Source: Stegostoma tigrinum (taxonomy: Eukaryota). From it: a stretch of 64,000 bases of DNA. The first letter of the stretch is position 1. Each line of letters starts with the position of its first letter. The notes beneath the pieces were generated by a model. That model did not search any database. It saw only the letters and a list, made by a program, of their open reading frames with translations, and was not told the DNA's origin. The DNA lies in assembly GCF_030684315.1 (NCBI RefSeq), contig NC_081358.1:2976001-3040000 (forward strand), given 5' to 3'. Positions 1 to 64,000 of this stretch are shown piece after piece. The position numbers and the translations under genes were made by a program.

Positions 1-1121
1 AAGAGGTTATAGACTCAGAGTGGAGTTGTCTCATGGAAGGATTTGATAAGAGTTTTAAAATGAGGCACAGAATATTTTACAATTCCTGTCATCAATTAAC
101 TTCAATATTATTCATCCAATTTCAAAGCTTAAATTTACTTTTGGTAAATTGCAAATTGCAATGATGAATATGATCATTTATGGGATTTGAAAGAAAACAT
201 AAAATTTGAATGATGTTGTTAAAACTCAACTGGGATCACTCATGTCCTGCATGGAAGGAAATTATTCAACATGACTTGGCGTGGCCTACATATCACTCTA
301 GGCACATACTGTGTGCAACTACCAGCTTAATTAAAAGATAAAAAGATCAATATAAGCAAAAACAGAAATTGCTAGAGAAACTCAGCAGGTCTGGCATTAA
401 CTGTGGAAAAAAAGCAGAGTTAATGTTTAGGGTCCAGTGACCCTTCTTCAGAACTGAAGTCCTAATGGATAAAGCTTTGATTTTTTTGTGATCTCTGCCA
501 GAGTATTATTCTTCCCCCAGGTGTAGATTTTCTCTGGTACAGGGAGGCCAGTATTTATTCTCAATAAATTTAACCAAAAAATTGTGTGGTCGTCATCACA
601 ATGCTGTTTGTGGGAGTTTGCTGATGTGAAATTGGCTGCTATGTTTCTGCAGAAATGACTGAATTTTAGTATATGTTTCATTGACCTCAAAAAGTTGGGC
701 ACAAGTAGTGATTATGAAAGGTATTACATAAATGCAAAACTTCATTTTAGTTTTCATTCAAAGCACAGGTTAAAGTGCCAGTCTTGCCCTTGTTGTTAAT
801 TTGAAACCACCAGTGCTCATTGTCGGAGAGGTGGGGTGCGGTGAGCAATTGTGAACCCATAACTGTGTAAACCAGGTAGTTACAGGTATCCTGGTCCCTG
901 TCCCACTGCCCTGTAGTTTTTCTACCCATTTCAGAGCAGTCTGAGACGTATCTCAGATCCTATGTTCTGCTCTCAGAGAATGGGTCCTGACTTCTTTTGA
1001 TAGCAAAGAAATTCTGAGCTTGCTTAGGTGGGCAAGCATAAATATTTTATATGTACACACACAGATACCATATTTGTATGTATGTAACTTTAGAAGAGTC
1101 AATTGGAGACTAATAAAGATG

Positions 1122-1140
1122 TGGTGCCATCTAGTGGCAA
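1122..1140 (-). promoter_or_regulatory. Candidate CTCF site
   Basis: Reverse complement TTGCCACTAGATGGCACCA fits the CCAC(Y)AG(R)(K)GGC(R)C core; lies in apparently non-repetitive sequence. Confidence 0.5.
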
Positions 1141-1454
1141 CAATAGCATGAATCCATCCTGACCCTGATTCTGAGCCTTCAGCTTCTCTATCGTAAGTGT
1201 ATCAAATTCTGAGAGACCTAATTTTGCCTGTCAACCTTTTATAAAATAGCTGGTTGCTCAGAGCCCCTATCCAAAATTCTGACCTCTCAGCTTTGCACTG
1301 ATTGCCACAACTGGTTAATAGCAACTTGTCTTGGAAAAGAGCTGAGCAAAGTCTTTAAGCCAAACAGAGAGAGGTCGAATTGGCAATGCACATTTCCAGT
1401 TGTCACCTACACTCAGTTTGAAGGGAATGTTTGATCACACCCAATGCAGTATCA

Positions 1455-1698
1455 GAGATAGCAGGAACTGCAGATGCTGCAGAATCTGAGATAACAAGGT
1501 GAAGAGTTGGATGAACACAGCAGGCTAAGCAGCATCAGAGGAGTAGGAAGGCTGACATTTCGGGCCTAGACCCTGAAGAAGGGTCTAGGCCCGAAACACT
1601 ACTCTCTGATGAAGGGTCCAGGCCTGAAACGTCAGCTTTTGTGCTCCTGAGATGCTGCTTGGCCTGCTGTGTTCATCCAGCCTCACATTTTATTATCT
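1455..1698. mobile_element. Short head-to-head Penelope-like element (PLE) ends with hammerhead motifs
   Basis: Minus-strand PLE terminus joined to a plus-strand terminus; CTGATGAAGGGTCCAGGCCTGAAACGTC at 1606-1633. Confidence 0.75.
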
Positions 1699-1973
1699 GA
1701 GATCAAAATTAATCGTGTTGTCTGTCTAGACAACAGTTAACCTCAGTGAAAGTGAATTTATAATGTACAGAGTATTCTTTAACTTAATCATTTTGCCCTC
1801 TTATTCTCAAAAGTATCAAGTATCAAAATATCAAAAATCCCAAATATCAAATTATTCCCAAATACAAATTGTAAACAGTCAAAAGAAACTACACCAGTTA
1901 CCATTCTGCACTTCAATTGAAAAACATTAGCCAGAAATGCATAGCTGGCCAGCCTTCACAGTTCCTTTGTTCT

Positions 1974-2012
1974 CCTTCACCTCACCTCACGTCACTTCAT
2001 CTCACCTCACCT
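1974..2012 (+). repeat. Degenerate (CCTCA)n pentanucleotide microsatellite
   Basis: CCTTCACCTCACCTCACGTCACTTCATCTCACCTCACCT. Confidence 0.7.
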
Positions 2013-4321
2013 TGCCTGATGCCAGTTCACACCTCCAGTTTTCCATTGTACCCTGTCACTGACCAATCTCAGCCGCAAACCTGTGAAGAGGTGTGGTGCA
2101 ACGTCTGGGCATCTACCCAATAGGAGCAAAACCAATTCATCTCACCAAATAATCAATAGCCACAAAGCAGCCAAAAAGCAGTCAACACTGTGGATGCTGG
2201 CGATCTGAAAGAAAAGCAGAAAACTTTGTCATTCTCCACAGATGCTGCCAGACCTGCCAGGTTTCTCCTGAACCTACAGTTTTTAATTTAAACATAGAAC
2301 AGTGCCAGAAGATGCAGTGCTGGAAGATGATGTTTGCTGATACAGTGAAAAATAAGTGACATTATTAAAAAAGAATCTCTTATGGTCCAATAGACAAGGC
2401 CAGCACTTACTGGCCATTTCCATTGCCCTTGAGAAAGTAATGGTGAGTTACCCTGACAAAACACTTAGTTCATCTGGTGTAGATACACTCACAATGCTGT
2501 TAGAAAGCCAATTCCAGGGTTATTTTTACTGATGGACGTAAAACAAAATGGCTGTAAATCAGGATGATGTGTGGCTCAGAGGAGAACTTGCAAATGGTGA
2601 CATTCCCTTGTCCCTTCTGGGTGGTAAAGTGATGGCTTGGAAAATGCTGGTGAAGGAATTTTGATGAGTTGCTGTTATAGATGGTGCACAATACTGGTGG
2701 CTGTTCAGTATCAAATCAGTATCAAAATACTCAAAATGAGGGTTGCATCTTCTATACAATGAAGGTTGGCAACTTTCCTTCAAAATTCATGGATTCTTTG
2801 GGATGGAACATGGGAGGTGAAGGGAAACAAACGCATTTTCTTTGATCAGGGGAATCCAGAATCTAGGGCCTAATCTTTAAATTGTAGCCAAAGGTGATAT
2901 TAGAAAGAAATTCTTCACAAAAGGATGGTAGAAATCTGAAACTCTTTTTGAGAAGTTGTTGATGCTGGGAGTTAATTGGACTTCCAAATTGGAGATTTAC
3001 TTTGGTTTCTATGAGGTGTGGGAAATAAAGGTTTACACAGCAAGGTAGTTTGCAGATCAGGCACAATCTAATTTCATGGCAGAACATTCTAGAAGGCCTA
3101 ATGTCAACTTTTTGCTGTATAAACTGGTTGAACAGGAAAACCAGATGCAGTTTGAGTTAGTGGTATTTGGAGATGAGGGGAGAAAATGATTGTTATAAAG
3201 CAAACCAAAACATAATTGTGAGGGAAATGCTAGTGTGAGAATGTCAATCAAGTATAATTTGATTGAATAAAGCTTATTAATTTGTAAAATGTATGTTGAG
3301 AATGATGTAAATTTCAATGAGATAAACCATAGATTGTACAAATTATGCTTGTTTTTCTCCAGAATTTAAAATGTTAAGGGGTGAAATGATCAAAGTCTTC
3401 AGGATATTAAAAGGAAAAGACAGTGTATATCAATATAAATTATTTCCACTGCATGCAGATTTTAGTACAAGGGCCACAGCCTGAGAATGAGGGCCACACT
3501 GTTCAGGAGAAATGTTAAGAAACACTTCCACTCCACAGAGGGTAGTAGAATTTTGGAACTCTCTTCCACAAATGGCAATTAATGCTACATCAGTTGCTAG
3601 CTTCAAATGTGAAATACAATTTTTTCTGTTAAGCAAAGTAGTTAAGAAGAGATCAAATAGGCTTCTCAAGTTCTGTCTTCAGCAGTACAATTGAACTCTG
3701 TTCGATATTTTTACCATATGTGTGGGCCAGACCCCTTCAAGTCTGTCTTTCATGTGGGGCACAGTCGCCCTCTTAGCGAGGGCTCAGTTTGGAGAGCTCA
3801 ATGATACTCTGGTTTCTCCTTCAGAACACAATACTTTTATATGCTTCACCTTACAATAATTACATGCCACATTGATGTCATTATTCCTTCCCCCTTAATC
3901 TGTATATTCCATCTTGTGAAACACCTCGTCAATGATGGCCATCTCTATGGACATCACTGGGTTCCCCATGATCTTATGATGTTTACCAGACATTGTTATC
4001 ATCTGACCATGGGATCTTTTAATCTACCCCATTAATCTACATTCCACTGTTAACAGTTATATTTTTATCAGGCATTTCCCAGATTTGCTTATCTCTAACA
4101 ACTGCTCGAATTTTGTTATTCTACAGCAGTGAGACAAGTGTGAGGCTGGAAGGAGATGCAGTAATCAGAAATAACAAGTTGAAGAGACAGGTGAAGATGG
4201 AACACCACAGGGAGCAAGGAATGTCTGTTGGATTAAACTGCATGTATTTCAATGCAAGAGAGCTGACATATAAAACCGATGAACTCCAGGTGTGGATGTA
4301 GACATTGGGAACTGGGGCGTT

Positions 4322-4639
4322 ATTAGATTAGCTTACCTACAGTGTGGAAACAGGGCCTTTGGCCCAACAAGTCCACACCGCCCCTTGAAGCATCCCACCC
4401 AGACCCATCCCCCTATAACCCACACACCCCTGAACACTATGGGCAATTTAGCATGGCCAATCCACCTAGCCTACACATCTTTGGACTGTGGGAGTAAACC
4501 GGAGCACCTGGAGGAAACCCATGGAGACGCAGGGAGAATGTGCAAACTCCATACAGACAGTCACCCGAGGCTGGAATTGAACCCGGGTCCCTGGCGCTGT
4601 GAGGCTGCAGTGCTAACCACTGAGCCACTGTGCCGCCCC
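4322..4639 (-). mobile_element. tRNA-derived HE1/V-SINE-like SINE
   Basis: Minus strand GGGCGGCACAGTGGCTCAGTGGTTAGCAC...GGTTCAATTCC (A/B boxes), V-domain-like TGGAGTTTGCACATTCTCCC, CR1-like tail. Confidence 0.85.
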
Positions 4640-6541
4640 AAATAGCCATTACAGCCATTATAGAAACATGGCTAAGGGAGGGACAGCACTGGCAGCTTAA
4701 TGTGCCTGGGTACAGGTGCTTTAGATGGGACAGAGATGGAGGGAAGAGGAGAGGGGGAATTGTGTTTTTGACTAAATGCAGTATTGCAGCAGTAGTCAGA
4801 AATGAAATAACTGAGGGATCATCCAGTGAGGCTTTGTGTACTGAGCCAAGAAATAGGGAGGGGTTGATGATGTTATTGGGGTTGAACTATAGACCCCCAA
4901 ATAGTCAAGAGGAATTAGAGGAACAAATATTCAGGGAGACTGGGGAAGCTTGCAGGAGCAATAGGGTTGTCATTGTGGGGGATTGTGATTTTCGTAACGT
5001 AGACTGGGGCAGCCATAGTTTTAAGGGCTTGGGTGGGATGGAATTTGTTGAATGTGTTTGGGAACGTTTCCTCAAGCAATGTATAGAGAGTCCGACTTAG
5101 GAAGGGGCAAAACCCGACCTACTCATGGGAAATAGGGCAGGACAGGTGACTGATGTGACAGTGAGGGAATACTTTGGGACCAGTTCCCATAGGTCTATTA
5201 ATTTTGAAATAGTTAAAGAGGGACAAAATTTGTCCACATGTTCAAGTTCAAGTTGGGCCAAGGTGAATTTTGATGGAATTGGACAGGAGCTTGCAGGGGT
5301 TGACTGGAATAGTCTATTTGCAGGCAAAGGGACCTCTGACAAGTAGGGGGTCTTTAAAAATGTGATAGCTAGAGCTCAAGGTCTATACATTCCTGTGAGG
5401 TTGGAGGGCAGGGTTGGTAGGAGTAGGGAACCCTGGATGACAAGAGATATTGAGGCTTTGATCAGAAAAAAGAAGGAAGCATGGCTCAGTTACAGGCAAC
5501 TAGGATCAAAGGAATCCCTGGAGGTATATAGGGGGTGCAGGAGTTTACTGAAGAAGGAAATCAGGAGGGAGAAAAGGGGATACTAGATAGCTTTGGCTGA
5601 GAAAATTAAGGTGAATCCAAAGAGATTATTTAAGTATATTAAAGAAAAAAGAATAACTAGAGAGAAAATGGAAGCCCTCAAGGACCACAGTGGTCATATA
5701 TGTGTGGTACCATAGGAGATGGATGAGGTCTTCAATGAATGTTTACCGTGGAGAAAGATATGAAGGCTTCGGACCTTGGGGAAGTTAGTGGCAATTTCTT
5801 GGGAACAGACCATATCACAGTAGAGGAGGTGTTGGAAGTATTAGAATGTGCAAAGATGGATAAATCTCCTGATCCTGAACAGATATATGCAAGAACACTG
5901 CAAGAGGTTAGAGAAGAAATTGCAGGGGCCATATATTTGCATCATCCCTAGCCACAAGTGAGGTCCTGGAAGACTAGAGGGTAGCGAATACTGTGCCCTT
6001 ATTCAAGAGGGGCTGCAAAGAAAATCCTGGGAACTATAGACCAGTAAGCCTAACATCTGTGGTAAGTAAGTTACTTGAGAAGATTCTGAGGGATTAGATA
6101 CACATGCATTTGGAAACACAGGGTTTGATTAGGAGTAGTCAGCATGGCTTCGTGTATGGGAGATCATGCCTCACAAATTTATTACAGTTCTTTGATGAAG
6201 TGGCCAGGAAGGCTGGTAGGTGCAGGGCAGTAGGTGTAGTCCATATGGATTTCAGTAAGGCCTTTGAAAAAGTTCCACATGGTAGGCTGCTCTGAAGGGT
6301 AAGATTGCATGAAATCCCAGAAGAGCTGGCAAATTGGATATACAACTAGCTTGATGGTAGGAATCAGAGAGTAATACTGGAAGGATCTTTGTTGGACTGG
6401 AGGCGTGTGACAAGTGGTGTGCCTCAGCTGTTGGTGTTGGGCCCATTGTTGTTTGTTATCTATCTCAATGACCTGGATGAGAATGTACAAAGCAAGATTA
6501 ATAAGTTTGTGGATCATGGACACTGAGGAATGTTATCAGCA

Positions 6542-6731
6542 GGAAAAAAAAGTCTGGCTTGCTAATGTCCTTTAGGGAAGGAAACTGCCATCCTTACCTG
6601 GTCTGACCTACATGTGACACCAGACCGACTGCAATGTAATTGACTCTGAACTGCCCTCTGGGCAATTAGAGATGGGGAATTAATATTGCCTAGTCAGTGG
6701 CACCCTGTTCCCGTGAATGAATAATAAAAAA
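6542..6731 (+). mobile_element. SacSINE1/DeuSINE-like 3' fragment
   Basis: GGAAGGAAACTGCCATCCTTACCTGGTCTG...TGAATGAATAATAAAAAA interrupting the CR1; related copies at ~230-330 and 49860-50175. Confidence 0.6.
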
Positions 6732-7443
6732 GAACTTGATCAGCTGGGGAACTGGACTGAGAAATGGCAATCGGACTTTAATATAGATAAGTGTGAAGTG
6801 TTGCATTTTGGAAAGTCAAATCAATGTAGGAGCTTCATGGTGAATGGTAGGGCCTTAAGGACCATAGTGAAACAGTGGGACCTTGGCAGGGCAGCGAAGA
6901 AAGCTTCTGGTGCACTGGCCTTCATCAGTCAGGGCATTGAATACAGAAGTTGGGAAGCTATGTTGCAGTTGTAGAGGACATTGGTGAGGACACACTTGGA
7001 GTATTGTGTTCAGTTTCGGTCCCTTGCTATAGGAAGAATGTTAATAAACTGGAAAGTGTTTTGAAGAAATTTACAAGGACGTTACGAGGACTCAAGGGAC
7101 TGAGTTAAAGGGAGAGGTTAGACAATGCTAGGACATTTTTCTTTAGAACGTGTGTGAATTCTATCCCCCTTTTCAAGGGCCTTTTATGCTACAACAATGG
7201 TGTCCCTGCCTGCATTCAAGTTCCAACTGCTCCAGAGATGCGTCATTATACACGTGAGTAGTTTGATTGGTAATTAGTGTAAGACAATGATCAGAAATCA
7301 AGCTTGCAACCAGCCTCAGGAAATGTGGTATAGGCTCTACAGTGGGAAAGTGGGAGCTAATCTTTGGCAGCTGTTTCACCCATGGGTTGTTTTTAACTCA
7401 CATTTCTTGAGTATTTAATGAAACCTTGTTTCATTATAATTGT

Positions 7444-8645
7444 TAATGGGAACTGCAGATGCTGGAGAATCCAAGATAATAAAATGTGAGGCTGGATGAA
7501 CACAGCAGGCCAAGCAGCATCTCAGGAGCACAAAAGCTGACGTTTCAGGCCTAGACCCTTCATCAGAGAGGGGGATGGGGTGAGGGTTCTGGAATAAATA
7601 GGGAGAGAGGGGGAGGCGGACCGAAGATGGAGAGAAAAGAAGATAGGTGGAGAGAGTATGGGTGGGGAGGTAGGGAGGGGATAGGTCAGTCCAGGGAAGA
7701 CGGACAGGTCAAGGAGGTGGGATGAGGTTAGTAGATAGATGGGGGTGCGGCTTGGGGTGGGAGGAAGGGATGGGTGAGAGGAAGAACAGGTTAGGGAGGC
7801 AGAGACAGGTTGGACTGGTTTTGGGATGCAGTGGGTGGAGGGGAAGAGCTGGGCTGGTTGTGTGGTGCAGTGGGGGGAGGGGACAAACTGGGCTGGTTTA
7901 GGGATGCGGTGGGGTAAGGGGAGATTTTGAAACTGGTGAAGTCCACATTGATACCATTAGGCTGCAGGGTTCCCAGGCGGAATATGAGTTGCTGTTCCTG
8001 CAACCTTCGGGTGGCATCATTGTGGCACTGCAGGATCCTCCTGCAGTGCCACAATGATGCCACCCAAAGGTTGCAGGGCCTCCTGCAGTGCCACAATGAT
8101 GCCACCCGAAGGTTGCAGGAACAGCAACTCATATTCCGCCTGGGAACCCTGCAGCCTAATGATATCAATGAGGACTTCACCAGTTTCAAAATCTCCCCTT
8201 ACCCCACCGCATCCCTAAACCAGCCCAGTTTGTCCCCTTCCCCCACTGCACCACACAACCAGCCCAGCTCTTCTCCTCCACCCACTGCATCCCAAAACCA
8301 GTCCAACCTGTCTCTGCCTCCCTAACCTGTTCTTCCTCTCACCCATCCCTTCCTCCCACCCCAAGCCGCACCCCCATCTACCTACTAACCTCATCCCACC
8401 TCCTTGACCTGTCCGTCTTCCCTGGACTGACCTGTCCCCTCCCTACCTCCCCACCTATACTCTCCTCTCCACCTATCTTCTTTTCTCTCCATCTTCGGTC
8501 CGCCTCCCCCTCTCTCCCTATTTATTCCAGAACCCTCACCCCATCCCCCTCTCTGATGAAGGGTCTAGGCCTGAAACGTCAGCTTTTGTGCTCCTGAGAT
8601 GCTGCTTGGCCTGCTGTGTTCATCCAGCCTCACATTTTATTATCT
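7444..8645. mobile_element. 1.2-kb palindromic PLE insertion
   Basis: Arms ~7469-8034 (minus) and ~8077-8645 (plus) are near-identical. They encode the GIY-YIG C-terminus (RRLQEQQLIFRLGTLQPNGIN). Hammerheads at 7539-7566 (minus) and 8553-8580 (plus). Imperfect TSD at 7430-7443 and 8646-8659. Confidence 0.9.
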
Positions 8646-9349
8646 TTCATTATCATTGTGGTAATTTTCTTCCTATGCAAATATGAATGTCTAAAAATAG
8701 TTACTCCTGTTGCATTACTGTCCATGGAACGATATGATAATTGTCACCAGAGATAGATTTATCAATAAATCCATGACAAATGATCTAAATTGATAAATAA
8801 TGCAATGGTTACTTATAAAAGCGAATGACTTTTATGGGAATGCCTGACACCATGAATCATGGTATCCAATCTGCACATAAAGGTAACAGGATGGTTCTTG
8901 TGCTACAATGATAGTGTCTCTACCCCTGAGCCAGGTGGTCCAGATTCATTTCCTACATGCATTTAAGGTATGCTATAGCGTACCTGAAGAGGTAGATTTA
9001 AAGTATCTCTAATGTACGGCAGTGCATTCAGTGCTTTAAGCTCGCAACTTCCATAACGGTGGTTTACACCCATGAATTTCAGTTAAAAGTCGTTGCAGAC
9101 AAGTGATCTGAATCAGTCGAGATGGGATGTTTTATTTTATGTTATGAATTTCAACACTGACAGAGCTAGGGAAAGGTTACATTGCCTTCCAGTACTGCAG
9201 CGGTGGCTTGTTCAACCTGTGAACACGCAAACCACAAAAGCGACATTGAGATTGCAGTTGATGATATCAAGCTACATTTTCTTTTCTTTTTTAAAGAAAG
9301 AAATAAATACAGGAGGCTACCCTGAAGGATCATTTAGCAAACGGCATCA

Positions 9350-10455
9350 CATATAGACAGGGCGGTTAAAATGATGTTTGGCACACTTGCCTTCATTGCT
9401 CAGTCCTTTGAGTGTCGGAGTTGGGAAATCATGTTAAGGCTGTATAGGACATTGGTAAGGCTTCTTCTGGAAAACTGATAAAGGGTCTAGGCCTGAAGTG
9501 TCAGCATTCCTGCTCCTAAGAGCATTTCTGATAAAGGATCTAGGCCCAAAATGTCAGCTTTCCTGATCCTAGGCCTGCTGTGTTCACCCACCTCTACACT
9601 TTTTTATCTCTAGTCCTGGTTGCCCAGTTATAGGAAGGATATTATCAGGCTGGACAGGGTTCAGGTTAGATTCTCTACAGTGTGGAAACAGGCCCTTCAG
9701 CCCAACAAGTCCGCACCACCCCTTAGCGCATCCCACCCAGACCCATCCCCCTATAACCCACACACCCCTGAACACCATGGGAAATTTTGCATGGCCAATC
9801 CACCTAAACTGCACATCTTTAGACTGGGGGAGGAAACTGGAGCACCCAAAGGAAACCCACGGAGACACGGGGAGAATGTGCAAACTCCACACAGACAGTC
9901 TCCTGAGGCTGGAATCGAACCCGGGTCCCTGGCGCTGTGAGGCTGCAGTGCTAACCACTGAGCCACCATGCTGCCCTCAGAAGTGATTTACCAGATGTTG
10001 TTGGGTATGGAAGGTTTGATTTATAAAAAAAGGCTGGATAGACTGGGACTTTTTTCTCTGGAGCATAGGAGACTGAGAGGCAACCTGACAGGAGTTTATA
10101 AAATAATGAGAGGTATAGACAGAGTTAATGGTAGTTTTCTTTTCCCTAGGATGGGGGAATTCAAGACTAGGGGGCACCTTTTTTTTGGGTGAGACAAGAG
10201 AGATTTAAAAAAGACATGAGAGGCAATTTTTTTACACAGAGGATGGTTCATGTGTGGAAAGAACTTCCTGAGGAAGTGGTGGATGTGGGTACAATCACAA
10301 CGCTTAGAAGGTATTTGAATAAGTGCACGAATAGGAAAGGTTTGGGAGCATATCGGCCAGAAGCAGGCCAGGACTAGTTTAGTTTGGGATCATGTTCAGC
10401 ATGGACTGGTTGGACCAAACGATCTGTTTCCATGCTGGATAACTCCATGACTCTA
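9350..10455 (+). mobile_element. CR1 3' fragment with nested SINE and PLE ends
   Basis: RLGLFSLEHRRLRGNL...FFTQRMVHVW. Confidence 0.8.
9667..9976 (-). mobile_element. HE1/V-SINE-like SINE
   Basis: Closely similar to 4322-4639. Confidence 0.85.
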
Positions 10456-10889
10456 AATATTAAGGACTTTAGATGTCTCAGGGCTATGGGTCTTAGGGAA
10501 CATGATAGTAGGGCTATTTTTTTGTTTGCTTCAGTATTTTGTTGCCCATCTCTAACTGCTCTTGATAAGGAGTTAATGAATTTTTCTTGAATTGCCGAAA
10601 CAATGATACAGTTCAAGGCAGGATGGTGAGTGGCTTGGAGGAGAACTTGCAGATAGAGTGCTTCCATGCATCGGATGACATTGTCCTTCAGAATGCTAGA
10701 GGTTGTGAGTTTACAAAATACTGCCATTGTCCACCATGGCCAGAAATCTTCTGATAATGAGATCCTGAATTTAGAATAAAGCTGATGGCCCATGATAATT
10801 CAGCAGATCTATCTTGGAGGATGAGGGCACATATTATCATTAAAATCTGTACATCAATAATAACATCATCAGTATTACTTCTCTCTTTC

Positions 10890-12300
10890 ATCTCGAATTG
10901 GAAAATCTTAGCAATTTCATTTGCAATGTCTACTTAGCTCTCATCTTCACCTGGTCCATCTCTGACTGCTTCCTTCCCTGCCTCAACATCTCTGCTTCTA
11001 TTTCAGGGAATAGGCTAGCTGCCAATATCCACTACAAACCCCAAAACTCCCACAGATACCTTGACTGTACATCCTCACACACTGCTTCTTGGAAGGACTC
11101 TGTTCCATTTCTTCCAGTTCTTCCCTTTCTGTCGTATTTGTTCAGATCATGCCACCTTCCATAGGGGTTCTCAGAAATATCCACTTTTTCCTCAACAGAG
11201 AATTCCCCACTATCGTGGTTGAAATAACTTTCAGACATGTTCAAACCGCCTCCCATGTTTCTGTCCTCACCCCTTCTTTTCCCCTCCCACAAACCGATGT
11301 GGTCCCCAGTCCTCACCTTCCAGCCCATCACTCTCCACATCCAAATGATCATTAGCTGCCAATTCTAACACCTCCAATGTGATGCCACTACCAAAAACAT
11401 ATTCTTCTTCTGTCTTTTTTCAGCATTATGCAGGGTCCGTTCCATTCAGGACACCCTGATCCACTCCTCCTCCAGTCCCAACACATCCCAATACCCCCAT
11501 GGCACCTTCCCATGTAACCACAGAAGATGTAAAATGCTCTCTGATGAAGGGTCTAGGCCCGAAACATCAGCTTTTGTGCTCCTGAGATGCTGCTTGGCCT
11601 GCTGTGTTCATCCAGCTCCACACTTTGTTATCTTGGATTCTCCAGCATCTGCAGTTCCCATTATCACTGGTGTAAAATGTGCCTGTTTACTTCCTCCCCC
11701 CTCACTATCTAAGACCCCAGATGCACATTCCAGGAAAAGAAGCAACTTACTTGCACTTCACTCAATCTAGACTATTTCACTGCTTAGAGTGTGGTCTCCT
11801 CTACTGTGGGGAGTTGAGCTGCAGGCTCGGTAACTGCTTTGCAGAACACCAGTTTTCCATCTGCAATAATGACCCCGAGCCCTTGGTTGCTTGCAGTTCA
11901 ATACAGCACCATGTTCCCTGGTCAATATTTCTGTATCAGGCCTGCTGCAGTGTTCTAGTGAAAATCAGAGCAAGCCGGAAGATCAACATTTCATTTTCCA
12001 CCTGAGATCCCTGCAGCCTTCAGGACTCCATATTGAGGTCAATCATTTTAGGACCCAAGCACCTTCTTCCATGCTTTTACCCCAATCCCCACACCACCAG
12101 CCTTTGTCATCACATGTTATCATCACAGACAACACATTTCATGGACTAATGGTCTCCAATAGCAGCTTTTCTTCCTCCCCAGTTAAGGATTGTCCATTCC
12201 CTGGTCTGTTCTTCACTCTTTCTGGGCTCCATCTCCACTTATTTTTATTCCCCCCAGTGCCCATCTGTCTTCAACATATATACCAACCTTTTCTGAACCA
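10890..12300 (+). mobile_element. Degraded PLE (RT C-terminus and GIY-YIG) with a nested PLE end at ~11537-11668
   Basis: IHYKPQNSHRYLDCTSSH, CLECGLLYCGE, HLRSLQPSGL. Confidence 0.8.
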
Positions 12301-13915
12301 TAGATAACACGGTGTAGATCTGGATGAACACAGCAGGCCAAGCAGCATCAGAGGAGCAGGAAAGCTGACGTTTCAGGCCTAGGCCCTTCTTCAGAAATGG
12401 GGGTGGGGAAAGGGGTTCTGAAATAAATAGGAAGAGGGGGGAGGTGGCTAGAAGATGGATAGAGGAGAAGATAGGTGGAAAGGAGACAGGCAAGTCAAAG
12501 AGGAGGGGATGGCCAGTAAAGGAGAGTGTAGGTGGTGAGGTAGGAAGGAGATAAGTCAGCTCAGGGAGGACAGACAGGTCAAGGGGGCGGGATGAGGTTA
12601 GTAGGTAGGTGATGGGGTGGGGCTTGAGGTGGGAGGAGGGGATAGGTGGGAGGAAGGACAGGTTAGGCAGGCAGGGACAGGCTGGGCTGGTTTTGGGATA
12701 CGGTTGGGGGAGGGGAGATTTTGAAGTTGTGAAGTCCACATTGATACCATTGGGCTGCAGGATTCCCAAGCGGAATATGAGTTGCTGTTCCTGCAACCTT
12801 TGAGTGGCATCGTTGTGGCACTGCAGGTGGTCCAGGATGGACATACCATCTGAAGAATGCGAGAGGGAGTTGTAATGGTTCACGACTGGGAGGTGCAGTT
12901 GTTTAGTGCAAACTGAGCACAAATGTTCCACAAAGTGGCCCCCACACCTTCACTGAGTTTCCCCAATGTAGAGGAGGACACAACGGGAACAGTGGATATA
13001 GTATAACACATTGGCGGATGTGCAAGCGAACATCAGCTTGAAGTGGAAATTCTTCTTGGGGCTGAGATGAGGGTGAGGGGGGAGGTGTAGGGGCAGGTGT
13101 AGCACTTCCTGCTGTTGCAGGGAAAAGTGCCAGGTGTGGTGGGGCTGGAGGGGAGTGTGGAGCAGACAAGGGAGTCACAGATAGAGTGGTCCTTCTGGAA
13201 CACAGATGAGGGTGGGCAGGGAAAAATGTCTTTGGTGGTGGGGTTGGATTGTAGATGGCGGAAGTGTCAGAGGATGATGCGTTGTATCTGGAAGTTGGGG
13301 GGGGTGGTACGTGAGGACGAGGGGGATTCTGTTTTCGTTGTTATTGCCTGGAGGGAGTGTGAGGGATGTGTTGCAGGAAATGTGAGAGACCTGGTTGAAG
13401 GTGTTTTTGACCACTGAGGAGGGGAAGTTGCGGCCCTTGAAAAATGACGGCGTCTGAGATGTTCAGAAGTGGAATGGCTCATCCTACGATCAGATGCAAT
13501 GGAGGTGAAGGAATTCAGAATAGGGGATGGCATTTTTACAGGAAGGTGGGTGGGAGGAGTTGTATTCTAGGTAGCTGTGGGAGTTGGTGGGCTTGAAATG
13601 GGTATCAGTTTCCAGGTGGTTGACAGAGATGGAATCAGAGAGGTCCAGGCAGGAGAGAGAGGTATTGGAGATGGTCCAGGTGAATTTGAGGTTGGGGTGG
13701 AAGTCGTTGGTGAAGTAGATGAACTGTTCGAGCTCCACATGGGAGCACGAGGTGGTGCCGATATAGTCAACGATGTAACGGAGGAAGAGGTGGGATTTAG
13801 GGCCAGTGTAGGTACGGAAGAGGGACTGTTCCAAGTAACCTACAAAGAGGCAGGTATAGCTTGGGCCCATGTGGGTACCCATGGCCACCCCCTTTGTCTG
13901 TAGGAAGTGAAAGAG
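12301..13915 (-). mobile_element. PLE, RT to 3' pseudo-LTR, with an inverted end at ~13920-14092 and 16912-17030
   Basis: GVAMGTHMGPSYTCLFVGYLEQSLF...FLRYIVD, FKPTNSHSYLEYNSSHP, GIY-YIG C-terminus, hammerhead at ~12367-12394 (minus). Confidence 0.88.
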
Positions 13916-14092
13916 AAGTTGGGACTGACCCATCCCCTCCCTAAACCCCCACCTACACTCACCTTGACTGGCTCCATCCCCATCTCTTTGAACTGTCTGT
14001 CTCCTCTCCACTTCTCTTCTATCAATCCTCTATCCACCTCCCCATCTCTCCCTGTTTCAGAACTCCTTTCCCCTCCCCCATTTCTGAAGAAG

Positions 14093-16908
14093 TGATGAAC
14101 TTAGAGCATGGATCAGTACCTGGTGCTATGATGTTGTGGCCATAACAGAGACATGGGTTTCTCATGGGCAGGAATGGTTGCTGGATGTTCCAGGGTTTAG
14201 AACATTTAAAAAGAATAGGGAGGGGGGAAAAAGAGGAGGGGGTGTAGCACTACTAATCAGAGAGGGTATCACAGCTACAGAAACTTCCATTGTCGAGGAA
14301 GATCTGCCTACTGAGTCAGTATGGGTGGAAATTAGGAACAGCAAGGGAGTAGTCACCTCATTAGGGGTTTACTACAGGCCCCCCAATAGCAGCAGGGAGA
14401 TTGAAGAAAGCATAGGTCGACAGATTTTGGAAAAGTGTGGACGCAGTAGGGTTGTTGTAATGGGTGACTTTAACTTTCCTAATATTGATTGGAACCTCCT
14501 TCGAGCAGAAGATTTGAATGGAGCTGTTTTTGTAAGGTGTGTTCAGGAGGGTTTCCTAACGCAGTACGTTGACAGGCCGACGAGGGGAGAGGCCATTCTA
14601 GACTTGGTGCTCGGAAACGAGCCGGGGCAGGTATCAGATCTTGTGGTGGGAGAGCATTTTGGTGATAGTGACCATAACTGCCTCACATTTTACATAGCTA
14701 TGGAGAAGGAGAGGATGAGGCAGAATGGGAGGATATTTAATTGGGGAAGAGGAAACTATGATGCGATTAGACATGAGTTAGGAAGCATGGACTGGGAGCA
14801 GTTGTTCCATGGTAAGGGAACGAGAGACATGTGGAGATGGTTTAAGGAACAGTTGTTGGGAGTGATGAGTAAATATGTCCCTCTGAGACAGGCAAGAAGG
14901 GGTAAGATTAAGGAACCTTGGATGACGAGGGCGGTGGAGCTTCTAGTGAAAAGGAAGAAGGTAGCTTACATAAGGTGGAGGAAGCTAGGGTCAAGTTCAG
15001 CTAGAGAGGATTACATGCAGGCAAGGAAGGAGCTCAAAAATGGTCTGAGGAGAGCCAGGAGGGGGCACGAGAAAGGCTTGGCAGAAGGAATCCGGGAAAA
15101 CACAAAGGCATTTTACACTTATGTGAGGAATAAGAGAATGGTCAAAGAAAGAGTAGGGCCGATCAGGGATAGCATAGGGAACTTGTGTGTGGAGCCTGAG
15201 GAGGTAGGGGAAGCCCTAAATGAGTTTTTTGCTTCTGTCTTTACAAAAGAAACCAACTTTGTAGTGAATGAAACCTTTGAAGAGCAGGTGTGCATGCTGG
15301 AATGGATAGAGATAGAGGAAGCTGATGTGCTGAAAATTTTGTCAAACATTAAGATTGACAAGTCGCCAGGCCCGGATCAGATTTGTCCTCGGCTGCTTTG
15401 GGAAGCGAGAAATGCAATTGCTTCGCCACTTGCGAAGATCTTTGCATCCTCGCTCTCCACTGGAGTCGTACCTGAGGACTGGAGAGAGGCAAATGTAATT
15501 CCTCTCTTCAAGAAAGGAAATCGGGAAATCCCCGGCAATTATAGACCGGTAAGTCTCACGTCTGTCGTCTGCAAGGTGTTAGAAAGGATTCTGAGGGATA
15601 AGATTTATGACCATCTGGAAGAGCATGGCTTGATCAAATACAGTCAACACGGCTTTGTGAGGGGTAGGTCATGCCTTACAAACCTTATCGAGTTTTTTGA
15701 GGATGTGACTAGAAAGGTTGATGAGGGTCGAGCTGTGGATGTGGTGTATATGGACTTCAGTAAGGCATTTGATAAGGTTCCCCATGGAAGGCTCATTCAG
15801 AAGGTCAGGAGGAATGGGATACAGGGGAACTTAGCTGCTTGGATACAGAATTGGCTGGCCAACAGAAGACAGCGAGTGGTAGTAGAAGGAAAATATTCTG
15901 CCTGGAAGTCAGTGGTGAGTGGGGTTCCACAGGGGTCTGTCCTTGGGCCTCTACTGTTTGTAATTTTTATTAATGACTTGGACGAGGGAATTGAAGGATG
16001 GGTCAGCAAGTTTGCAGACGACACAAAGGTCGGAGGTGTCGTTGACAGTGTAGAGGGCTGTTGTAGGCTGCAGCGGGACATTGACAGGATGCAGAGATGG
16101 GCTGAGAGGTGGCAGATGGAGTTCAACCTGGATAAATGCGAGGTGATGCATTTTGGAAGGTCGAATTTGAAAGCTGAGTACAGGATTAAGGATAGGATTC
16201 TTGGCAGCGTGGAGGAACAGAGGGATCTTGGTGTGCAGATACATAGATCCCTTAAAATGGCCACCCAAGTGGACAGGGTTGTTAAGAAAGCATATGGTGT
16301 TTTGGCTTTCATTAACAGGGGGATTGAGTTTAAGAGTCGTGAGATCTTGTTGCAGCTCTATAAAACTTTGGTTAGACCGCACTTGGAATACTGCGTCCAG
16401 TTCTGGGCGCCCTATTATAGGAAAGATGTGGATGCTTTGGAGAGGGTTCAGAGGAGGTTTACCAGGATGCTGCCTGGACTGGAGGGCTTATCTTATGAAG
16501 AGAGGTTGACTGAGCTCGGTCTCTTTTCATTGGAGAAAAGGAGGAGGAGAGGGGACCTAATTGAGGTATACAAGATAATGAGAGGCATAGATAGAGTTGA
16601 TAGCCAGAGACTATTTCCCAGGGCAGAAATGGCTAGCACGAGGGGTCATAGTTTTAAGCTGGTTGGTGGAAAGTATAGAGGGGATGTCAGAGGCAGGTTC
16701 TTTACGCAGAGAGTTGTGAGAGCATGGAATGCGTTGCCAGCAGCAGTTGTGGAAGCAAGGTCATTGGGGTCATTTAAGAGACTGCTGGACATGCATATGG
16801 TCACAGAAATTTGAGGGTGCATACATGAGGATCAATGGTCGGCACAACATTGTGGGCTGAAGGGCCTGTTCTGTGCTGTACTGTTCTATGTTCTATGTTC
16901 TATGTTCT
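14093..16908 (+). mobile_element. Young 5'-truncated CR1 LINE
   Basis: Open ORF2, 3' UTR and (TTCTATG)n tail. Inserted into a PLE hammerhead (TTCTGAAGAAG|GGTCTAGG) with an AAG duplication. Confidence 0.95.
14094..16814 (+). CDS. CR1 ORF2: AP-endonuclease and reverse transcriptase (N-terminus slightly truncated)
   Basis: Uninterrupted frame with VAITETW, YRPP, GDFNFP, SDH, QHGF..GRSCLTNL, DFSKAFD, GVPQGSVLGP, FADD. Confidence 0.95.
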   Translation, partial: DELRAWISTWCYDVVAITETWVSHGQEWLLDVPGFRTFKKNREGGKRGGGVALLIREGITATETSIVEEDLPTESVWVEIRNSKGVVTSLGVYYRPPNSSREIEESIGRQILEKCGRSRVVVMGDFNFPNIDWNLLRAEDLNGAVFVRCVQEGFLTQYVDRPTRGEAILDLVLGNEPGQVSDLVVGEHFGDSDHNCLTFYIAMEKERMRQNGRIFNWGRGNYDAIRHELGSMDWEQLFHGKGTRDMWRWFKEQLLGVMSKYVPLRQARRGKIKEPWMTRAVELLVKRKKVAYIRWRKLGSSSAREDYMQARKELKNGLRRARRGHEKGLAEGIRENTKAFYTYVRNKRMVKERVGPIRDSIGNLCVEPEEVGEALNEFFASVFTKETNFVVNETFEEQVCMLEWIEIEEADVLKILSNIKIDKSPGPDQICPRLLWEARNAIASPLAKIFASSLSTGVVPEDWREANVIPLFKKGNREIPGNYRPVSLTSVVCKVLERILRDKIYDHLEEHGLIKYSQHGFVRGRSCLTNLIEFFEDVTRKVDEGRAVDVVYMDFSKAFDKVPHGRLIQKVRRNGIQGNLAAWIQNWLANRRQRVVVEGKYSAWKSVVSGVPQGSVLGPLLFVIFINDLDEGIEGWVSKFADDTKVGGVVDSVEGCCRLQRDIDRMQRWAERWQMEFNLDKCEVMHFGRSNLKAEYRIKDRILGSVEEQRDLGVQIHRSLKMATQVDRVVKKAYGVLAFINRGIEFKSREILLQLYKTLVRPHLEYCVQFWAPYYRKDVDALERVQRRFTRMLPGLEGLSYEERLTELGLFSLEKRRRRGDLIEVYKIMRGIDRVDSQRLFPRAEMASTRGHSFKLVGGKYRGDVRGRFFTQRVVRAWNALPAAVVEARSLGSFKRLLDMHMVTEI

Positions 16909-18239
16909 AAGGGTCTAGGTCCAAAACATCAGCTTTCCTGCTCCTCTGATGCTGCTTGACCTGATGCATTCATCCAGCTCTACACCTTGTTATCTCAGAC
17001 TCTCCAGCATCTGCAGTTCCTACCATCTATTTTCCTCACCATCATCAGCTCTGAAGAAGGGCCCATCCACTTGAAATGTTAACTCTGTTTTTCTCTCTCC
17101 ACAAAGGCTGCCAGATCTGCTAAGTTTCTCCAGCAATTTCTGTTTCTGTTTCAGAACCTCCATTGTTTGTCCATGATTCAGGTATTCATCTCAACTGCCG
17201 GAAAGTATCTAAATACTCCTTGCTCCAAATAACTAATATACGAGTGTAACTTCCCAACTCCTGTCTGTGGTAAAATAGTAAAAAACTGAGGCAATAGCTC
17301 ATCTGCCTCGGCCCATGCAATCAGATTTCAGAACTACTGTACCCACAATATTTCTTTGATGCAAAATGTTGCGGATGTTGAAAATCTGAAAGAAAATAAA
17401 ATTCTTGTGGAAACACACGGGTCACTCAGCAGAAACTCTTTCACTCACAAAATATGCTGCTTGTCCTCATTATTTCCAACTTTCTCTATTTAGAGGGAAA
17501 AAGTGCTTTATGCAGGAATCCCAAATTGGCTATCGTTTATGGGAGCTTGTTGTGCTATCACTAATTGTAATGGGGCTTTTTTGTCTAAATAGATACACAA
17601 CAAAAGTGCTGGATTTGCTGGGAAGCTCTTTGGGACACCCTCAGTTATAGTCAATACTCTAAAATGGCACACGTCAAGGTACAACGTACTCCGTTCACGA
17701 TTTGGTTAATTGGAACTGCTTCAGTGCTGAGGGAAATGGATCAGTTTTTGCGATGAGATCTTAAACTGAGGTTTCCTCTTCCCTCTTAAACATTGACGAC
17801 ACCACTAGGAGATTACTGCTCAATCAAAACCTGTTTGTTGTGGGATCCTGCTGTACACAAATGATTACATAAATACTATAATCATGTCCGTTGGAGGTAT
17901 TCTGAGCCTGCTGCATAAACGGAGCGCATTTGTACGTTTCATTTAAAATGGGCGCACATTATAGTTTATTGAGAGGGAGGAATTATTTCCGCAGCGGTCG
18001 GACCTTGAATGAATTCACTGGCTCTGGTGGAGATGACGAGTGTCATTAAAACAAAACGGAGAACTGCGGGTACTGGAGAGTTGAAATAACGAAAAAGGAG
18101 CAGACATTAGCAGATCTGACAGCACCTGTGCGAAGAAAGCGGAGTTAACGTTTCGACAGCATTTTATTTTTTGCTACAGGTGTCATTTCCTGCCGCAATA
18201 TATTTCATCGATTTCTCAGACAAGCCAGCAGCCGGAGAC

Positions 18240-18672
18240 ATGCAGATCCTGATGCTTGTATCTGTCGCGTATTTCTCCTGTGAGTACTTTAGGTTTCACT
18301 CGTTGGAATTGATAACATGTCCTCCTACAATACCAATCAGTGCCATGTTTCTTTTGAAAACAGGTGGTGGTTTAGCTCAATCCCTGAGCCAACCCACGCT
18401 ATCGGTGAGCAGGGCTCGGACAGAAATGGCCCGTTTTCGGTGCATCCTGGAGGATGTGGATTTCGAGAGTGTGACCGTGCACTGGTACCGGCACACTCCG
18501 AGCCAGGGCTTCCGCCGCATTCTCTACGTGACTGGGGCCCGATCAGTTTACGACGATGACTTCGCCGACAGGTTCACAGCCGAAAACGTGGAGAAAGAGA
18601 AAAGCAGTCTGCTCGACATAAGAAACCTCGCGGAGAGTGATGCTGGAGTCTATTACTGTGCCGTGTGGGGAG
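18240..18672 (+). CDS. TRGV: TCR gamma-like V segment V1 (leader 18240-18279, intron 18280-18363, V exon 18364-18672)
   Basis: Leader MQILMLVSVAYFS, GTGAGT donor, CAG acceptor, phase 1. V-set exon ...RFRC...VHWYRH...RILY...DAGVYYCAVWG followed by a 23-spacer RSS. HWY and YYCAxW are typical of TRGV. Confidence 0.88.
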
Positions 18673-18711
18673 CACGATGATACGTGTCTGTGGGAGGGCC
18701 CTGCAAATACT
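18673..18711 (+). other. 23-spacer RSS of V1 (non-consensus heptamer)
   Basis: CACGATG 18673-18679, 23 nt spacer, GCAAATACT 18703-18711. Confidence 0.8.
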
Positions 18712-19719
18712 CCGCACCACAGATACCTGCTCTTTCCCCCAAAGGGGTGAAGGGGGTCGAGGGTCGAAAATAAGTTACTAAATTGTCTTAAACCTGCCGT
18801 CAAACAATACGGGTTTCGATCCACATTTCCGTCCAGTAATTCTTTCGCTAAGATTTCCCAAACACAAGAGAAGCAAAAGTCTATGGCGGGACGAGGACTT
18901 AGGGTGTAGCATGGCCGGATAAAAGTAACCTCAAAGATAAACGGACACAGATTGTGTCCGGGGATACTCAGTGAAAGGGCAACTGGGAGGGTGTATTAAA
19001 CAATCCACGGTTTAAATGGAGAAGTGGCAGGAGACAAAAAGACCCCGCCAGTGCTTGATATGTCTCGTACTGAGCTGGTCAATTCCAACTCATTCAAACC
19101 GAGCGGATGTTCGGGATACATTTAAATTGACAACGGAGCGAGTAAATATTGGGATATAACTCGGAATAGGCAGTGGGAGTGGATGCAGCGATGATTCACT
19201 TTGTTACTACAAACTAAACTCGGAAATAAATTGCTGGGATCTCCAGATTGATTCAGTTCGGCTCACTCTCTGCTCTTAACATCGCTGTTATTTTTGACCC
19301 GCGTGTTCCTGGAATCACCCGTATAACTTATATTAGTCCGCTTTATCTTGTTTGGAGAAAAAAATGTACGCGCCCGTCGCGAAACGCGACTCCCGGGTGG
19401 AATTTACTCTGTCCCGGGAGCTGTTCATGTCCTGGACTCGACTATCACGATTGCTTTCCTACCCCTCTCCCATCATCTCCAGTTTGTCCAGAAATACGCT
19501 GCAGTCCGTGCTCGTTACGTTTTAACAGATCCTCATACTAAAATCTCTATTCTGGTTCACATTACTCCCTATCGGCAACTCTCTTCAGGATTTTCCCATC
19601 CTGCGACTTCGTTCGCACCTTCAGTGGCACAGTCGTGCTCCCCACTTCTCCCTGTAAAACACATAGCCCAAACTTTCGTCTCTAAAAGTTTTCGGGCACT
19701 CGATCTCGTTCTTGTTTGA

Positions 19720-20428
19720 GAAATAGTAGGAACTGCAGATGCTGGAGAGTCTGCGGTAACACGCTGTGGATCTGGATGAACACAGCAGGCCAAGCAGCAT
19801 CAGAGGAGCAGAAAAGCTGACGTTTCGGGTCTAGACCCTTCCTCAGAAATGGGGGATGGGGATTCTGAAATAAATAGGGAGAGAGGGGGAGGCGGAGAGA
19901 AGATGGATAGAGGTGAGAATGGATAGAGGAAAAGATAGGTGGAGTGGAGACAGACTGGTCAAAAAGGCGGGGATGGAACCAATAAAGCTGTGTAGGTGGG
20001 GATTTAGGGAGGGGATAGGTCAGTGCAGGCAGGTCAAGGGGGTGGGATGAGGTTAGTAGGTAGGAGATGGGGGTGGGGCTTGAGGTGGGAGGTGGGGATA
20101 GGTGGGTGGAAGTACAGGTTAGGGAGGTGGGGACGAGCTGGGCTGGTTTTGGGATGCAGTGGGGGAAGGGGAGATTTTGAAGCTGGTGAAGTCCACATTG
20201 ATACCACTGGGCTGCAGGGTTCCCAATCGGAATATGAGTTGCTGTTCCTGCAACCTTCGGGTGGCACGGCAGGAGGTCCAGGATGGACATGCCGTTTGAG
20301 GAGTACGAGGGGGAGTTGAAATGGTTTGGGACTGAGAGGTGCAGTTGTTCAGTGTGAACCGAGTGCAGGAGTTCTGCAAAGCGATACCCAAGCCTCCGCT
20401 TGGTTTACCCGATGTACAGGAGGCTGCA
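19720..20428 (-). mobile_element. PLE 3' fragment (GIY-YIG end and pseudo-LTR)
   Basis: RRLQEQQLIFRLGTLQPSGINVDF; hammerhead at ~19819-19846 (minus). Confidence 0.85.
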
Positions 20429-20439
20429 GAACATCTACC

Positions 20440-23400
20440 CTCAGTAGGTGACCATTTAAATGCCTTTGAAGTTGGCGACACTACTACTGTTGCAGGCAGG
20501 GCATTCCAAGCCCTTATTACTCTCTGAGTAAAGAACCTACCTCTGACATCTGTCCTATATCTATCACTCCTCAATTTAAAGCTATGTCACCTCATGCTAG
20601 CCATCACCAACTGAGGAAAAAGGCTCTCACTGTCCACCTTATCTAATCCTCTGATCATCTTGTATGTCTCTATTAAATCACCTCTTAACCTTCTTGTCTC
20701 TAACAAAAACAGCCTCAAGTCCCTCCGCCTTTCCTCAGAACACCTTCCCTCCATACCAGGCAACATCCTGGTAAATCTCCTCTGCACCCTTTCCAATGCT
20801 TCCACATCCTTCCTATAATGCAGCGACCAGAATTGTATGCAATACTCCAAGTGCGGCCGCACCAGAGTTTTGTACAGCTGCAACATGACCTCATGGCTCT
20901 GAAATTCAATCCCTCTACCAATAAAATCTAACACATCATATGCCTTCTTAACAACATTCTCAACCTGAGTGGCAACTTTCAGGGATCTATGCACATGGAC
21001 ACCGAGATCTCTCCACTCATCCATACTACCAAGAATCTTACCATTAGCCCAGTACTCTGAATTCCTGTTACTCTTTCTAAAGTGAATCACCTCACACTTT
21101 CCCACATTAAGCCCCATTTGCCACCTCTCAGCCCTGCTCTGCAGCTTATTTATGTCCCTCTGTAACCTACAACATCCTTCCGCACTATCCACAACTCCAC
21201 CGACTTTAGTGTCATCTGCAAATTTACTGACCCATCCTCCTACGCTCTCATCCAGGTCATTTATAAAAATGACAAACAGCAGTGGCCCCAAAACAGATCC
21301 TTGTGGTACACCACTAGTAACTGAAATCCAGGCTGAACATTTCCCATCAACCGCCACCCTCTGCCTTTTTACAGCTAGCCAATTTCTGATCCAAACTGTT
21401 AAATCACCCTCAATCCCATGCCTCTGTATTTTCCGCAATAGCCTACCATGGGAAGCCTTATCAAATGCTTTACCCTCATCCACCTGTTTGGTCACCTTTC
21501 CAAAGAACTCAATAAGGTTTGTAAGGCACGACCTACCCTTCACAAAACCATGTTGACTATCCCTAGTCAAATTATTCCTTTCTAGATGATTATAAATCCT
21601 AAACCTTATGACCTTTTCCACCACTTTACCCACAACTGAAGTAAGGCTCACTGGTCTATAATTACCGGGATTGTCTCTACTCCCCTTCTTGAACAAGGGG
21701 ACAATATTTGCTATCCTCCAGTCTTCTGGCACTATTCCTGTAGACAATGATGACATAAAGATCAAAGCCAAAGGTATGCAATCTCATCCCTGGCTTCCCA
21801 GAGAATCCTAGGACAAATCCCATCCGAGCCAGGGGACTTATTTATTTTCACACTTTCCAGAATTGCTAACGCCTCCTCCTTATGAACCTCAATCCTGTCT
21901 AGTCTAATAGCCTGCATCTCAGTATTCTCCTCCACAACATTGTCTCTTTCTTGTGTGAATACTGACAAAAAATATTAATTTAGTGCCTCTCCAATTTCTT
22001 CAGACTCCACGCACAATTTCCCACTACTGCCCTTGACTGGCCCTAATCTTACATCATTCTTTTGTTCCTGACATACCTATAGAAATCTTTAGGGTTTTCC
22101 TTGATCCTACCTGCCAAAGACTTCTCATGTCCCCTCCTGGCTCTTCTTAGCTCTCTCTTTAGGTCTTTCCTGGATAACTTGTAAATCTCAAGCACCCTAA
22201 CTGAGCCTTCACACCTCATCTTTACATAAGCCTCTTTCTTCCTCTTGCCAAGAGATTCAACTTCTTAATTAAACCACAGTTCCCTCGCTTGACCACTTCC
22301 TCCCTGCCTGACAGGTACATGCTTGTCAAGGACAGACAGTAGCTTTTCTTTGAATAAGCTCCACATTTCAATTGTGCCCAGCCCCTGCAGTTTCCTTTCC
22401 CATCCTATGCATCCTAAATGCTGCCTAATAGGCTCATAATTGCCTTTCTCCCCAGCGGTAACTCTTGCCCTGTGGTATATATCTATCCCTTTCCATCGCT
22501 AAAGTAAACGTAACTGAATTGTGGTCACTATCATTGAAGTGCTCACCTACCTCCAATTATAACACCTGGCCTGGTTCATTACCCAGTACCAAATCCAATG
22601 TTGCCTCACCTCTTGTTGGCCTCAGGAAACTCTCTTGCACACATTGGACAAAAACTGACCCCTCTAAAGTACTTGAACCATAGCGTCTCCAGTCAATATT
22701 TGGAAAGTTGAAGTCCCCCATAACAGCTACCCTGTTACTTTCATTCCTATCCAGAATCATCTTTGAAATCCTTTCCTCTACATCTCTGGAACTTTTTGGA
22801 GGCCTGTAGAAAACTCCCAACAGGGTGACCTCTCCTTTCCTGCTTCTTACCTCAGCCCATACCACCTCAGCAGATGAGTCCTCATCAAACATCGTGTCTG
22901 CCACCATCCTTGACTAACAATGCCACACCTTCCCCCTCTTTTACCACCTTTCCTGATCTTACTGAAACATCTAAACCCCAGAACCTGCAACAGCTATTCC
23001 TGTCCCTGCTCCATCCTTGCCTCTGTAATGGCCACAATATCGAAGTCCCAGGTACTAACCCATGCTGCAAGTTCACCCACCTTATTCCAGGCACTCTTGG
23101 CGTTGAAGTGGACACACTTCAAACCACCTTCCTGCTGGCTGGTACACTCCTGCGACCTTGAAACCTTATTCATGACCTCACTACTCTCAACTTCCTGTTC
23201 ACTGGAGCTACAAATCAGGTTCCCATCCCCCTGCTGCATCAGTTTATATCATCCTGAAGGGCATTAGCAAATTCCGCCCCCCCCCCTCAGGATATTGGTA
23301 TCCCTCTGGTTCAGGAGTAGACCATCCCATTTGTAGAGGTCCCACCTACCCCAGACTGACCCCCAATTATCCAGGTATCTGAATCCCTCCCTCCTGCACC

Positions 23401-23955
23401 ATCCCTGTAGCCACGTGTTCAACTGCTCTCGCTCCCTATTCCTCGCCTCACTAGCACGTGGCACGGCGAACGATCCCGAGATAACAACTCTGTTTGTTGG
23501 AGCTCTCAGATTCCACTCTAGTCCCTTGAATTTCAGCCTGACATCCCATTCCCCTTTCCTACCTATATCGTTAGTGCCTATGTGGACCACGACTTGGGGC
23601 TTCTCCCCGTCCCCCTTAAGGGTCCCCAAAACACTATCTGAGACACCATGGACCCTGGCACCTGGGAAGCAACACACCAACTGCGAGTCTCTCTCATTCC
23701 CACAGAATCTCCTATCTGTCCCCCTAACTATGAGCTAATGATCTCCTCCTCTCCCCCCTTCCCTTCTGAGCAACAGGGACAGGCTCTGTGCCAGAAACCT
23801 GTACCCCATGGCTTACCCCTGGCAAGTCATCCCCCTCAACAGTATCCAAAGCCGTATACGTGTTATTGAGGGGAATGGCCATAACGGATCCCTGCGCTGT
23901 CTGCCTGTTTCCTTTCCGTCCCCTGGCTGTAACCCATCTACCTTTTTCCGGTAAC
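20440..23955 (-). mobile_element. Near-complete degraded CR1 including ORF1 esterase-like domain
   Basis: RT fragment 20587-21771 (GVPQGSVLGP, FADD), EN fragments 22557-23239, ORF1 23264-23680 with CCFPGARV...VVVHIGTNDIG (SGNH/GDSL-like). Confidence 0.92.
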
Positions 23956-24555
23956 TGAGAAAAGACTGACAGGTCAAGGAGGCGGGGATAAACTGGGCTG
24001 GTATTGGGATGAGGTCGGGGATGGGGAGATTTTGTGCACCAACAAGAAACAAATAAGAAACGATTAAGGACACGGAGAGCAAGCGGGGTCACATTTTATG
24101 AAGAGGCATTAAAGTGGATGGCATTAAAGAGGCATTAAAGCAGGCCAGTCACCATCAGCGGAGTGGGAAAGTTGACGGCTCGGATCCAGACCCTTCGTCA
24201 GAACTGAGGAGGGGAAGAGAGCTGGCAAATAAATAGAGGAAGGGTGGGGCTGGGGGACGGGATGTGAAATGGTGATAGGTGGATGTAGGTAGGGGTCGGT
24301 GGGAAGGGGTGGGGGCGGAGTTGGGGAAGAAGACGAGGTAACAAGGTGTAGAGCTGGATGAACACAGCAGACCAAGCAGCATGAGAGGAGCAGGAAAGCT
24401 GACGTTTCGGACCTAGAGCCTTCTTCAGGAAAAAGATAGGCAGGTTATGCCAGGTCAAGGAGGCGGGATGGGACCGGAGTGAGGAGATCTTAAAACTGGT
24501 AGATTCTATGTTAAGACCATCGGGCTGTAAGCTCCCGAAGCGGAATAGGATGTGT

Positions 24556-25262
24556 TAGAACAGTACAGGCCCTTCGGTCCGCGATGTTGAGCCGAAATTT
24601 TACCCTAAACCTAAGGTCTATCTAACCTCCACCCCTACCTTATATTATCATCCATATGCCTTTTAATAGCCGCTTAAATGCCCCTAATGAGGCCGGCTCC
24701 ACTACCCTCTCCGGCAATGCATTCCACGCCCCATCACTTTCTGAGTAAAGAGCGTACCTCCGACCTCTCCCCTATATCTACCTCCACTCACTTTAAACCT
24801 ATGCCCCCTCGTAATAGCTACCTCCACCCTCGGAAAAAGTCTCTAGTTTTCCATTCTGTCTATACCTCTGATCATGTTGTACACCTCTGTCAAGTCACCT
24901 CTCATCCTTAGTGGTTCCAAAGAGAAAAGCCTTAAATCTCTCAACCTTTCCTTGGAAGACCTTTTCACCATTCCAGGCAAAATCCCGGTAAATCTCCTCT
25001 GCACCTTTTCCAAAGCTTCCACATCTTTCCTGCAATGATGCGACCAGAACTGGACACAATACTCCAGATGTGTCCGAGCCAGGCTTTTGTATAGATGGAG
25101 CATAACTTCACGGCTCTTGAACTCAATCCCTCTATTAGTAAAAGCGAACACACCATACGCCTTCTTAACAACTGTATCCACCTGGGTGGTAGCTCTCAGG
25201 GGGCTGTGGGCATGAACCTCAAGATCCCTCTGTCCCTCCACACTGCCAAGAATCTTTGCCTT
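24556..25262 (-). mobile_element. CR1 3' fragment among PLE fragments (~23960-24550, 25265-25490)
   Basis: [12 protein letters not shown]...LEKVQRRFT. Confidence 0.85.
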
Positions 25263-26743
25263 AATCCATGCTCCTCCAGTTTGCATGTTGCATCATTGTG
25301 GCACTGGAGAAGGCCCAGGATGTCATCAAAGGAGACTGCATCCATTGCTCACAGTGTGGCCTCTTCTACATCGGTGAGACCAAACGCAGGCTCGGGACCA
25401 TTTTCTGAAGCATCTGCGGTCTGTACACGGTAATTAACAACACCTTCCAGTTGCCAACCATTTTAACTTCCCCTCCCATCCCACTGAGGGTAAATATATG
25501 TGGTCGGTCATGTATCTGAGGCGGGCCCTTTGTTTTGAATTGTGAGGGGCAATTTTCGGTATGACATGAGTTAGCCTGTAAGTTCACATTGAGTTCCAGC
25601 TTCGATTGGAATGAGATAGAAGGTTCTAGAGTTATTCATAAAACATTTCAGATCAATTTTCATATATTCTTATTTTAAAATGTAGGAAGAGGACAACGAG
25701 TTAAACTGCGAAAACACGCACAGATGCAGCAGATTGTTTCTGTGAAAATGCAACGTGGCTGAACCGCAGTTATCCTGAACCTTATTTGGAAATGAAATGC
25801 GACAATGTCTCGGCACCACACCAGGAAAGAGAAACCAGTCGGCATTAGTCAAGAATGGGGATGAGGCAAAGGCTTTGCAGAGGAGATGGGATGAGACCTG
25901 GGAAAATCTGGAGTGGTGAGACCGGGGTGGAGTGTGCACAACCAGGGTGCTTGTCGAAAACAGGCGATTTCTGAATTCAAGTAATGTACTGTCTTCGTGA
26001 AATACAATGTATACACATCCAGTTAATACTTGTTAAATTCCGGTTCCGGAATCTTTTCCTGGATTGACTCACCTAATGTTGGCTCAAAAAAGGATCGTTG
26101 ACCTGGACCTAAAGCTCCTGATATTATTTCGTTCAAATAATCTACCACAACAGCATGAAAATGACACATGTTTCGGCAAAGTCTCATTCATTCACAATGT
26201 AAGGACTTAAGTAATGAAGACAGATTACACAGTCATGGTTCGCATTCCCTTGATCTCAGATGATTTAGAATTAGTCTGTTTTATCGACTTGAAATTAGAG
26301 AGATTTGGGAGAGGGTAGATTAGGAATAACAAATTTCTCTGCTGGTTAGGAGTCCAGAAAGATTGGACGAAATCGTAAATTTAGAGGCCGGTCGCTCAGG
26401 AGTGATTCCAGAAAGCACTGAGCAGTGGCATTCTCTCCCCCTAAAATACAGTGATGTTCAGGATCAAATTAAACTTCATGATTCTGCTGTTGGCGTTTCC
26501 ACCTTCACTGGGCCCACCTTTTGTTTCTGTTCACTTCCCATTACCATCACCGTTCCCTTTGCCCTCCCATCCCTTCTGTTATTTAACTCCCCTTTCCTCC
26601 AGCCGGTCACAGTGAAAGCTCCCCCTTCCCTGTTTCCCTGCCTTCTTACGGGCTTAACACTCTGTCAATGTCTAAACGCTTTCCTGCTCAGGTCTCTGAA
26701 GTAGTAACTCTGTTTCTGTCTCACCACAGGTGCTGCTTCAGTA

Positions 26744-27073
26744 TAGAACATAGAACATTACAGCACAGTACAGGCCCTTCGGCCTTCGATGTTGTGCCGA
26801 CCTGTCATACCAATCTGAAGCCCATCTAACCTACACTATTCCATGTACGTCCATATGCTTATCCAATGACGACTTAAATGTACCTAAAGTTGGCGAATCT
26901 ACTACCGTTGCAGGCAAAGCGTTCCATTCCCTTACTACTCTCTAAGTAAAGAAACTACCTCTGACATCTGTCCTATATCTTTCACCCCTCAATTTAAAGC
27001 TATGCCCCCTCGTGCTCGCCGTCACCATCCTAGGAAAAAGGCTCTCCCTAACCACCCTATCTAACCCTCTGAT
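26744..27073 (-). mobile_element. Young CR1 3' fragment in the V2 upstream region
   Basis: (TAGAACA)2 tail; absent from the paralogous site upstream of V6 (~46675). Confidence 0.92.
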
Positions 27074-27140
27074 TATTTCCAACATTTTCTGTTTATATTG
27101 CAAAGAACCAACTTGGAGGGCAGGAGGCGGGCTTGAAACC

Positions 27141-27180
27141 CTGATCAATATCTCACTGATTGGTTTGAAGGAAGTGAATC
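27141..27180 (+). promoter_or_regulatory. V2-family promoter motifs (inverted CCAAT, ETS GGAAGT)
   Basis: CAATATCTCACTGATTGGTTTGAAGGAAGTG is conserved at V6 (46741-46780). ATTGG is kept but the ETS site is lost at V8 (~63835-63870). Confidence 0.45.
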
Positions 27181-27236
27181 GTTTCCTTTTAGTCTCTAAC
27201 CAGCAGCTGGAGAGAACAGTTGAAGATTGAGTGAAC

Positions 27237-27674
27237 ATGTCGCTGTACTGCTGGCTCATTGCGGTAACCGCTTTGCCCTGTATGTGTTTCTGACGCTATT
27301 ATTCAGATCCCGCTGTTCATTCACATCCATCACATCGTTCCTTTGTAACCCTGTATATTCTTTCCTCAGGCGGATATTTTGCACAAACACTGAAACAGAT
27401 TGTCCCATCCATTACCAAAAATGTGGGTAAAACCGCTAGATTCAAATGCGAAGTCGAAGGTGCAACTATCAGTAATAGCAATCCCCTTCACTGGTACCAG
27501 CAAAAGCCGGGCCAGGCACCCACCCGAATCCTTTATTATGGAGCAGGCGCAACGTGGGATCCGGGATTCGGTGAACGGTTCAAAGCCGGGAAATCTAACA
27601 ACAAAGTATTCTACCTCACAATCGACAAACTAGAGCCAGAGGACACCGCCACCTATTACTGTGCGTACTGGATA
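27237..27674 (+). CDS. TRGV: TCR gamma-like V segment V2 (leader 27237-27279, intron 27280-27369, V exon 27370-27674)
   Basis: Leader MSLYCWLIAVTALP, GTATGT...TTTCCTCAG intron, exon AQTLKQ...RFKC...LHWYQQKPGQAP...EDTATYYCAYWI. Confidence 0.92.
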
Positions 27675-27713
27675 CACAGTGCAACACATCAATACAAAGT
27701 TTGTACAAAAACA
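27675..27713 (+). other. 23-spacer RSS of V2
   Basis: CACAGTG, 23 nt spacer, ACAAAAACA. Confidence 0.93.
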
Positions 27714-28077
27714 CTGAACGATTTGAAGCGAAACATTTCGAGGAATTCACAGACTCCTCCCCTATTTGGGTAAAGTAGCGACGACACCACAGCTGGATCT
27801 GTGTTCGAGCTTCCTCCGTCTGAATTCGTGACATGGAGAGGATTGAGTTATATTGTGGAGTCCTTCCTTCAGGCAGCGAATTTCAGGGAGTGGGCATACA
27901 TGCCATCCGCTGGAGCAGTGTGAACCCTCCAAAGTGAAATGGTTACAGGAGTGTATCGGGAGAGCCTGGGTGTGTTCGCCAGCTCTGGTCCCACTGCAGC
28001 AATAAAAGAGACATCGACATGTAACATCCCAATCATGCGGTGTTTTCGGCTGAGTAAGCTGAGATGCAAAATAATGT

Positions 28078-28213
28078 GATCAGAGATAATGGGAACTGCA
28101 GATGCTGGACAATCCAAGATAACAAAGTGTGGAGCTGGATGAACACAGCAGGCCAAGCAGCATCTCAGGAGCTCTGCTTGGCCTTCTGTGTTCATCCAGC
28201 TTCACACTTTGTT
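28078..28213. mobile_element. Mini palindromic PLE end with 14-bp TSD
   Basis: TSD ATGCAAAATAATGT at 28064-28077 and 28214-28227. Confidence 0.8.
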
Positions 28214-28339
28214 ATGCAAAATAATGTCTTTGTTTTATTTGGAGTAACTTGTGATCTGTGGTGCTCCGCCTAAAAGGACGGTGAAAACTGTTTCAGTAGT
28301 CACTTTCGAACATAGACTAAGGACTTGAAATTATGCAGG

Positions 28340-29200
28340 GAATTGGTGAGGACACACCCAGAACATTATGTCGAAATTTGATCTCCTTATTTGAAGAACG
28401 ATGCTGCTGTTCTAGAGAGAGTGCAGTAACAGTTTACCAAGTTGATTCCTGGGATGGTAGGACTGACGTATGACCAGAGATTGACTCGGCTAGGATTGTA
28501 CTCACTGAAATTTAGCATCATGAGTTAGGACCTTATAGAAACGTACAGAAGTCTAAAAGAACGATACATGTTGGATGCAGGAAAGATGTTCCTCATGATA
28601 AGCAAGTTCAGACCAAAAGTCACAATTTAAAGATAAAGATAAGGTAATTTTGAATCTTATAGAAACATATAAAATTATGAAGGGAATAGATAAGATAAAA
28701 GTAGAGAGGATGCTCCCACTGACAGGTGAAGATAGGAAAAGCAGGCATAGCGTTAAGAGTAGAGGGAGCAGATTTAGGACTGAATTGAGAAAGAACTTCT
28801 TCACCCAGAGGGTTGTTAATCTGTGGAATTCCTTGCCCAGTGAAGTAGTTGACGCTACTTCAGTAAACGTTTTTAAAGCTAAGGTAGATTTTTTTGATCA
28901 ATAAAGGAATTAAGGGATACAGTGAGAGCGCGGGTAAGTGGATCTGTGTCTACGAAAAGATCTATTGACTGGCGGGGCAGGCTCGAAGGGCCAGATGGCC
29001 TACTCCTGCCCCTAGTTCTTATGTTCTTATGTAAAGATCTAATAGGACGGAGATGAGAAAAAAAATGCTTTAACCAGAGAATGGTGAATCAATGGAATTC
29101 TTTGATACATAAAGTGTATGAGTCTACGTATCGAATGTTTTAAGAAAGAAGTATATGCCGCTCTTGTGCTTAAAGGGATCGGAAATATGGGATGTGGGAT
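28340..29200 (+). mobile_element. Old CR1 3' fragment with a younger CR1 3' end nested at ~28650-29032
   Basis: LIETYKIMKG...FFTQRVVNLWNSLP; TTCTTATG tail. Confidence 0.8.
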
Positions 29201-29427
29201 GGGGGAGGAAGAAATTAGAATATTAACTTCCATGTCAGCCATTTGAGGAAACATGAAGTGCCGAGGAAATGCGACATGGGGAAATGCCAGATAAGGTTAA
29301 TCAAGACAATGCATCAAGAGCCCGTAGCGGCATTGTTTTACATCGCCTGTATTCGGGATGCGAATTATTTCCTGTTTGGCGACCTGTTTTAACACTGTGA
29401 ATGCAGCCTAATCGTCATTGCTGCACC

Positions 29428-30148
29428 ATGTCGTTTCCTTGTCTGGTGGTTCTGTTGATGCTTTCCCCCAGTGAGTGCGACAGTTCGAGCCATCAACTTA
29501 TAGAAAGAGACCATCCCGCCCGTCCTATTTGTGCCGCTTCTCTCCACAAAAACTCCGCCTGTCCCAACGTCCCACCTTTTTTCCATTAGTTGTGCATTTC
29601 TTTCCTTTTCTCCAGTTTCTCCAATCCTCTTTTGAAACCGGGGGCGAATCTGCCCGCGGCCGGTGCAATCCACATCCTAAACACTTGTTGCGTGAAAGTT
29701 TTTCCTTCATGTTGCTTCTTTTACCGATATTCTTCAACCTGTTCCTTCTGTACGTTGGCCTTTCCATTCACTGGCACTGTTCCTCCCTATCCACTTTCTT
29801 TCTGATTTCAGCCGATCTCCTCAGCTACTTGACTTGTCGATATTTTTTGTTTGCAGGTGAACATTTTGCCGAGGTCTTGCATCAGTTTCCAATATCGGTC
29901 ACTAGGCCCAAGGCTACAACGATCAAAATGCAATGCGTGGCACAAAACACAGAAACCATCCATTGGTACCAGAACCGACCCAACCAGGCGCCGAGGAGAT
30001 TAATCTATTTCAGCAAAAACAGAGCTGTATTGGACCCGGGAATCCCCTCCAAGTTCTCAGCTGAGAAAAGTGTCTCTTCATTCTTCCTTGTAATTGATAA
30101 CATTGAACAGTCCGATGATGCCATCTATTACTGTGCCTATTGGATCCT
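29428..30148 (+). CDS. TRGV: TCR gamma-like V segment V3 (leader 29428-29470, 386-bp intron 29471-29856, V exon 29857-30148)
   Basis: Leader MSFPCLVVLLMLSP, GTGAGT donor, TTGCAG acceptor, exon ...KMQC...IHWYQNRPNQAPRRLIYF...DDAIYYCAYWI. Confidence 0.88.
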
Positions 30149-30188
30149 CACAGTGAGAAACAACCATAAGAAGCTCATTACAAAAACC
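30149..30188 (+). other. RSS of V3 with 24-bp spacer
   Basis: CACAGTG 30149-30155, 24 nt spacer, perfect ACAAAAACC 30180-30188. Confidence 0.88.
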
Positions 30189-32869
30189 CCAACGCAGCCG
30201 CACAAGTTTCCAGGCACAAGTGGAGTCTTTTTACTGAAACTCCAAATCGCAAAATCAAATTCAGAATTAACTTCAATGACAATATTTAAAGCCGAGACAA
30301 ATATAATGGAGTTTTGAATTCAAGGACTCATGTGCAAAGAGGGAACAGAGCGATGTTTTGGAGGGATTCAGTCTCTCTGATGCCTCATTAGGGTGACACA
30401 TCTTGAAGGAACAATTTCAGTTATTTCATCTACTGGAGTTCGCTCAGCTCGCCTGACCTTTCCTCTGGGGTACGTGAATCTGAGAATCTTTGCGACATAT
30501 GGCCTGTTGGTTTTAGTCGTGTATTTAACAGCGAACAATTTTTTTTTTAGCTTTTTTTGTTCTCAGCATCTCTCATGAGGTAATCAATTGTTCTGAATCA
30601 GTTTGTACAAATTATTCAGTGGAAAAAAACTTTAAATACCCAAGAACAACATGGATATTCGTAGCCAATTATTCATTAGTTAATAAATCATTTAGCAGAT
30701 CTTCCTTGCTTGCTTTAACAATTCATTTCGGCGGCAGCTATGCTCTAGGTATGAATTCTAAACCATCTCTACACAAGAGTACGTTTCAATTCCTTCCTCT
30801 GAATTTCCCGCTGGACTTTACGCCGTCTGTTTGAGAATTAATGCGCACATATCACGAGCAATTATTTATTTCCTCCATTTTGAAAAAGACATTATTCCCA
30901 ATGTTTTCCCCAAACAGCATCAGAGCCAACTTTCTGAGCACTAATTCCAAATAATTAATAATCAAATAAACAGGCACCGCGAAACTATTGATACTATAAC
31001 TCATTTTCAATTTTGTTTGTGGAGTCCTGCACTAAAAAGAAGACATAGCCAACGGTTGATGAATGGCATGTTATTTTTTGTTGATTTCTCGTGTATATTT
31101 TAGAAGAAGGGTCTTACAAACAGTTCACATGTAAATCTCCCGACAATTATTATTTTTCCATGTGCGTTTGCTGAATACAAATCAAACTCGGGTGTTTTCA
31201 CGCTGCCCGACAATGCTCTTCCAGGGCTTGAGGCACATTGTTAGTCCTTAGTTTCTGGAGTTTAGTCAGATGTACGGCCCTGCTACTGGTAGTTACCGGC
31301 ACCACATAGGGTTCTGTGCCAGAGACGAGTGACCCGAAGCCAAGATTCCCGTCAATCCTGGTGTCTTTTCACTAGGGTGGGAGATTTCGTGACTAGAGGG
31401 AGTAGGAGATGAGGGGTGACAGGAAAAGAGTTTTTAAAAGACACGAGGGATTTTTTTTAACAAGAGCGGTTGGTGTGTGGAATGAAGTTTCAAAGGAAGT
31501 GGTGGGTGCGGGTACAGTTATGACGTTAGGAAGACTTCTAGGTGAGTACATGAAAAGGAAATGTTTGGAGGAAAATGGGCGAAGTGCAGGCAGATAGGAC
31601 TAGTTTATTGCGGGATTACGTTCGGCATGGACTGATTGGGACGAAGGGTTTGTTTCGTGCTGCATGTTTCAATGACTGTATAACTCATTTTCATTTGCAT
31701 TTTGTTTCACTCAGGCTGTTCACTCAACCTCGTAGCGGGTTCGTGAATGATTGGTGTGTTGTTAAGCTTGCTGTATTGCTCACTGTATCATTGTCATCTG
31801 GAAATGAACGACAAACAGGCTATCCTGAGCATGTAAACAGAACTGAAGAAGGGTCCTGATCCAAAACGTCAACATTCCTATTCCTCTGATGCTGCCTGGC
31901 CTGTTGTGTTCCTGCAGCTCCACACTGTGTTATTTCTGACTCCAGCATCAGTTTGGGTAGAGATTGTCGAAGGTTCACAACCTGCAATGACGACGTTTCT
32001 CCTCAGCGTACTCCAGAACAAGCAATTCCTTATCCTGAAGTTTTGGCCCCTTCCGCCCTCGTTCCAGATCCTCCAACAAACGGCAACAAGACTTGTGTCT
32101 AACCCTGTCAAGACCTTTCAGAATATTTTGTGTTTCAATTCAATCACCAAACTCCAGAGCGCATAGAGGCAGTATAGTCAACCTCTCATTTTCGGGCATC
32201 CCTTTCTTTCCAGCAATTAATGAAATGAACATTTGCTGTACTGCCTCCTATGAAGATGTATTGAAGTATTCTAGATGCAGTCTCAGCAAAGGCACGTGAA
32301 TTTGCAGCAAGGCATCCTCAGTCTTGCATCTGTTGCCACCGCATGAACGGCAAACGCATGATTTACTTGCCTAATTGTTTGCTAAGCCAAAACGCTAATT
32401 TTCTGTGTTCATTGCACACTCACAGCCAACCTTCCCTGCACTTCATTTTCAAGGTGTGTGTGAAACAGAGAAAGTGAGAAAAATATAATGCACAGAACAT
32501 CAGAGAAGGTAGGAAAAGAAGAGCAAGAGTAAAATAGAGAGAACATGAGAGATAAACAAGTAAAGACAATGTAAAGCAGGAAGAGAGGACATGGCGAGAG
32601 AAAGGAAAAGCCAGATGAAATGGAGGACGACCGCGAGAATGAGAAGGGGCAGGAGAAAGCAAAAGAGACATTGAGAGATAAAGGCTGAGACCTAAAAGCG
32701 AAAGGAAAGGGAGAGATGACAGAGAAGAGAAAAAGATAGGAGCTCGTGGATGGGAGAGACAGAGTTATGCATCCGGTAAAAGCAACGGAATGCGCATTTA
32801 TTGTATGAGTTACTTTGAAAAAAAATCCAAAAATGATGTTGAAGGAGGATCCGTTGTAGATTCAATTCC

Positions 32870-33170
32870 CAACTACCAAATGCAGCAAATAGCATTGGCA
32901 ATAAACTGCTTGCCTTGAACAGACAAAAGAATGATTGCAGGTCACAGGAGATATTGGACAAGCTTTAAGGACCTCTGGCCAGACCAGATCGAGTAATATT
33001 GCCATCTCTGGTTACCCAGACAAGATGGCACTGGGTACCGTGATAGTAGACAGTAGAGAGTCATATGATTGCTTTCAATATAAGCAGTTTGAGCTACACA
33101 CAAAGATTGAGGGTATTTTCGGTTCTAGGTTCTGACAGAGTTTGGAGTGGGGCAGAGAAATCTTCTCCAT
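32870..33170 (-). pseudogene. Probable highly degenerate inverted V relic (copy A)
   Basis: Minus strand has a TTTTGGACAG acceptor-like site, then QNLEPKIPSIF (cf. V2 QTLKQIVPSIT), CTACTATCACGGTAC (cf. ACTATCCACTGGTAC) and a terminal GCTATTTGCTGCATTTGG (cf. YYCAxW). It has stops and frameshifts and no RSS. A paralog lies at 52.7-53.0 kb. Confidence 0.4.
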
Positions 33171-33825
33171 CTGTCCAAAATTGTTAATAGAATAGGAAAG
33201 GCAGACATGTGGTGCAGTGGTAGTACTCCTACATCTGTACATGGAGATCTGGTTCAGGTCCCCTGCTCCAAAGGTGTGTGATAACATTTCTGAGCAAGTT
33301 GATGAGCATATAAAAAAATGTAGATCGGTAATAAAAACAGAAATTACTGGAAGATCTCAGCTGGTGTGGGGGGTGCGGTGACCCTTGGTCAGAACTACAT
33401 ACCTGTATTAAACTGTTAGAATGGGACATGGAAACATAGAAAAATCTATAAGCAAAAGTCCTGCGCAAAAATAGAAAGCAACTTTCGCAGTGAGTGATCA
33501 ACATGTTTGATTTGATTTTAATTATTACTGTCACAAGCACCTAGTTACAGTGATAGGTTTTGTTTTGGATGCAGTATAGGCAGGTCATATCATGCATTAG
33601 CGTAATAGAGCGACGGATGCATTGTGATCGCAGCAGAGAAGGTGCACAAAGAGCAAGAACAACATTAAATTTAAAATTGAGAGGTCCATTCAGAAGTGTA
33701 ATAAGAGCGGGGAAGAAACTGTTCCTGAATTTGTTGGCACGCGTGCAGCTTTTGTGTCTTCTACCAGACAGAAAAGGTTGGAAGTCACTAAAACCGGGTG
33801 GGACATGTGTTTGAATACGTTCGGT

Positions 33826-34003
33826 GATAACGGGAACTGCAGATGCTGGAGAATCCAAGGTAATAAAATGTGAGGCTGGATGAACACAGCAGGCCCAGCA
33901 GCATCTCAGGAGCACATCTGATGAAGGGTCTAGGCCCGAAACGTCAGCTTTTGTGCTCCTGAGATGCGGCTGGGCCTGCTGTGTTCATCCAGCCTCACAT
34001 TTT
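33826..34003. mobile_element. Mini palindromic PLE end upstream of V4
   Basis: Inverted termini; hammerhead at 33918-33945; TGTTTGAATAYGTT on both flanks. Confidence 0.8.
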
Positions 34004-34332
34004 AGTATGTTGTTTGAATATGTTGGCTGCTTTCCCGAGGCAGCGACAAGTATAGATGGTAGAAGAAAATTATTGCAGATGCTGGAATCTGTACTGAAAA
34101 CCAAAAAAAAATGCTGGAGATCACAGTGGGTCAGGTAGCGTCCGTGGAGAGAAAGCAGGCTGACGTTCCGAGTCTAGATGACTTTTCGTGAGAGAAGTCA
34201 ATGCGTTGACTGGTGTGTTGGACTGGGCGGTGTTGGCGGACGGGTTTAAAGAAAATGTCAATAAGGCCCACCCATTCAATGTAAACGTCATCCTTGAGGC
34301 TACACGAAGGCTCAACTTTGGGTGAAATAGAT

Positions 34333-34347
34333 TTACGTCATTTCCGG
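34333..34347 (+). promoter_or_regulatory. CRE/ATF plus ETS composite motif upstream of V4
   Basis: TTACGTCA-TTTCCGG about 65-80 bp before the ATG. Similar GTCATTTCCTG upstream of V1 (~18182) and ATCATTTCCGG upstream of pseudo-V7 (~53403). Confidence 0.5.
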
Positions 34348-34411
34348 TATTGCATTGGCCCGTTGAGGGCTTTCGGCAAATCTGAATCAGTTCTGTGTTG
34401 ACCACATCAAC

Positions 34412-34859
34412 ATGAAGGGTCACACTCTTGCGATTTTACTAACCGCTCTCCTCGGTCAGTACAACAAGTTCTCGCTGATTATTTCCATTGTTTAACGTTC
34501 TGTAGCCTCTGTGTTAACAAATTACCTGATCTGCATTTCTCTCACTCGCAGGGAAATCTGTCGCTCAAACGTTGACTCAGTCTCCAATATCAATGACCAG
34601 AGCTCCGGGGAAGACTGTACGGTTTGAATGTAAGTTTGAAGGGAGCGATTTCGACAATGCGGCCATCCACTGGTACCGGCACATCCCGGGTCAAGGTCCA
34701 CAGCGCGTTTTATATTTCAAGAATCCGTCTTATCATAAACAAGACATCACCGACAAAATACAGTTTGCTGAGAAAAGGTCTGCGACCAAAACGTGCAGCT
34801 TGCTCATGAGGAATATCAAGGAGGATGACTCTGGGGTTTATTACTGTGCTTTCTGGGCT
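34412..34859 (+). CDS. TRGV: TCR gamma-like V segment V4 (leader 34412-34454, intron 34455-34551, V exon 34552-34859)
   Basis: Leader MKGHTLAILLTALL, GTCAGT...CGCAG intron, exon AQTLTQSPISMT...RFEC...IHWYRH...DDSGVYYCAFWA. Confidence 0.92.
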
Positions 34860-34898
34860 CACAGTGACAGAACATTGGGGGGATCCCACGCAAAAAGA
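34860..34898 (+). other. 23-spacer RSS of V4
   Basis: CACAGTG, 23 nt spacer, GCAAAAAGA. Confidence 0.9.
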
Positions 34899-37800
34899 GA
34901 TCGCTTTCCTGCTGATTGTTTGCAAACTGCTATCACACAAACGACAGGTGCAGCATTTGGAGAGTTTTACCAGCTTTAAACTTCGCGCAGTACTGCACAG
35001 ATAATTCATTGGTTTAAGATGTCCTCTGAAGTGTACTATTAAACTTGGGAGAATAAAATTATTTTGCTAATCCAGTGGGATTTAGTAAGGATAGATCTGA
35101 CTGTTCTATAAATGGACATAACAACCCACTTACTGTATTAACGAACAGATCCGTTCATTTATCATCTTTGAGAAAACGCAATAATACTTTTCAAAGCCTT
35201 CTGTTGTCAAACGACTATCAATGAATATGCCACCAAAACTAACGAACTAGATCCAATATATATTGCAGTAACATCCAAAAAAAAATGGACTGGGGGAGCT
35301 ATTCAGCTTGGAGAGTCTGTTCTGACACACCGTGATTTTTAATGGTGCTCGTGACCCAAACCAACCATGGATCCTCATCCGTAAAATGGAAAGAATACTG
35401 AAGATAATGTTACAATTCTAGTAATCTCGAGCTTTTGACTAAGGTTCTGAATACAAACGAGGTTGAGGGAATACATTTTTAAAATATTGGATTCAGTAAT
35501 ACAATTAAATTACTAGATTACCTTAAAAAGCAATTGAGTTTGCGAGTAATTATTAGTGCATGAAACCTGTCATCCCATGCGTGAAACAACAGCGTGAATA
35601 ACCAAAGCAGTCTATGAACTGCTGCAGTGAAGTGAATTAAGAATAATACAGGAGAATCGATTGCCTTTGACATTAGATCTTGAAAGATACCTCTCACACA
35701 TCTGGGGTCTTGTGCACGTTGCCTGTTCAAGAAATGGAACGACGGAATCATTCCTTAAACCACTGTCCCAAACGTTACCTCTGAAACCCATGAATTTTCA
35801 TATAGATAGTTTTAAATTAGATAGTTCAGACACCTTTTAACACACCTTTGAAGTAGGTGGGACTTGAGACCGGAAGTCTGATTCAGAGGTAGGGGCACTA
35901 GCACTGCACCACATCATTGCTTAGAAATTGCATGTCATGGATTTTCATGGAATCTGATTAAAGATGAGAGGGAAACTTGTAGTTGATCATGATGTGCCCT
36001 CTTCAACTGATGAATGTGTTAAAACAGAACTCACCATTACTTATCTTAACAGCAAGGAAGCATTTAGCCAAGTATGGCATTAAGGATCCTCAGTAGAATT
36101 CAGGTCAATGTGATTAGTGGGCTGGGGTCTCTCCAATAGTTGGGATCATACACTGCACAGAGGGAGCTATCTGAGGTTGTTGAAAGCCAATTATTCCAGC
36201 TCTGAGACATGATCATGGGATGCCATCAGGGTGGTGATCTAACTCCAAACATCCCCAGTTGCTTCATCAATTCTCTCCATCATAAAATCAGAACTGATTT
36301 ACTGATGGCTGCAGTGTTCATAATCATTAATTACTCATCAGACATTGAATCTTTCTATGTCTATTTGTACCAGAACGTGGACAACATTCCGACTTGAGCT
36401 GACGAGTTCACACAAATGCTAAGCAATAACTGGCTGCAGCACAAGGGAATATAAGTACCTCACTGTGTTTTACATTACCATAACTAAGCCCAACAACAAC
36501 AACATCCTGGGGGCTACCATCGACTAGATAACTAGCTAGGCAACTATATAAACTCTGTGGTTAAAAGACAAGATAGATGCTGGGAATATTATGGAAAAAT
36601 TTCAACTCCTCACACCTTAAAGACTGCCCATCATACAGCTCACACATCAGCAGAAAAATGGAATTGTCTTCAGTTGCCTGGATGAGAGTGTTTATCACAA
36701 AATTCAAGAAGGTGAACACCATCCAAGGAAGAACAACCCACATAATTGGAACTCCATTCATCACTTCCCAACATTAATGTACAACAGTTGCACAGTGTAC
36801 CATGTGCAAGATGCTCTGTAGCATTCACCATGGCTCCTCTTCCAAACCCATGATCTCTAAAAGAGCAAACGTAGTAGGTGAATGGGAACATCACCATCCA
36901 TCAGATTTTCTGCAAATCTCACGCTGAACTGATTGGAAATATCTTAATGCTTTTCACCGTAATTGAATCAAAATACTAGTACTCCAACCATGATAATGCT
37001 GGGTGCACATACACTGCACTGTCTGCTGTGGGTTTAGAGTACACATCCCACAAAACAACTTTTAATAACCAAATATATTTAGCCCCAGACTTTCTCAATT
37101 GAAGGGAGTATAAAGCACTGAAAGAAACTCAATCTGGAGTGAAATAATAACAATAATTAAGAAAGTGGTATGTACAATTCCAAAGTGTTTTTTTAAAAAT
37201 AAAGAAATCTGACTTGGAAAGGAGATGGACGTGGTCTTGCTTGGGTACAGAAACTAAATGCTTTCTTTGATTTGCAACAATGATTATGAATTGCTCCAGA
37301 GTGTACCTTGTGGCACAAAGCTGATTCTATTTAGTTTATAAAGAGTGTTTGTGATGTTACAACTGCATGCTGAAAAATCTTTGATACTGTGTTATAAGAA
37401 AGTAGAAAGTTTTCCTATTTCTGTTGTTCATAAACTTTTCTTATGTATTATTCTCAAAATACATAAATGTGTGGAATTGATAATACCTTATGAAAGAAAA
37501 TAAGTTTTGTCCTGGCTGGAGTTTAGAAGAGTAAGTGGCAAGTATTTAAATATATAAGATTCTGAGGGATCTTGACAGGGATGTAGGAAAGATTTTCCCC
37601 ATTGTCAGAAAATCCAGGACTAGGCATCAATACTTAAACAAAGGGGTTACTAATTTAGGATAGAAATGAGGAGACCTTTATTTTCTCACATGGAATTGTG
37701 AATATTGGAATGTTTTCCCCAAATATTGATGGAAACAGATTATTTGTATAGTTTGCAGATGCAGTTAGATTATTCATAAGCAAAGGGATGAAAGGCTGTT

Positions 37801-38599
37801 GGTAGATTGGAATGTGGAGTAATCAGATCAGCCATGGCCTAATAGAATGGTGAAGCAGACTCACTCGTGAGGTCATATACCTTATATGTTTGTTTAACAG
37901 GTAGTATCTTTGAAGTCTTAGAGCGACTTAACATGACAAATGGTGTTAGTATGATCTCTCTGGATTTCCAAAAGACATTTGATAGTGAATCAAAATGGAC
38001 TTGTTGGCAATATTGAAAGCCATGGAATTAAACTTACAGTGGCTGCATAACAAATGAATTGACGATATGTTATGAAGCAGGAAATAGTGATGAATATATG
38101 TTCTTTTCCAAGTTCACTGAATTATAGATTGATTATGGTATAAAAAGAAGCCATTCAACCTGTCTTTGCTGGCAACCTGGAAAAGAAAAATCACAAAGCA
38201 ACTGTCTCACATTTTGAGGTAGCAACAACTGCCTATGCTGGAGTCAGAGATAACACAGCTTAGAGCTGGAGAACACAACATTCCAGGCAGCTTCAGAGAA
38301 GCAGGAAAGTTGATGTTTCAGATTGGAACCCTTTTTCTTAAGAAGTGTCCCAAACCAAAACATCAACTTTCCAGCTCCTCTGATGTTGCCTGGCCTGCTG
38401 TGTTCCTCCAGGTCCACACTGGGTTGTCTCACAGTTTGCTTTTTTCCATGCAGTTATTCAGCTTCAGGAAATTATCCAATCAAGAGAAGTAAAATCCATA
38501 AATGCCTGCAATACTCAGTGGGTCTGCATCACCCATGGAAAGAGAAATGGAATTATTTTTCTTTCCATTTGCACATAACACTTCTTCAGAACTGAAGAA

Positions 38600-40125
38600 A
38601 GATGTAAACAAACATGTTTGAAGCCATTAAAAATGTAAGGAAAGGAAGAGACAAAGAATAAAAAGATGGTCTGGGACTGGGGAGAAGCCAGAAGAGATTA
38701 AATGCCAAAGATGTTTCTACAACTATGTTAAGGACAAAAGAGTAACTAGAATATTTTGCATCAATACTTACTGTGGAGAAGAATATTGAAGCTAGAGAAC
38801 ATGGGGAAATTAATAGCGATAACTTGAAAAATGTCCATATTACAGAGGAGGAGGTGCTGGACGGCTTAAAATGCATAAAGGTGGATAAATCCCTGGGATG
38901 AGATCAGGTGTGCACTGGAACTTTGTGGGAAACTAGGGAAGAGATTACTGGGCCTGTTGCTGCGATATTTGTATCATGGTCAGCAACAGATGAGGTGCCA
39001 GAAGACTGGAGGTTGGCTAACGTGGTGCCACTATTTAAGAAAGGTGGTAAGGAAAAGTCAGGGACCTATAGATTGGTGAGCCTGACATCAGTGCTGGGCA
39101 AGTTGTTGGAGGAAAATCTGAGGGACAGTAATTACATATATTTAGAAAGGCAAGGACAGATTAGGGATAACACTATAGATCACATGGAATACAGGGAGAA
39201 CTAGCCATTTGAATACAGAACTGGCTTGAAGGCAGAGATTAGTGGTGGATGGTTGCTTTTTAGATTGGAGGTCTGTGACTGGGAGTGTGCCACGAGGATT
39301 GGTGCTGGGCCCACTGGTTTTTGTCATTGATATAAATGATTAAGATGTGAATATAGGAAGTATGGTTAGTAAGTTTATAGATGACACCAAAATTGGAGGT
39401 GTAGTGGACAATGAAGAAGATTATCCTGATCAGATGGGCCAATCAGTTGAGGAGTACAAGTGGAGAGAGATAATGGGAACTGCAGATGCTGGAGAATCCA
39501 AGATAACAAAGTTGGGGGCTGGATGAACACAGCAGGCCAAGCAGCATCTTAGGACATTGGTTAGGCGACTTTTGGAATACTGCACCCAATTCTGGTGTCA
39601 CTGCTGTAGGAAGGATGTTATGAAACTTGAACGTTTTCAGAAACGATTTACAAGAATGTTGCTAAGGTTGGAGGGTTTGAGCTATAGGGTGAGGCTGAAT
39701 AGTCTGGGGCCATTTTCCCTGGAGCATCAGAGGCCAAGGGGTAACCTTACAGAGGATTATAAAATCATAAGGATCATGGCAGGGTGAATAGACAAGGCCT
39801 TTCCCCCAAGTGTGGGGGCGGGGTCTAAAACTAGAGGGGCGTAGGTTTAAGGTGAGAGGGGAAAGATTTAAAAGGGACCTAAGGGTCAACTTTTTCATGC
39901 AGAGGGTTGTGTGTGTATGGTATAATCTGCCAGAGGAGGTGGTGGTCGCTGGTACAATTACAACATTAAAAAGCATCTGGATGGATATATGAATTGGAAA
40001 GGTTTAGAGGGATGTGGGCCGAATACTGGAAAATGGGACTGGCTTCATTTAGGATATCTGGTCGGTGTGGAGAGTTGGACCGAAGGGTCTGTTTCCGTGC
40101 TGTCCAGTTGTATGACTCTATGACT
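38600..40125 (+). mobile_element. Degraded, internally deleted CR1 ORF2
   Basis: VPEDWRLANVVPLFKKG, LEYCTQFW, FFMQRVV. Confidence 0.85.
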
Positions 40126-41330
40126 AAATAGATTATCACAGTTAACTTACAGATGCATGTAACAGATAAAAAGATGGATTGACAGTTCCAAAGTGAGCAT
40201 GGCATTATCCGATCCTCTCACTTGTTGACTTTCTAGAACGCAGAGACTCGGCCAGTTGGGAATTCATGTAAAATTCCGTCACACCGACGGTGCTCTCTTG
40301 TATTATCCACCTGAACGAATGATGATGACATTGAAAAGGATGGTGTGTAGTGCAGGTACTCTTGGTGTACTGCTGTACTGTTTTATTTGTAGAATAGCTG
40401 TTGGGTTTTTCCCAGGGCCGTGCGAGCTGTGCATCCGAAATCACATATACGGCAAACTCCAATGACGGCAGACTTCCTCTTGGGAAGATCATTTATTTTA
40501 ATGACAATCTCGTCGTTTACTGAACGCTTTTGCGGATACTTCTTGTAAAAGCGGATATAAAATTTAAACCTGCAGGTCCCGTGATGAATTTCATCTCATA
40601 TGCCCAGGTCATTGAGACATTAGATCATGAGTTCAGTAAATCTTGCAACATAACCACGTGTACTCCGAATGTAGATCTGCTTTGGGATGCTCGCCATAGA
40701 TTTTAAACCGGGATCAGCGGATCATAAACAATAACTTTAGTTCAGAAAGGAGACAGTGAGGACCGCAAATGCTAGAAGCTATTGTCAATAAACTTGGAGC
40801 TAGACCAGCACAGCAGGTCAGACAGCATCAGAGGAGCAGGAAGGTCAACGTTTGGGGCTGAAACCCTTCGTCAAGACTACATTTGTCCAACCCCACGTTT
40901 AGTGGCTTTACTTCGGTTAATTGGGAGTTCAGAGCACGTATTTCTTTGTCAATATTTTGGGAATTTAAACTCAGAGCGAATGGAGCGAATTCACTGTTAA
41001 ATTTGATCTTTCTGCCACAGTGGCGTTTGCCCCCACCACACCACTCACTTCTTTCCCTCCCAAGTCGACCTGCACGCACCTCCCAGCCTGATGCTAACGA
41101 GCAGGTCAATTCGGAGCAACTTGTGCGAAATTCCGAAACGGAATTTTCAGTTAACACCTGCCGTGTATGTGCGAGCAAAAGAAACGAAGGAGAGTAAAAC
41201 GGTCTCACATTTTACGAAGAGGCATTAAAGTGGGCGGGTTCAATTTATACTAAAAGCGGAAATTCCCGCTGTTATAGACAATAACCTCGAACCGCAGTAG
41301 CTCAGTACAGACGGAGCAGGTCTCTGCACC

Positions 41331-41742
41331 ATGTTCAGGGTGATTTTGGCACTACTTTTATCCTGTACGTATTTAACGTTTACTCAAGTGTCATGTAAAT
41401 CCCGATTCATCTTCGCTTTCAACGTAACTTTGTTAATTTTATTTTCCCAGATGTGCGTTTGGCTGAGTCTATAACACAGTCACCGATATCGTATGTAACC
41501 AAGCTCGGTAAAAGTGCCAGGTTTAAATGTACCGTAGACAGCGGCAGCACCACGGTCCATTGGTACCAGCGCCGGGAAGGTCAGGCGCCCTCCAGAATAC
41601 TTTATTATGACAGCAGCGTCGTACGGGATCCGGAATTCGGCAGCAGGTTTAAAGCGGATAAGAGGAACACTTTGTGCACTTTGATCATCAATAACATCGA
41701 GAAGGAAGACGCTGCCACATATTACTGCGCCTATTGGGACAG
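41331..41742 (+). CDS. TRGV: TCR gamma-like V segment V5 (leader 41331-41364, intron 41365-41450, V exon 41451-41742)
   Basis: Leader MFRVILALLLS, GTACGT...TTTTCCCAG intron, exon AESITQSPIS...RFKC...VHWYQRREGQAP...EDAATYYCAYWDS. Confidence 0.92.
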
Positions 41743-41781
41743 CACAGTGTTCAACAGAGACTGAAAGCCTTTGCAAATACA
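41743..41781 (+). other. 23-spacer RSS of V5
   Basis: CACAGTG, 23 nt spacer, GCAAATACA. Confidence 0.9.
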
Positions 41782-42651
41782 CGGCGCTTCAGCTCGGTCT
41801 ACACTCAGCTCCCACACCAACAACACCAGCTTGCATTTATAAAGCGCCTTTGATGCAGTTAATCGTGCCAAAATATCTCAGAGGATACACTGCAAAACAA
41901 AATTTAACACGACGCTAAATACATGTCACAACGCTTCTGAGGAAGGGTCACCAGACCCGAAACGTTAGCTCTGTTTTCTCCTTCACAGATAGTGCCAGAC
42001 CTGCTGAGCTCTTCCAGCAACTTGGTTTTTGTTCCTGATTTAAAACATCCGCAGTTCTTTTGGTTTTTATTTGCTAAATGCATGTCGGTGGATGTGTATT
42101 TGAGGCGGACCCTTGGTTGTGAATTGTTAAGGCACATTTGGTATGACGTAATAAAATCCGAAAGACCTGAGGACGCTGTAAAGCAGAAACCAAACCAGAA
42201 GTTGCTGAGAAAAGCTAGGAGGCCTGGCAGCATCTGCGGAGAGAAATCAGAGTTAACGTTTCGGATCTAGTGACAGTTCCTTGTCTGAGTTCTGAGGAAG
42301 GGTCACTGGGCCCGAGACGTTAATTCTGATTTCACTCCACGGATGCTCCAGACCTTCTAAGCTTCAGCAACAATTTCTGTATTTCTTTCGGGTTTAGTCA
42401 AGGATGGGAATGAAGCGCGGGTTTAGGAGAAGAGATGGGTTGGCGCTTGGGAAGATCGGGAATGGCGAGACCAGGGGTTGTCCCGCTAATTCTGGAATAT
42501 GCAAAATATAAGGTGATTGTCTAAAACAGCCTACTTCTGAATTCGAGTAATGTTCTATCTACCTGACATATAATGTATAAGTGTCCAATTAGTCCTCTCT
42601 GAGTTGGAGTGCGACCTCGGAATCGTCTCCAGGATAGACTCACCCAATGTT

Positions 42652-42860
42652 AACAAGGTGTAGAGCTGGATGAACACAGCAGGCCAAGCAGCATCAGAGG
42701 AGCAAGAAGGCTGACGTTTCAGGCCTAGGTCTGCTTCATCAGGTCTAGGCCTGAAACGTCAGCCTTCCTGCTCCTATGATGCTGCTTGATCTACTGTGTC
42801 CATCCAGCTCTACACCTCCTTATTTCGGATTCTCCAGCATCTGCAGTTCCTATGATCTCT
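42652..42860. mobile_element. Mini palindromic PLE end with 17-bp TSD
   Basis: TSD TAGACTCACCCAATGTT at 42635-42651 and 42861-42877; empty paralogous site at ~26063-26085. Confidence 0.85.
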
Positions 42861-42979
42861 TAGACTCACCCAATGTTGGTTCAAATTGAAGTGTCGTTGA
42901 CCCGGACCTACAGGCTCCTGATTGTATTTCGCACAGTAATCTAACACTACAGCATGAAGTAAGACATATTCGAGAGCGA

Positions 42980-44912
42980 ATTCTCTCTTCCTACCTTGAC
43001 TCAGTCTTCTCCCCCCCCTCCCCCGTCCAATCCCTACCCACATAGGTCCATGATTCATCTGACGCCTTACGCCTGTTTCAAAGCTTCCAGTTTACGGGCG
43101 CCAGCCACCTCCCCTTTACCATGGACGTGCAATCCCTTTACACATCCATTCCCCAGCAGGAGGGCCTTAGGAGTTTCTGCTTCTTCCTGGAGCAAAGACC
43201 TGAACCATTCCCCCCCCCCCCCCCCCCACCCACCAACCACTAGCCTCCTCCACTTGGCCGAGCTTGTTCTCACCCTCAACAGCTTCTCTTTCAACTCCGC
43301 TCATTTTCTTCAGGTAAGAGTGGTTGCCATGGGTACCCGCATGGGCCCGACTTATGCCTGTCTCTTCTTGGGGTATGTGGAACATTCCTTGTTCCAGTCC
43401 TATTCCGGCCTCCACCCACAACTCTTTCTCTGACACATCGATGATATCATCGGGGCTGCTTCCCTCTCTCACCCAGAATTGGAAAACTTCATCAATTTCA
43501 CCCCCAATTTCCACCCTGCCCTCACTTTCACTTGATCTATCTCTGGCTCCTCCCTTCCCTTTCTCGACATTTCTGTCTCTGTTTCTGGGGATAGACTGGC
43601 CACTAATATCCATTACAAACCCACTGATTCCCACAGCTACTTAGACTATACATCCTCACACTCCACTTCCTGTAAAGACTTCATCCCATTCTCTCAGTTC
43701 CTCCGTCTCCGTCGCGTACGCTCAGATGAGGCCAACTTCGACAAGGGAGCCTCCGAATGTCCACCTTCTTCCTCAACTGAGGATTCCCCAGCTCCGTTGT
43801 TGACAGGGCCCTCAACCAGGTCCGACCCATCTCTCACACTTCTGCCCTCACCCCTTCTCTTTGCTACCACAAGAGTGATAGGGTCCCCCTTATCCCCACC
43901 TGCCATCCCACCAGCATCCACATCGAGAAGATCATCAGACGCCATTTCTGCCACCTCCAGCAAGATGCCACCACCAGACACATATTGTCCTCCCGGCCAT
44001 TGTCCACCTTCTGCAGGGACCGTTCCCTCCGGAACACCCTGGTCCACACTTCCTTCACCCCTACACCTCCCCACAGCCCTACGGCACCTTCCCCTGTAAC
44101 TGAAGGTGCAACACCTGCCCATTTACCTCCTCCCTGCCCAGAATCCAAGGGCCCAAACATACCTTCCAGGTGAAGCAACACTTCACCTGCACTTCCATGA
44201 ATCTAGTCTACTGCATTCACTGCTCACAATGTGGTCTCCTCTACATTGGGGAAACGAAACATAGACTTGGCGACCGCTTTGCAGAACATCTACCTTCTGC
44301 TCACAAAAAAGACCCTGAACTTCCTGTTGCCCGCCACTTCAATGCACCACCTTGCTCCCTGGCCAGCATCTCTGTCTCCAGCTTGCTACAGTGTTCCAGT
44401 GAGGCTCAGTGCAAGCTGGAGGAACAGCACCTCATTTTCCACTTGGGGACACTACAGCCCTCGGGACTCAATATTGAGTTCAATCATTTTAGGGCCTAAA
44501 CTTCCTCATGTCCCAGCCGCCCCCCCCCCCCCACCCCACGCACCACGCCTTGTTACCACATAGTCTGCCACGACATACCTCCCTGTTGTTCGTCATTAAC
44601 AGCCCCCATTAACAACTACTCACCCTCCCAGCCTGACCGTTAGCAACTCCTTTGTCTGTCCAACTGTCTTTCTCTCTGTTTAGGTTCCATCCTATCATTT
44701 ACTCCCTACCCCCCCCCCCCCCCAAACCACGTCCCTATTTTTCTACATATAAACTGACGTTTTCCCATTCACCATCAGTTCTGAGGAAGTGTCACCAGAC
44801 CCGAAACGTTAACTCTGTTTTCTCCTCCCCAGATGCTGCCAGACCTGCTGAGCTTGTCCAGCAATTTTGTTTCGGTTTCTGATTTACAGCATCGGAAGTT
44901 CTTTTGGTTTTT
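42980..44912 (+). mobile_element. 5'-truncated PLE of a second subfamily (RT, GIY-YIG, hammerhead pseudo-LTR)
   Basis: VAMGTRMGPTYACLFLGYVE, FTCTSMNLVYCIHCSQCGLLYIGETKHRLGDRFAEH, CTGAGGAAGTGTCACCAGACCCGAAACGTTA at 44781-44811; ATATTCGAGA on both flanks. Confidence 0.92.
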
Positions 44913-45741
44913 ATATTCGAGAACGTCTCATTCATTCACAATCGAAAGAATTAAGTATTGAAGACAGATTCAATAATCTTGGCTTACATTCGCTTCACCT
45001 TAAATGAATAAAAACCGATCTCATTGAACTGTTTGAAATGATGTGGAAGTGCAGGTATTGGACGAGGGTGGACAAAGCCAGACATCACAAGACACTTAGC
45101 CTGACCAAAGTGCAGTGCTTCAAAAGCTTCTGCTTTCAAATACACTTAAAAAGAGAAAGGATCGGTAGAGAGTAGATTAGGAGAAATAAATTTCTCTGGT
45201 AGAGAGGAGTCCGAAAAGATTGGATAAAATCCTAAAATTACACGCCGTTCGCCCAGAGATAATTCCAGAAAGCACTGAGAAGTGGCATTCTCTCCCCCTA
45301 AAATAGTGATGTTCAGGATCAAATTAAACTTCATGATTCTGCTGTCGCCGTTTCCACCTTCACTGGGCCCACCTTTTGTTTCTTCATCAGAGAGGGGGAT
45401 GGGGGGAGGGAACTGGAATAAATAGGGAGAGAGGGGGAGGCGGACCGAAGATGGAGAGTAAAGAAGATAGGTGGAGAGAGTGTAGGTTGGGAGGTAGGGA
45501 GGGGATAGGTCAGTCCAGGGAAGACGACAAGAGAGTTGCAATGGGAGAGAGATTCCCTGAGTTTGGTCCGGAGGGAGGAGGGTAACTTCTTCAGGTTAGG
45601 CATCCCTGGAAGAGGCTTCGCAGTGAGGTTAAAATAGTATCAGAGATAATGGGGACTGCAGATGCTGGAGATTCCAAGATAATAAAATGTGAGGCTGGAT
45701 GAACACAGCAGGCCAAGCAGCATCTCAGGAGCACAAAAGCT

Positions 45742-45769
45742 GACGTTTCGGGCCTAGACCCTTCATCAG
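45742..45769 (-). ncRNA. Minimal hammerhead motif, antisense copy
   Basis: Exact reverse complement of 46312-46339. Confidence 0.7.
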
Positions 45770-46311
45770 AGAGGGGGATGGGGGGAGGGAACTGGAATAA
45801 ATAGGGAGAGAGGGGGAGGCGGACCGAAGATGGAGAGTAAAGAAGATAGGTGGAGAGAGTGTAGGTGGGGAGGTAGGGAGGGGATAGGTCAGTCCAGGGA
45901 AGACGACAAGAGAGTTGCAATGGGAGAGAGATTCCCTGAGGTTGGTCCGGAGGGAGGAGGGTAACTTGTGCTCCTGAGATGCTGCTTGGCCTGCTGTGTT
46001 CATCCAGCCTCACATTTTATTATCTTGGAATCTCCAGCATCTGCAGTCCCCATTATCTCTGATACTATTTTAACCTCACTGCGAAGCCTCTTCCAGGGAT
46101 GCCTAACCTGAAGAAGTTACCCTCCTCCCTCCGGACCAACCTCAGGGAATCTCTCTCCCATTGCAACTCTCTTGTCGTCTTCCCTGGACTGACCTATCCC
46201 CTCCCTACCTCCCCACCTACACTCTCTCCACCTATCTTCTTTACTCTCCATCTTCGGTCCGCCTCCCCCTCTCTCCCTATTTATTCCAGTTCCCTCCCCC
46301 CATCCCCCTCT

Positions 46312-46339
46312 CTGATGAAGGGTCTAGGCCCGAAACGTC
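46312..46339 (+). ncRNA. Minimal type I hammerhead ribozyme motif (representative; over 10 related copies in the window)
   Basis: CTGATGA-A-GGGTC-TA-GGCCC-GAAAC-GTC: core boxes, stem II, palindromic ACGT mini stem III and GUC triplet, in a PLE pseudo-LTR where such motifs are known. Confidence 0.7.
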
Positions 46340-46836
46340 AGCTTTTGTGCTCCTGAGATGCTGCTTGGCCTGCTGTGTTCATCCAGCCTCACATTTTATT
46401 ATCTTGGAATCTCCAGCATCTGCAGTCCCCATTATCTCTCTCTCTCCACCTTTTGTTTCTGTTCACTTCCCATTACCATCACCGTTCCCTTTGCCCTCCC
46501 ATCCCTTCTGTTATTTTACTCCCCTTTCCTCCAGCCGGCCACAGTGAAAGCTCCCCCTTCCCTGTTTCCCTGCCTTCTTACGGGCTTAACACTCTGTCAA
46601 TGTCTTAACGCTTTCCTGCTCAGGTCTCTGAAGTAGTAACTCTGTTTCTGTCTCACCACAGTTGCTGCTTCAGTATTTCCAATATTTTCTGTTTATATTG
46701 CAAAGAACCAACTTGCAGTGCAGGGGGCGGGCTTGAAACCCTGACCAATATCTCACTGATTGGTTTGAAGGAAGTGAATCGTTTCCTTTTAGTCTCTAAC
46801 CAGCTGGTTGAGAGAACAGTTGAAGATTGAGTGAAG

Positions 46837-47278
46837 ATGTCGCTGTACTGCTGGCTCATTGCGGTAACCGCTTTGCCCTGTATGTGTTTCTGACGCTATT
46901 ATTCAGATCCTGCTGTTCATTCACATCCATCACATCGTTCCATGGTAACCCTGTATATTCTTTCCTCAGGCGGATATTTTGCACAAACACTGAAACAGAT
47001 TGTCCCATCCATTACCAAAACTGTGGGTAAAACCGCTAGATTCAAATGCGAAGTCGAAGGTGCAACTATCAGCCACGATAATCCCCTTCACTGGTACCAG
47101 CACAAGCCGGGCCAGGCACCCACCCGAATCCTTTATTATGGATCAGGCACAACGTGGGATCCGGGATTCGGTGAACGGTTCAAAGCCGGGAAATCTAAAG
47201 ACAAAGTATTCTACCTCACAATCGACAAACTAGAGCCAGAGGACACCGCCACCTATTACTGTGCGTACTGGATAGATA
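46837..47278 (+). CDS. TRGV: TCR gamma-like V segment V6, close paralog of V2 (leader 46837-46879, intron 46880-46969, V exon 46970-47278)
   Basis: Same exon structure as V2, offset by 19600 bp. Twelve substitutions in the V exon plus a 4-nt (GATA) longer 3' end. Confidence 0.92.
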
Positions 47279-47317
47279 CACAGTGCAACACATCAATACA
47301 AAGTTTGTACAAAAATA
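47279..47317 (+). other. 23-spacer RSS of V6
   Basis: CACAGTG, 23 nt spacer identical to that of V2, ACAAAAATA. Confidence 0.92.
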
Positions 47318-47784
47318 CTGAACGATTTGAAGCGAAACATTTCGAGGAATTCACAGACTCCTCCCCTATTTGGGTAAAGTAGCGACGACACCACAGCTGG
47401 ATCTGTGTCCGAGCTTCCTCCGTCTGAATTCGTGACATGGAGAGTGATGTGAAGCCGGCCAGGTCTGGGCTGTTTTGATTTATACACTTCCTCTGATCTT
47501 GGAGTGAGAGCACCGAGGGCAAGCTCACTGTAGGACTCACGGTTTTTGGTAGATGTTGGGGTGAAGTTATGCCACGGAGTTCTAAGCTGAGTAAACAGAG
47601 AGATACAAAATAAAATTTCTATTTTAGTTGGAGTAAGTTGCGATCTCGGAACTTCTGCTTGAAAGGATGGTGGAAACAGATCCCCTCGTCACTTTCAAAA
47701 GCAAGCTGGACTAAGATTTGAAATTACACTGGAATTTGGTGAGGACACTATCGGAATATTGGATACGTTTTGGTCTCCTTAGCT

Positions 47785-48953
47785 AAAGGGGTGAGGGAGG
47801 AGGTGTGGGGGCAAGTGTAGCATTTCCTGCGGTTGCAGGGGAAGGTGCCGGGTGTGGTGGGGTTGGAGGGCAGTGTGGAGCGGACAAGGGAGTCACGGAG
47901 AGAGTAGTCTCTCTGGAAAGCAGACAAGGGTGGGGATGGAAAAATGTCTTTGATGGTTGGGTCGGATTGTAGATGGTGGAAGTGTCGGAGGATGATGCGT
48001 TTGGTGGGGTGGTACGTGAGGAAGAGGGGGATTTTCTTTTGGCGGTTACTGTGGGGACGGGGTGTGAGGGATGAGTTGGGGGAAATGCGGGAGACACGGT
48101 GGAAAGAATTCGACCGTGTCTCCCGCACTTCCCACAACTCATCTCTCACACCCCCTCACCTGCCCCCATACCTCCTCCCTCACCCCATCCCAGGCCCCAA
48201 GAAGACTTTCTATATCAAGCAGATGCTCATCTGCACATCTGCCAATGTAGTATACAGCATCCACTGTACCCGGTGTGGCTTCCTCTACATTGGGGAAATC
48301 AAGCAGAGCCTTGGGGTCCGCTTTGCAGAACACCTATGCTCGGTTCGCTATAAACAACAGCACTTCCTAGTCGCGAACCATTTTAACTCCCCCTCCCATT
48401 CCTTTGACGACATGTCCATCCTGGGCCTCCTGCAGTGCCATAATGATGCCACCCGAAGGTTGCAGGGACAGCAACTCATATTCCGCTTGGGAACCCTGCA
48501 GCCCAATGGTATCAATGTGGATTTCTCAAGCTTCAAAATCTCCCCTCCCCCTGCTGCACCCCAAAGCCAGCACAGCTCGTCCCCGCCTCCCTAACCTGTT
48601 CTTCCTCTCACATATCCCCTCCTCCCACCTCACGCCGCACCTCCATTTCCTACCTACTAATCTCATCCCGCCCCCTTGACCTGTCCGTCCTCCCGGGACT
48701 GACCTATCCCCTCCCTACCTCCCACCTACACTCACCTCTACTGGCTCCATCCCCGCCTCTTTAAATTGTCTGTCTCCTATTTTTTTCCTCTATCCATTTC
48801 GATCCCCCCTCTCTCCCTATTTATTTCAGAATCCTCTCCTCCTCCCCTTTTTCTGATGAGGGGTCTAGGCCTGAAACGTCAGCGTCTGTGCTCCGAAGAT
48901 GCTGCTTGGCCTGCTGTGTTCATGCAGCATCTGCAGTTCCCATTATCTCTGAT
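47785..48953. mobile_element. PLE with 5' inversion (minus ~47785-48105, plus ~48106-48953)
   Basis: CTSANVVYSIHCTRCGFLYIGEIKQSLGVRFAEH; hammerhead at ~48853-48880. Confidence 0.88.
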
Positions 48954-49859
48954 ACAATGAGTCAATTGGGTTTGTATTCACTGGAAGAATGAGTGTGAAT
49001 CTCATGGAAACCTATATCATTCGAACAGGGCTAAATTGCAGGAAAGATTTCCCCCATCGTGGGTGACTCCAGAGCCAGGGCTCACAGTTTAAAGAATAAA
49101 ACAAGGATGTTTTAGGACTAAGAAGTGAAGAGTTTGCTTCAGCCAGAGAGTTGAGAACCTGTGGAATTTATTCCGCAGAAAGTGGTTGAGGCCAAGCATT
49201 GAATATTTTCAAGAAGGAAGTCGGTGTAGCTCTTGTTACGAAAGGGATCAAGGGTTATGGGGGCAAGTGTGGGGACGAGATGGGATTCAAGTATTGAGCT
49301 CCGTGATCAGTCAATATCATATTAAATAGTGGAGCAGGGTCGAGAGGTGGAACCGCCTGCTCTGCTCCTGTCTTTTATGGTTCTATATTTTAGGGCTACC
49401 GGGACAAGGCAATGCAATTGATTGAGAGATTTTTCGGAGAAGCAGAACCGGCAAAACGATAGGCTGAATAGTCTAGCCTTTACTGGAAGATTCTATGGTG
49501 CCACCATCTACAACTCAGGCTAAAAGTTCCTCCACTCCAAAGTACCATGTTTAGCGAATTTTTCACGTTGAAACGTCAAAAGATCCCAGTAACTGGTTCT
49601 CTGGACGAGCAAGCCAGGAGATTAAAATAGCTGCAATGCTAACATCGCCTGCGCTTTTCCCCCAATCGTAAGTCATATCGCTGCCGTTTTCAGATGACAC
49701 CCAGAAATATCAACTTGATGTCGGGATTGTGGAACAGAATTGTTAAAACTTACCCTCCTGCTAACAATGGAAGAATGTGCAATTCTTTAGCACAGTTCCC
49801 AGCCTCGGAAAGCCCCGCAAAACATCTTACAGCCCATGAATTATTCTCTGAAGAGAGCG

Positions 49860-50175
49860 ACGGCACAGTGAAATTATCACACAACTATTAATCCAGAAAG
49901 CCCAGGTGTTGTCCTGAGGATCCAGGTTCGAGTGGTAGGATTTGAATTCAACAAATATCTTGGATTAAAATTCTAATGATGACTGTTGCCGATTGTCGGA
50001 GAAAAATGCATCTGGTTCGCTTTTGGCCGTTTAGGGAAGTTTCACCTACGTGTGACTCCACACCCACAGCAATGTAACTGATTCTTAGCTGTCTTCTGAG
50101 CAGTTAGGGTTGGCCAATAAAGTCTGGCCTGGTCTGTGACACCACGTCCTGCGAATGAACATTAATGAAAAGAAA
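49860..50175 (+). mobile_element. Degraded SacSINE1/DeuSINE-like SINE
   Basis: tRNA-like head (GGCACAGTG...GGTTCGAG) and a tail similar to 6542-6731. Confidence 0.55.
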
Positions 50176-50724
50176 ATCTTGGTCGCTGCTGGAATTAACA
50201 CAACTGGGAGTCAACCAAGCGCAGAGGGCCCACCACCTTGTATACATATATCAACGTGTCTCTTTCAATTAGTTCCACATAATCTGTTACATTCATCTGA
50301 GAGGGCAAATATAGCCGCCTCTTAATGCCTTATCTGAAAACCGCGCCTCCTGCAGCGCAGGTCTCCCTGTGCATCTCTGGAATATTACTTTGGATTATGC
50401 ACTGTAGAGGGGCTTAAACTGACGAGATTTCTGATGCAGATTGAAAATGATCGTTGGGAGTTGAGCAAACATGAAGGGCCTAGGAAATGCAAAATAGCGG
50501 AGATATTTAAAAAAAGCCGCGCACATATAACTATTATGTAGCCAGTGATGAAGCAATGATCCAGACGACGAAACAGATCATGAACGTAGTAAGAAGCGGA
50601 ATACTTTTAGATCTTTTCTAATCAAGCTGTTCAAAGTATTGTTATAAAACTCTGGAGCAGGTGGTCTCCGAACTCACAGGTAGGGTCAGAATCGCTGTGC
50701 CACATTATGTCTGTATGAAATGCG

Positions 50725-50950
50725 AATAATTTCTTGTTTAACCATTCGGGTTAACACGGTGAATGCACCTTAATCGTCATTGCTGCATTATGTCATTGCA
50801 TTGACTGGTTGTCCTGTCGGTACTCCCCAACCCCCCCCTCCCCCCGCCCCCCCGCCCGAAGTGTGTTACATGCGGCCGTTCGAACCACCAGGCTGTAAAA
50901 TAAAACATTTCCGTCCGTCCTGTTCGTGTAGGCCCCCTCCAGAAAAAAAA
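50725..50950 (+). pseudogene. Dead promoter/leader relic paralogous to V3
   Basis: GTGAATGCACCTTAATCGTCATTGCTGCATTATG matches the V3 5' region (29397-29430). The ATG at 50790 reads ATG TCA TTG CAT TGA (stop). No convincing V exon or RSS follows. Confidence 0.7.
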
Positions 50951-52709
50951 CTCAACTTGTCTCAGGATATAGATGAGGAGAATAGCAGCTGTCTATTCGT
51001 TATTGTGAGGGATTTCGAAACCAGGAGATCCTGAAAGGCTTGAAAAAGGCGTGGGGTCCATTGCACTGCAGAATGTATACTTCCTTTCAGGGGATTCCAC
51101 TCCTGGGTCAGATGGCGCATACATTTCACAGCTGTGAGGCGGAATCATCTGACTTTGAATCACATGAATTATGAGTTGTTTCGAATGTGAATTTGGGTGG
51201 AATTAGTTAGAAGAGATTGGTATTTGAGTTGCATCTTGCGAAAGATAGTTTCTTTTCTCTTTTGGAGCCTTCGGGGGTATGGGTTGAATGGGGAATATAG
51301 CACAGAGACCGAGAATCAGGGATGATCATGTTGCACTGCGGAACAGGCTCCATGGGCCGAATGGACTACCGGGCTTTCAGTTTCCATTTGATGTTTCATG
51401 AACAGGAAATTTCGCAAAAACTTACACGTTATTAAAGCGGCTGCATGTCACTGACATGAAGCGGCCAAGTTGCACACAAGATCGGTCAAAGGACAAAGTA
51501 AATTTGAAAGATAAGTATTGGTCAGGGCTCCAAAACGTAACCGTTGCCTTCTTCGCTCTCCGCCGATCCATCTGCATTCACTTCAAACGGCCGTAGGAAG
51601 AAGAGAGAAAAAATAGTAAGTGACAAAATAAGAAACCGGAGGAGGGGTAAAGCACGTTTCCTAGAGTCCGCTCTGTCATTTGATACAATTATGACCGATG
51701 ATTTGCCTCAACTCCCGACCTCCCCCGATTCTCCGACCGAGCAAAATTCTTGAGGCCTGGGCTATGAATATACTCGATTATGGAACCAAACTCAACCCTT
51801 CTGGGTAGGGAATTCCAAAGCGTCACAACCTGCAACGAAGACAATTCTCCTCATTGTAGTCTAGAACAATCAACTCCTTTACCTGAAACTGTGGCCCTTT
51901 TCACCCTCGTTCCAGATCCTCCAACCGGGGGAAACAAGACTTCAGAATATTTTGTGTTTCAATTGGATCACCTCTCATTGTTCAAAACTCCAGAGCATGT
52001 GGAGGTTCCATGATCAGCCTCCCATTTTCGGACAATCTTTTCCTTTCAGTAACAATCTAGTGAGCCTTTTTATGTATTACTTTCATTGAAGATGTAGCCT
52101 TCCTCAAAAGAAAACTTCACGAGTTACTCTATTTGCAGCCTTACCAAAGATGTGTCCTTAGTCTTGTATCTGATGCTATTACGTGCGGCAAACAGATAAT
52201 TTACCTGCCTAATTGTTTGCTGTACCGAAGTGCTAATTTTCCGCGTCTGTTGTACAACCACGACCAAACGTTCCCATAATTCACTGTCAGAGCGTGAATG
52301 TCAAAGACATAAATTTTTAAAAAATGCAACGGACAGAATATGAGAGAAAGAAGGAAGAGAAGAGAAAGAGCAAAATAGAGATAACACGAGAGATAAACAG
52401 GGAAAGGCAGCAGGAAGCGAGGACACAGAGAAAGGAAGATCCAGAAGAAATGGAGGACAGGAGAGAAAAAGAGGAAAAAGCAAAACTGAATGTGAGAGAT
52501 AAAGGCTGAAGGTGAATGGGGGAAGGAAAGATGGAAAGGAAAGGGAGAATTGATAGAAGAAAGGAAAAAGCTAGGAGCCCGAGAATGGGAGAGACAGAGA
52601 CAAGAAGAGCTACACATTTGGTAGCAACAGTGGGCGCTAGTATTATCCTGTGAATTACTTTGAAAATGCAAGGATGATGTTGAAGGAGGAGCCCTAGTAG
52701 ATTCAATTC

Positions 52710-53010
52710 CTAACCACCAAATGCAACAAACAGTATTGGCAATAAACTGCTTACCTTGGACAGGCAACACAATGATTGCGGTCAAAGGTATTAATGGACA
52801 AGCTGCAAGAATCTGTGATTAGACCAGATCGAGTAATGTTACCATCTCTGATCACCCAGACAAGGTACACAGGAGGTGCTTGACAGCGATGCCATAAAAC
52901 AGCTTTCAGTGTTAGCGGTTTGAGCTTCGCGCAAAGATCGAGGGTATTTTCTGCGTTAGGTTCTGGCAGTGTTTGGACTGGGACAGAGAAATTTTCTTCC
53001 GCTTGTCCAA
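52710..53010 (-). pseudogene. Probable highly degenerate inverted V relic (copy B)
   Basis: Minus strand reads QNLTQKIPSIFAR then AAACCGCTAACACTGAAAGC (cf. V2 AAAACCGCTAGATTCAAATGC). Paralogous to 32870-33170. Confidence 0.42.
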
Positions 53011-53463
53011 AATTGTTACTGGAAAAGCAGAGGTAGATTTAAGGGTTTTTGTGTTGCAGTGGTAGTCCCCCTATTTCTGCGCCAGGAGGCCGTGGTTCGA
53101 GTCCCACCTGTTTCAGAGGTGTGCGGTAAAACTCGTTGATGAGAAAATACAAAAAATGTAATTCTGCAATGTTATTTTCAATTAAACTTGGAATGGAGCA
53201 AGGAATTACTAGAAAGCCTATAAGAGCGACGCCTGGGAACAAGTAGAAAGTCATTCGCACAGCGAGTGACTAACACTTGCAATAGGGACAGAGCAGTATG
53301 GTTGGGGTGACGGGCGGATTTAAGTGAAACTGTCAATGACATCCATCCATTTAATGGAATGTCATCTTTAAGGCAATGCGAAGTTGGGTAAAAGTGGTTG
53401 ATATCATTTCCGGCATTGGATTAGCCCCTATCAGCAAATCCGAATCAGTTTCATGTTGAATAA

Positions 53464-54410
53464 ATGAAGGTGCGGCTTTGCCAACCGCTCTCAGTCGGTA
53501 CAGCAGGTTCCGACTGCTTATATACATTGTTGAACATTCTGCGGTCTCTGTATTGTTAAATTACCTGATCTGCATTTCTTTCACCGGCGGGGAAACCTGT
53601 TGTTCAAACGTTGACTCAGCCACCAATGTCAGTGACCAGAGTTCGAGGGATGACTGTACGGTTTGAATGTAGGTTTGAAGGGAGCAGTTTCGAAAATGCG
53701 GTTATCCACTGGTGCCGGCACATCCCGGGTCAAGGTCCACAGAGCACGTTGTATTTTAAGATTCCATCTGAGACTTTGCAAGATATCAACGACAAAATAC
53801 TACTTAGAACATAGAACATTACAGCACAGTACAGACCCTTCAGCCCTCGATGTTGTGCCGACCTGTCATACCGATCTCAAGCCCATCTAACCTACACTAT
53901 TCCATGTACGTCCATATGCTTATCCAATGACGACTTAAATGTACCTAAAGTTGGCGAATCTACTACCGTTGCAGGCAAAGCGTTCCATTCCCTTACTACT
54001 CTCTGAGTAAAGAAACTACCTCTGACATCTGTCCGATATCTTTCACCCCTCAATTTAAAGCTATGCCCCGTCGTGCTCGCCGTCACCATCCTAGGGAAAA
54101 GGTTCTCCCTATCCACCCTATCTAACCCTCTGATTATCTTATATGTTCAATTAAGTCACCTCTCAACCTTCTTCTCTCTAACAAAAACAGCCTCAAGTCC
54201 CTCAGCCTTTCCTCGTAAGACCTTCCCTCCATACCAGGCTACATCCTAGTAAATCTCCTCTGCACCCTTTCCAAAGCTTCCACATCCTTCTTATAATGCG
54301 GTGACCAGAACTGTACGCAATACTCGAAGTGCGGCCGCACCAGAGTTTTGTACTTGTTGAAAAAAATGCTCTGGGACCAAAATGTGCAGCTTGTTCATGA
54401 GGACGACAAA
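53464..54410 (+). pseudogene. TRGV: V pseudogene V7, paralog of V4
   Basis: Shortened leader, acceptor AG lost (CTCGCAG to CCGGCGG) and HWY changed to HWC. A CR1 insertion interrupts the exon at ~53806-54350. FR3 resumes at 54351, then a deletion removes YYC and the RSS heptamer and spacer. Confidence 0.9.
53806..54350 (-). mobile_element. Young CR1 3' fragment inside the V7 exon
   Basis: Near-identical to 26744-27073 over the shared part; TACTT at both junctions (53801-53805, 54351-54355). Confidence 0.92.
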
Positions 54411-56399
54411 TAGCGCCGTCCTGCTGGTTCACTACAAGCCGTTATGTCACAAATGCGAAGCGCTACATTTCAAGATTTCCACCAGCTTTAAACTGCGTCC
54501 TGGGCTACACAGGCAATTGTTGTTTTCAATGTGATCGGTCCGTTGTATTATTAAACTAAGGAGATCAAACTTATTTTGCTAATCCTGTGAGATTTAATTT
54601 TTAACAAGTATGACTGTTCTATAAATGGACAAAACAATTCATTTATTATTTAAACAAACAGCTCCGTTCATTTATCATCTTTGAGAAAACCCAATAATGA
54701 CGTTCAAAGCCTCCCGTTGTCAAACGACCATCAACCACCTAAACAAATCACATCCATTACATATTGCAATCACATTCAAAATAATTGGATCATGGGATCC
54801 ATTCGGCTCTTAGAGTCTGTTGCGACATATAGTGAGTTCATGGGGGTGGGGGGAGGGGGATGGGGTGATCTAATTCCATATAACAACTGTGGGTTCCCAT
54901 CCGTAAACTGGACGAAACACTGCCGGGTAATGTTACAAGGCTAATCAGCTACAGCTCTGGACTAAAGCTCTAGATATAAATTCATATACCACTCTGGTAG
55001 TCTTGAGGTATTACATTTTCAAAAGTTAGACCCAGCAATACAATTAAACGACTGGATTACCATGAATGCCAAACGAGTTTACAAATAACTACTAATCATT
55101 TTTTTTCCGATGAAGGGTCTAGGCCCGAAACGTCAGCTTTTGTGCTCCTAAGATGCTGCTTGGCCTGCTGCGTTCATCCAGCTCCACACTTTGTTATCAC
55201 TAATCAATGAAACCTGCCATCTATGTATGAAACCAATCACATCAGAAGGTTTGTTCATGGCCAGTCTGAACAAACCAGAGAGAGAATGAACTGCTGTAGA
55301 AGATTCAACTGAGAATAAAATAGCAGAATCGACCAACTTTGGCGTTAAGTATTGCAAGATACCTCTAACTCGTTCCTGGATTCTTGCATCCATACACAGT
55401 TCAAGTAATGGAATGACAGATTCGTACCTTTAATCACAGTCTGGACCATCATCTTGTACGCCTGTACTAAAAATGTGGGCAGCACCATGATATACAAGTG
55501 GATCGACCCAGGCAGGAGTTCTTAACGTTAACTCTGAAACCAATGAAGTTTAATACAGTTATTTTTAAACCAAGCGGTTCAGTAGCATTTTGACACACCT
55601 CTGAAACACTTGAAGCTGGAATCCCTGGTCCACATGTAGGGACAGTACAACTGCACCACTTCAGCCCCTAGAAAATGCAGCTCTGATAGGAACATTTGTG
55701 TAACCACCCAAAGATGGGCGGGAAACTTCCAGTTGATGATAATAGGCTGTCCTCAATTAATTAAAATGTGATCCTTTACATTAGAAAGGGTTGGACACTG
55801 CTAAGCCCATAGTCAATGGTTCCATAAAGTTCTAACTACAGTAGTGGTATCTACCTGACAGTGTGTACAATTGCTCAAACAAGTTAGGTGGATTGGCCAC
55901 ACTAAATTGTCCATAGTGTCCTGGGAATTGTGGGTTGGGTAGATTAGCCATAGACAATGCAGGGCCATGGATGTAGGGCAGGGGGGTGAGTCTGGGTGGG
56001 ATGCTGTTTGGATGGTCAGTGTGGACCTGTTGGGGCAAATGGCCTGTTTCTCCACTATAGGGATTGTATGGATTCATTCGATAAGTCCTCTGTATTGAAA
56101 CTGTGACAAATCAAATTGGCCTATTATTTCCCCTAACAGTCTTATTTCAAGTTTCTGCAAAATGACAGAAGGTCCAAATTGATGGTACTATTAAGCAACA
56201 CTTTGCATCTACCTCTGCTGCAGGAGGCCTGGAAACAGGTCCCATGTGGTCCAATGGTGTGCCATGATATCTCTGAAAACTTGATTAAGGTTATCATATA
56301 GCAACATGTTCAGAGATTTCATCTTGCGTTCCACCTGTGCCATTCATTTCCAGTCCTCAACGCAATCTTGGCCCAAATGTATTAAGACAGAGCTCAGCA

Positions 56400-57000
56400 T
56401 TACTTGATTTAACAGCAGGATGAATTTCCCCAAGTATGGCATCAAGGATCCCCAGTAAAATTTAACTGGATAAAAATAATGGGCTAGGGGTCTCTTCAAT
56501 AGTTGGAATCATACATAACATGAAGGGAGATACCTGAGGTTGTTGGAAGTCAATCATTCCAGCTCCAAGACATCACCATGGGAGGGTGGTAAGCTAGGTC
56601 CAAACATCTTCAGTTGTTTCATCAATTGCCTCCATCATGAGATCAGACATTAGTATATTTGCTGATGATTGCAAAGTTCATGACCATTCATGACTCATCA
56701 GATATTGAATCTGTCTGTGTCTATCTGTAGCACGTCATGGATAAGATTCAGTCCTGAGCTGAGAAGTTCACACAAGTGCTAAGCAATGACCTTCTGTAGC
56801 ATAAGGGAATTTAAGCTCCTCCCTATGACATTTATTCACATTACTATCACTAAGACCAATGCCATCACCATCCTGTGGACTACCATTGATCAGAAAACTA
56901 AACAGGCAAGTTTATAAATCCGGTGGTTAAAAGACAAGATCAGAGGCTGGTATGTTACAGAAAAAAATGCAACTCATCACTCCCCAGATCCTGCCTTCCT
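56400..57000 (+). mobile_element. Ancient LINE RT fragment shared by both cassettes (paralog ~36050-36650)
   Basis: CCAAGTATGGCATCAAGGATCC...TTTGCTGATGATTG (FADD) relic at the same position in both cassettes. Confidence 0.6.
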
Positions 57001-59234
57001 TTACATACATTACTAGTTCATCTTAATATTATTGTAAGTTTACTCTCACAAAGTTTATCTTCTCCCTCTTTATTATCTTGTGGTTGCCTTTTGTTGGTTT
57101 CTAGAATCTTCCCAATCCTCTGGCTTGCAACAAATCTTGGCAATGTTGCATGTTTTCTCTTTTAATCTGATGCCATCCTACAGTTCCCTTGTTAGCCATT
57201 GTTGATGATCTCTTTCCACAAATCCTTTCTCCTCATTGGGATATATCTCTACGGCAATGCATGAAGTATTGTCTCAGACATCCACGATTGTTTCTCAACT
57301 GCCTTTGTTGCTAAATTCCTTTCCCCAGTCAACAGCACCCTTCTGTGGCTTTATTTATTTCTAATGACATCCATTTAACGTTCACCTGATTTCCAATAAA
57401 CAGATGAGGGTTTTCCCCAAGTTTCGCAGACTGAAATGTTATTAGCGTTCCTGCATGCCACACTTGGTCAAATCATTTTTGATGTCAAGGGCAGTCGCTG
57501 TCATCTTCCCTCCAGTATTCAGATTTATTGTTTGGACAAAAGATATAATGAGTTCAAGAACAAATGGTTCTGGTGGAACATAATCTGAAGATCAGTGATC
57601 GGACTATATTTAAGAATGTGCTATTTGATAGCGCTATTAATCACATTTTTCATCATTTTACTAATGATCAAAAACAAAATTAGTGGGGTGGTAATTGGCT
57701 GACTTGGATTTGTCCTACCTTTCAGGCACATGACATACTTGGACATTTTTCCATATTTTGGGGTAGATGCCAGTGTTATTGTTGTACTGGAGCAGTTTCA
57801 CCAAGGGTTTAGCAAGTTTTGGAGCAGAGACCTTCAGTACTATTTACAGAATATTTTCAGGGGCAATAGGCTTTGCAAATCAATGTTTTCAGCCATTTCT
57901 TCACTCTACAGGGTGTGAATTAAATAGGATAAAGCAAAGCAGATTCTTACAAATGCGTGAGCCGAATCTTTTGCATTGGTGTGCTTTTCTCCCAATATTG
58001 AAGATGGAAATATTTGTGGAGCTTTCACCTCCGGAGAATTGTTTTATTGTCCAACACCATTCACGACTGGAGATGTCAGGACTGCACAGCTTAGCTCTGA
58101 TTTGTCGGTTATGGAAGTATATAAGTCTGCTGATCACACACTGAATATGCTGTTTGTCCGGAAACAAACTCTACGTTGTAGCTTCACAAAGTTGATAACT
58201 CATTTTTTGGCTTTCTTTGTGATTTTTTTCTGGCCTATCCTCCTTCACACTTTGCTCAACTACAGTTTTTTTCCCCCTCTTAATCTGATGGTAATGATGC
58301 AGTGGTAAATCAGTTGAAATATGAGGTTGCAGACAATGTCAGAGTACAATTCAGCTGCTACTAAGAATTTCAGCTCCATTTACCATCTTCTCGATATTTC
58401 TCAATCCAACAAGATTAATTGATTTATTGTTGCTTGTACTGAAGTACAGTGAAAAGCTTTTTTTTAATGAGCAATACAGGAAGATCATGGGAAGCAAGGT
58501 TGTGCAGATTAAGAAGACTTAGAGGCAGACAGGTTACTTTGCACAGGATGTGCACGAGGTAAGATCAACATTAGCAAGGTCAGCATTATTTGAGGCTAGA
58601 AAGTTCATTCATCAATCTAAGAGCAGTTGAGAAGAAACTGTTAGTGAACCTGCTGATGCGTGTGTTCAAGCTTCTGACTGACAGAAGAGGTTGGAGGAGA
58701 TCATTACCGGGATGCAATGGGTCTTGGCAGCCTTTCTGCAGCAGCAAGCCATGCAAATGGAATTCAATGATGGAAGGTTGGCTTCTGTGATGGTTTGGGA
58801 TACGGACGCCACCTTCTGTAGTTTTTTTTATAGTCCCGGTTAGAGCAGTTGCCATACCCAGCCATTATGCACCTCGACAGTACGCTTTCAATGGTGCATT
58901 TGTAAAAGTTGATGAGGGTCCTTATGCACGTGCCAAATTTTCTGAGCTACCCGGGGAAAAAGAGATTTATTTTTGCCTTACTGACCATGACATCAATGTG
59001 GGAAGTTCAGGAAAAGTTGTTGGTTATCATCACTCCAAAGAATCTCTCAACCTCAGTTCCGTTAATATTGACCGGGAAGTGTCAATTTACTCCGAGCAGC
59101 ACAGCTTCTTTTAGGATGGCATTGGGGATAAGTCACAGATTCCCACCTCCCTTAGTGTGAAGAAGTGATTCCTGACATCATCAAATTAAAGGGGCTCTTG
59201 ACACAACCTTCCAAGACATCATAGATAGGGGAGT

Positions 59235-60550
59235 GAGAGATAGTAAGAACTTCCTATGCTGGAATCACAGCTAACACGGTGTGGAACTGGATGAACACAA
59301 CAGGCCAGGCAGCATCAGAAGAGCAAGGAAGCTGACGCTTCAGATCCTTCTTCAGAAATGAGGGTTTCTAAGCCTCAATGAACGATTTTTCTCCACCCTA
59401 TTGGACATTAAAAACTGTAAATACACGAAACTTATTGGAGCCTGCCATCAAACACAGACATCTTCCACCTCCCAAGTTCTCAACCCCACCCCAGGATTGC
59501 CCCCCACAATGTGCCTGGCACCAGTCACCATGTGCTCACTATCGCATCACCCGCTGATACCACTGATCTTGTCACATCCTCCAAAGCCGGTCACGTCACT
59601 TCGGGTACCACATGCCACTGCTACCACCATCCACACCGTGGACACCACCGCTTCCATCGCTCAGACTGAGAGAGCTTCCAACATCAAGGATGCCCCCGCA
59701 GATGCCAACATTAAGGGCAACATCACTTCTGCCAATGCCGCTCCGTCCACTGCCAATGCCACTCCATCCACTGCCAATGCCTCTCCGCCCACTGCCTCCA
59801 CAGCCACCAGCTCTCCAGCCCCAAACCCTGCCAGGTCTTCTCCATGCCCCCAGACCACCACTCACTGAGGACGAATGGTCAGGCTTCGGTAAAGGACTTA
59901 CCTTCATCCCCCTCCACCCAAACATCAATGAATCCCACTCACACTTGGATTTCGAATAGTTTTTCCTCCACCTCCATGCCTTTTCATTTAACCACGAGCC
60001 CAACCCACCCTTTACTGAACCCATCTCCTGGCTCCAACACACTCCATCCTCCTGGGCACCACACCATGGTCTCCCACCCTCCCTTGATCTCTTCATTTCC
60101 AACTGCATCGTGACATCGATTGCCACAACCTCTCCAACCCGTCTCACTCACTCCAATCCCATTCACAGAACATGCAGCCTTCTGATCCCTCCGCTCCAAC
60201 CCTAACCTCACCATCAAACCCATGGACAAGGGAGGTGCAGTTGTAGTATGGTTCACTGACTTTTACATCACCGAAGCCAGGTGCCAACACTCTGACACCT
60301 CCTCCTACTGTCCCCTCAATCATGACCCCACCCCTGACCACCAAAATATCACCTCTCAAACTATCCATAACCTCATCATCTCAGGTGACCTCCTGAACAC
60401 TGCCTCCAACCTCATCATTCCCCAACCCTGCACTGCCCATTTCTATACCCCATTTCTGAAGAAGGGTCCTGACCCGAAACATTAGCTTTCCTGCTCCTCT
60501 GATGCTGCCTGGCCTATTGTGTTCTTCCAGCTCCACACTGTGTTATCTTA
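59235..60550 (+). mobile_element. Internally deleted PLE (ORF N-terminal/RT part and pseudo-LTR) with inverted 5' end
   Basis: KGLTFIP, IKP(M)DKGGAVVVW, hammerhead at ~60455-60484, short TCCACTGCCAATGCC repeats. Confidence 0.75.
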
Positions 60551-61524
60551 GATATGGGAGCAATGTCAGGCAAATATGACTGTTGTAGTTGCTTTTAATA
60601 AAGTGGAGAAGGATAAATATGTAATCACAGTTCAGACAGTCTAACAGCAGTGGGAAAGAGTTTTACAGCTATAAAACTGATGACAAATTAATTTAACTCT
60701 TAAAATCTATAGGCAAATAATAAATGTCACTTCAGATTTGGTAAGGAGAAATAGTGTAGCACTTTAAAAAAATACTAAGATAAGAAAGTAATTTGTTACA
60801 AGGGCATTAGCAAGCTACAGTGGTACTTAAGAGAGTGACTAGGGATCTGAAAAATGTGGTATAATGTGGCAAAGTATGAAATTGTTCATTTTGGCAGGTG
60901 ATGAAAAAGATATATATCTGTATTTTAATATTACATGCTATAAGTTTGGGCTTTTGGAATGTTCAATTGAAAATCTGACTTTGTGTGTCTGTTTGGAGTT
61001 AGCAACTAACTTTGAAAAGCTAATACTCATAGTTCCATTCCAACCTCTAACCTGCGCCCTTTAATTTTGGACTCCTCCATCCAGGGAAAAGACTTTCGCT
61101 GTTCACCCCATGTATGCCCTTTGTGATTTGATAAACTTCTTTAAGGTCACCCTTCAGCCTGTGATGCTCCAGGGAACATAGCCCCAGCCTATTCAGCCTC
61201 TCCCTATTGCTTAAAAACTCCAACCCTGGCAGCATCTTGTAAATCTTTCCTGAACCCTTTACACAACATCTTTCCTGTAGCTAGGAGATTAGAATTGAAT
61301 GCATTATTCCAAATGTGGCTGAATCAATGCCCTATATAACCACAACATGGCCTCCTAACTCCTATTCTCAATGCACTGATCAAGAAAGGCAAGCATACCA
61401 AATGCCTTCTTCACTAGCCAGTCAACCTGGAATTACACTTTAAAAGTACTATGTACCTGCACTGCAAGGTCTCTTTCTTTAACAACACTACTCAGGACCT
61501 TACCATTAAGAGTATATGTCCTTA

Positions 61525-62730
61525 CTTGAAGGTAGAGCAGTGGATATGGCATACATGGATTTAAGTAAGGTGTATGATAAGGTTCCCCATGGTAGGCTCA
61601 CACAGAAGGTAAGGAGGAATGGGATAGGGCGAAATATGATAGATTGGTTTCAGAATTTGCTGGCCCTAAGAAGACAAAGGGTGATAATGGAGGGAAAATA
61701 GTCAACATGGTGCTCAGTTATGAGTGGTGTACAACAAGGATCTGTTCTGGGTCCTCTTCTATTTGTGACTTTTGTAAATGATTTGGATGTAGGAGTGCAA
61801 GGCTGCATTAGTAAGTTCACAGATGATATGAAGGTGGGCCGAATGTGGATAGTTTGGATAGCTGTTCTAGATTACAAAGGGACATTGATAGGATGCAGAT
61901 CTAGGCTGAGAAGCGGCAGATGGAGTTTAACCCTGAAAAGTGTGAGGTGATTCATTCTGGACGGATAAATTTGAAAACAGAATACAGGGTTTACAGAAAG
62001 ATTTTTGGCAGCATGGGGGATCAGAGGGATCTTGGGGTTCATGTCCACAGTTCCCTGAAAGCTGCCACATAGGTGGATAGAGTTGGTAAGAAGGTGTATG
62101 GTGTGTTAGCTTTCGTTAATAGGGAGATTGAGTTCAAGAGCTGTGAAGTTATGCTCCAGCTATACAAAAGCCTGGTTCATCCACATCTGGAGTATTGTGT
62201 CCAGTTCTGGCCACCTCATTACTTGAAAGATGTGGAAACGTTGGAAAAGGTGCAGAGGAAATTTACCAGGATGTTGTGTGGAATGGAGGGAAGGTCTTAG
62301 GAAGAAAGGTTGAGAGAGCTAGGGCTTTTCTCTTTAGAATGACAAAGGATGAGAGGTGACTTGATAGAGGTGTGCAAAATGATCAGAGGTATGGATAAAG
62401 TGGACAGCCAGAGACTTTTTCCTAGGGTGGAGGTAGCTATTACAAGGAGGTACAGTTTTAATGTGAGTGAGGGTAGATGTAGGGGAGACGTCAGAGGTAG
62501 GTTCTTTACTCAGAGTGTAGTCAGGGTGTGGAATGCATTGTCAGAGAGGGTAGTGGAGTCTGCCTCATTAGGGGCATTTAAGTGGCTATTAAATAGACAT
62601 ATGGATGATAGTGTAAAGTAGGGGTGGAGGTTAGATAGGCCTTAGGATTAGTGTAAAAGTTTGGCACAACATCGTGGGCCAAAGGACCTGTACTGTTCTA
62701 CATCCTATGTTCTATGTTCTATATTCTATA
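61525..62730 (+). mobile_element. 5'-truncated CR1 nested in an older minus-strand CR1 (~61040-61515, 62735-63330)
   Basis: MDLSKVYDKVPHG, GVQQGSVLGP, FTDD, TTCTATG tail. Confidence 0.88.
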
Positions 62731-63929
62731 TCCTGCCCTGATTTTCATTTGCAAAATGCATCACTTCACATTTATCTCAATTAAACTCAATCTGCCATTC
62801 CTCAGCCCATCAGCCCACCTGATAAGGACTCATTGTACTCTGAAATAACCTTCTTTGTTGTCCATTACAACACCATTGTTAGTATCATCTGCAAGCTTAC
62901 TAACTATACCTCCTCTATTCACATCCAAACCATTTACGTAATTGACAAAAAGGAGTGGAACAACACCAATCCTTGTGGCGCTCTGGTGATCATAGGCATT
63001 CAGTCTGAAAAGCAACCCTCCACCACGACACCCTGTCTCCTATCCTCAAGTCAATTTTGTATCCAAAAGATTTGTTCCTTCCATATTCCATGTGATCTAA
63101 CCTTGCTAGCCAGTCTACTGTGTGGAACCTTGTTAAACACCTACCAGTCCATATAGACTGTGACCACCCTCAACTTTCATCAAACCATCACTCCCTCAAA
63201 AAATTCAATCAGGTTGGTAAGACGTGTTTTACCATGCACAAAGTCACGTTGACCATCCTGAATCAGTCCTTGCCTTTACAAGTGCATGTAAATGTTGACT
63301 CAGAATTCCCTCCACAAGTTGCCAGCCACAGATATCAAGCTTTGGCCTTTCCTTGCTACTTTTCTGAAATAATCTGGACAGGTTGCACAAAATGTAAAAA
63401 TTAGAGCTCAATCGATCAGGGATGATTTCAGAAAACACTGAGCGGTGGAATTTCTTCTCCCTAAAATTTTCTCATGCTCAGGATCAAATTAAACTTCATG
63501 ATTCTGCTGTTGCTGTTGACACATTCTCTGGAAATAAACTTTGTTTTTGTTCACTTCCCATTACCATCAGCGATCTCTTTGCACTCCCATCCCTTGTGAT
63601 ATTTAACTCTCTTGTCCTCCAGCCGGTCACAGGTTCCTTTTGTTCACGCTTCTCCCTTCCCCGTTTTCCTATCTGCTTACGTGCTTAAAACCTTGTCAAC
63701 ATCTCAACTTTTTCCAGATGCGTTCTAAATTGTTAGTTGTTTCTCTTTCCACAGCTGCTGCTTGAGTATTTCCAACATTTTCTGTTTATGTTGGATATAG
63801 CCAGCCTGGAGGGCGACGGGTGGGTTTGTAATACTGATCAATATCTTGTTGATTGGTTTGTAAAGAGGGTTGTGTTTCCTTTTAGCTTCTATCCAGCTGC
63901 TTGAGAGAACAGTTGAAGATTGAGTGAAC

Positions 63930-63972
63930 ATGTCGCTGTATTGCTGGCTCATTGTGATAACCGCTTTGCCCT
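63930..63972 (+). CDS. TRGV: Leader exon of a further V2-family segment (V8); V exon lies beyond the window
   Basis: MSLYCWLIVITALP plus GTATGT donor. Upstream 63400-63930 is homologous to the V2/V6 upstream regions. Confidence 0.85.
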
Positions 63973-64000
63973 GTATGTGTTTCTATTCAGAACTTGCTCT

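Follow-up and report, generated by a model that had tools for sequence, protein, structure and literature searches.

The DNA analyzed here, a 64-kb stretch of a shark genome that we refer to as the window, contains an insert of 1,062 bp (45384-46445) upstream of a T-cell-receptor-like V gene. The insertion is real and recent, and the inserted sequence is a non-coding, internally deleted Penelope-like element (PLE). It consists of two arms in opposite orientation, both composed of one 379-nt unit, which we defined as 45966-46344 on the plus strand and to which all unit positions below refer. The unit has a GC content of 52.5%, contains one hammerhead motif and is non-coding, without similarity to PLE proteins. 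The features of the insert and of its paralogous site are the following.

45369-45383, no strand: target-site duplication, left copy, perfect 15 bp, CCACCTTTTGTTTCT
45382-45967, minus strand: minus arm, 586 nt or 1.55 units, running from unit 149 to 379 and then from 1 to 355 (minus-strand reading)
45382-45390, minus strand: remnant of a hammerhead box, reduced to CTGATGAAG, at the left (outer) end of the minus arm
45527-45641, minus strand: copy of unit 96-210 in the minus arm, absent elsewhere in the window, with a second, partial copy at 45906-45967
45742-45769, minus strand: sole complete predicted minimal hammerhead core of this strand, CTGATGA..GAAACGTC
45966-46439, plus strand: plus arm, 474 nt or 1.25 units, running from unit 1 to 379 and then from 1 to 95
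46061-46175, plus strand: unit 96-210, whose first 5-6 nt (GATACT) belong to the PLE tail and whose other ~108 nt occur nowhere else in the window
46176-46344, plus strand: PLE 3'UTR part, unit 211-379, homologous to PLE copies in the window
46312-46339, plus strand: sole complete predicted minimal hammerhead core of this strand, CTGATGA..GAAACGTC, with GTC at 46337-46339 and predicted cleavage after C46339
46440-46445, plus strand: CTCTCT, filler sequence that separates the tail from the right copy of the duplication
46446-46460, no strand: target-site duplication, right copy, CCACCTTTTGTTTCT
26514-26528, no strand: empty paralogous target site with a single copy of CCACCTTTTGTTTCT, upstream of the paralogous V gene

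An initial annotation of this DNA had described an exact 379-bp period on both strands, and direct repeats at 45382/45761 (207 nt, 99% identical) and 45966/46345 (95 nt, 100%) have precisely this spacing. In inverted orientation the arms match each other over 355 nt at 99% and over 326 nt at 100%. Every base of the arms could be mapped to the one unit with 2 differences in 1,060 nt; these lie at 45488 and 45562, are both C>A on the element strand, and both fall in the outer unit of the minus arm. The lengths of 1.55 and 1.25 units also agree with the earlier claim of a template longer than one unit. TRF found no tandem array at the locus because each arm holds fewer than 2 copies, and a tRNA scan and a promoter/terminator scan of the insert region returned no matches.

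The ends of the arms are informative. The outer end of the minus arm falls inside the hammerhead box, where 2 nt are common to the arm and the duplication. At the center of the insert, TT at 45966-45967 is common to both arms, the junction reads GGTAACTT followed directly by GTGCTCC, and the arms are out of phase, with unit 149 joined to unit 1. The arms had been thought to begin and end at arbitrary phases, which does not hold for the plus arm, since this arm ends at the usual PLE tail and starts 5-7 nt past the predicted cleavage site.

Near-identical copies, a perfect 15-bp duplication and an empty paralogous site had been cited as signs of a recent insertion, and these observations stand. 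When the insert and one copy of the duplication are removed, the locus is colinear with 26287-26744 without a break, at ~98% identity near the junction and 92.5% over the 455-nt alignment. The two sites belong to a segment duplication carrying the V2 and V6 genes, which are ~96% identical. Because the paralogous site is empty, the insertion is younger than this V2/V6 segment duplication.

A BLAST search with the unit found more than 20 copies of unit 211-379 plus 1-~95 in the 64-kb window. In two PLE copies of the window the repeat comes after the end of an ORF for a GIY-YIG endonuclease, and these connect the unit to its parent family.

7444-8646, no strand: parent PLE family, reference copy, a pair of 3' parts in inverted orientation, both comprising the C-terminus of the GIY-YIG ORF, 3'UTR, hammerhead and tail
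48130-48960, plus strand: older 5'-truncated PLE copy with GIY-YIG domain, 3'UTR, hammerhead and a tail ending ..ATCTCTGATAC

Both arms of the reference copy are 94-97% identical to unit 211-379 plus 1-90/95, and the older copy is 70-94% identical to the unit, piecewise. The translation of 48130-48594 (..VVYSIHC..C..LYIGE...EH..) gives a weak Pfam GIY-YIG match, and 31 database proteins match this endonuclease with E down to 2e-52, mostly EukProt models together with one skate protein. The PLE parentage proposed earlier is therefore upheld, with unit 211-379 plus 1-95 homologous to the 3'UTR behind the end of the GIY-YIG ORF. The RT and the GIY-YIG domain are indeed absent from the unit, which joins the stretch on the tail side straight to the 3' part of the PLE. 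Parent copies in the window read ..CCTCCTTGACCTGTC followed by CGTCTTCCC, while the unit reads ..CAACTCTCTTGT followed by CGTCTTCCC, and the junction at 210/211 is therefore a deletion breakpoint with TGT(C) microhomology. The stop codon of the PLE is ~90 nt upstream of this breakpoint, and among the loose ends of the read contigs the parent context dominates. As had been reported, the junction CAACTCTCTTGTCGTCTTCCCTGG occurs twice on the minus arm and once on the plus arm; the exact 210/211 junction is found at no other locus in the window. Metagenome scans with the junction and with the hammerhead-plus-tail returned 0 matches, and the open frame across the junction had no match in a protein word search.

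A locus-specific stretch beside the PLE terminus does exist as described earlier, but its length is ~108 nt instead of 115. The PLE tail in other copies ends at unit 98-101 (..CTCTGATACT), so only unit ~102-209 is specific to the locus within the window. A low-stringency search found no other copy of the 115-nt stretch in the window, and there is no full-length PLE within it. We regard the ~108-nt stretch as a candidate for the sequence that follows the tail in longer PLE relatives, and it may stem from the 5' region of the parent PLE.

Two other reverse transcriptase regions in the window were considered as the parent PLE and rejected. Both the 892-aa ORF (14136-16814) and the RT (20587-21771) belong to APE+RT LINEs that are nested in or lie beside PLE tails. 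The first of these LINEs (14083-16908, plus strand) is 5'-truncated, has an intact APE+RT ORF of 892 aa (14136-16814) and a (GTTCTAT)n 3' end, and interrupts an older PLE tail (13922-14082 and 16909-17030) exactly within its hammerhead box. The second (~20030-24100, minus strand) contains APE, RT and an ORF1 that is GDSL-esterase-like, all with disrupted reading frames, and has pieces of PLE tail around it.

The 108-nt stretch is multi-copy. The read evidence consists of short-read contigs, which carry neither molecule ends nor strand information, and no run containing the stretch is on record as RNA. In contigs of organisms A, B and C the tail continues into the 108-nt stretch, and a contig of organism C matches all of 46034-46172 but for one base. 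In run X1 the summed depth is 1e5-6e5 for the stretch, ~1e7 for the tail and ~15 for unique flank, values that are not copy numbers. A contig of organism B departs from the unit after position 210, and its different continuation implies that the parent is longer; a loose-end string from organism B is absent from the window. Other X1 contigs join unit ~198-209 to ~263-281, skipping 61-82 nt at depths of 500-1300 each. These would give units of ~297-318 nt and point to variant short-unit families. A further 10 contigs are perfect palindromes centered just upstream of the hammerhead (45771->46310), pointing to abundant fold-back derivatives. No short contig spans the flank-insert junctions or the center junction.

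Four runs of organism A (X5-X8), of 47-63 million letters each, each contain about half of the sampled words. In the X5 contigs, which reach lengths of 7.5 kb, the hammerhead-plus-tail is very deep and the unique flanks are at zero. Records do not give the library type of X5-X8, and these runs were excluded as expression evidence; if they are RNA runs, tail-bearing transcripts would be abundant.

Evgen'ev and Arkhipova (2005) reportedly described both non-autonomous PLEs and the architecture of PLE insertions. Four other two-arm inverted PLE inserts occur in the window, at 7444-8646, 28079-28215, 33826-34012 and 42665-42866, with duplications of 9-17 bp. In the 3 inserts whose outer ends could both be located, the arms terminate at unit ~60 on one side and at ~90-98 on the other, leaving a one-sided tail of 35-40 nt; the left arm at our locus ends at unit 355, versus unit ~60 in these inserts. 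The published PLE pattern combines a partial tandem, next to it an inverted copy truncated at the 5' end, and a tail of 30-40 bp on one side (PMC8557442). Taken together, the four similar inserts and this published pattern identify the inverted multimer as the normal footprint of the family. It is thus an ordinary form of PLE insertion and no special feature of this locus.

By the description of Craig et al. (2021, PMC8557442), in which non-autonomous PLE derivatives share the 3' end of autonomous elements, the locus fits a non-autonomous PLE well. Its 3' end is homologous to that of an autonomous GIY-YIG PLE, and its own RT and endonuclease are absent. The insertion shows the partial tandem (pseudo-LTR), the inverted 5'-truncated arm and the one-sided tail, as well as a duplication of the variable kind, longer than 4 bp, and a hammerhead in the terminal repeat. 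Unlike the published elements, the locus has a body of only ~108 nt in a unit of 379 nt, and its left arm appears to have been primed inside the hammerhead box instead of at the 3' end.

Several arms in the window start close to the hammerhead cleavage site. Arm starts at 33916, 28172 and 39554 fall at unit 2-8, the plus arm at 45966 likewise starts near the site, and by our own rough estimate this clustering of 5' ends exceeds a uniform spread. The clustered starts hint at cleavage in vivo. More generally, the 5' ends of PLE tail copies form two clusters, one just 5' of the CTGATGA box (unit 343-347; 11537, 55106, 33917 and 1602) and one 3-8 nt 3' of the predicted cleavage site (unit 1-8; 33916, 28172, 39554 and 45966). 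It is possible that transcription starts just upstream of the hammerhead, which would then cut off a leader of ~30 nt.

PLE minimal hammerheads have reportedly been the subject of a study by Lunse et al. (2017). The motif in the unit has the type I core order CTGATGA-A-GGGT-CTAG-GCCC-GAAA-CG-T-C (CUGANGA ... GAAA ... UH). The base inserted after A9 is A in the window copies except for one with G; the closing pair 10.1-11.1 is G..C or G..T, and core position 7 varies, as is permitted. Helix II consists of 4 bp closed by a CUAG loop, its innermost pair being U.G, C-G or U-A among the window copies. Most copies have a palindromic ACGT (ACGU), and the motif lacks helix III and loop 3, in line with the description of minimal motifs (PMC4209133). 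Helix I has 2 bp (A1.1-U2.1, G1.2-C2.2), fewer than the 4-5 bp of that description, a length known only for the D. virilis variant (PMC4209133). The motif is predicted to be a PLE minimal hammerhead of the dimer type.

The comparison with Cervera and de la Pena (2014, PMC4209133) is close in the core, with the CUGANGA / GAAA / GUC boxes, the extra base at 9/10.1 and the G10.1-C11.1 pair, and in the absence of helix III, where a palindromic ACGU permits a dimeric helix III. It differs in the short helix I, as in the D. virilis variant, and in a helix II of 4 bp with a CUAG loop, where the published motifs have 6-8 bp. Rfam hammerhead families gave no match at gathering thresholds over the whole window or at E<=10 in the region, probably because of the missing helix III, which PLE minimal hammerheads lack relative to the classical motif (PMC7761336). 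Rfam matches to SRP and MIR408 in the region were rejected as spurious products of the inverted repeat. For minimal motifs, the published cleavage is weak and confined to dimers (PMC4209133). The initial annotation had placed one hammerhead in each unit; the motif is there, but only one copy per arm is complete and the second on the minus arm is truncated. With one complete hammerhead per strand, the locus cannot itself release a 379-nt monomer.

It had also been suggested that the insert represents a retrozyme. That vertebrate retrozymes derive from PLEs has been shown in Xenopus and surveyed in one cartilaginous fish, in which the mean retrozyme consensus is 363 bp (Li, Clavereau and Pollet 2026, 10.64898/2026.07.22.740005); retrozymes had been regarded as PLE derivatives before (PMC7761336). 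A retrozyme family of sharks descended from PLEs is thus an idea that the 2026 preprint already covers. In the locus itself, the unit size of 379 nt lies within the 150-450 bp range of retrozymes and there is one type I hammerhead. The preprint defines an array by at least 2 consecutive complete motifs; the locus has one per strand and no TRF array, and by this criterion it is not an active retrozyme.

Animal non-LTR retrozymes (Cervera and de la Pena 2020, PMC7229834; Li, Clavereau and Pollet 2026) resemble the locus in their short non-coding unit with one type I hammerhead, their longer-than-unit copies and long duplication, and their co-occurrence and terminus homology with PLEs. The locus is unlike them in several ways. 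Their hammerheads are consecutive, complete and canonical, with a helix III stub and contacts between loop 1 and loop 2, whereas ours is minimal and has no such contacts; their GC is below 50%, versus 52.5%. The predicted RNA of the locus is not highly self-paired, with fold z-scores of +0.2 as a circle and +0.6 as a linear molecule and 42% of bases paired. What stands of the retrozyme suggestion is the PLE parentage and the loss of RT and endonuclease; paired complete hammerheads, a hammerhead beyond the minimal type and unusual folding were not found.

According to Ostertag and Kazazian (2001), L1 twin priming is said to proceed by both staggered nicks priming cDNA on the RNA. The product is reportedly an inverted 5' part joined by microhomology to a direct 3' part within one duplication. 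The locus shares with this model the apparent priming from both nicks, the microhomology join and the single duplication around everything. It differs in that the enzyme here would be a GIY-YIG PLE and not an APE LINE, and in that the arms exceed the unit length. Both arms can extend beyond one unit because the template is periodic.

We consider it probable that the insert arose in a single young event, in which a short non-autonomous PLE was inserted by enzymes supplied in trans, with both nicks priming on a template longer than one unit. One part of this unit would be the last ~270 nt of an autonomous PLE, comprising 3'UTR, minimal dimer-type hammerhead and tail, and the other would be the ~108-nt stretch found behind the tail in longer relatives, the RT and GIY-YIG having presumably been lost by deletion at the TGT(C) microhomology. 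A PLE endonuclease and RT acting in trans would make two nicks staggered by 15 bp, and both nick 3'-OH ends would prime cDNA synthesis. The bottom-strand 3'-OH would prime at the normal 3' tail of the RNA (unit 95, plus CTCTCT) to give the plus arm, with synthesis running back through one whole unit and halting 5-7 nt short of the cleavage site. The top-strand 3'-OH (..TTTCT) would prime internally at unit 353-355 through a 2-nt match to give the minus arm, with synthesis running back 1.55 units across an uncleaved hammerhead. The two cDNAs would then be joined at the 2-nt microhomology (TT).

Since the minus arm crosses an uncleaved hammerhead and contains two copies of the body, its template must have been multimeric, circular or switched between RNAs. 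Placed along a single periodic RNA, the arms leave a gap of only 24 nt between them (unit 356-379), so a linear transcript of ~1,084 nt (~2.9 units) is enough. The simplest template we can propose is multimeric RNA transcribed from a tandem master array with at least ~2.9 units. A circular RNA or jumps between templates may also have served, although neither is needed for the structure.

In a true retrozyme the 379-nt unit would instead be excised by its hammerheads, ligated into a circle and copied by a PLE RT in rolling-circle fashion. The exact 379 period of two arms that each exceed one unit, and the start of the plus arm 5-7 nt from the predicted cleavage site, are both consistent with such a source, and circular RNA was proposed in 2014 as a template for longer-than-unit PLE copies (PMC4209133; see also PMC7761336). 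The plus arm, however, ends at the normal 3' tail of a linear PLE, an end that a circle does not have. The circular fold of the unit (-58.9 kcal/mol, z = +0.2 against shuffles, 42% paired) is also unlike published circles, which are highly self-paired (PMC7761336), and the minimal hammerhead belongs to a type with low activity in vitro (PMC4209133). Against rolling-circle copying there is further the lack of any RNA run among those containing the stretch and, as a weak argument, the 2 differences over the 207 positions of the minus-arm part that was copied twice. We therefore consider a true retrozyme unlikely.

Many fold-back derivatives of PLEs occur in the window and among the contigs (the joint 45771->46310, 10 contigs). 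The inverted structure could have existed before insertion, in a master copied at the RNA or DNA level, or have formed when a simple insertion underwent fold-back duplication in place. A single duplication encloses the arms, which are 99-100% identical, and their out-of-phase meeting (unit 149 to unit 1) is unlike a fold-back. An inverted master, with near-complementary arms of ~470 nt, would also make a poor template for RT, and these routes appear very improbable. The same out-of-phase center is unlike a chimeric fold-back read and counts against an assembly artifact in a repeat-rich region. Tandem and inverted PLE structures are known to confuse assemblies (PMC8557442) and no contig crosses the junctions, but the perfect duplication, the exact empty paralogous site and an architecture seen in four other inserts of the window leave a misassembly scarcely credible.

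Among database sequences, one from Hemiscyllium ocellatum matches the V gene next to the insert best (73% identity), and bird TCR-gamma chains come next. The start codon of this TCR-gamma-like V gene (46837) lies 376 bp downstream of the insert, which the paralogous V gene lacks. If transcribed, the insert would fold into a near-perfect hairpin of up to 355 bp. An effect of this ~1-kb hairpin-forming insert on V promoter use or on the production of small RNAs is possible.

The locus adds no new class of element, as both the kind of element and the pattern of insertion are known. The tandem and inverted insertion mode of PLEs and the role of their minimal hammerheads in vivo are questions of the field (PMC8557442, PMC7761336). 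For testing models of PLE priming and template use, the locus is an unusually clean recent case because of its exact empty site, perfect duplication, near-identical arms and an arm end beside the cleavage site. A broader reading, which we hold to be doubtful, is that sharks may carry a family of minimal-hammerhead units (variants of 297-379 nt) that is processed in vivo at the predicted GUC and copied by a PLE RT from multimeric or circular RNA. If this is true, the locus and the arm 5' ends 3-8 nt past the cleavage site would be the first genomic footprint of PLE minimal hammerheads cutting in vivo and defining RNA ends.
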